DNA of 32,374 nucleotides, taken from assembly GCA_964472345.1 (NCBI GenBank), contig CAYYLB010000007.1, positions 1 through 32,374 on the forward strand. Direction: 5' to 3'. The number at the start of each line of letters is the position of its first letter. The first letter of the stretch is position 1. This document shows positions 1-32,374 of the stretch, piece after piece. This DNA is from an uncultured Methanosarcinales archaeon (GTDB lineage Archaea > Nanobdellota > Nanobdellia > Woesearchaeales > JAGLXL01). The notes under the pieces are model-generated. The model did no database searches, was not told where the DNA came from, and worked only from the letters and a program-made list of their open reading frames with translations. The position numbers and the translations under genes were made by a program.

Positions 1-933
1 CATAAACACCTTGTGCGTCTTCACCACGATCCCCTTCTCGTTTTTCCGCACGTCCTCGTGGCTCATCTGCGCAGGCCCGAGCGCGACCAGCTCGCCTTTC
101 AGCGTCATGATGGCTGCCAGCTGGCCTGGCGCGAGCGTTGTCAGCCTGCTGATCCCCGGAACCGCGACGGCGCGCCCGTGGCAGATGCTCTCGACCGCGG
201 AATCAAGCACCCACACCTTCGGGAGGTGCTCCACGACGCGCTCCGCCGGCTTCACGCAGTGACGGATGAACTTCTCGCTGCCCTCTTCCTTCCAGAGCAC
301 GAGCGCATCCTGCAGGTCGTGCAGCGTGACGCTCTCCGCTTCGCGGAACGTCGTCACGCGCGTCCTGCGCAGGGCAGCCATGTGCGCGCCGATGCCGAGC
401 GATCTGCCGAGGTCATGGCAAATTTTCCTGATGTATGTCCCCGCTTCGCACGAAACGCGGAACAGCACGTCCTGCCCATTGGATTCGAGGAGGTCAAACG
501 CATACACTTCGCGCTCCCGCAGCTGCCGCTTCACCGCGCTCTTCAGCGGAGGGAGCTGGGTGATCTTGCCGGTGAATGCCGTGACCGCTGCGCGCAGCCG
601 CTCCTCCGGCACTGGCTTGTGCAGGTGCATGACACCGACATACTCTTTCCCGCCTTTGAGCATCACGTGCGACAGCCGCGTGGCGCGCTCCGTGACGATG
701 GGAAGGACGCCCGTCACCTGCGGATCAAGGGAGCCGGAGTGCCCTGCTGAGGCGACTCCGAGAATCCGCTGCACATAATCGCTCACCTGATGGCTTGTCG
801 GTCCCGGAGGCTTGTCAAGGTTGATGACACCGAAGGAGATCAGCTCCCCGACCGGCCGCTCCCGGGGGATGCACCCGAAACGCGCATCTGAGACAGCTTC
901 CCGTTTGACAAAAATCTCCTGCGGGTCACCCAT
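1..933 (-). CDS. cbf5: Pseudouridine synthase Cbf5 (TruB family, H/ACA RNP catalytic subunit); 3' end runs off the window
   Basis: Absent from the ORF track because there is no stop in the window. Manual translation from ATG 933 gives GVINLDKPPGPTSHQV, AGHSGSLDPQVTGVLPI (catalytic Asp), CEAGTYIRKICHDLG and a PUA-type end GIVVKTHKVFM. TTTAAATA lies at 954-961 on the minus strand. Confidence 0.93.
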   Translation of the reverse strand, partial: MGDPQEIFVKREAVSDARFGCIPRERPVGELISFGVINLDKPPGPTSHQVSDYVQRILGVASAGHSGSLDPQVTGVLPIVTERATRLSHVMLKGGKEYVGVMHLHKPVPEERLRAAVTAFTGKITQLPPLKSAVKRQLREREVYAFDLLESNGQDVLFRVSCEAGTYIRKICHDLGRSLGIGAHMAALRRTRVTTFREAESVTLHDLQDALVLWKEEGSEKFIRHCVKPAERVVEHLPKVWVLDSAVESICHGRAVAVPGISRLTTLAPGQLAAIMTLKGELVALGPAQMSHEDVRKNEKGIVVKTHKVFM

Positions 934-1037
934 AGGCAGCGCGCGGCGCCGTGTATTTAAAAAACTGTGCGTCCGCCGGTGCAAGGAGAAGCTCCTCTGG
1001 TGTGATTCGTGAGAGTTATTTACTATTCCCTTCTCCC

Positions 1038-3209
1038 CTAGAGCTTTCTTCTCCTGATCCTCAGGCTGTTGCCCACGACGCTGACGCTCGAGAACGCCAT
1101 GGCCCCGCCCGCGATGATGGGATTGAGCAGGCCGAATGCTGCAAGGGGGATGCCTATTATGTTGTAAATGAACGCCCAGAAGAGATTCTGCCTGATGGTG
1201 CGGAGGGTGAGCCTTGAGAGCCTCAGCGCTTCGACCACCTTGAGCGGATGGCCCTTGACCAGCACGATGTCGCCGGTTTCAATCGCGATGTCGGTGCCGG
1301 TGCCGATGGCGATGCCGAGGTCAGCTTGCGCAAGGGCAGGCGCGTCGTTGATGCCGTCGCCGACGAATGCGACGTGCAGGCCTTTCCGCTGCAATGCCTT
1401 GAGCTTGGCCGCTTTCTCTCCGGGAAGCACCTCGGCAAGAACCTCGGTGATGCCAAGCTGCTGCGCAATCGCATGGGCAGTCTTCCTGTTGTCGCCGGTA
1501 ATCATCACCGTCCGGATGCCCGCATCCTGCAGCTGGGAAACGGCCTGCCCGGCATCTTCCTTCAGCGTGTCGGCAATGGCGATCAGGCCGAGGAGTGTCC
1601 TGTTTTTCACGCACGCGACCACCGTCTTCGCCTGCCGCTCGAGCTCACCGAGCTTCGCTTTTGCCGCTTTCAGCGCGACGCCTTTTTCCTGCACAAGGCG
1701 GGGGCTTCCGATGACGATGCGGTCCTTGCCGAGCGTTGCCGTGACGCCCCGCCCGGCGAGGTTCTCGAAGCCTCCCGCTTCCCGCAGGCGGAGCTTTTTC
1801 TGCTTCGCTGCGTTGACAACCGCCTGCGCTAACGGGTGCTCGGAGAGCGCTTCGATGCTTGCTGCGAGCGCGAGCAGCCTGAGGTGATCGGTCCCGGGCG
1901 CCAGCGGGATGACGTCGGTGACGCGCGGCTTGCCCTCCGTGAGCGTGCCGGTCTTGTCGAAGATCACCACATCGATCTTTTTCGCTTTCTCAAGGGCTTC
2001 GCCGTTCTTGATCAGGATGCCGTGCTTGGCCCCCAGGCCGGTGCCGACCATGATGGCTGTCGGCGTCGCAAGGCCAAGGGCGCAGGGGCAGGCGATGACG
2101 AGGACTGCAACCGCGGGGATGAGGCTCTGCGCGACGCTGCCGGTGAAGGAATACCAGACGCCGGCGGTGAGCAGCGCGATGAGCAGGACAACAGGCACGA
2201 AGATGCCGGAGACGCGGTCCGCGAGCTTCTGGATCGGCGCCTTCTTCGTCTGCGCCTCTGCGACCATCTTCACGATCTGCGCGAGCACGGTGTCCTGGCC
2301 GACCTTGGTCGCCCGCATGGTGAGCGCGCCGCTGATGTTGATCGTTGCGCCGAAAACGTCATCGCCCGGTTTTTTCGCGGCAGGCATGCTTTCTCCGGTG
2401 AGCATGGACTCATCGATGCTTGAGGCCCCCTTGGCCACTTTCCCGTCCACCGGAATCTTCTCGCCGGGCTTGACCAGCAGGATATTTCCAACCGCTACCT
2501 GCTCGATCGGGATGTCGCGCTGTTTTCCCTTGATAAGCAGATGAGCGGTTTTCGCCCCGAGCTGGAGCAGCTTCTCAATCGCCTCGCTTGCCTGGCCGCG
2601 GCTGCGCGCCTCAAAGTAGCGCCCGAGCAGGATCAGCGCTGCGATGACTGCGCCCGTCTCAAAGTAGAGGTCCGGCTTGCTGGTTGCGAGCGCCCAGAAG
2701 CTGTAGCAAAGGGCAGCGAGCGTGCCGAGAGAAATCAGCGTGTCCATGTTTGCGGCGCGCATGCGGAGCTGGCGGAGCATGCCGGCGTGGAATTCCCATC
2801 CGATGACCAGGATCACGATGGTGCTGAGAAGCGCCTGGAGCCATATGCTTACATTGGTGCCGAGAAGCGTGCCAGGCAGCTCGACGGAGAGCATGGCAAG
2901 CAGCAGCGCGGGAGCAGCGAGCACGAGGGCGATGGCCGCTTTCCTTTTTGCCGTGCGAAGCTCCTTTCGCGATTCCTCGTGGTGGTTGTGCGCGAGCTGC
3001 TGCGTCAGCACCTTGTAGCCGTTCTTGATGATGGCGTCGTGCAGCTGGGCTTCCGTCGCTTGCGCCTCGTCAAACTCGACGGTGGCGCTGTGGGTGGCGA
3101 AGTTCACTGCCGCGCTTTTGACTCCTGCGATCTTCTTCAGGCTGCGCTCATTGCGGATTGAGCAGGACGCGCAGTGCATGCCGACGATCTGGAAGGTGAG
3201 GGTTTTCAT
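1038..3209 (-). CDS. copA: Cu(I)-translocating P1B-type ATPase
   Basis: N-terminal HMA GMHCASC, TGES, CPC, DKTGT, SEHPLA, GDGIND, YN and MAFSS motifs. AGGAG lies upstream of the ATG. Confidence 0.96.
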
Positions 3210-3898
3210 TGGTTGGGGTTCTCCTGCGTGTGGGTCATTCTTTGGTTGGTGCGAAATCCTTTCCGCGCTGCCGCGGAGCCCCGCAGTCCGCTCCTCAGCT
3301 TCGCGCTCCTTCGTCGCGCTTCATGACAGAAATCCGCGATTTCTGGCATCTCAGAAATGTGCGCATTTCCGAGAGGTTGCCTCGTTCCTTCTGCGAAGCT
3401 CCTCGGCGGGGCAAGCAACGCGGCAGCGCCGGCTTTCGCACCAACCCTGATGATGCGGCTTGTTATATAAAACGTCGCAAGCGGCAGGAGCGCGAGCTGC
3501 AGGACGGGAAGCAGGCCGACGTTCAGCAGAGGGATGAGTGGCATTGAGGTTGTGTAGCTCCAGCGGCCGGTGCGAAGGGCGTGCAGCTCGATGAGGACGG
3601 CGATGAGCGCTCCGGCTGCGCCGATGAGGGCTGCTGTCGGAAGGCTCCACTGGCGCATCCAGCGGGTGCCATTATTCACGAGCGCTGCCGCGCCAAAGAG
3701 CAGCAGGGTGATGATGACGTCGCCAGCGACCGCACGGAGGCAGGCGAGGAAATGCTGGAGGAAGCTGCCATAGCCCGCGTACAGCGGCGCCTGTGCGTTC
3801 TCCCAAATGAGGTTCAGGAAGAAGGCAAGCGCTGCGATGAAGACGATAGCCAGCAGGACCGGATGCCGTGTTGCGTGCTTCTGCTCCGTCCCCATCAT
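3206..3898 (-). CDS. Hypothetical multi-pass membrane protein in the copper operon; most of its C-terminal ~80 aa is read through an inverted-repeat insertion
   Basis: About four hydrophobic segments in the first 150 aa. ATGA-type overlaps with both neighbours. The tail coincides with the 3244-3446 element. Confidence 0.75.
3244..3446. mobile_element. MITE-like element A, 203 bp, inside a CDS
   Basis: Perfect 13-bp inverted repeat ggttggtgcgaaa (3244-3256) / tttcgcaccaacc (3434-3446). Internal hairpins at 3327-3345 and 3350-3373. No target-site duplication seen. Confidence 0.65.
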
Positions 3899-4104
3899 TT
3901 CCCTTCCACTTTATAGTCGCCGAGGCTCTCGATCTCCTTTTTGAGGCGCTTCATGTCGATCTCCTTGTTGTGCTCAATGACTGTCTTTCCTGTCTTGAAG
4001 TCGGCCGTGCAGGCCGTGACGCCGGGGAGCTCCCTGCAGACATCTTCGATGAGAGCCTTGCAGGAGGCGCAGTGGGTGCCTTTGACCGTTATCGTCGTTT
4101 TCAT
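3895..4104 (-). CDS. copZ: CopZ-like heavy-metal chaperone (HMA domain)
   Basis: 69 aa with GTHCASC, located in the copA operon. Confidence 0.88.
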   Translation of the reverse strand: MKTTITVKGTHCASCKALIEDVCRELPGVTACTADFKTGKTVIEHNKEIDMKRLKKEIESLGDYKVEGK

Positions 4105-4108
4105 CAGC

Positions 4109-4639
4109 TCAACCTCCGGCTGTCGCGTACTCTATCACCATCTCATCACCATCGTGCATGGCATAGCTGCCGAATTCCGTGCTCTCCATGCCGTTGACGT
4201 ACATCTTCAGCTTCCCTTTGTCCGTGCAGGAATCAAAGATGCACTCTGGCGTGAACGTCTTGCCCCAGACCTCGAAGAAGTACCCCAGCGTCAGCGTTTC
4301 CGGCTTGCTCAGGGGGTTGAGGTTTTCGATGTGGAGCGTGCCATCGCTCTCGTGCGTGTGCGTGGGAGACATACTCATCCCGCTGAGGTGCGTGTCCACG
4401 ATGCGCCCCGTTCCTGCGCCGATATTGTTGGGGATCAGCACCTCCCTGCCGTCAATCCGTATCGTGAGCCTTGGGTGCCAGTGGACGCTTCCGCGGGGGA
4501 CAAGCACTTCCCTTCCATCGAGCATCACCCGGGCATCATTCTTGCCTGAGAACAGGTAGAGGGCTGCCACGGCGACTGCGGCGGTGCAGATTCCTCCCGC
4601 AAGCATTCTTCCCCATAGTTTCCTCTTCATGGCCATCAC
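4109..4639 (-). CDS. Membrane-anchored His-rich hypothetical protein, paralog of 8589-9221
   Basis: N-terminal TM helix, HWH and HTHESDGTLHIE motifs, TLGYFFEVWG and CIFDSC. Confidence 0.82.
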   Translation of the reverse strand: MMAMKRKLWGRMLAGGICTAAVAVAALYLFSGKNDARVMLDGREVLVPRGSVHWHPRLTIRIDGREVLIPNNIGAGTGRIVDTHLSGMSMSPTHTHESDGTLHIENLNPLSKPETLTLGYFFEVWGKTFTPECIFDSCTDKGKLKMYVNGMESTEFGSYAMHDGDEMVIEYATAGG

Positions 4640-6435
4640 ACCACCACAAACTCGCCCATTTTGCTTCCCATGCTGCAGGTGAATGGCACGACGCCGGCTT
4701 TTGTGGGTGTGAAGCGGAGCGTGCTCCTGCCGAGCGGGATGGCGTGGGCCACATTGTATTTGGGAATGATCAGCGTGCCCATGCAGCCGCCCAGCTGGAT
4801 TTTCGCGTCAATCTCAAGCTCGACGGGAATGCCCTTCTTCACAGTGAAGCTGTTGGGAAAGAAGCCGCGCTCGCGGGAAACTTCCATCTGCAGCCGCTGC
4901 ACCTCTCTGCTCCCGGCCCGCGGCTCCGTATCGTCCGGAGCTGCCGCCGCCGCAAGCTGCACGCCTGCGCTCTTCTTGCCTGGTACAACAATAAACCTGC
5001 CCGGCCCGGCCATGCCCATACTGCAGCTGAATGTGATGGTGCCAACATCCTTGGGGGTGAAGCGGATTGTCTTTATGGCGTCGCGCGGCAGGTAGTCCGT
5101 GATGCCCAACGATGGAACGGAGATCACCTGGGCGCACCCCACTGCGCCGCGCCCATCAATGCGCCACTCAACGGGAATGCCCTGAGTGATCGTGAACTCC
5201 GCAGGCTCATAGTCAAGGCTGCGCACGCTCATCTCAACAATCTGAATGCCATTAGTAACCGCTGCGCTGCCTCCTGCACCCGTGCCGCTCCCCGTGAGCG
5301 TGCTGCCCAGCGCAACGCTCGCTCCCGCCAGCGTGAGGCCGTTGCCGATGTTGAAGACGCCGAGCAGCACGACAATGACTGCCGCTGCGCGGAGGAAGTC
5401 GCGCTGCCATGCGCCCCTGAGCGCGCTGGAGAGGGCGCCGATGGACAGGAGGCCGGGCAGCGTTCCCAGTGCAAAGGTGAGCATGGTCAGCGCCCCGGTC
5501 AGCGCGCTGCCGGTGCTGAGCACGTAGAGCTGCAACGCCTGGGTGAAGCCGCAGGGGAAGAAGAATGTTACTGATCCAAAGAGGAAGGGGGTGAGCGGGT
5601 GCTGGTTGCCATGGGAGTCATAGACCTTGTGGGCGAGCGCCTTGGGCATCTTCAGGCTGAGCCGGTTGAGGAATGGGAAGACCCTGAGCATCTGCAATCC
5701 AATGATGACCATGGCAAGGCTGGCGATGATTGTGGTAATGCCGGTCAGGCGCGGTGACAATGTCAGCACTGAGCCGAGCGCTCCGACCGCTGCGCCAAGC
5801 AGGGTGTAGGAAGCAATCCGGCCGATGTTGAAAAAGAGGTGCGGCCTGAAGCGCTGGAGCCCGGTGAGGTCCGGGTAGCGCTCCTGGTATTTCGCGCTGA
5901 GCGCGAGCAGCAGGCCGCCGGTGACGGCCATGCAGGTTGAAACCGCCGCAACCAGACCGATGAGGAAGACGATGCCGTAGCTCATCCCCTCGGAGATGCC
6001 GAAGCTGGGGATGATGTCCAGCCGCCGGAGGATGATGAAGAGCGCAACGATGATGAAGAAGACCTTGCCGATCTCAAAAAGCTCCCTTTTCCGGCTGATG
6101 GGCGTGCCGGCGTTTCCGGTTTTCACTGCAGGGTGCGGCTCATCTGCCTCCTGCTGCCTATGTCCCGTCTCTTCAAGCGTGGTGACCGTGTAGCCCTGCT
6201 CATTCAGCGCATCGTTCAGCTCCTGTGCGCTGGGCTCCGTGGTGCAGGTGAGTTGCGCTTCTCCCCGTGCGTGGCTGACGTGCACCCCGCTGATGCCCGG
6301 CAGCTTGCGGAGCTTCCGCTCGATGAGCACCTCGCAGCTTGCGCAGGTCATGCCGGCTATTTTCACTTTCAGCGTCTTCTGCGGCTGCTTTTGCTGATGA
6401 GCCTCCTGCGGCTGGGCCGTGCCTGATTGAGCCAT
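4636..6435 (-). CDS. HMA + DsbD_2/TauE-like transmembrane + two cupredoxin-like domains (heavy-metal/redox fusion protein)
   Basis: GMTCASC; TM region with STCMAVTGG and FFPCGFTQ; two C-terminal repeats ending FSCSMGM and FTCSMG. Confidence 0.88.
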   Translation of the reverse strand: MAQSGTAQPQEAHQQKQPQKTLKVKIAGMTCASCEVLIERKLRKLPGISGVHVSHARGEAQLTCTTEPSAQELNDALNEQGYTVTTLEETGHRQQEADEPHPAVKTGNAGTPISRKRELFEIGKVFFIIVALFIILRRLDIIPSFGISEGMSYGIVFLIGLVAAVSTCMAVTGGLLLALSAKYQERYPDLTGLQRFRPHLFFNIGRIASYTLLGAAVGALGSVLTLSPRLTGITTIIASLAMVIIGLQMLRVFPFLNRLSLKMPKALAHKVYDSHGNQHPLTPFLFGSVTFFFPCGFTQALQLYVLSTGSALTGALTMLTFALGTLPGLLSIGALSSALRGAWQRDFLRAAAVIVVLLGVFNIGNGLTLAGASVALGSTLTGSGTGAGGSAAVTNGIQIVEMSVRSLDYEPAEFTITQGIPVEWRIDGRGAVGCAQVISVPSLGITDYLPRDAIKTIRFTPKDVGTITFSCSMGMAGPGRFIVVPGKKSAGVQLAAAAAPDDTEPRAGSREVQRLQMEVSRERGFFPNSFTVKKGIPVELEIDAKIQLGGCMGTLIIPKYNVAHAIPLGRSTLRFTPTKAGVVPFTCSMGSKMGEFVVV

Positions 6436-6460
6436 ATCGGAAGGTAGGAGAGCGAAACGG

Positions 6461-6470
6461 CTTATATAAG
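6461..6470. promoter_or_regulatory. Palindromic TATA box; likely leaderless promoter of the copper operon, possibly bidirectional
   Basis: cttatataag lies 25 nt before ATG 6435 on the minus strand and ~20 nt before the structured element on the plus strand. Confidence 0.65.
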
Positions 6471-6488
6471 TAACGTGAAACTGGTTTC

Positions 6489-6620
6489 GGTACCGCAGGA
6501 AGCTGTTCCGGGTGACGGTGATGGCGGTTGCCGCACGTGCGGCACGTCTGTCAAAGGCCTCAGCAGCCTGCGAACGCGGAGCGCCGCTGGGTTGGAGGAG
6601 CCCAGTCGCCGGACCTCCAA
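6489..6620 (+). ncRNA. Candidate structured ncRNA: long hairpin plus 3' H-type pseudoknot, family unknown
   Basis: Nested stems 6494-6499/6567-6572, 6502-6505/6561-6564, 6513-6518/6548-6553 and 6529-6534/6539-6544. The hairpin 6587-6592/6600-6605 has a loop tggagg complementary to cctcca 6614-6619. G-U pairs favour the plus strand. Confidence 0.35.
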
Positions 6621-6706
6621 AAATACAATTTCTGTACGAATAGTGCGACTAAAATTCAAAGAGGATTAATTATGGTCGTACCATATTTAAACAAACTAAT
6701 GATGGG

Positions 6707-6849
6707 GCTCAGTAGAAAACTCGCCTCTCGGCAGCCCGTAGGGCGCCACCCCAGCCTCGCCAGCGCCACGCATCTCCTCGGCACGAAGCCTCGAAGCGAC
6801 CGCCTCGGAGATGCTGATGCAGGCGCTGACGGCGAGTTTTCTACTGGAC
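6707..6849. mobile_element. MITE-like element B, ~143 bp, with flanking direct repeat
   Basis: Perfect 16-bp IR cagtagaaaactcgcc (6710-6725) / ggcgagttttctactg (6831-6846). actaatgatggg is repeated at 6695-6706 and 6848-6859 (TSD of 10-12 bp depending on the ends chosen). Internal stems cagcgcc/ggcgctg and gcatctcc/ggagatgc. Confidence 0.8.
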
Positions 6850-6893
6850 TAATGATGGGTGAATCTTTCAGATTGGCGCCCGCCCGCCAGCGA

Positions 6894-7790
6894 TCAGCCC
6901 GGCAGGAACGGAAAGAAAAGCCTCACGAAGAGCCTGTTCCCTTCAAGCGTGAGGATCGCGATGGCGAGGCCGACAACGACCATGATGATTGCAGCGAGCT
7001 TCTTCACGAGCGGCGCCGCGGCGGTGAGAAACGGGACGAGCGACTGCTTTATGGTAGCGGCCAGCATGGTCAGGATCACCATCAGCGCCCCCATCGTCAG
7101 CGAGAAGACGGCGAATGCAAGCAGCGCACCAAGAAAGCTGGCGTTCGCGAGCGCATAGAGCACCAGCGCGAGCATGATGGGGCCGGTGCAGCCGATCGCA
7201 GCTCCATTGTACAGGATGCCGTAGAGCAGCACGCTGCGTGAAAAGCGCTTTCCTGCGGTGATGCGATGGATCCAGCCAAGCCCGGCGCCCTTGCCGAAAA
7301 GTGTCAGGATACCGAGCACGGCGATCAGCAGTCCTGCAGCTACCCGGATGCCGAGGATGATGGCAGCGTCTTCGCGCGGGTCTTTTGCGAATGGAGCGGC
7401 GGCGCCGAGGGCAGCAATGAGAAGCCCGATCACCATGTTCACGAGTATGATCCCTGCCGCGCCGGCAAGGCCAAGAGCAGCTGCACGGAGCAGCGTTTCG
7501 CCGCGGCTGAGCTTTTTTGCTTCTCCGGCGGTGAGGAGATGCGCCACATACGCCGGGAGCACCGTGAAGGCGCAGGGGCTCAGGAAAGCTGCGATGCCGA
7601 GCACCACGCTGAGGAGGACCAGCGGCAGGATCTCAAAGCGCGCAGGCATGATGATGTTTTCAACGGCGCCGAGGAAGACGAAGCGGTAGCCGAGCCAGCC
7701 CAGCAGTATGAGAGCGCCGAGCACAAGGATGAAGATAGCGGGTGGAAAGACCGCCGTGCGTCCGCTTTTTTGCATCCCGTCCTCATTCAT
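6894..7790 (-). CDS. CcdA/DsbD-family transmembrane thiol-disulfide electron transporter
   Basis: Hydrophobic protein with FLSPCAFTVLPAY and a second Cys in IGCTGPI, the two redox cysteines of CcdA. Confidence 0.82.
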   Translation of the reverse strand: MNEDGMQKSGRTAVFPPAIFILVLGALILLGWLGYRFVFLGAVENIIMPARFEILPLVLLSVVLGIAAFLSPCAFTVLPAYVAHLLTAGEAKKLSRGETLLRAAALGLAGAAGIILVNMVIGLLIAALGAAAPFAKDPREDAAIILGIRVAAGLLIAVLGILTLFGKGAGLGWIHRITAGKRFSRSVLLYGILYNGAAIGCTGPIMLALVLYALANASFLGALLAFAVFSLTMGALMVILTMLAATIKQSLVPFLTAAAPLVKKLAAIIMVVVGLAIAILTLEGNRLFVRLFFPFLPG

Positions 7791-8281
7791 CTCAATACCA
7801 CCATATTCGTCATCCCCCTCCGCTTGCGCTCGAGGATGCCGAGCGATTCGAGGCGGTCAAGGATGCGGGTTACCTTGACCTTGGAGAGGCCCAGCTCGCG
7901 GACAAGGTCGCTCTGGAAGGCTGAGCCTTTCCGCTCCGTGATGAACTGGCAGACACGCGCTTCCTCGGCGTCGAGCTGGGAGAGGTCAATATCCTTCGGC
8001 CGCGGGCTGCCCCGCACTTCCCCCTTGCGCTCTCCCATCCGCTTGCCGGCAACAGCCAGATACAGGCCAAGGGCCAGCGCGACTGCCGACACCGCACCGG
8101 CGATGAGATAGAGTGCGAAGCTCCGCTCTTCGTAGATGCATTCGCCGTTGATGAAGCAGGTGCCCTTGCCGAGCGCTGCCTGCTGAAGGTGCTGATCCTC
8201 CTGGAGCTTGAAGAGATAGGTGAGGAGGCTGAAGATGAGCGCGACCGCAACAAGGAAAATGCCGAGGTGGCGGAGGTTCAT
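7787..8281 (-). CDS. Membrane-anchored winged-helix (MarR-like) regulator
   Basis: Two TM helices around a loop with CFINGEC. C-terminal QSDLVRELGLSKVKVTRILDRLESLGILERKRRGMTN. Confidence 0.85.
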   Translation of the reverse strand: MNLRHLGIFLVAVALIFSLLTYLFKLQEDQHLQQAALGKGTCFINGECIYEERSFALYLIAGAVSAVALALGLYLAVAGKRMGERKGEVRGSPRPKDIDLSQLDAEEARVCQFITERKGSAFQSDLVRELGLSKVKVTRILDRLESLGILERKRRGMTNMVVLR

Positions 8282-8353
8282 GGTGCGGGTGCGGCTCGGC
8301 TGCTTTTTCTCATTTTGTCCTTTCCTTAGGCGACTATGCTGCTGTGTGCTGCC

Positions 8354-8524
8354 TTACTTCTTTTTTTTGGAGAGCTCCCTCACCAGCTTCGCGACCCAGA
8401 GCCAGACGAGCACCACCAGCCCGAGCAGCAGGAGCCAAAGCAGGACGCCGCCAAGCCCTAAGCTCCACGAGCCCATCATCCCCGAACCCATCGTCCCGTA
8501 CCCCATCATGTTCGCCAGTACCAT
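8354..8524 (-). CDS. 56-aa Met/Gly-rich single-pass membrane protein
   Basis: Not in the ORF track. Translates as MVLANMMGYGTMGSGMMGSWSLGLGGVLLWLLLLGLVVLVWLWVAKLVRELSKKKK*, with the RBS GAGGTGA just upstream. Confidence 0.8.
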   Translation of the reverse strand: MVLANMMGYGTMGSGMMGSWSLGLGGVLLWLLLLGLVVLVWLWVAKLVRELSKKKK

Positions 8525-8588
8525 AGTTCACCTCTCCTCCACAAGGATGGAATGTGATTGCTCCACGCCGGGCGCAGGCCGCCCTTCT

Positions 8589-9221
8589 TCACCGATTGCC
8601 ATCTTCCCCCGCTGCCGGTGCCTCGCCCGGAAACGATGTGTACTCAATCACGATCCGGTCATCGTCGCGCAAGACATGGTTCCCGAATGCGGTGCTCTCC
8701 TTGCCGTTGACGCTCATGGTGAGTTTCCCCCTGTCGGTGCAATAGTCGAGGACGCAGCTGCTGCTGAATGTCCTGCCCCAGATGCCGAAAAATTCCCCTA
8801 GTGTGAAGTCGCGCGGCGTCGGCCCCTCAATGTGGAGCTCGCCGGAAGCGTCGTGCGTGTGGAGCGGCCGCATCACGCTGCGGGAGATGCCGATGCTTGC
8901 TGGAACGGGCTGCACCTCTCCGTCGATGATGATGCGCAGGTTGGCATGGATGTGCAGTTGGAGGTTCTTGTGGCCGCCGATGTTGATTTCCTTCGCGGGC
9001 ACAGTCTGGTAGTCCTGTTGCGCTTTGAGAACGCCCCACACAAGCAGCAGAATGGCGGCAAGGGCGGCGATGGCGATTGCGCCCCACACGATGCGCTTCT
9101 TCTGCTGCCTGCTGATGAGCGGCTTCGTGAACGGCTGAGGATGCTTCGCGGCATTGTGCATGGCGAGCGCGTCTGCTGTCTCAAATGGCTTGCTGCAGGC
9201 AGTGCAGGTGTGGTGGTCCAT
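8589..9221 (-). CDS. C2H2 zinc-finger + TM + His-rich domain protein, paralog of 4109-4639
   Basis: CTACSKPF...HNAAKH, a TM helix, HIH, HTHDASGELHIE, TLGEFFGIWG and CVLDYC. Confidence 0.85.
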   Translation of the reverse strand: MDHHTCTACSKPFETADALAMHNAAKHPQPFTKPLISRQQKKRIVWGAIAIAALAAILLLVWGVLKAQQDYQTVPAKEINIGGHKNLQLHIHANLRIIIDGEVQPVPASIGISRSVMRPLHTHDASGELHIEGPTPRDFTLGEFFGIWGRTFSSSCVLDYCTDRGKLTMSVNGKESTAFGNHVLRDDDRIVIEYTSFPGEAPAAGEDGNR

Positions 9222-9326
9222 TGCGTCCTTTTCTTTTTTCGTCGAAAGAGTCCTCGCTATATATAGTTTGTGTCCGGTAAAACTACTCTAGCTGGTATGG
9301 CGCTCGGGAAAAACGTCCAAGAAATC

Positions 9327-9506
9327 GGCGTTATTGAAAAGTTCTCGTTCGCCACGCTCGAATGGATAGTCTTTCAGACTGGCATCGAGCTGGAGCCTGG
9401 CGGGCGTCCCGCTTACGCCGGCACGGAGAACGTGCAGCGTCCTCCTGGGTGTCGTGCCGAGCCCGACACGCACACTGGCCACCTTGGCGAACTTTTCAAT
9501 AACGCC
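9327..9506. mobile_element. MITE-like element C, 180 bp, with flanking direct repeat
   Basis: Perfect 18-bp IR ggcgttattgaaaagttc (9327-9344) / gaacttttcaataacgcc (9489-9506). aagaaatc occurs at 9319-9326 and 9508-9515. Confidence 0.8.
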
Positions 9507-9551
9507 AAAGAAATCGAAACGTTTTTGAACCGCCGCAGCCAGCAGCGCTCC

Positions 9552-10262
9552 ATGCTCAAGGCCGACTTCCACACCCATGTCAAGGAAGACCCCCGCGACG
9601 AAATAGGCTACACGGCAAAGCAGCTCATCGCGCACGCGGCAAAGCTGCACTACGATGTGCTCGCCATCACCTGCCATGACTATGTGCTCTTCTCAAGCGA
9701 GCTTGCAGCATTTGCGCGGCAGCGCGGCATCCTGCTGATTCCCGGCGCGGAACGGACCATCGAGGGCAGGCATGTGCTGCTCTACAACGTGACGAACGAC
9801 GACCTGCGATTCCTCAGGACATTCAACGACCTGCGCATGCTCCGGCGGCGCAAGCAGGTCATCACCATAGCGCCCCACCCGTTCTTCCTGTTCGGCCAGT
9901 GCCTCGGTCCGCTGCTCGAGAAGCACATCAATCTGTTCGATGCGATCGAGTACTCCCATTACCACACGCATCTCGTGAATCGCAACCGCCGCGCAGAGAA
10001 GCTCGCGCGCAGATATCATAAGCCGCTCGTCGGGACATCCGACTGCCACCACCTCTGGCAGTTCAGCAGGACGCACTCGCTCATCAACAGCGCAAAAACG
10101 AAGGATGCGGTCCTCGCAGCCATAAAAGCCGGCAGCGTCCGGCATGTCTCTCCGCCGCTGCCGCTGGGCGCCTTCGCTGCGATTGCCGCGTGGATCGGCC
10201 TCACGCTGCTCAGGCGGAAGCTTGGGCTGATGCCGGTGAGGAGCCATGCGGTGCTTCCGTGA
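9552..10262 (+). CDS. PHP-domain metal-dependent phosphoesterase
   Basis: KADFHTH, ITCHD, GAE, GRHVL, APHPF and GTSDCH. Start moved to ATG 9552 because the track's extension runs through element C. Confidence 0.88.
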   Translation: MLKADFHTHVKEDPRDEIGYTAKQLIAHAAKLHYDVLAITCHDYVLFSSELAAFARQRGILLIPGAERTIEGRHVLLYNVTNDDLRFLRTFNDLRMLRRRKQVITIAPHPFFLFGQCLGPLLEKHINLFDAIEYSHYHTHLVNRNRRAEKLARRYHKPLVGTSDCHHLWQFSRTHSLINSAKTKDAVLAAIKAGSVRHVSPPLPLGAFAAIAAWIGLTLLRRKLGLMPVRSHAVLP

Positions 10263-10267
10263 TGCTC

Positions 10268-11473
10268 TCAGCGCTGGCACGTGTCCCGCTTCATGAACAG
10301 GTTCAGCGTCCAGTCATACGCCGTGCGGAGCTTGTTGGCCGTGCCGATGATCTTGAACAGGTAGACCGTGCGCATGAGCCACCACGCAAGGAAGCCGCGC
10401 ACCGGGATGCCTTTCACGACGCCGATGCCTTTCTTCCGCCCGAGGCTGAGCAGAATACCCTGAATCTGGTAGCGGAACGGCCTCAGCGGCCTGTTGAGAA
10501 TGCTGCGCTCGATGCTCTTCGCGATGTGCTTCCCTTCCTCGCTCGCGATCTGGGCGAGCATGGGCAGCCGCTCACCTCCGCGCCGCACGGACGCGCAGTC
10601 GCCGGCGGCGAAGACCTCGGGGTAGGAGGGAAGCTGCAGGAACTCGTTCACCGCGAAAAAGCCGCGCTCATCGGCAGCATTGGGTCGTGTCGCAACAGGA
10701 TTCGGCTGCACACCCGCAGTCCAGATGATGACATCGGCAGCGATGCGCTTTCCGCCATCCAGGATCACCGCCCGCTGCCCGACACGCGCAACCTCCGCAC
10801 GCAGCAGCAGCTCGATGCCCTGCCGCCGGAGCGCGCGCTCAACGTATGGCCTGAACTGCGGGAACTGCGGCAGGATGCTCCCGTCGCGGTGCAGCAGCAC
10901 GATGCGCACGCGGATCGAAGGATGCGCAATGCGCGCGGCGGCCTGGCGGGCGAATTCCGCAAGCTCGCAGGCAAGCTCAATCCCCGTCGCGCCCGCGCCG
11001 ATGAGCGCAACCGTCACGTCGCGCTGCGTGAGGCAGAGCGCATGCTCAACCGTGCCGATCACCTGCCTCTTGATCTCGACCGCATCCTGCAGGCTCTTCA
11101 GCGTCAGCGCATGCTCCGCCGCTCCGGGGACGCCGAAGAAGCTGCTCCGCGAGCCGGTGGCAAGCACAAGGAAGTCGTAGCGGATGGACTCATGCCGCGT
11201 CACCACGCGCCTCGTGCGCAGCTCAGCACGCAGCGCGACATCCTGCACGAAGCGGAAGTTCCTGGCCCGCAGGACGGCACGGATCGGCTCGATCAGGTTA
11301 TGGCCGCACAGGCCGCCGCCCGCGACCTCGTGGAGCATAGGGACAAACAGAAAGTAGTTGCTCGGATTGATGAGCGTGACGGTGACACCCGACGAATGAG
11401 GGAACCGCTTCAGCAGCCGCCGCGCCGCGTAGATGCCCGCAAACCCGCCGCCGATGATGACTATGGTTTTCAT
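10268..11473 (-). CDS. FAD-dependent oxidoreductase, type II NADH dehydrogenase family
   Basis: IIGGGFAG, PMLHEVAGG, YDFLVLATGS, GAGATGIELA, IWTAG and VFAAGDCA. Confidence 0.9.
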   Translation of the reverse strand: MKTIVIIGGGFAGIYAARRLLKRFPHSSGVTVTLINPSNYFLFVPMLHEVAGGGLCGHNLIEPIRAVLRARNFRFVQDVALRAELRTRRVVTRHESIRYDFLVLATGSRSSFFGVPGAAEHALTLKSLQDAVEIKRQVIGTVEHALCLTQRDVTVALIGAGATGIELACELAEFARQAAARIAHPSIRVRIVLLHRDGSILPQFPQFRPYVERALRRQGIELLLRAEVARVGQRAVILDGGKRIAADVIIWTAGVQPNPVATRPNAADERGFFAVNEFLQLPSYPEVFAAGDCASVRRGGERLPMLAQIASEEGKHIAKSIERSILNRPLRPFRYQIQGILLSLGRKKGIGVVKGIPVRGFLAWWLMRTVYLFKIIGTANKLRTAYDWTLNLFMKRDTCQR

Positions 11474-11487
11474 TGGATTGCAGATGC

Positions 11488-12144
11488 TCAAGACGATTGC
11501 TTTTGCGCCAGAAACACATCCTGATAGTAATCACACCACTTCCTTACCGGACACGCGCCGCAGCGCGGATTCCTCGGCAAACAGATGGTCTGCCCGTGCG
11601 TGACAAAAAGCTCGTTGATCTCAAGCCAGTGCCTTTTCGGAACGGTCCGGAGCAGCGCCTGCTCGGTCTCCTCCGGGGTTTTCGTTTTCACGAGGCCGAT
11701 GCGGTTGGAAATGCGGTGCACGTGCACGTCCACGGGAATCGCAGGCTTGCGAAAGGCATAGCACAAAACGCAGTTCGCCGTCTTCCTGCCGACGCCCGGC
11801 AAGGCGAGCAGCTTGTCCATCTCTGCAGGAACGCGGCCGTGATACCGCTCGTTGATGAGCGCGCTCAGCTTTTTGATGTTCCTCGCCTTCGTGCGGTAGA
11901 AGCCGATCCCGTAGAGGAGCTTCTCGAGCTTTCTGACCGGGAGGGTGATGAAATCGTCAGGCGTCCTGTAGTTCCTGAAGAGTTCGCGGGCGATGGGGAG
12001 CGTCGTGCTGTCCTTCGTCCGCGCGCTCATCACCGTTGACACGAGGATCTGGAATGGTGTGTATTGTGTGCGGAACTCCTCGAGCATCGTAACCCCCCGG
12101 CGCCTGCGGAGCGCTGCGAGAATCCGTGAGATGGGCTTGGCCAT
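11488..12144 (-). CDS. nth: Endonuclease III (HhH-GPD, 4Fe-4S)
   Basis: LPGVGRKTAN, VDVHVHRISNR and CX6CX2CX5C. The start is 12144 or 12171. Confidence 0.93.
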   Translation of the reverse strand: MAKPISRILAALRRRRGVTMLEEFRTQYTPFQILVSTVMSARTKDSTTLPIARELFRNYRTPDDFITLPVRKLEKLLYGIGFYRTKARNIKKLSALINERYHGRVPAEMDKLLALPGVGRKTANCVLCYAFRKPAIPVDVHVHRISNRIGLVKTKTPEETEQALLRTVPKRHWLEINELFVTHGQTICLPRNPRCGACPVRKWCDYYQDVFLAQKQSS

Positions 12145-12369
12145 GCGGCCGTGGATGCCCGGCAGGTTCATAAGCGTTGTGCTTTAGTTTTGTTTATCAT
12201 TGAAAGAAAATCCCGATTCCGCAAAATAATAGCAAATCTCCTTCATGATTGAACATTTGGGAGATTTGCCAGTATAGTAAATCGCAGCGAAAAAGTTCAG
12301 ATACCATTGCGATTTACTATAAGCCTGACTCACAAAGATAAAGATGAACTGTAAAGTTAGCGACACCTA

Positions 12370-12413
12370 TAGTAAATGACAAAAGCTTTTATACAAATAG
12401 TTGTCATTTACTA
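12370..12413. promoter_or_regulatory. Inverted pair of operator-like sites flanking a TATA box
   Basis: tagtaaatgacaa (12370-12382) / ttgtcatttacta (12401-12413) is a perfect 13-bp IR around ttttata at 12387-12393. Confidence 0.55.
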
Positions 12414-12524
12414 ATAAGCCAATGACCGATTTGTATGATTATTTCTGTCATTGGCTATATTTGGGCGCAAAAAGGTCAATCGGGCACCGACACCTTTAAA
12501 AACTTCAGGTTCCTAACCCTTTTC

Positions 12525-12680
12525 ATGAAGATCATCAAACACTACAAAAATAGAAGTATTAAAGATATAGCGGAAACTCTTGGAATATCTTCAAGCGCCG
12601 CAACCCAGTTTGTAGACGGTCTCGTGCGAAGTGGCTATATGACATGGCAATACCCTCATATTCTCCTTGGGGGGGGTTAA
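12525..12680 (+). pseudogene. Fragment of a MarR-family regulator (HTH only)
   Basis: SIKDIAETLGISSSAATQFVDGLVRSGY resembles the MarR HTH, but the wing and dimerisation helices are absent. Confidence 0.6.
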
Positions 12681-13721
12681 ATGGTGGAGCAACCGGATGC
12701 TAATCAACAGCAGGAAATCAAAACTCAGGCAGGCAAACTTCTCGCTTTAATAGCTGGGTATTCTGGATTCAGGACCATAGATATCGGCATCAGAACAGGA
12801 CTCATCGACCAGCTAGCCAAGCACCCGAACGGCATATCAACCAAGCAACTGGCAGCAGCAGCTCGTCTAGACCCATTTTACGTAGAGGTCTGGTGCCGTT
12901 CTGCATACGGGGCGGAGGTGCTAGATTTTGATCAGAATGGAGTCTATAGATTATCATCTCAGATGCAAATGCTTCTTTTGGACGCGGATTCGCCTTTTTA
13001 TACCGGTGGAGTTTTTACAGTCCTGTCCCAGCCGGAGGTGTTTGAGCAATTCCATAAAAATTTTGCATCAGGTGAGCGCACGTGGTGGGACAAATGCAGT
13101 CAGGAATTCATCAAAGGTGTGGGCAATACAGGAAAGGCCTTTAACAATAGATTGATTCCAGGCGGTCTTAACAAGGTTCCAGGACTAGCAGAAAGGCTTA
13201 GCGTCGGGGCGAATGTCCTTGAACTTGCATGCGGTACAGGCAATGCCATGGCAAAGTTCATGAAAAACTATCTACATACAACATTGAGCGGACTTGATGG
13301 CGATGAGTTTTCCCTGAAGCTTGCAGCGGAACACCTTAAAGGGGTAGGCCTTGATAGCAAGGTAAGTCTGATTCACAGCACGTTAGAGGATTTCAATTCG
13401 GAAAATGAGTTTGATTTGATTACGATCAATATATCCATGCATGAGTGTAGGGATATCGAAAAGGTTACGTCGAATGTCTACAAAGCTCTAAAACCGGGAG
13501 GCTATTTCGTTATCTCTGATTTCCCATTCCCCGAAACGCCAGAAGGCTTGCGGAGCACTCCTGGGAGAATTATGGGGGGTATCCAGTTCTTTGAAGCTCT
13601 TATCGGGGACCAACTTCTTCCAACGCGAACATTTACAGATCTGCTTGGCAGGCACAATTTCAAAAATGTGGGCTCTTTTGATTTAACGCCTGTGCATGTG
13701 ATTATTCACGGGCAGAAGTAG
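12681..13721 (+). CDS. Class I SAM-dependent methyltransferase with N-terminal winged-helix/dimerisation domain (Rv2258c-like)
   Basis: VLELACGTG, GLDGD and YKALKPGGYFVISD. More AT-rich than the flanking core genes. Confidence 0.88.
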   Translation: MVEQPDANQQQEIKTQAGKLLALIAGYSGFRTIDIGIRTGLIDQLAKHPNGISTKQLAAAARLDPFYVEVWCRSAYGAEVLDFDQNGVYRLSSQMQMLLLDADSPFYTGGVFTVLSQPEVFEQFHKNFASGERTWWDKCSQEFIKGVGNTGKAFNNRLIPGGLNKVPGLAERLSVGANVLELACGTGNAMAKFMKNYLHTTLSGLDGDEFSLKLAAEHLKGVGLDSKVSLIHSTLEDFNSENEFDLITINISMHECRDIEKVTSNVYKALKPGGYFVISDFPFPETPEGLRSTPGRIMGGIQFFEALIGDQLLPTRTFTDLLGRHNFKNVGSFDLTPVHVIIHGQK

Positions 13722-13911
13722 TACACTAGAAGATGCTCTCGAGTCGCCGCGGCCACGTTGTAAACTTGCGCGCTTGGCACCACCAGTCCGAGACTGGTTG
13801 TATTCGTTTTTAGGTGACGTTTACTTTACAGCTCAGATAAAGATAAGATTTAAGAAGCGGGAAGATCCCGCAGCGCATCGTCTTTCATCGTCAAGGTGAG
13901 GGGGTGTAACC

Positions 13912-14025
13912 ATGAAATACCAATGCACCATGTGCGGGAGCGTTGAGGAAGCCATGCCCGGCGAGCAGCCGTCGTGCTGCGGCAAGCCCTGCAAGCCGAT
14001 GGATGCGCCGAAGAAAAAGAAGTAA
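13912..14025 (+). CDS. 37-aa desulforedoxin-like Cys-rich metal-binding microprotein
   Basis: Not in the ORF track. Translates as MKYQCTMCGSVEEAMPGEQPSCCGKPCKPMDAPKKKK* (CxxC...CCG). RBS GAGGGGGTG upstream and a T-rich tract downstream. Confidence 0.75.
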   Translation: MKYQCTMCGSVEEAMPGEQPSCCGKPCKPMDAPKKKK

Positions 14026-14066
14026 CTCTTTCACTTTTTCTTTCTTTATTTTTCTTTACGCCGCTG

Positions 14067-14099
14067 CCAATGATACAGGAACTGCTGCGCATAGACTGC
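14067..14099. repeat. Duplicated 3' segment of the ogg gene (att-like, left copy)
   Basis: 31/33 identical to 15569-15601, with a 24-bp identical core tgatacaggaactgctgcgcatag. Confidence 0.85.
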
Positions 14100-14214
14100 G
14101 TTAGTTTCAATTTTTTCTTCACTTAAAATCGCTTCTTCCCCCATCCATAAATTTATCATTAATGCTTCTGTTAATCAAAAACTTTATAACAATATCAAAT
14201 AACAGTTAACTTTA

Positions 14215-14733
14215 ATGAACAAAATAATCAATCCAGCAAATTTGATTACCTTTGTAAGATTACTTCTCGGTATTCCTATCATTTATTTTCTATTAAATAA
14301 TAAAACAATAATTTCAATTATTCTTTATCTTATTGTTTTAACTCTTGATTTCTTTGATGGTTTTGTGGCAAGAAAATTAAAATGCGAAACTGTATTCGGC
14401 AAGAATTTTGACTTTATCGCTGATGGATTGGTTGGTGGAGCTATTGTTATTGTACTCTTACTCCAAAATAAGATTCCATTGACTTACGTCTATTTATTCA
14501 TTCCTCCATTGATCATGCTAGGTGTTACTGTTTTATGGGGTTTAAAATTATCAAAAAATACATTTGTCCCATCAAAATGGAGAAAATTAAATGGAGCAAC
14601 ACTTTTTCTAACAGTATCACTCTTTATGATAAATAAACAACCAACAATAATTCTTGCCTACATCATTTTAATTTATATCTATATCTCCAGAGTTAAACAT
14701 CTAATTGAAATCGTCAAAGTATCAAAAAGTTAA
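14215..14733 (+). CDS. CDP-alcohol phosphatidyltransferase family protein
   Basis: ANLITFVR and DFFDGFVARK...FGKNFDFIAD signature. Strongly AT-rich. Confidence 0.9.
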   Translation: MNKIINPANLITFVRLLLGIPIIYFLLNNKTIISIILYLIVLTLDFFDGFVARKLKCETVFGKNFDFIADGLVGGAIVIVLLLQNKIPLTYVYLFIPPLIMLGVTVLWGLKLSKNTFVPSKWRKLNGATLFLTVSLFMINKQPTIILAYIILIYIYISRVKHLIEIVKVSKS

Positions 14734-14883
14734 TTGTTATTTTTCTAAGTACACTCCAGCATTAATGTTTATTGCCAGTGAAGAAAAAACTCTTCGTCAC
14801 TACGTTCCTTGTCCTCCCCACTCCGCTCGGAGACTTAATTAACGATAATTTTAGTCCTCGCTCGTAGGTCGGAGAAACTAAAA

Positions 14884-15072
14884 GGAATTTTATGGTTCCG
14901 CAATTTTGAGCCTCTCCTCTAAAGGGCAAAACCCCCTCAAAATTGCTCACCCAAATTCGATTTTTCCAGCCCTGATTTCAGCTCTATCGGATTTTCCAGC
15001 TCTGTTCGCTTCACTCACGATGGAAAATCCTCACGAGGAAATCGAGGGAAAAATCGAACCTCGTGAAATTCC
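14884..15072. repeat. Multi-hairpin inverted-repeat element (possible MITE/REP-like)
   Basis: Stems gcaattttgag 14900-14910/14936-14946, ttcgatttttcc 14956-14967/15047-15058 and ggattttcca/tggaaaatcc. Imperfect outer IR 14884-14897/15057-15072. Confidence 0.55.
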
Positions 15073-15077
15073 ATACA

Positions 15078-15308
15078 TTACTGGTACTGCGCGAATTCTT
15101 CCTCGTCAACCTTTGCGAGTTCCAGAACGCCTTTGAGTGTCCCTATCTTCAACTCGTGATGATTCGGGACAACGGTGCCGATGGTTCCTTCCGGTGTTTC
15201 TTTCTTGAGGATGATATGGCTGCCCTTCTGCCTGGCTACGGAGAACCCGAATCTGTTACAGAGAATCTTAACGCACTCTCTGCCAGAAATATTCTTAAGC
15301 TTCGACAC
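15078..15308 (-). CDS. hicA: HicA-family toxin
   Basis: From GTG 15308: GF...RQKGSHIIL...VVPNHHELKIGTLKGVL. Overlaps hicB. Confidence 0.9.
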   Translation of the reverse strand: MSKLKNISGRECVKILCNRFGFSVARQKGSHIILKKETPEGTIGTVVPNHHELKIGTLKGVLELAKVDEEEFAQYQ

Positions 15309-15507
15309 GCTCAGAAACCTCGAACGTCGTGAGGATGGGATGCGGCTTCTCCTTGAGGGGAAACTCTTCCAAGTACAGCTCTGTTGCTTCTTTGAGGTTT
15401 GCGAGCGCTTCTTCAATCGTTTTGCCCTGGCTTACGGTGCCAACCTCGGGGCATTTCGCTACATGCATATCTTCTTCTTTTTGGACGATTGCGGTGAATG
15501 CTTTCAT
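15295..15507 (-). CDS. hicB: HicB-family antitoxin (short form)
   Basis: VAKCPEVGTVSQGKTIEEALANLKEATELYLE. Confidence 0.9.
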   Translation of the reverse strand: MKAFTAIVQKEEDMHVAKCPEVGTVSQGKTIEEALANLKEATELYLEEFPLKEKPHPILTTFEVSERVEA

Positions 15508-15550
15508 ACGTTGTTCAAAGGGCCGGAAGTATTTAAAGATTATGTGCCTT

Positions 15551-16342
15551 TTATTTCTCGTGTCTTATCCAGTGATACAGGAACTGCTGCGCATAGCCTG
15601 CATAGGGTGCGAAATGCCGCTGCGCAAATGCCGTCAGCTCGCGATGCGTCGCCTTCGGCTTCCTGAGGTAGTGCTCCCGCAGCGCGCGCTCCGTCCAGGT
15701 GTCGATGGGGAAGGCGTTGAGCTTCTCAAGGGAGAAGAGCAGGATGCAGTCTGCCACCTTCGGGCCGATGCCGGGCAGCTCCATCAGCGCAGCCTTTGCG
15801 TCTTCGTATGCCAGCCGCATGAGCTTGCGGAAAAACGCTTTCGTCACGGTGGTGTTGACTGCATGGATGTACTCCGCACGGAAGCCGGTGCCGCACTTCT
15901 TCAGCCTGGCGAGCGAATCGATCTCGCCGATCCTGGGGAAGAGGAAGAAGCCGCCCTTCTCGCGGCCGAACGTCTTCGCGATCATGCCAATATCACGTTT
16001 GATCCGCGGAATATTCGTTGCGCTTGAGCAGAGGAATGAAACCGTGCACTCCCACGGTTCCTGGCGGAGGAGGCGGAGGCCGTGGTACTGCTGCAGCGCC
16101 ATTTGGAGCGTCGTGTCGCTGCGCAGACGGCTGATGATGCTGGTGTAAGGGTCGCCGAGCCGGAAGAAGCGGGCAAGCCGGCCTTGGGTGATGCCGTCGA
16201 AATGCAGCTGCCTGCCGTCCGTGCGCACAAAAAACGCGTCTCTGCCGTGCAGGATCCGGTAGCCATCGCCTTCCTGACGGTAGCGGAAAAGCTGGCCGCT
16301 GTCAAGGGTATGCTGCAGATTGACGGGGGTAGTGAGGCGCAT
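15551..16342 (-). CDS. 8-oxoguanine DNA glycosylase (OGG1-like, HhH-GPD)
   Basis: TLDSGQLFRY, GLRLLRQEPWE, NIPRIK, LPGIGPKVADCILLF, FPIDTW and AGYAQQFLY. Confidence 0.9.
   Translation of the reverse strand: MRLTTPVNLQHTLDSGQLFRYRQEGDGYRILHGRDAFFVRTDGRQLHFDGITQGRLARFFRLGDPYTSIISRLRSDTTLQMALQQYHGLRLLRQEPWECTVSFLCSSATNIPRIKRDIGMIAKTFGREKGGFFLFPRIGEIDSLARLKKCGTGFRAEYIHAVNTTVTKAFFRKLMRLAYEDAKAALMELPGIGPKVADCILLFSLEKLNAFPIDTWTERALREHYLRKPKATHRELTAFAQRHFAPYAGYAQQFLYHWIRHEK
15569..15601. repeat. att-like repeat, right copy, within the ogg 3' end
   Basis: Matches 14067-14099 at 31/33 positions. Confidence 0.85.
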
Positions 16343-16414
16343 GCTTCGGTCACGGATGATGATCGGCGGAACGCAGCGGGGTTTCCGCAACAACCGTCAA
16401 ATCCCACCGACACC

Positions 16415-16422
16415 TTTATAAA
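16415..16422 (+). promoter_or_regulatory. TATA box of rps6e (leaderless spacing)
   Basis: TTTATAAA ends 22 nt before ATG 16445. It is preceded by accgacacc, which also precedes tttaaaaa near 12495. Confidence 0.7.
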
Positions 16423-16444
16423 TTCGCTGGGCTGCGGGCGCGCC

Positions 16445-16915
16445 ATGGCGGACTTCAAGCTGACCATCAGCAACCCAAAGACCGGAAAATCCTGCAAGCG
16501 TGACGTGACGGGAAAGGAAGCCGACAACCTGCTCGGAAAGGACATCGGCGAATCGGTTTCCGGCGACCTGATAGGCTTTCCCGGGTACGAATTTTCCATC
16601 ACGGGCGGAAGCGACCTTGCAGGCTTCCCCATGCGGCGCGGCATCCAGGGCTTCGCGCGCAAACGCATCACCATGTATGAGGGCGTCGGCTTTTCAGGCC
16701 TGAGCCGCAAGGGCAGGCGGCAGCAGGGGCTGCGCCGCAAGCGCACCGTCGTGGGCAAAAAGGTCAGCCCCAAGATTACGCAAGTCAACCTCAAGATCAC
16801 GAAGGAAGGCTCCACCGACCTGTTCGCGGAGAAGAGGGAAGAGGCTCCACCTGCTGAGGCGGCAAAAGAGGCAGCGACGCAGAAACAAGAAACGCCGGCT
16901 GGGGCGCAGGCGTGA
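16445..16915 (+). CDS. rps6e: 30S ribosomal protein S6e (eS6)
   Basis: MADFKLTISNPKTGKS, ITGGSDLAGFPMR, GLRRKRTVVG and ITQVNLKI. Confidence 0.96.
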   Translation: MADFKLTISNPKTGKSCKRDVTGKEADNLLGKDIGESVSGDLIGFPGYEFSITGGSDLAGFPMRRGIQGFARKRITMYEGVGFSGLSRKGRRQQGLRRKRTVVGKKVSPKITQVNLKITKEGSTDLFAEKREEAPPAEAAKEAATQKQETPAGAQA

Positions 16916-17790
16916 ATATCAACTATTTTTCCGAGCTTGGCCAGAGCTGGAAGCTGCTGCGGAAGAATCCGGTGCTGTTCCTTCCTCTGCTCATCGGCGC
17001 TGCCGTCATAACATTTCTCTTCAGCCTGGCTGCCATCATTCTCATGGTTGCTTTTTTAGTGTCCCTCTCTGATTTTGTTTCTGTGATAGGCGGCGATTCA
17101 TCCGGCATCGGCCGCTTCATGGCATTGCCCGGTTTCGTCGCAACACTCGTTGCGCTTTTTGTTCTTCTGGTGCCCCTCCTTTTATTCATCAATGTCTTCG
17201 TCCGCGCGATGGAGCTCGGCATGCGCAAGGAAGCCTGCCTCACGGGCAAGACATCTGCCGCAACGATGATGGCTTCCGGCAGAAAGTATTTCTGGCCGCT
17301 CCTGAAATTCCAGCTGTTTTCGTTCTTCATCCTCATCCTGCTGCCGGCTGCGCTGCTTGCCATTCCTGCAATCGCAGGCTTGCTGCTGGAGCTTCGCATT
17401 TTTGCGATTGTCTACGGGGTGATCATATCCTTTGTTTTCCTCGCCTATCTCCTCTTCGTTCTCTTTGGCTTGTATTTTGCACCGGTGATGATCACTCTTG
17501 GCGAGCGGCAGGCGATTCCGCTGGTGAGGCGCAGCTTTTCCTATTCGATGAAGAACCCGGCGCACGTGCTTGGGACGTTCGGCGTCACGGCGCTCGTTTC
17601 TTTTGGGATGGTGATCCTCTTCCTTCTGCTGCTTCCGTTATTTATCATGCTGGCGCTCATCCCATTAGGTTCCATCATCTCCGGCATCCTGCGGTGGGCC
17701 ATCCAAGTCGTTCTGAGCGTCTTCCTGAGCCTGTACATCTTCAAGTCCTATTTCGCCGCCAACCCGGCCCATGGAAAGGGAAAGCGGTAA
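16912..17790 (+). CDS. Hypothetical multi-pass membrane protein
   Basis: About six hydrophobic segments. GTGA overlap with the rps6e stop. Confidence 0.8.
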   Translation: MNINYFSELGQSWKLLRKNPVLFLPLLIGAAVITFLFSLAAIILMVAFLVSLSDFVSVIGGDSSGIGRFMALPGFVATLVALFVLLVPLLLFINVFVRAMELGMRKEACLTGKTSAATMMASGRKYFWPLLKFQLFSFFILILLPAALLAIPAIAGLLLELRIFAIVYGVIISFVFLAYLLFVLFGLYFAPVMITLGERQAIPLVRRSFSYSMKNPAHVLGTFGVTALVSFGMVILFLLLLPLFIMLALIPLGSIISGILRWAIQVVLSVFLSLYIFKSYFAANPAHGKGKR

Positions 17791-17892
17791 GGCATTTTGA
17801 AGCTGAGGCATTCCTGGCCGATGGTGGGCTGGGGCTTAGGCTCCTGCCTGTATCCCAAAACATATTTATAAGACAGCATTCTCACTCAACCG

Positions 17893-18762
17893 ATGTTCCT
17901 CCTCACCCACGCCCACGTCGCGCTGAGCCTTTTCTCCCACCGCAAGCTGCAGCCGCGCGAGCGCGACCTGCTCATCGTGGGCAGCCTGCTCCCTGATGTC
18001 AGCGACCTTGGCATCGCAAGCGAGCGGCGAACCCACACCGAAGGGCGCGAGTTCCTGCGCTACGCGGGAAAGCAGCACCGCTACCTCGGCATGGGAGTCC
18101 TCCTGCACGGCGAGCGCCCGCACGGGCTGGATTATTACACCCACCGCGGCTTCTACGATGCACGAACAAAGCGCCACCAGCTCACCGGCAAGGCAGGCTA
18201 CCTTGCGCAGAACCATGCCGCGATCCTGCCCCTCATCAAGGCCTACCGCAGGAGCATCGGCCCACTGCAGCAGGAGGAAGCCGCCCATCTCGTCATGGAG
18301 TTCTGCGTCGATCACCTGATTGCGGCAGAGCACCCGCAGCTCATCACCAGCGTCGGCAGCGCGCTGTCCAACGGGGAGGTCATGCCTGCGGTCATCCTCT
18401 TCGCGAACTACTTCAACGTGAGCCAAAAGCATTTGCGGCGCATGCAGCGCATCGTCCGCTCGCGGCAGCTGCGCGCATTCCTCGCACGCTTCACCACCAT
18501 CGAAGGCACGGCGCACAACTTCCAGGGCTTCCTCTTCCTCAGGAAGCTGCGCGAGAGCAATGACAGCCACCACTTTCTCCGCCAGCTCTCCCGCGTCACG
18601 CGCTCGTCGCTCGGCTTCCTCACCACCAAGCTCCGCGACCGCTCGCTGGTACAGCTCTTCGAGCGCTGCACCGAGGTGATGCGCACGGACTATAGGCGGT
18701 TTCTGGCGGCAAGCGCGCAGAAGATGCGGCGGATGCTCGCAGAGGAAAGGTTCGGGCGGTGA
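17893..18762 (+). CDS. Hypothetical protein, possibly zinc-dependent phospholipase C/P1-nuclease-like fold
   Basis: N-terminal THAH, GSLLPD, LLH...DYYTH and HLVMEFCVD. TATA tttataa lies ~22 nt upstream. Confidence 0.65.
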   Translation: MFLLTHAHVALSLFSHRKLQPRERDLLIVGSLLPDVSDLGIASERRTHTEGREFLRYAGKQHRYLGMGVLLHGERPHGLDYYTHRGFYDARTKRHQLTGKAGYLAQNHAAILPLIKAYRRSIGPLQQEEAAHLVMEFCVDHLIAAEHPQLITSVGSALSNGEVMPAVILFANYFNVSQKHLRRMQRIVRSRQLRAFLARFTTIEGTAHNFQGFLFLRKLRESNDSHHFLRQLSRVTRSSLGFLTTKLRDRSLVQLFERCTEVMRTDYRRFLAASAQKMRRMLAEERFGR

Positions 18763-19628
18763 AGCCAAAAATGAAACGCAAGACAGTGATTTCCGCAGCA
18801 TTTCTCATCATGCTCATAGCCCTCATCGCACTTAACGCAGAATACCTCACGAGCAGGGCACGAAGCGCAATCATCGGCTCAGCGGTCGAAGACTTCCCAG
18901 GCACTGCTCCGGAAAACACCTATCCGCTTATCCTGCTGCACGGTTTCAACCCAACGTACAGCCCGCGCATCTCGGAATTTTCCATGAAAGAGATGCAGGA
19001 AGATTTAGCCCGAGACTTGAACTATGTTGACAAAGGCCTCTTAACCTCAACAACGACCTGTGCTGAACTTCGCTACGCAAACAACCCTATCGTTATCCGT
19101 GCCAGCTACTTCGGCAATTTGGAGCTGCTGGAAATATATGAGTATGCCCAAAATGTTGCCGGCATCATCGCAAGAATACAGCACTGCACCGGAGCTGAGC
19201 AGGTTGATATTGTTGCCCATTCAATGAGCGGCATCGTCGTCCGGCATTATATCAAGAACATCGAGCGAACATCAATAAGGAGATTCATCATGCTTGCCAC
19301 GCCGAATCACGGCGGTTTGTACCGTTTCGGGGATATTGCCGATTATCTCGTTAAAGATGGAGAATCACGGCTTAATCTTGACTTCATTGAGCTCTCAGAA
19401 AACCATGAGTTCATGCAGGCGCTCAATGAAGACGAAACGCTTGGAGCAGTTACCTATTACACCATTGCAGGTGACATTGACGGGCAAGGCGATGGAATGG
19501 TGTTCACCAGCTCAGTGGGCTTACAGGGAGAAGCCGATCACCTCGTTGTCCCCTGCGGCCATATCCTCATCAAGCACCCTTCATTCTGCCCCGAGGCGTA
19601 TGAGTTTGTGAAGGCGGTGCTGGAGTGA
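18759..19628 (+). CDS. Membrane-anchored or secreted alpha/beta hydrolase (lipase/PGAP1-like)
   Basis: PLILLHG, DIVAHSMSG nucleophile elbow, ATPNHG and DGMV. N-terminal hydrophobic helix. Confidence 0.85.
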   Translation: MKPKMKRKTVISAAFLIMLIALIALNAEYLTSRARSAIIGSAVEDFPGTAPENTYPLILLHGFNPTYSPRISEFSMKEMQEDLARDLNYVDKGLLTSTTTCAELRYANNPIVIRASYFGNLELLEIYEYAQNVAGIIARIQHCTGAEQVDIVAHSMSGIVVRHYIKNIERTSIRRFIMLATPNHGGLYRFGDIADYLVKDGESRLNLDFIELSENHEFMQALNEDETLGAVTYYTIAGDIDGQGDGMVFTSSVGLQGEADHLVVPCGHILIKHPSFCPEAYEFVKAVLE

Positions 19629-19781
19629 TTTCTTTAGGCATCAACAAACTCTTCTTTTTGTAATACACAGAGCACGACGAAGAAAGCGGGCGGGAAACGG
19701 CCAAGCTCGCAGGCGCAGGCTTTTTCTGCGGAGCCAAATGAAACACAATCTTTTTATAGATGACGGCCCCCAGGCAGCCGC

Positions 19782-20288
19782 ATGAATCAGGTAAAGATGG
19801 GGGTGGTGCTCATCGCCCTGAGCGTCATGCTCGGCGTTGTCTTCTTCCTCGTCCTCTCACAGCTTAAGGATGAGCAGATGGAGCTCGGCTGCATCCCGCA
19901 GAGGGAGCGCTGCCTTGAGATCGAGTCGAACCTTTCCGTCACGCACGTCGGGGTAGGAATCATCGCCGCGACACTTGCCCTTGGGCTGTACCTCATGCTC
20001 TTCTCCGGAGGCGAGCAGGCCATCCTCAGGCGGCTTGAAGAGGAAAAAAACAAGAAGCTTTCTGAAGAAAAGTTTGCCATCCTCCTGCGCGCCTTTGATG
20101 GGAACGAGCAGGCAGTGCTGAAGGCGCTCCGCGAGCAGCCCGGCATCGAGCAGAACACGCTCCGCCTCAAAACGGGCCTGTCGAAGGCAAAGATAAGCCA
20201 GATCCTGACAGGCCTTGAAAAGAAAAGGCTGATCCGACGCGAAGCAAAGAACAGAACATTCTCCGTTTGGCTTTCTGAAGATTTTTAG
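19782..20288 (+). CDS. Membrane-anchored winged-helix (MarR-like) regulator, paralog of 7787-8281
   Basis: Two TM helices with loop CIPQRERC. C-terminal QNTLRLKTGLSKAKISQILTGLEKKRLIRRE. Confidence 0.85.
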   Translation: MNQVKMGVVLIALSVMLGVVFFLVLSQLKDEQMELGCIPQRERCLEIESNLSVTHVGVGIIAATLALGLYLMLFSGGEQAILRRLEEEKNKKLSEEKFAILLRAFDGNEQAVLKALREQPGIEQNTLRLKTGLSKAKISQILTGLEKKRLIRREAKNRTFSVWLSEDF

Positions 20289-20405
20289 GCTTGCATGAAC
20301 GGTAAAAGCAGCGATACGTCTCGATAAGGAGAAAAGAAAGCTGAAATAAGCCATCGTGACAGGGCGAACATATTTAATATAGCTCTGTGTGACACCCAAA
20401 AAAGA

Positions 20406-20538
20406 GTATTTGTTTAGCACCTTCGAAATTCACGCTCATGCCATCGATGGGGCTGCGTCCCCGGATGGGGCAACCCCCCGCGACGCCCTCGATTTTTGGC
20501 ATCAAAAGAATTTCGACCTTAGGGTGCTAAACAAATAC
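20406..20538. mobile_element. MITE-like element D, 133 bp, with 8-bp TSD
   Basis: Perfect 16-bp IR gtatttgtttagcacc (20406-20421) / ggtgctaaacaaatac (20523-20538). aaaaaaga immediately flanks both ends (20398-20405, 20539-20546). Internal stem tcgaaattc/gaatttcga. Confidence 0.85.
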
Positions 20539-20561
20539 AAAAAAGACAAAAGGAAGCGAGG

Positions 20562-21305
20562 GTGAAACCGATGGAAGAACACAAGCAGGCTCACCATGAG
20601 CAAGCTCATCACGAGCCGCAGAAAAAGTCAGACATCAAGAACTATATCATTGTCGCGCTCGCCACGGCATTGATCGTGATCGGCGCGGTCTGGATCCGCG
20701 ACTCATTCACAAATGCAGGCACGCAAAAAGCAGCACCACTCGCACCTGCCGGGCTTGGCAATGCGCCAGCAGCCGCAACCGGCGTCAGCACCGAGGGCAG
20801 CTACTTCAAGGGCAAGGAAAACGCCCCTGTCACGATCATCGAATTCAGCGACTTCCAGTGCCCGTTCTGCGGCCGCTTCTTCCAGCAGACGCTTCCGGAC
20901 ATCGAGCGCAGCTATATCGCAACCGGCAAGGCCAAGCTTGTCTATAAGGATTTCCCGCTGGACAGCATCCATCCGCACGCGACCCCGGCAGCAATGGCAG
21001 CACGCTGCGCCGGCGAGCAGGGGAAGTTCTGGGAGTTCCACGACCTGATCTTCAACAACCAGCAGAGCCTGGGCGAGTCAAGCTACACTCAGTGGGCTTC
21101 CCAGCTGGGACTGGATGCCGCAAAGTTCAACGAATGCTCCAGCAGCCGCAAATACCTCAGCGCAGTCCGCCAGGATCTCGTGGAAGGGCAGCGCGCAGGC
21201 GTTCAGGGCACCCCGGCGTTCCTGATCAACGGGCAGCTGCTGAGCGGGGCGCAGCCGTTTGCAGCCTTCCAGCAGGCCATTGAAAATGCGCTGGCTCAAG
21301 GCTAG
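20562..21305 (+). CDS. Membrane-anchored DsbA-family thiol-disulfide oxidoreductase
   Basis: EFSDFQCPFC, YKDFPL, QGKFWEFHD and GVQGTPAFLING. The start is 20562 or 20571. Confidence 0.93.
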   Translation: MKPMEEHKQAHHEQAHHEPQKKSDIKNYIIVALATALIVIGAVWIRDSFTNAGTQKAAPLAPAGLGNAPAAATGVSTEGSYFKGKENAPVTIIEFSDFQCPFCGRFFQQTLPDIERSYIATGKAKLVYKDFPLDSIHPHATPAAMAARCAGEQGKFWEFHDLIFNNQQSLGESSYTQWASQLGLDAAKFNECSSSRKYLSAVRQDLVEGQRAGVQGTPAFLINGQLLSGAQPFAAFQQAIENALAQG

Positions 21306-21807
21306 GCCCGGCGAGGTGCGCAGTGCGCTGCGCGAGGTCTTCGCCAGGAAAAGCGCCGTGCTCATCGCTGCGGCGGGGGCCATAGTCTTCGGCGGCATCT
21401 CTGTTTTTATCCCCATCGGCGTTACCCCGGGCAATTCGCTCGGCTTCTTCCTGCAGATAACCTCCTGGTGGGCGCTGCTGCTGCTTCTGGCTCTTGCAGC
21501 ACTGATGGGGATCCTCACCGCGATGCAGATCCACATCTGGCGGGCGACGCGCACCGCAAGAATCAATGAAGCCGGCACGGGAATCACCGCGGCCTTCTCA
21601 AGCTTTGTCGCGGGAGTCTTTTCGAGCGCGACCTGCGCCGCGTGCGTCAGCGCGCTCTTTTCATTTCTTGTCCCGCCCGCAGGCATCTTCTTCCTCCTGA
21701 AGTACCGCTGGTGGATAACGGCTGCCGGCCTCGCGCTTGTCATGCTCTCCATCATGCTCACCTCGCGCAGGATCGCAAGGAACTGCGGCAGCTGCAGGAT
21801 AGGGTGA
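21286..21807 (+). CDS. Hypothetical membrane protein with two CxxC motifs
   Basis: About four TM segments, ATCAAC and a terminal CGSC. Overlaps the DsbA stop. Confidence 0.75.
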   Translation: MRWLKARPGEVRSALREVFARKSAVLIAAAGAIVFGGISVFIPIGVTPGNSLGFFLQITSWWALLLLLALAALMGILTAMQIHIWRATRTARINEAGTGITAAFSSFVAGVFSSATCAACVSALFSFLVPPAGIFFLLKYRWWITAAGLALVMLSIMLTSRRIARNCGSCRIG

Positions 21808-21973
21808 TGCCGTGCTGTTTGTCGACAAATGGAACTTCCTTGGATTTTTTCCGCAGAGTGGGCGGAACTTTTCATCATGCCAAAACCCAGAAACCTTTAA
21901 ATAGAAGTATCATTTGCAAATGCTCAAAAGATAGTGCCATTTTATAATGGTAACCAAAGGGGGCTGGTTGAGG

Positions 21974-23041
21974 ATGAAGAGAAACAGGATCACGGCAATA
22001 CTTCTTGGCATGCTCGCGCTCGGCGCGCTCGTCGCCGCCGGCTGCGTCCCGGCGCCGCAGGCGGACCAGCGCGAGATTGACATCATCAAGGAGCTGCAGG
22101 AAATCGAGAAGCAGCTTGAGGTCTCGGAAAATGCAGCGAACGAGAGCGCAAACGACACCAAGCTCCTCGACGAGAGCATCACTGAGCAGCCCACCGAGCA
22201 GCAAAAGCCAGTCTCCCCTCCATCTGAGCAACCAACGGCAGAGCCGCCGAAAGCTGAAGAGCCGAAAGTGGACACAAGCAAGCTCCAGCGCATCGAAGTG
22301 CAGGAAACCGAAGTGGTCAAGCTCAACGTGGAGACAGAAGATCCCGACAAGGACACTATTACCCGTGCATTTTCGCCGCCCCTTGGTGCTGACGGAACGT
22401 GGAAGACTGACTATGGCGATGCGGGCGAGTATGTGATTACCGTCACTGCAAGCGACGGCAAGCAGACGGCCGAGCAGAAGGTCGTGCTGGTCGTCAAGAA
22501 AAAGAATGTCGCTCCCACCATCACCGAGCTGCCCACCACGCTGAAGCTCAAGGAAGGGGAAACGGCCATCCTGAAGCCAAAGGTGACTGATCTCAACAAG
22601 GATCCCGTCACCGTGAGCTACTCAGCGCCGCTCAAAGACGATGGCAGCTGGGCAACCGACCACAAAAGCGCGGGTGAATACGAAATCCTCATCACGGCAA
22701 GCGACGGGGAAGCGGAAACCAAGGCCAAGCTCACCCTGACGGTGCTCGATGTCAACCTCCCGCCGGAGATCTCGGGGGTCGAGGACAAGATAACTATAAA
22801 AGAAGGTGAAACCGTCACGATCAAACCGCAGGTGAGGGATGCCGATGGCGACAAGGCCGCCGTCAGCATCTCCGATCCGGTCGGCGATGACGGCGTCTGG
22901 CAGACGACCTACACCGACCACGGAACCTACCGCATCGCCATCACCGCAAGCGACGGCAAAGGCACGTCAAGCAAGGACGTCCAGCTCGTCGTGGAAGATG
23001 TCAACGTCCCGCCAAGGATCACCTCCATCCGCAAGGGCTAA
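21974..23041 (+). CDS. Putative lipoprotein with three ~83-aa cadherin/Ig-like repeats
   Basis: Signal peptide ending LVAAGC, acidic/Pro-rich linker, and repeats with DxDxD, W-x-T...G-x-Y-x-I-x-I/V-TASDG and NxxP. Confidence 0.85.
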   Translation: MKRNRITAILLGMLALGALVAAGCVPAPQADQREIDIIKELQEIEKQLEVSENAANESANDTKLLDESITEQPTEQQKPVSPPSEQPTAEPPKAEEPKVDTSKLQRIEVQETEVVKLNVETEDPDKDTITRAFSPPLGADGTWKTDYGDAGEYVITVTASDGKQTAEQKVVLVVKKKNVAPTITELPTTLKLKEGETAILKPKVTDLNKDPVTVSYSAPLKDDGSWATDHKSAGEYEILITASDGEAETKAKLTLTVLDVNLPPEISGVEDKITIKEGETVTIKPQVRDADGDKAAVSISDPVGDDGVWQTTYTDHGTYRIAITASDGKGTSSKDVQLVVEDVNVPPRITSIRKG

Positions 23042-23062
23042 TGATAATGAGAATGGAGCGCC

Positions 23063-25330
23063 ATGAACACCCAGCTTGCAACCAGGGGATTCATCCTCCT
23101 GCTGCTCACCGTACTCGCCGCAGCGTCGCCGCAGGCAGCCACCATCGTCTATAATGAGACCGAGCTCGTCAGGCTGCTGCCCGAAGCGGTTGATCCGGAC
23201 AGCCCGAACGCAGGCAACATCACCTTCGTATTCTCCCAGCCGCTGAACCAGAGCGGCGAGTGGCAGACTGATGCGGATGACGCGGGCACCTATAACATAA
23301 CGATCTCAGCATTCGACGGCAAGACCTCCAGCGAGGAGCAGATCACCCTCATCATCCAAAATGTCAACCAGCCGCCAGTCATAACGATTGAGGATATTGA
23401 AATCGCCGAAACAGACCTGCTTGTCGTGAGGCCGGAGGTGAGCGACCCGGACAACGACTCCGTCATCACCACATTCTCCTCTCCATTGGATGCCAACGGC
23501 ACCTGGCAGACCGGCTTTGATGACGCAGGCAATTACAGCATCACCATCACGTCGAGCGACGGAAAGCTCGAGACGGCGCGGGTTGTCCAGGTGACCGTCA
23601 ACAACCGGAACCGCGCGCCCACCATCGGGAGCACCGAGCCGGCGCAGCCAGCAGTCAAGATGCAGGAAGGCACACAGCAGGCATTCACCGTGCTCGCCAG
23701 CGACCTGGACGCCGACCCGCTCGACTATGTGTGGTATATTGACCGGGAGCAAAAGGCCAAGGGCGCGGAGTTCGTCTACGCCGCGGGCTACGAAAGCGCC
23801 GGCACGCACACGCTCCGTGTCGAGGTGATTGACCGCGAGGCAACCGCATGGCACGAATGGAATGTGGAGGTCGAGAATGTAAACCGCGGCCCAACGCTTG
23901 AAGGCCTCAGTGACGTGACGGTGCACGAGGATGAAACCCTCACGCTGCCGCTGCCCGAGAAGGATGCCGACGGCGACAGGCTCACCTTCACGATCAGTGA
24001 GCCCATCGGAAGCGACGGGATCTGGAAGCCGGGCTTTGGCGATGCCAAGACCTATGAGATCAAAGTGAGCGCGAGCGACGGCTCCCTCAGCGCAGAAAAG
24101 ACCATCATTGTCACGGTCATCGATGTTGACCGCGCGCCGGAATTCGAGCAGCTCGCCGACGTGAGCATCAATGAAACGGAAGAGCTGCGGATCGAGTTCA
24201 GCGCTTCCGATCCCGACGGGGACAAGGTCCGCTTCGCTGCCGACGGCCTGCCGCAAGCACAGTTCAAGGACAACATCCTCACCTGGACGCCGGGCTATGA
24301 GTTCATCGCGCTGCCAAAGAACGTCCTGGGCACGACGCTGAGCGCCATGCGCCTCGACCGTGTTTTTTACCCGGACGAAAAGACCATGCCGCTCACGCTG
24401 CTTGCCTGCGGAAAAGAGAGGTGCAGCAACCAGACCATCCAGATCACCGTGAGAAACGTCAACCGCAAGCCGGTGCTTGAGATTGCTGACCGCGTCGGGC
24501 TCAGCGAAGGGCAGCGCCTCGTTCTCAAGCCCGTGGCGACTGATGCGGATGGCGACCATGTGAGGCTGTCCTACACGAAGCCCGTGGGCCGGTGGGGCCG
24601 CTGGAAAACGTCGTTTGACGACGCCGGCAGCACCACGATCACCGTCACCGCGAGCGACGGCAGGGAACGCGTCGAGAAGACCGTCAAGGTAGACGTTCAG
24701 GACGTTGATCGGGCGCCGCGCTTCAGCCGCATCGCCGACAGGACCATCAAGGAGAACCAGAGCGTCGCGTTCGCTGTGCAGGCGACCGACCCCGACGGCG
24801 ACAACGTGACGCTCGTCGCGGAAGGCCTGCCGCCGGGCGCGACGTTCGAGGGCGGCCTCCTGAGCTGGACGCCGGCTTTTGATACCGTCAACCGCAGCGC
24901 CGGCGGAGCGCGGGAATTCCTCCTCACGTTTGCAGCGACCGGCAGGCCCGGTGTCACCACGAAGAAAGCGGTCTCCGTCACGGTCAAGGACGCCAACCGC
25001 AAGCCGGTGATCGCGCTCGCTGCGCCGGGCAAGAACATCAGCGCAGTGCCGCACGAAAAGCTGACGTTCAGCGCACGCGCCTTCGACCCCGACGGAGCGA
25101 ATGTCACCTACCGCTGGAAGTTCAGCGCGCTGGAAGGTGTCAAGGGGCCGCAGGCGATCGCACGCACGTTCACCACGCCGGGCCCGAAAGAGGTCAAGCT
25201 GATCGTCAGCGACGGCAAGGCAACGACAACCCATAAATGGCTCATCACCGTCGGCAGGCCGCAGCCCATCGCCCCGATTCCCCAGGCTCCCCCGCAGGCG
25301 ACATTTCTGACGTTTGAGGTGGAAGGGTAA
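23063..25330 (+). CDS. Secreted surface protein with tandem cadherin/Ig-like and PKD-like repeats
   Basis: Signal peptide, repeated DPDGD, SDG, NRxP and WTP motifs, and a C-terminal PKD-like unit (YRWKF...FTTPG). Confidence 0.85.
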   Translation: MNTQLATRGFILLLLTVLAAASPQAATIVYNETELVRLLPEAVDPDSPNAGNITFVFSQPLNQSGEWQTDADDAGTYNITISAFDGKTSSEEQITLIIQNVNQPPVITIEDIEIAETDLLVVRPEVSDPDNDSVITTFSSPLDANGTWQTGFDDAGNYSITITSSDGKLETARVVQVTVNNRNRAPTIGSTEPAQPAVKMQEGTQQAFTVLASDLDADPLDYVWYIDREQKAKGAEFVYAAGYESAGTHTLRVEVIDREATAWHEWNVEVENVNRGPTLEGLSDVTVHEDETLTLPLPEKDADGDRLTFTISEPIGSDGIWKPGFGDAKTYEIKVSASDGSLSAEKTIIVTVIDVDRAPEFEQLADVSINETEELRIEFSASDPDGDKVRFAADGLPQAQFKDNILTWTPGYEFIALPKNVLGTTLSAMRLDRVFYPDEKTMPLTLLACGKERCSNQTIQITVRNVNRKPVLEIADRVGLSEGQRLVLKPVATDADGDHVRLSYTKPVGRWGRWKTSFDDAGSTTITVTASDGRERVEKTVKVDVQDVDRAPRFSRIADRTIKENQSVAFAVQATDPDGDNVTLVAEGLPPGATFEGGLLSWTPAFDTVNRSAGGAREFLLTFAATGRPGVTTKKAVSVTVKDANRKPVIALAAPGKNISAVPHEKLTFSARAFDPDGANVTYRWKFSALEGVKGPQAIARTFTTPGPKEVKLIVSDGKATTTHKWLITVGRPQPIAPIPQAPPQATFLTFEVEG

Positions 25331-25360
25331 AATGGAGTTGCCAGAGGCGAAGTCTTTCCG

Positions 25361-25373
25361 TTTCGCACCAACC
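25361..25373. repeat. Solo copy of the element A terminal repeat
   Basis: tttcgcaccaacc is identical to 3434-3446, and the next base c also matches. Confidence 0.6.
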
Positions 25374-25421
25374 CCCCAGCAAGACTGAATATTTATAATC
25401 CCATTCTCTCCCCGCCACCTT

Positions 25422-26969
25422 ATGGAAGGAAGAACAGCGGCCAGCCACCCCGCAATCGAGCTTGCCTTCCAAACCATCGGGCTCGGAAAGCAGGCGATTG
25501 TCTTCGTCGACACCAAGCAGGGCGCGGAAAAGGCAGCCGAAGACATTGCGAGGAGAGTCAGGCAGGGCAGCCAGCAGGAGCTTGCCATCCGGCTGCTCAA
25601 CGCGACTTCCACCCCCACCAGGCAGTGCAAACGCCTCGCAGCCTGCGCCAGGCAAGGGATCGCCTTCCACCACAGTGGCCTTCTTCCGAAGCAGCGCCAC
25701 CTGATCGAACAGGCCTTCCGCGACGGGCTCATCACCATCATCTGCGCCACGACGACCATGGCCTACGGCATCGATACTCCCGCGTTCCGTGTCATCATGC
25801 GAAGCCTCAAGCGCTTCAGCGGAAGCTGGGGCGCTGACTGGATCCCGACGCTCGAGTACCACCAGATGGCAGGCCGCGCAGGGCGCCCAAAGTTCCATGA
25901 CACGCACGGCGAGGCGATTGCCATCGCAAAGACCGAAGCCGAGCAGCTCGAGATCGAGGAGCGCTACATCTTCGGCAAGCCCGAGCCCATGGAAAGCAAG
26001 CTTGCCGTCGAGCCCGTGCTGCGGACCTATATCCTGAGCCTCATCGCCACGGGCTTTGTTCGCACCGGGCAGCAGATCAGCGGCTTCTTCGCGCGCACCT
26101 TCTGGGCGCACCAGTACAAGGACCAGGAAAAGCTCGGGAAGATCCTCGAAAGGATGCTCGCGCTCCTCGGGCAGTGGGGCTTCATCCAGACGCCGCACGG
26201 CGGCTTTGTGAGCGCGGCAGACCTCGGCAAGGAAACGCCATTCGCCGCAACGCTGCTCGGCAGGCGTGTCGCAGAGCTGTACATCGACCCGTATACCGCC
26301 AACCAGCTCATCAATGGGCTGCAGAACACGAGAAAGAATGCCCCAACACCGTTTGCGCTCCTCCAGCTCATCAGCAGCGCGCTCGAGATGCGGCCGCTGC
26401 TGCGCCTTGGAGCAAAGGACCATGATGCGGTCCAGGCCGCGCTGCTCGAGCACTACAACGAGCTGCTCACGGCGGAGCCCAGCACCTATGATCCTGCGTA
26501 TGATGATTTCCTCAACAGCGTCAAGACGGCACGCTTCTTCGAGGAATGGATTGACGAAAAGGGTGAAGATGAGCTGCTCGAAGCCTACCGCATCCGCCCT
26601 GGCGAGATCCACATCAAGCGCGGGCGTGCGGAATGGCTGCTCTACGCCATGGAGGAGCTCGCTCCCCTGCTCAGGCTGCATGACATCATCAAGGAGCTCC
26701 GCAGGCTCCGCATCCGCGTCAGGGAGGGCGTCCGCGAAGAGCTCCTGCCCCTGCTGCGCTTCGAAGGCGTCGGCCGCGTCCGCGCAAGAAGACTCCATCG
26801 CGCCGGCCTGAAGGACATCAGCGACCTGAAGAAGGCAGACGCCGCGCTGCTCGCCCGCATCATAGGGAAGAAGACCGCCGAAAGCGTCAAGAAGCAGCTC
26901 GGGCAGGAAGTGACGCAGGTGCCGTCCGGCAGGCGCAAGGGGCAGCTCGGGCTGGGGAAGTTTGAGTGA
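25422..26969 (+). CDS. hel308: Hel308/Ski2-like helicase lacking the N-terminal RecA1 (Walker A/DExH) domain
   Basis: Motif IV (IVFVDTK), IAFHHSGL, V (ATTTMAYGIDTPA), VI (QMAGRAGRP), ELYIDP, RPGE and the C-terminal HhH (GVGRVRARRL) are present. GKT, DExH and SAT are absent. Confidence 0.85.
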   Translation: MEGRTAASHPAIELAFQTIGLGKQAIVFVDTKQGAEKAAEDIARRVRQGSQQELAIRLLNATSTPTRQCKRLAACARQGIAFHHSGLLPKQRHLIEQAFRDGLITIICATTTMAYGIDTPAFRVIMRSLKRFSGSWGADWIPTLEYHQMAGRAGRPKFHDTHGEAIAIAKTEAEQLEIEERYIFGKPEPMESKLAVEPVLRTYILSLIATGFVRTGQQISGFFARTFWAHQYKDQEKLGKILERMLALLGQWGFIQTPHGGFVSAADLGKETPFAATLLGRRVAELYIDPYTANQLINGLQNTRKNAPTPFALLQLISSALEMRPLLRLGAKDHDAVQAALLEHYNELLTAEPSTYDPAYDDFLNSVKTARFFEEWIDEKGEDELLEAYRIRPGEIHIKRGRAEWLLYAMEELAPLLRLHDIIKELRRLRIRVREGVREELLPLLRFEGVGRVRARRLHRAGLKDISDLKKADAALLARIIGKKTAESVKKQLGQEVTQVPSGRRKGQLGLGKFE

Positions 26970-27051
26970 TCTCCCAAGCGAGTGGTATGGAAAAATGCCA
27001 AGGTACGTCGTGTGCGTGCCGCGGCTCTTGGCATCCCACGAGACGAGGATC

Positions 27052-27492
27052 TCAGCGCTCCGCAAATGGGTTGACCACCGTTATCCCCTGAATGTTCCTG
27101 AAATCCTTGATATTCTCCGTGAGGATGTGGGAAATGCCGTGTTCAGCCATAGTGGCGGCGAGCAGCGCATCCCAATAGGGTGTGCCTTTTCCCGTGCTCA
27201 TCTCGCATGCCCGAAGCACGCTCGTTTCGGTTGGCTTCAGTTTGAGAAAGCCATGGAACGCGATGATTTTTCCCACAATGTTGGTCGCTGCCTCCTTTGA
27301 GATTGGTCTGGGTATCTTGCTCGTTACGGTTACAAAGAATTCTGAAAGGTTTTGAAGAGATACCGCATACGTTCTCCCGCCAAGCCAGCAGGGATCAAGG
27401 AGAGTGATTGCTTTCTTGTGCTTTATTCTTTCGGAGGCGTCGAATGCGTAGACCAGAATGTTCGAGTCGAGCAGAAAGAGCTCATCGGTCAT
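27052..27492 (-). CDS. vapC: VapC/PIN-domain toxin
   Basis: LDSNILVYA, QNLSEF, YWDALLAAT and TENIKDF. Confidence 0.92.
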   Translation of the reverse strand: MTDELFLLDSNILVYAFDASERIKHKKAITLLDPCWLGGRTYAVSLQNLSEFFVTVTSKIPRPISKEAATNIVGKIIAFHGFLKLKPTETSVLRACEMSTGKGTPYWDALLAATMAEHGISHILTENIKDFRNIQGITVVNPFAER

Positions 27493-27721
27493 AGAGCTCC
27501 TCCCTTGATCGGAGCGGGAGCTTGCCCATCCGGAATCCTTTTTGCATCAACGCCACCATCTCCTGTGCGATCTCCTTTTGCCTCTTCTCTTCCATCCACT
27601 TCTGCAGCGCTTCCGTCACTGCTGCGCCAAGCGCGCCCTTGCCGGTACCTTTCTCTTCTTTGACGGTTTCCCGGAATACGCTTTCGACGTCGTCGCTGAC
27701 ATTGATGGTGATGGTCCCCAT
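27482..27721 (-). CDS. Putative antitoxin (ribbon-helix-helix-like) of the PIN toxin
   Basis: 79 aa, N-terminal MGTITINV strand and C-terminal REELYDR. Overlaps the toxin start. Confidence 0.8.
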   Translation of the reverse strand: MGTITINVSDDVESVFRETVKEEKGTGKGALGAAVTEALQKWMEEKRQKEIAQEMVALMQKGFRMGKLPLRSREELYDR

Positions 27722-27969
27722 AGGGTATATTTATATGATACTTATATTTAAATCTTTCTACTATGTAAAAGAACTATTGCCTGCGCGCCAGCGGTCGGTA
27801 ACGGGAGAGAAGGGAAGCCCCCTGTTCAGTAGCGGCGCTGAATGGGGCAGCATGCAGTGAGCAAGGCAATGAACGATCCGCGAGGTCAGATGAGTCCAAG
27901 GCTCGTTGACGGAACAGTGCCAGCTCAGCATGGGAAAAGATTAAATACACCGCCGCCACGCAAAAGCGC

Positions 27970-28158
27970 GTGAAAACCCCCTCCTACGTCGGCGAGGCAG
28001 CCGCGGTCATCGCCGTCCTCAGCTTCATCTCCTGGGCTGCCGCCCTGACGCCCGCATGGCTCCGCTGGCTCTGGATCCCCTTTGGCGTTCTGTTGATCAT
28101 TGACTGGATGCTCGGCGGAATCGCCGATGATGGGATCTGCAAGAAGTGTTTTGGGTGA
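27970..28158 (+). CDS. Small two-TM hypothetical protein with C-terminal CxxC
   Basis: 62 aa and hydrophobic, ending ICKKCFG. ttaaata lies ~22 nt upstream. Confidence 0.55.
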   Translation: MKTPSYVGEAAAVIAVLSFISWAAALTPAWLRWLWIPFGVLLIIDWMLGGIADDGICKKCFG

Positions 28159-28812
28159 TTACGAAACTGAAACCTTCGCCAGCTTCTTCTCCTCTTCCTT
28201 TTTCATGATATTCTTCGCGCACCGGTGTGCAAGATGCAATGGCTCGGGGAGCTTGTGCGGCGGCCTGATGCAGTCGCGCACGATCTTCAGTGCCGTGCCG
28301 ACGCCCACCAGATGCCCCGGCGAAATGTACAGCGGCGTTGCGTGCTCCTTGGTCTTCACCTCAAAGCCGCGCAGCTCGCTTTCGACATAGATTTTCCCCT
28401 GCTCCACCGCACCCGTCACGAGGCTCTTCGCGATCCCGATCGTCGGCTTCCCCAGAACGATGCCGAAATGGGACGCTAACCCCAATCGCCGCGGATGCGC
28501 AATCCCGTGCCCGTCGACGAGGATCACATCAGGGCTCTGCTGCAGCTGGTGGTACGCTTCCACCATCGCAGGCATCTCGCGGTACGCCAGGAATCCCGGC
28601 TTGTACGGCACCAGCGCCTGCTTCCGCGCGGTCTGCGTCTCCCGCACTTCCATCGTCTTGGAATCACACACCACAATGCAGGAGATCACTTCCGTCCCGA
28701 CATACGCCTGGTCGATCCCCGCGACGGTTTCCACTTTCCTGAAGCCATCCTGCAAGATGACCTGTGCGCTTAATTTCTGCTGCTCCCGTTTCAGCTTCTC
28801 AAAGTCTATCAT
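28159..28812 (-). CDS. nfi: Endonuclease V
   Basis: VAGIDQAY, PYKPGFLAYRE, LVDGHGIAHPR, PTIGIAK and LPEPLHLAH. Confidence 0.95.
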   Translation of the reverse strand: MIDFEKLKREQQKLSAQVILQDGFRKVETVAGIDQAYVGTEVISCIVVCDSKTMEVRETQTARKQALVPYKPGFLAYREMPAMVEAYHQLQQSPDVILVDGHGIAHPRRLGLASHFGIVLGKPTIGIAKSLVTGAVEQGKIYVESELRGFEVKTKEHATPLYISPGHLVGVGTALKIVRDCIRPPHKLPEPLHLAHRCAKNIMKKEEEKKLAKVSVS

Positions 28813-28900
28813 GTGCAAGAAGGACAGGCCAGAAGCATAAAAAGCTTGCGGAGCTGCGGCGCAGAAGCTTTTTAAATGAGCCCCTGTTTAAGCGCCGCAC

Positions 28901-29052
28901 GCCCGGGTAGTATAGCTTGGACAGCCCAGCGCAACGGCGGCGGGAAACCAAAGAGTATACGGCCCTGCGGTTCACGCAAGCAGCAAGGCTGTGACCGGGG
29001 TTCAAATCGCTGATGACAGGAGCGCGTCAGCGTGACCATCCCCGCCCGGGCG
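28901..29052 (+). tRNA. tRNA-Arg(GCG) with three introns (D-loop 20a/21, 37/38, 59/60)
   Basis: Exons 28901-28922, 28954-28970, 28986-29006 and 29039-29052 splice to a 74-nt cloverleaf: acceptor GCCCGGG/CCCGGGC, anticodon loop CT-GCG-GA, T arm CGGGG-TTCAAAT-CCCCG. Each intron has a BHB-like junction. TATA at 28869-28877 and a T-run downstream. CCA is not encoded. Confidence 0.9.
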
Positions 29053-29116
29053 TTTTTATGCTCATGCTATAAAATATCACCGAAGAAGAAAAGAAGATTA
29101 TTGGGGAGGGTTTGAA

Positions 29117-29488
29117 ATGAAATTTTCTGGGAAAATAAACAATAGGTGGTTTGTTTTTGTTTCTTTATTTTTTGCACTTGCATCTGCAATTATCCTGATT
29201 ATTGTAAAAAAACAGCCCTGGGAGTATTTAACCGCATTTTTTACCGGAGCGTTTTTCGGCAATCTCCCAAAAGAGGCAAAAAAGTGGATTGTGGTCATAA
29301 GTTCCCTGACTTTTATAGGTGCTATAATTTTTGACCCTTCTATTAAGCCATTGCTAGATAAACTGTTGGGAGTAAAAACGGTTGGCTCACTTGGAGGATC
29401 ACTTTTGATTAATTCATTTTTGTTTCTGTTATTCTGGATTGGGTATTCACTCAGTGAAAAAATAAAGGAAAAGCTGGCCGTGGCCTAG
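29117..29488 (+). CDS. AT-rich hypothetical membrane protein downstream of the tRNA
   Basis: 123 aa and hydrophobic, with RBS GGAGG. Composition differs from the flanks. Confidence 0.7.
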   Translation: MKFSGKINNRWFVFVSLFFALASAIILIIVKKQPWEYLTAFFTGAFFGNLPKEAKKWIVVISSLTFIGAIIFDPSIKPLLDKLLGVKTVGSLGGSLLINSFLFLLFWIGYSLSEKIKEKLAVA

Positions 29489-29769
29489 TAATTCTCCAGC
29501 GTCACTTCCTCGACCTGCACATCCCACGTCGGCTCCAAGTCTTCGATGTTCAGGCGCGCCTGGAAGCACTGGGCTGTTCTTGCAGAAAAATCAACAACGA
29601 CGCTGCCCGGCTTGAACGTTTTTGGCGTTTTCGTCTTTTCAGCAAAGCGGTGAATCCTGGCGATCTCGCTTCTGCTTCATCGGTCGCGGACGAGGTCTTT
29701 AACTACATACTGAGGCACTTTCAGCACTTTGAACTGCTCACCCTCTTTTATATACAAGTCCAACTCCAT
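29485..29769 (-). pseudogene. 95-codon hypothetical gene interrupted by one in-frame TGA
   Basis: Translates as MELDLYIKEGEQFKVLKVPQYVVKDLVRDR*SRSEIARIHRFAEK...EEVTLENY*, with the TGA at 29679-29677. TATAAAAA lies ~22 nt upstream of the ATG. Confidence 0.65.
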
Positions 29770-29811
29770 GGTTACAAGAAAGAAAAGAGTATTTTTATAC
29801 TTTGTGGTTCT

Positions 29812-30945
29812 TTAGCGCAGCCATTGTTTCTTGAGTTTCTGGAAAGAATCGTTTTCAATCGCTTCTCTTATTGAGGCCATGAGATTGCTGAAAAAGGCGA
29901 GATTATGATAGGTTGCGAGCGTGTACGCGAGCAATTCGTTCGCCTTGAAGAGGTGGTGGATGTATGCGCGGGAGCAGTTCGTGCAGACGTAACAGCGGCA
30001 ATCCTTGTCGAGCGGCCTGGCGTCGGCCTTGAAGCGTGCGTTCTTGATGCGGTAGCGCCACCTGCTGTTTCTTCTGCATTCCGAGCTGAAGATGTAGCCG
30101 ACTCTTGCGAGGCGTGTTGGCAGCACGCAGTCAAACAGGTCAACCCCCTGCTCAACCGCTGCAAAAATATTGTCGACCGCGCCGATGCCGAGCAGGTGCA
30201 CCGGCTTGCTGTCCGGCAGAGCGTCCATCGTCCAGCGCAGGACGCGCGCGGTCTCCTTCTTCGGCTCGCCAAAGATGCTGCCGATGCCGTAGCCGGGAAA
30301 ATCGAGTGAGGAGATGAAGCGGGCGCTTTCCTGACGCAAATCTTTGAATTTGCCGCCCTGGACAATGCCGAACAGCGCCTGGTCTTTGCGTTTCTTTGCA
30401 GCGATGCAGCGCTCTGCCCAGGCGTGCGTGCGCTCGAGTGAGGATGCGGCCGCGTCAAAGGCTGATTCGAAGGGGATGCATTCATCGAGCGCAAAGATGA
30501 TGTCTGCGCCGAGCTGCTCCTGGAGCCTGATGGATCTTTCCGGCGTGAACTCATGCACCGAGCGGTCGATGTGGGAGCGGAACGTAATGCGTTCATCGGT
30601 GACTTTGACGAGGCTTTTGCCTTCTTTCGTTTTGCCAAGGCTAAAAATCTGGAAGCCGCCGCTGTCAGTCATTATTGGACGCGACCAAGACATAAATTTA
30701 TGCAGGCCGCCGTGGTTCGCAATCAGCTTCGCCCCCGGCCGCAGGTAAAGATGGTAGGTGTTCATCATCAGCATCGGGACGCCGAGCTCTTCCAACTGCC
30801 TTGCGGTGAGCGCCTTGACCGTTGCCTGCGTGCCGACGGGGACAAATGCAGGCGTCGTGACAGCGCCGTGGGGGATTTTGATTATTGACGTGCGTGCTTT
30901 TGATGCGGGGTCACGGGCGGTGATTTTGAATGGGAGTGAACGCAT
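29812..30945 (-). CDS. tgt: tRNA-guanine transglycosylase, bacterial (queuosine) type
   Basis: TPAFVPVGT, NTYHLYLRPG, TDSGGFQ, LFGIVQGG, FDCVLPTR and the CxCxxC...H zinc site. 377 aa with no PUA extension. Confidence 0.93.
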   Translation of the reverse strand: MRSLPFKITARDPASKARTSIIKIPHGAVTTPAFVPVGTQATVKALTARQLEELGVPMLMMNTYHLYLRPGAKLIANHGGLHKFMSWSRPIMTDSGGFQIFSLGKTKEGKSLVKVTDERITFRSHIDRSVHEFTPERSIRLQEQLGADIIFALDECIPFESAFDAAASSLERTHAWAERCIAAKKRKDQALFGIVQGGKFKDLRQESARFISSLDFPGYGIGSIFGEPKKETARVLRWTMDALPDSKPVHLLGIGAVDNIFAAVEQGVDLFDCVLPTRLARVGYIFSSECRRNSRWRYRIKNARFKADARPLDKDCRCYVCTNCSRAYIHHLFKANELLAYTLATYHNLAFFSNLMASIREAIENDSFQKLKKQWLR

Positions 30946-30984
30946 GGCATTTTTTCATCGAGAAGGGTTTATAATGATTGCTTT

Positions 30985-32374
30985 TCAAGTTCGGGTGATG
31001 ACCGTGGAAGACTGGATGCCCTCTTCAACAGCCTTCAAGAAATTGAACAATAACTCCTCCTTGAACGCCGGCACCATCACCTGCATCCCGACGGGAATGC
31101 CCTGCAGCGTGCCGACGGGAACGACGCCGGCGGCGATGCCCGCGAGATTGGCTGGAATCGTGAAGGCATCCATCGCATACGCCTGCTCGGGCGTTATCTT
31201 GCTGCCGAGCGCGTGAGGCAGGTCCGGCGTTGTCGGCGCGATGATGACATCGGCTGTCTTGAAAGCGCTGTCAAAGTCTTTTGAGATTAGCTTTTTCGTC
31301 GCAAGTGCCTTGCGGTAGTACTGGCCCGCGTGCTCCGCCCTGCTGATTTCACGGCCGCCCAAGATGCGCCGCAGGACTTCCTCGCCAGTCGCTTCCTCGA
31401 TTTTCTTTCCGTAGCGCCGGCCGTCAAAGCGCCGCGTGGCAGAGAAGAATTCGGTGTAGACAATAGGGTAATAGGTCTGCACGCCAAGGTCGGTGTACTT
31501 TAACGAAACATTTTTTATTGCCGCGCTGAGCTTCTTTGCGATGGCTTTTGCCGCATGCTCGATCAGGGCGTACAGCTCTTTGTTGGTGCAGAGCTTCCTG
31601 AAATCGCCGCTGAGGCCGATTCGGAGTGATTTTAATGGCATGGTTTTTGTGTAATCGGGAACCGGCTTCTCATACGTCGTCGGGTCTGCGTCAGAATGGC
31701 CGGCGATGACTTCGAGCAGCAGCGCAGCCCCGAACACATCCGGAGCCAGCGATCCGATCTGGTCGAGCGACATGGACAGGTCGACGAGCCCATAGCGCGA
31801 GACGCGCCCGTAGCTCGGCTTGATGCCGACGATGCCGCAATGAGAAGCAGGGTTGCGAATGGAGCCGCCGGTGTCCGATCCAAGCGCAAGGTCGCAGAGG
31901 CCAGCGGCAACCGCAACCGCAGAGCCCGAGGATGATCCGCCCGGTACGACGGCAGGCGCTTTCGGGTTCCTTATCGGGCCGAATGCGCTCGTCTCGCCGC
32001 TAATTCCGCACGCGAACTCGTCGCAATTCGCGATGCCGATGATGATGCCGTCCTCTGCCTTGATGCGCTGGATCACATCCGCATCGAACGTGCCATGGTA
32101 GCTCTCGAGCGTCTTCGAGGCGCAGCTGATGGGCATCCCGAGCACGTTGATATTGGCTTTCACGGCGATGGCAAGCCCGGCAAGCTTCCCCGCGTTCTTT
32201 GTCTTGAGCTTCCTGTCCACCTCGTGCGCAGCGGCAAGCGCTTCCTTCTCCGCAACGTACAGGAAGGCGTTCAGCTCTTTGTTTTTCTTCTGAACCTGCT
32301 CAAGGAAGTGCCTGATATTCTGCTCAGCAGTGAGCTTCCCGGAACGCAGCTGCGCGAGCTTCAGCTCAGTGGGG
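30985..32374 (-). CDS. gatA: Asp/Glu-tRNA amidotransferase subunit A; 5' end outside the window
   Basis: PGGSSSGSA, GSDTGGSIRNPA, KPSYGRVSRYGL, RFDGRRYG and EVLRRILGG. The frame stays open to the window edge. Confidence 0.93.
   Translation of the reverse strand, partial: PTELKLAQLRSGKLTAEQNIRHFLEQVQKKNKELNAFLYVAEKEALAAAHEVDRKLKTKNAGKLAGLAIAVKANINVLGMPISCASKTLESYHGTFDADVIQRIKAEDGIIIGIANCDEFACGISGETSAFGPIRNPKAPAVVPGGSSSGSAVAVAAGLCDLALGSDTGGSIRNPASHCGIVGIKPSYGRVSRYGLVDLSMSLDQIGSLAPDVFGAALLLEVIAGHSDADPTTYEKPVPDYTKTMPLKSLRIGLSGDFRKLCTNKELYALIEHAAKAIAKKLSAAIKNVSLKYTDLGVQTYYPIVYTEFFSATRRFDGRRYGKKIEEATGEEVLRRILGGREISRAEHAGQYYRKALATKKLISKDFDSAFKTADVIIAPTTPDLPHALGSKITPEQAYAMDAFTIPANLAGIAAGVVPVGTLQGIPVGMQVMVPAFKEELLFNFLKAVEEGIQSSTVITRT

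Follow-up and report, generated by a model that had tools for sequence, protein, structure and literature searches.

A tRNA gene about half of which is intron raises the question of whether it can still give rise to a working tRNA and, if so, which endonuclease would remove its introns. The gene considered here, a tRNA-Arg(GCG) gene with three introns, lies in the window (the whole stretch of DNA that was analysed, 32,374 nucleotides in length), which belongs to an assembly of 1,264,057 bases in 120 contigs, with 56.9% G+C and a completeness rating of 100%. The host is a tiny, Woesearchaeota-like DPANN archaeon of groundwater, and most of the genomes that hold the closest relatives of its splicing endonuclease EndA (66–77% identity) go under the name Candidatus Woesearchaeota or Nanoarchaeota. 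The label Methanosarcinales, carried by many of the genomes with EndA relatives, is taken to be a submission default.

Multiple-intron tRNAs are textbook features of the Thermoproteales and of ARMAN archaea. In the Thermoproteales, a tRNA gene can hold as many as three introns of the BHB type, both at the canonical site and elsewhere, and genes with several introns make up more than half in extreme cases. Similar introns have been found there in unrelated tRNAs, pointing to intron spread (Sugahara et al. 2007, 2008; Fujishima et al. 2010; summarised in Fujishima and Kanai 2014, PMC4033280). For DPANN archaea, the survey of Kaneta et al. 2018 (PMC5829648), which included one Woesearchaeota genome, associates alpha4-type EndAs with more tRNA disruption, attributes the trend to the L3 loop (the Nanoarchaea/ARMAN-2 loop), and takes incomplete predicted tRNA sets as a hint of hidden disrupted genes. 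In the N. equitans enzyme, a positively charged loop lies around the catalytic His, according to the structural account in Hirata et al. 2012 (PMC3488258). The type of gene structure described below is already known, and what is notable is its pairing with a plain EndA that is not expected to handle such introns.

Anatomy of the tRNA-Arg(GCG) Gene

The gene and its flanking elements, all on the forward (+) strand, are arranged as follows.

28862-28868, +, purine-rich CAGAAGC, directly 5' of the TATA-like box
28869..28876, +, TATA-like box TTTTTAAA, centre about 28 nt 5' of the gene; a putative promoter element
28901..29052, +, tRNA-Arg(GCG) gene, 152 nt including the discriminator G; CCA not encoded
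28901..28922, +, exon 1, 22 nt; acceptor 5' strand, U8 A9, D-stem 5' strand, D-loop to position 20a
28923..28953, +, intron 1, 31 nt, D-loop 20a/21, relaxed motif
28954..28970, +, exon 2, 17 nt; A21, D-stem 3' strand, A26, anticodon-stem 5' strand, loop C32 U33 G34 C35 G36 G37
28971..28985, +, intron 2, 15 nt, canonical 37/38, bulge-helix-loop form
28986..29006, +, exon 3, 21 nt; A38, anticodon-stem 3' strand, 4-nt variable loop, T-stem 5' strand, T-loop 54-59
29007..29038, +, intron 3, 32 nt, T-loop 59/60, near-strict BHB
29039..29052, +, exon 4, 14 nt; U60, T-stem 3' strand, acceptor 3' strand, discriminator G73
29053..29057, +, T5 run directly 3' of the discriminator; likely an archaeal terminator, at which transcription would end

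Excision of the three introns by coordinates with a script leaves exons of 22 + 17 + 21 + 14 = 74 nt, which ARAGORN identifies as tRNA-Arg(gcg) with stems of 7/4/5/5. The conserved bases U8, A14, G18, G19, A20, A21, G53, U54, U55, C56, A58, C61, and G73 are all in place in the product, and inspection by eye adds U33 and the G15-C48 pair. A first, sequence-only reading of the locus had placed here a gene for tRNA-Arg(GCG) and given its three BHB-type introns the coordinates listed above; with the cloverleaf accepted by ARAGORN and every detail of that description present in the sequence, the description holds, as does its estimate that about half of the gene is intronic (78 of the 152 nt).

Standard finders pass the gene by. 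ARAGORN, with or without its intron option, reports no gene in the unspliced window, Rfam gives no match there at the gathering score, and none of the 20 matches of RF00005 to the whole genome at E ≤ 1 falls at this locus. The expectation that default tRNA finders would overlook the gene is thereby confirmed for both modes of ARAGORN and for Rfam/RF00005. Across the whole genome ARAGORN finds eight tRNAs, or 17 with the intron option, none of which is a tRNA-Arg. No second Arg(GCG) gene was found in the whole genome by ARAGORN, RF00005, or the structure-first scan described below. The gene in the window is the only tRNA-Arg(GCG) gene detectable in the genome, and its product would read the CGU and CGC codons. 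A genome-wide search for other GCG anticodon arms returned at least 849 matches, which are mostly random.

Splice Motifs of the Three Introns

The archaeal BHB motif has a central helix of 4 bp, in which exon sequence directly 5' of the intron pairs with the intron's own 3' end, and each strand carries a 3-nt bulge. Each of the three introns is bounded by this motif or by a relaxed form of it, the predicted cut following nucleotide 2 of the bulge, with 4, 4, and 3 of the four central pairs formed in introns 1, 2, and 3, respectively, and the helices and bulges given by the sequence-only reading are those found in the sequence. Three metrics were used to describe each motif, namely the pairs in the 4-bp central helix, the contiguous exon-side pairs, and the contiguous intron-side pairs, and 200,000 placements of equal length, drawn at random within the window, gave the chance level.

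Intron 1: metrics 4,2,0; all three reached by 0.35% of random placements
Intron 2: metrics 4,5,1; all three reached by 0.0025% of random placements
Intron 3: metrics 3,5,6; all three reached by 0.0035% of random placements

Intron 3 comes closest to the full motif. Its central helix pairs TTCA (29001-04) with TGAC (29033-36) with a single T.C mismatch, the bulges are AAT and CAT, a 6-bp intron helix (CGCTGA 29008-13 with TCAGCG 29027-32) closes the intron, and the exon side is the 5-bp T stem. In intron 2, CTGC (28965-68) pairs with GCAG (28980-83) and the bulges are GGT and CAA; the 3' bulge, CA|A, adjoins the anticodon stem, and the 5' cut falls in a terminal loop. The helix of intron 1 is formed by TTGG (28917-20) and CCAA (28948-51), with the bulges ACA and AGA. 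In the predicted precursor fold, UUGG/CCAA forms. The 3' bulge, cut as AG|A, borders either on a weak helix of 2 bp or on the D stem, and an intron hairpin flanks the 4x3 internal loop that holds the 5' cut. Intron 1 is not a proper BHB, as its 5' cut lies in that 4x3 internal loop and its exon-side helix has only two pairs. The same spliced product could be reached through any of three cut registers for intron 1 and of four for intron 3; the central helix is paired only in the register adopted here, which is that of the sequence-only reading.

Homologs without the Introns and Population Contigs

Homologs were sought by DNA search in the host's own genome (G000) and in 40 relatives of the same order. 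A paralogue, the tRNA-Arg(CCG) gene at G000:C5:8608-8727, has an identical exon 1, and its sequence runs continuously through TTGGAC-AGTATAC, without intron 1; it has two introns of its own, one of 12 nt at 37/38 and one of 34 nt at 59/60. The orthologous Arg(GCG) gene of a different genus of the same family (L003, in genome G007) has a single intron, of 19 nt at 37/38, and lacks introns 1 and 3. Its exon 1 is again identical, and its spliced sequence agrees with that of the gene in the window at 73 of 74 positions (counted by eye). Among other Arg(GCG) genes of the order, L005 has one intron, L013 has a D-loop intron of about 15 nt and no other, and L015 and L019 are free of introns. All six junctions are fixed in this way, because each is defined either by a natural intron-less version or by the canonical position. 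This comparative evidence is the strongest support for the reading given here.

The locus is also found in assembled DNA of public sequencing runs. Contigs from three runs of one groundwater study, one of which is perhaps the source of the assembly, cover positions 28779-29100, 28600-29032, and 28816-29085 with no differences. Seven differences set apart a contig of another study, which spans 28860-29034, and six of them could be located: two lie upstream of the gene, four lie in intron 1, and none lies in an exon. Three of the four variants in intron 1 affect unpaired positions of the predicted hairpin, and the fourth turns a C-G pair into U-G (by eye). In a further contig, which belongs to a different organism, an Arg(CCG)-like gene has a short D-loop insert with the same CCAAAG end.

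tRNA Introns across the Genome

The other tRNA genes of the genome were surveyed, as the sequence-only reading had proposed, with a structure-first scan that was anchored on a T arm and a 7-bp acceptor stem and then looked for an anticodon arm and a D arm. Candidate introns could be 11-170 nt long and lie in the D region, anticodon loop, or T loop; they had to pass a relaxed BHB filter, and a locus was accepted only if ARAGORN took the full spliced product with the same anticodon. The scan of the real genome gave 66 models, 49 of them accepted by ARAGORN, at 35 loci, while a reversed-genome control gave eight models and no accepted one. The gene in the window was re-found independently with the same three introns.

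The 35 loci contain 59 introns, or about 1.7 introns per recovered tRNA gene: 24 at 37/38, 22 at 59/60 (a site occupied in 22 of the 35 loci), three elsewhere in the T loop, and ten in the D region. The loci are distributed by intron number as follows.

0 introns per locus: 4 loci
1 intron per locus: 8 loci
2 introns per locus: 18 loci
3 introns per locus: 5 loci

Introns of any number are present at 31 of the 35 loci, and 23 loci have two or more, so that the gene in the window is typical of its genome. Further genes with three introns are Glu(UUC) on contig C44, Arg(UCU) on C49, and Lys(CUU) on C117. Two of the scan loci, a second His gene on C4 and Val(GAC) on C31, look false because their products are over-long, their introns are long, and they lack a promoter box; when both are left out, 33 loci with 54 introns remain, 21 of them with two or more. 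The scan is blind to introns in stems or in the variable region, and its list is without several expected tRNAs, such as Trp, Cys, Tyr, and Ile(GAU), so the census is a lower bound. An A/T octamer such as TTTATAAA stands about 25-33 nt upstream of 29 of the 35 loci (by eye), the counterpart of TTTTTAAA in the window.

Many of these introns are of a reduced form. One intron-side pair or none is formed in 29 of the 59, and 23 of the 59 are 16 nt or shorter, which makes them bulge-helix-loop substrates. The D-loop introns have helices that vary together with the D-loop sequence (TTGG/CCAA, CCGG/CCGG, CTGG/CCAG, and CTTG/CAAG), and the 3' bulge AG|A was seen by eye in four of the ten D-region introns. 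A corresponding pattern is found at 59/60, where, by eye, a T stands opposite in 15 of the 16 genes with A57, and a C in five of the six genes with G57, the sixth having a T, which would form a wobble pair. Introns are also shared between genes: at 59/60, Met(CAU) and Arg(UCU) carry clearly similar introns, and the introns of Arg(GCG), Ser(UGA), and both Glu genes at this site have in common a TCGCTG start and GCGTG(A/G)C near the end. Because related introns sit in unrelated tRNAs and close relatives differ in intron content, the group is good material for the study of intron spread. A Pfam search of the eight ORFs that neighbour the gene found no homing endonuclease; the domains found there include endonuclease V, a TGT-family enzyme, an amidase, a helicase, and a PIN domain.

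The Splicing Endonuclease and Ligase

The genome encodes the two proteins that the splicing of such introns would call for.

G000:C2:253-786, −, EndA, 177 aa; one PF02778 N-terminal and one PF01974 C-terminal domain; TIGR00324 116 bits
C6, RtcB ligase, 478 bits; two matches in one 994-aa open frame

A second EndA-like gene was not found among 13,350 six-frame ORFs of the genome (phmmer --max), in which the next match had E = 0.51. The beta-subunit model NF007084 matches only the same EndA gene of this genome (E = 0.025), and the sole other match to PF02778 in the genome has E = 0.35. As the assembly is in 120 contigs, a gene in a gap is possible for this genome taken alone. Over 41 genomes of the order, PF01974 has one match in 38, two in one, and none in two; the second match in the genome with two (G008, which was used in tallies only) is a fragment of 42 aa at the end of a contig, and G024 and G033, whose genomes are single contigs, give one match each.

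Among solved structures, EndA comes closest to the catalytic subunit of N. equitans (3IEY_A, E = 1.8e-38) and to the homotetramer of M. jannaschii (1A79, E = 1.7e-34). Residues 7-177 are collinear with 1A79, with two 1-residue gaps, and Y113, H123, and K154 fall on the catalytic triad, which we take to be Y115, H125, and K156 in M. jannaschii EndA. The spacing from the Tyr to the His is the same as in that enzyme. The features tied to broad specificity elsewhere are missing from the protein: the crenarchaeal loop is absent, with a 10-residue gap against 2CV8_A; the N. equitans loop insertion is absent, with gaps of 2 + 4 residues between the catalytic Tyr and His against 3IEY_A; and the epsilon2 three-unit form is absent, the protein having 177 aa with one N-terminal and one C-terminal domain. 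An acidic DDEGD stretch aligns with DADGD of 1A79, in a loop with a role in tetramer assembly there. Judged by its sequence, EndA is of the plain alpha type, and the single gene together with the DDEGD stretch makes a homotetramer the most likely form. An alignment of 19 EndA sequences, made to compare relatives with few and with many detectable tRNAs, shows a collinear core throughout. Five of the eight relatives in which few tRNAs are detected have an N-terminal extension rich in Lys, which is fainter or missing in the ten with many, the start positions being uncertain; the host's own EndA is without it.

The sequence-only reading had supposed that the host would carry an EndA of the Thermoproteales or ARMAN type. 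This supposition does not hold in that form: the one gene found is of the alpha type, and no beta subunit, epsilon form, or specificity loop was found. If the tRNAs work, the enzyme would have to handle such introns, and it is not among the two architectures that have been shown to have broad specificity (PMC5829648; PMC12397907). The intron set itself argues against a strict requirement of this EndA for the full BHB, given the 29 introns with at most one intron-side pair.

Proposed Maturation and Alternative Explanations

In all likelihood the locus is a functional three-intron tRNA-Arg(GCG) gene, whose three introns, of the protein-spliced kind, would be removed by the single alpha-type EndA and whose exons would be joined by RtcB. 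Transcription from the TATA-box promoter would yield a precursor of about 152 nt, in which EndA would cut six sites, each in or beside a 3-nt bulge flanking a 4-bp helix. The partners in the helices would be the upstream exon (UUGG in the D-loop, CUGC in the anticodon loop, and UUCA in the T-loop) and the 3' end of the respective intron. RtcB would then join the four exons, the ends would be trimmed, and CCA would be added. From the sequence, we infer transcription, cleavage, ligation, and use in translation for this gene.

Intron 1 gives occasion for a different view of one part of the gene, in which introns 2 and 3 are spliced by EndA while the 31-nt D-loop insert is kept as an extra arm or removed otherwise, an alpha4-type EndA being unable to cut the relaxed motif. 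The metrics of 4,2,0, the predicted location of both cut sites in internal or junction loops, and the lack of the known specificity loops from EndA are compatible with such a fate, and the published model ties relaxed-motif cleavage to such loops (PMC12397907; PMC5829648). However, D-region inserts of the same architecture are present at ten of the 35 loci, their helix co-varies with the D-loop, and the AG|A bulge recurs in four of the ten; on account of these three features, a shared and selected D-region splice signal is indicated. A retained insert would also part G18 and G19 from A21, and it is absent from close homologs. Moreover, with at most one intron-side pair in 29 of the 59 introns, EndA must handle loop-type sites generally. 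Retention or separate removal of the insert is highly improbable on this evidence.

A former tRNA-Arg gene disrupted by insertions and no longer used would leave a decaying pseudogene, and the fact that half of the gene is insert, together with the weak motif of intron 1, would suit such a history. Decay is hard to reconcile with the standing of the gene as the sole Arg(GCG) gene found, since archaea need G34 to read CGU and CGC. Nor does it agree with the state of the exons, which match the ortholog of another genus at 73 of 74 positions and show no differences among the six located of the seven in the variant contig from another study, or with the intact promoter box and T-run. With introns at 31 of the 35 loci of the genome, the gene in the window is no exception, and we regard a pseudogene as very improbable. 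A chance resemblance or an assembly artefact deserves hardly any credence: relaxed BHB patterns turn up often, the filter letting through about 1% of random placements, but the reversed genome gave no confirmed locus against 35 in the real one, homologs match the exons base for base, and contigs of several runs carry the same sequence.

Relation to Known Systems and Significance

The three-intron gene and its genome resemble the Thermoproteales (PMC4033280) in having up to three introns per gene, several introns at many loci (23 of 35 here), and introns common to unrelated tRNAs. Unlike the Thermoproteales, whose EndA is given there as an (alpha beta)2 heterotetramer with a crenarchaea-specific loop, the host is a DPANN archaeon with one alpha gene that lacks the loop. 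With ARMAN-1/2 (Micrarchaeum; Fujishima et al. 2011, PMC3239211; Hirata et al. 2012, PMC3488258), it shares an ultrasmall DPANN nature and non-canonical tRNA introns with relaxed motifs, but the ARMAN epsilon2 EndA is a three-unit protein with an ARMAN-specific loop, represented by a chain of 395 residues in entry 4FZ2, against 177 residues here. The same distribution of introns over three arms of one gene is met with in a eukaryotic nuclear tRNA gene served by a eukaryotic enzyme, and no relationship is implied by this likeness.

Among the papers listed by full-text searches on Woesearchaeota or DPANN archaea and tRNA introns, Kaneta et al. 2018 (PMC5829648) was the only one to name either group along with such introns. 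Like the DPANN cases that this article describes, the present gene is a concrete instance of a hidden disrupted tRNA gene in the company of an alpha4-type EndA. It departs from the L3-loop account given there in that the EndA here is without the six residues that lengthen the N. equitans loop (PMC5829648).

At E ≤ 1e-5, the Rfam tRNA model detects ten tRNAs in the host's own genome, compared with 7 to 41 in the 40 relatives of the order, and only 12 in one single-contig relative rated 100% complete. Hidden tRNA genes seem to be common in the order, to varying degrees. Annotations of such archaea will wrongly list tRNAs as missing, because the standard finders detect only about ten tRNAs in a genome that is rated complete.

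A broader proposal, which we put forward tentatively and hold to be somewhat less probable than its opposite, is that Woesearchaeota possess one of the most intron-laden tRNA sets known, run by a single alpha-type EndA without the crenarchaeal, ARMAN, or Nanoarchaeum insertion loops to which current structural work ascribes broad specificity. This EndA may gain broad specificity in a way not described so far, or a helper may present the precursors to it. If this is true, the accepted link of endonuclease architecture to intron diversity would have to be revised. Since heavy disruption of tRNA genes goes together in this lineage with one alpha-type EndA that is devoid of such loops, it becomes directly testable whether relaxed introns require a special endonuclease loop, as the rule has it.

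Surroundings of the tRNA-Arg(GCG) Gene

The tRNA-Arg(GCG) gene lies between two genes encoded on the minus strand, with a short coding remnant directly 3' of it:

Window 28159–28818, minus strand: endonuclease V gene, on one flank
Window 29076–29120, plus strand: in-frame remnant ITEEEKKIIGEGLK-stop, with a stop codon before it, read from the sequence
Window 29812–30945, minus strand: TGT-family gene (377 aa), on the other flank

Contigs from many other organisms match 29079–29123 alone, where their summed depth is very high (70–258), and in those contigs the reading continues upstream as ...ELVYKLYGIT. The remnant looks like the C-terminal tail conserved among genes of the restriction-modification methylase type, and a gene or mobile element formerly adjoining the tRNA gene may have left it behind. 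ArcTGT has a long C-terminal part, and the 377-aa TGT-family protein, if it is the archaeosine enzyme, lacks this part.

tRNAs and tRNA-Processing Genes in the Host and Its Relatives

Two further loci of the host genome (G000) concern tRNA decoding and exon ligation:

G000:C44:5638–5764, minus strand: tRNA-Ile, anticodon UAU, two introns, from the genome tRNA scan
G000:C6:6347–9169, plus strand: RtcB ligase, 994-aa open frame, profile match in two pieces

In archaea, AUA is mostly read by a modified CAU tRNA, and the UAU anticodon is known in N. equitans and Korarchaeum. The two RtcB pieces (profile positions 1–55 and 49–426) are about 1.5 kb apart within a single open frame, which suggests a large insertion, an intein or one of another kind, in the ligase gene.

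Among the 40 relatives of the same order (G001–G040), the Rfam tRNA model (E ≤ 1e-5) detects 7 to 41 tRNAs per genome, and only 12 in a single-contig relative rated 100% complete. EndA, wherever found in these genomes, is a single gene of one common build. In several relatives with few detectable tRNAs, EndA may carry a Lys-rich N-terminal extension of 12–27 residues, the start codons being uncertain; the host's own EndA has no such extension.

EndA genes with the possible extension: L106 (G028), L108 (G019), L109 (G025), L110 (G009), L111 (G004)

Intron Sequences Common to Unrelated tRNA Genes

By sequence likeness, the 59/60 introns fall together as follows:

Met(CAU)/Arg(UCU) pair: G000:C3:3021–3061; G000:C49:8335–8375
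Arg(GCG)/Ser(UGA)/Glu group: window 29007–29038; G000:C12:20092–20132; G000:C6:1561–1590; G000:C44:4159–4188

Since Met(CAU) and Arg(UCU) are unrelated tRNAs with similar introns, and the Arg(GCG) intron is similar to those of Ser(UGA), Glu(CUC), and Glu(UUC), there is a hint that introns have spread between tRNA genes. A contig of the public sequencing run X2 joins window position 28921 to 28986 through 31 other letters, and seems to hold an Arg(CCG)-like gene of a different organism with a short D-loop insert ending in CCAAAG, as does intron 1 of tRNA-Arg(GCG) (window 28923–28953); on this evidence, the D-loop intron class is not confined to the host genome.
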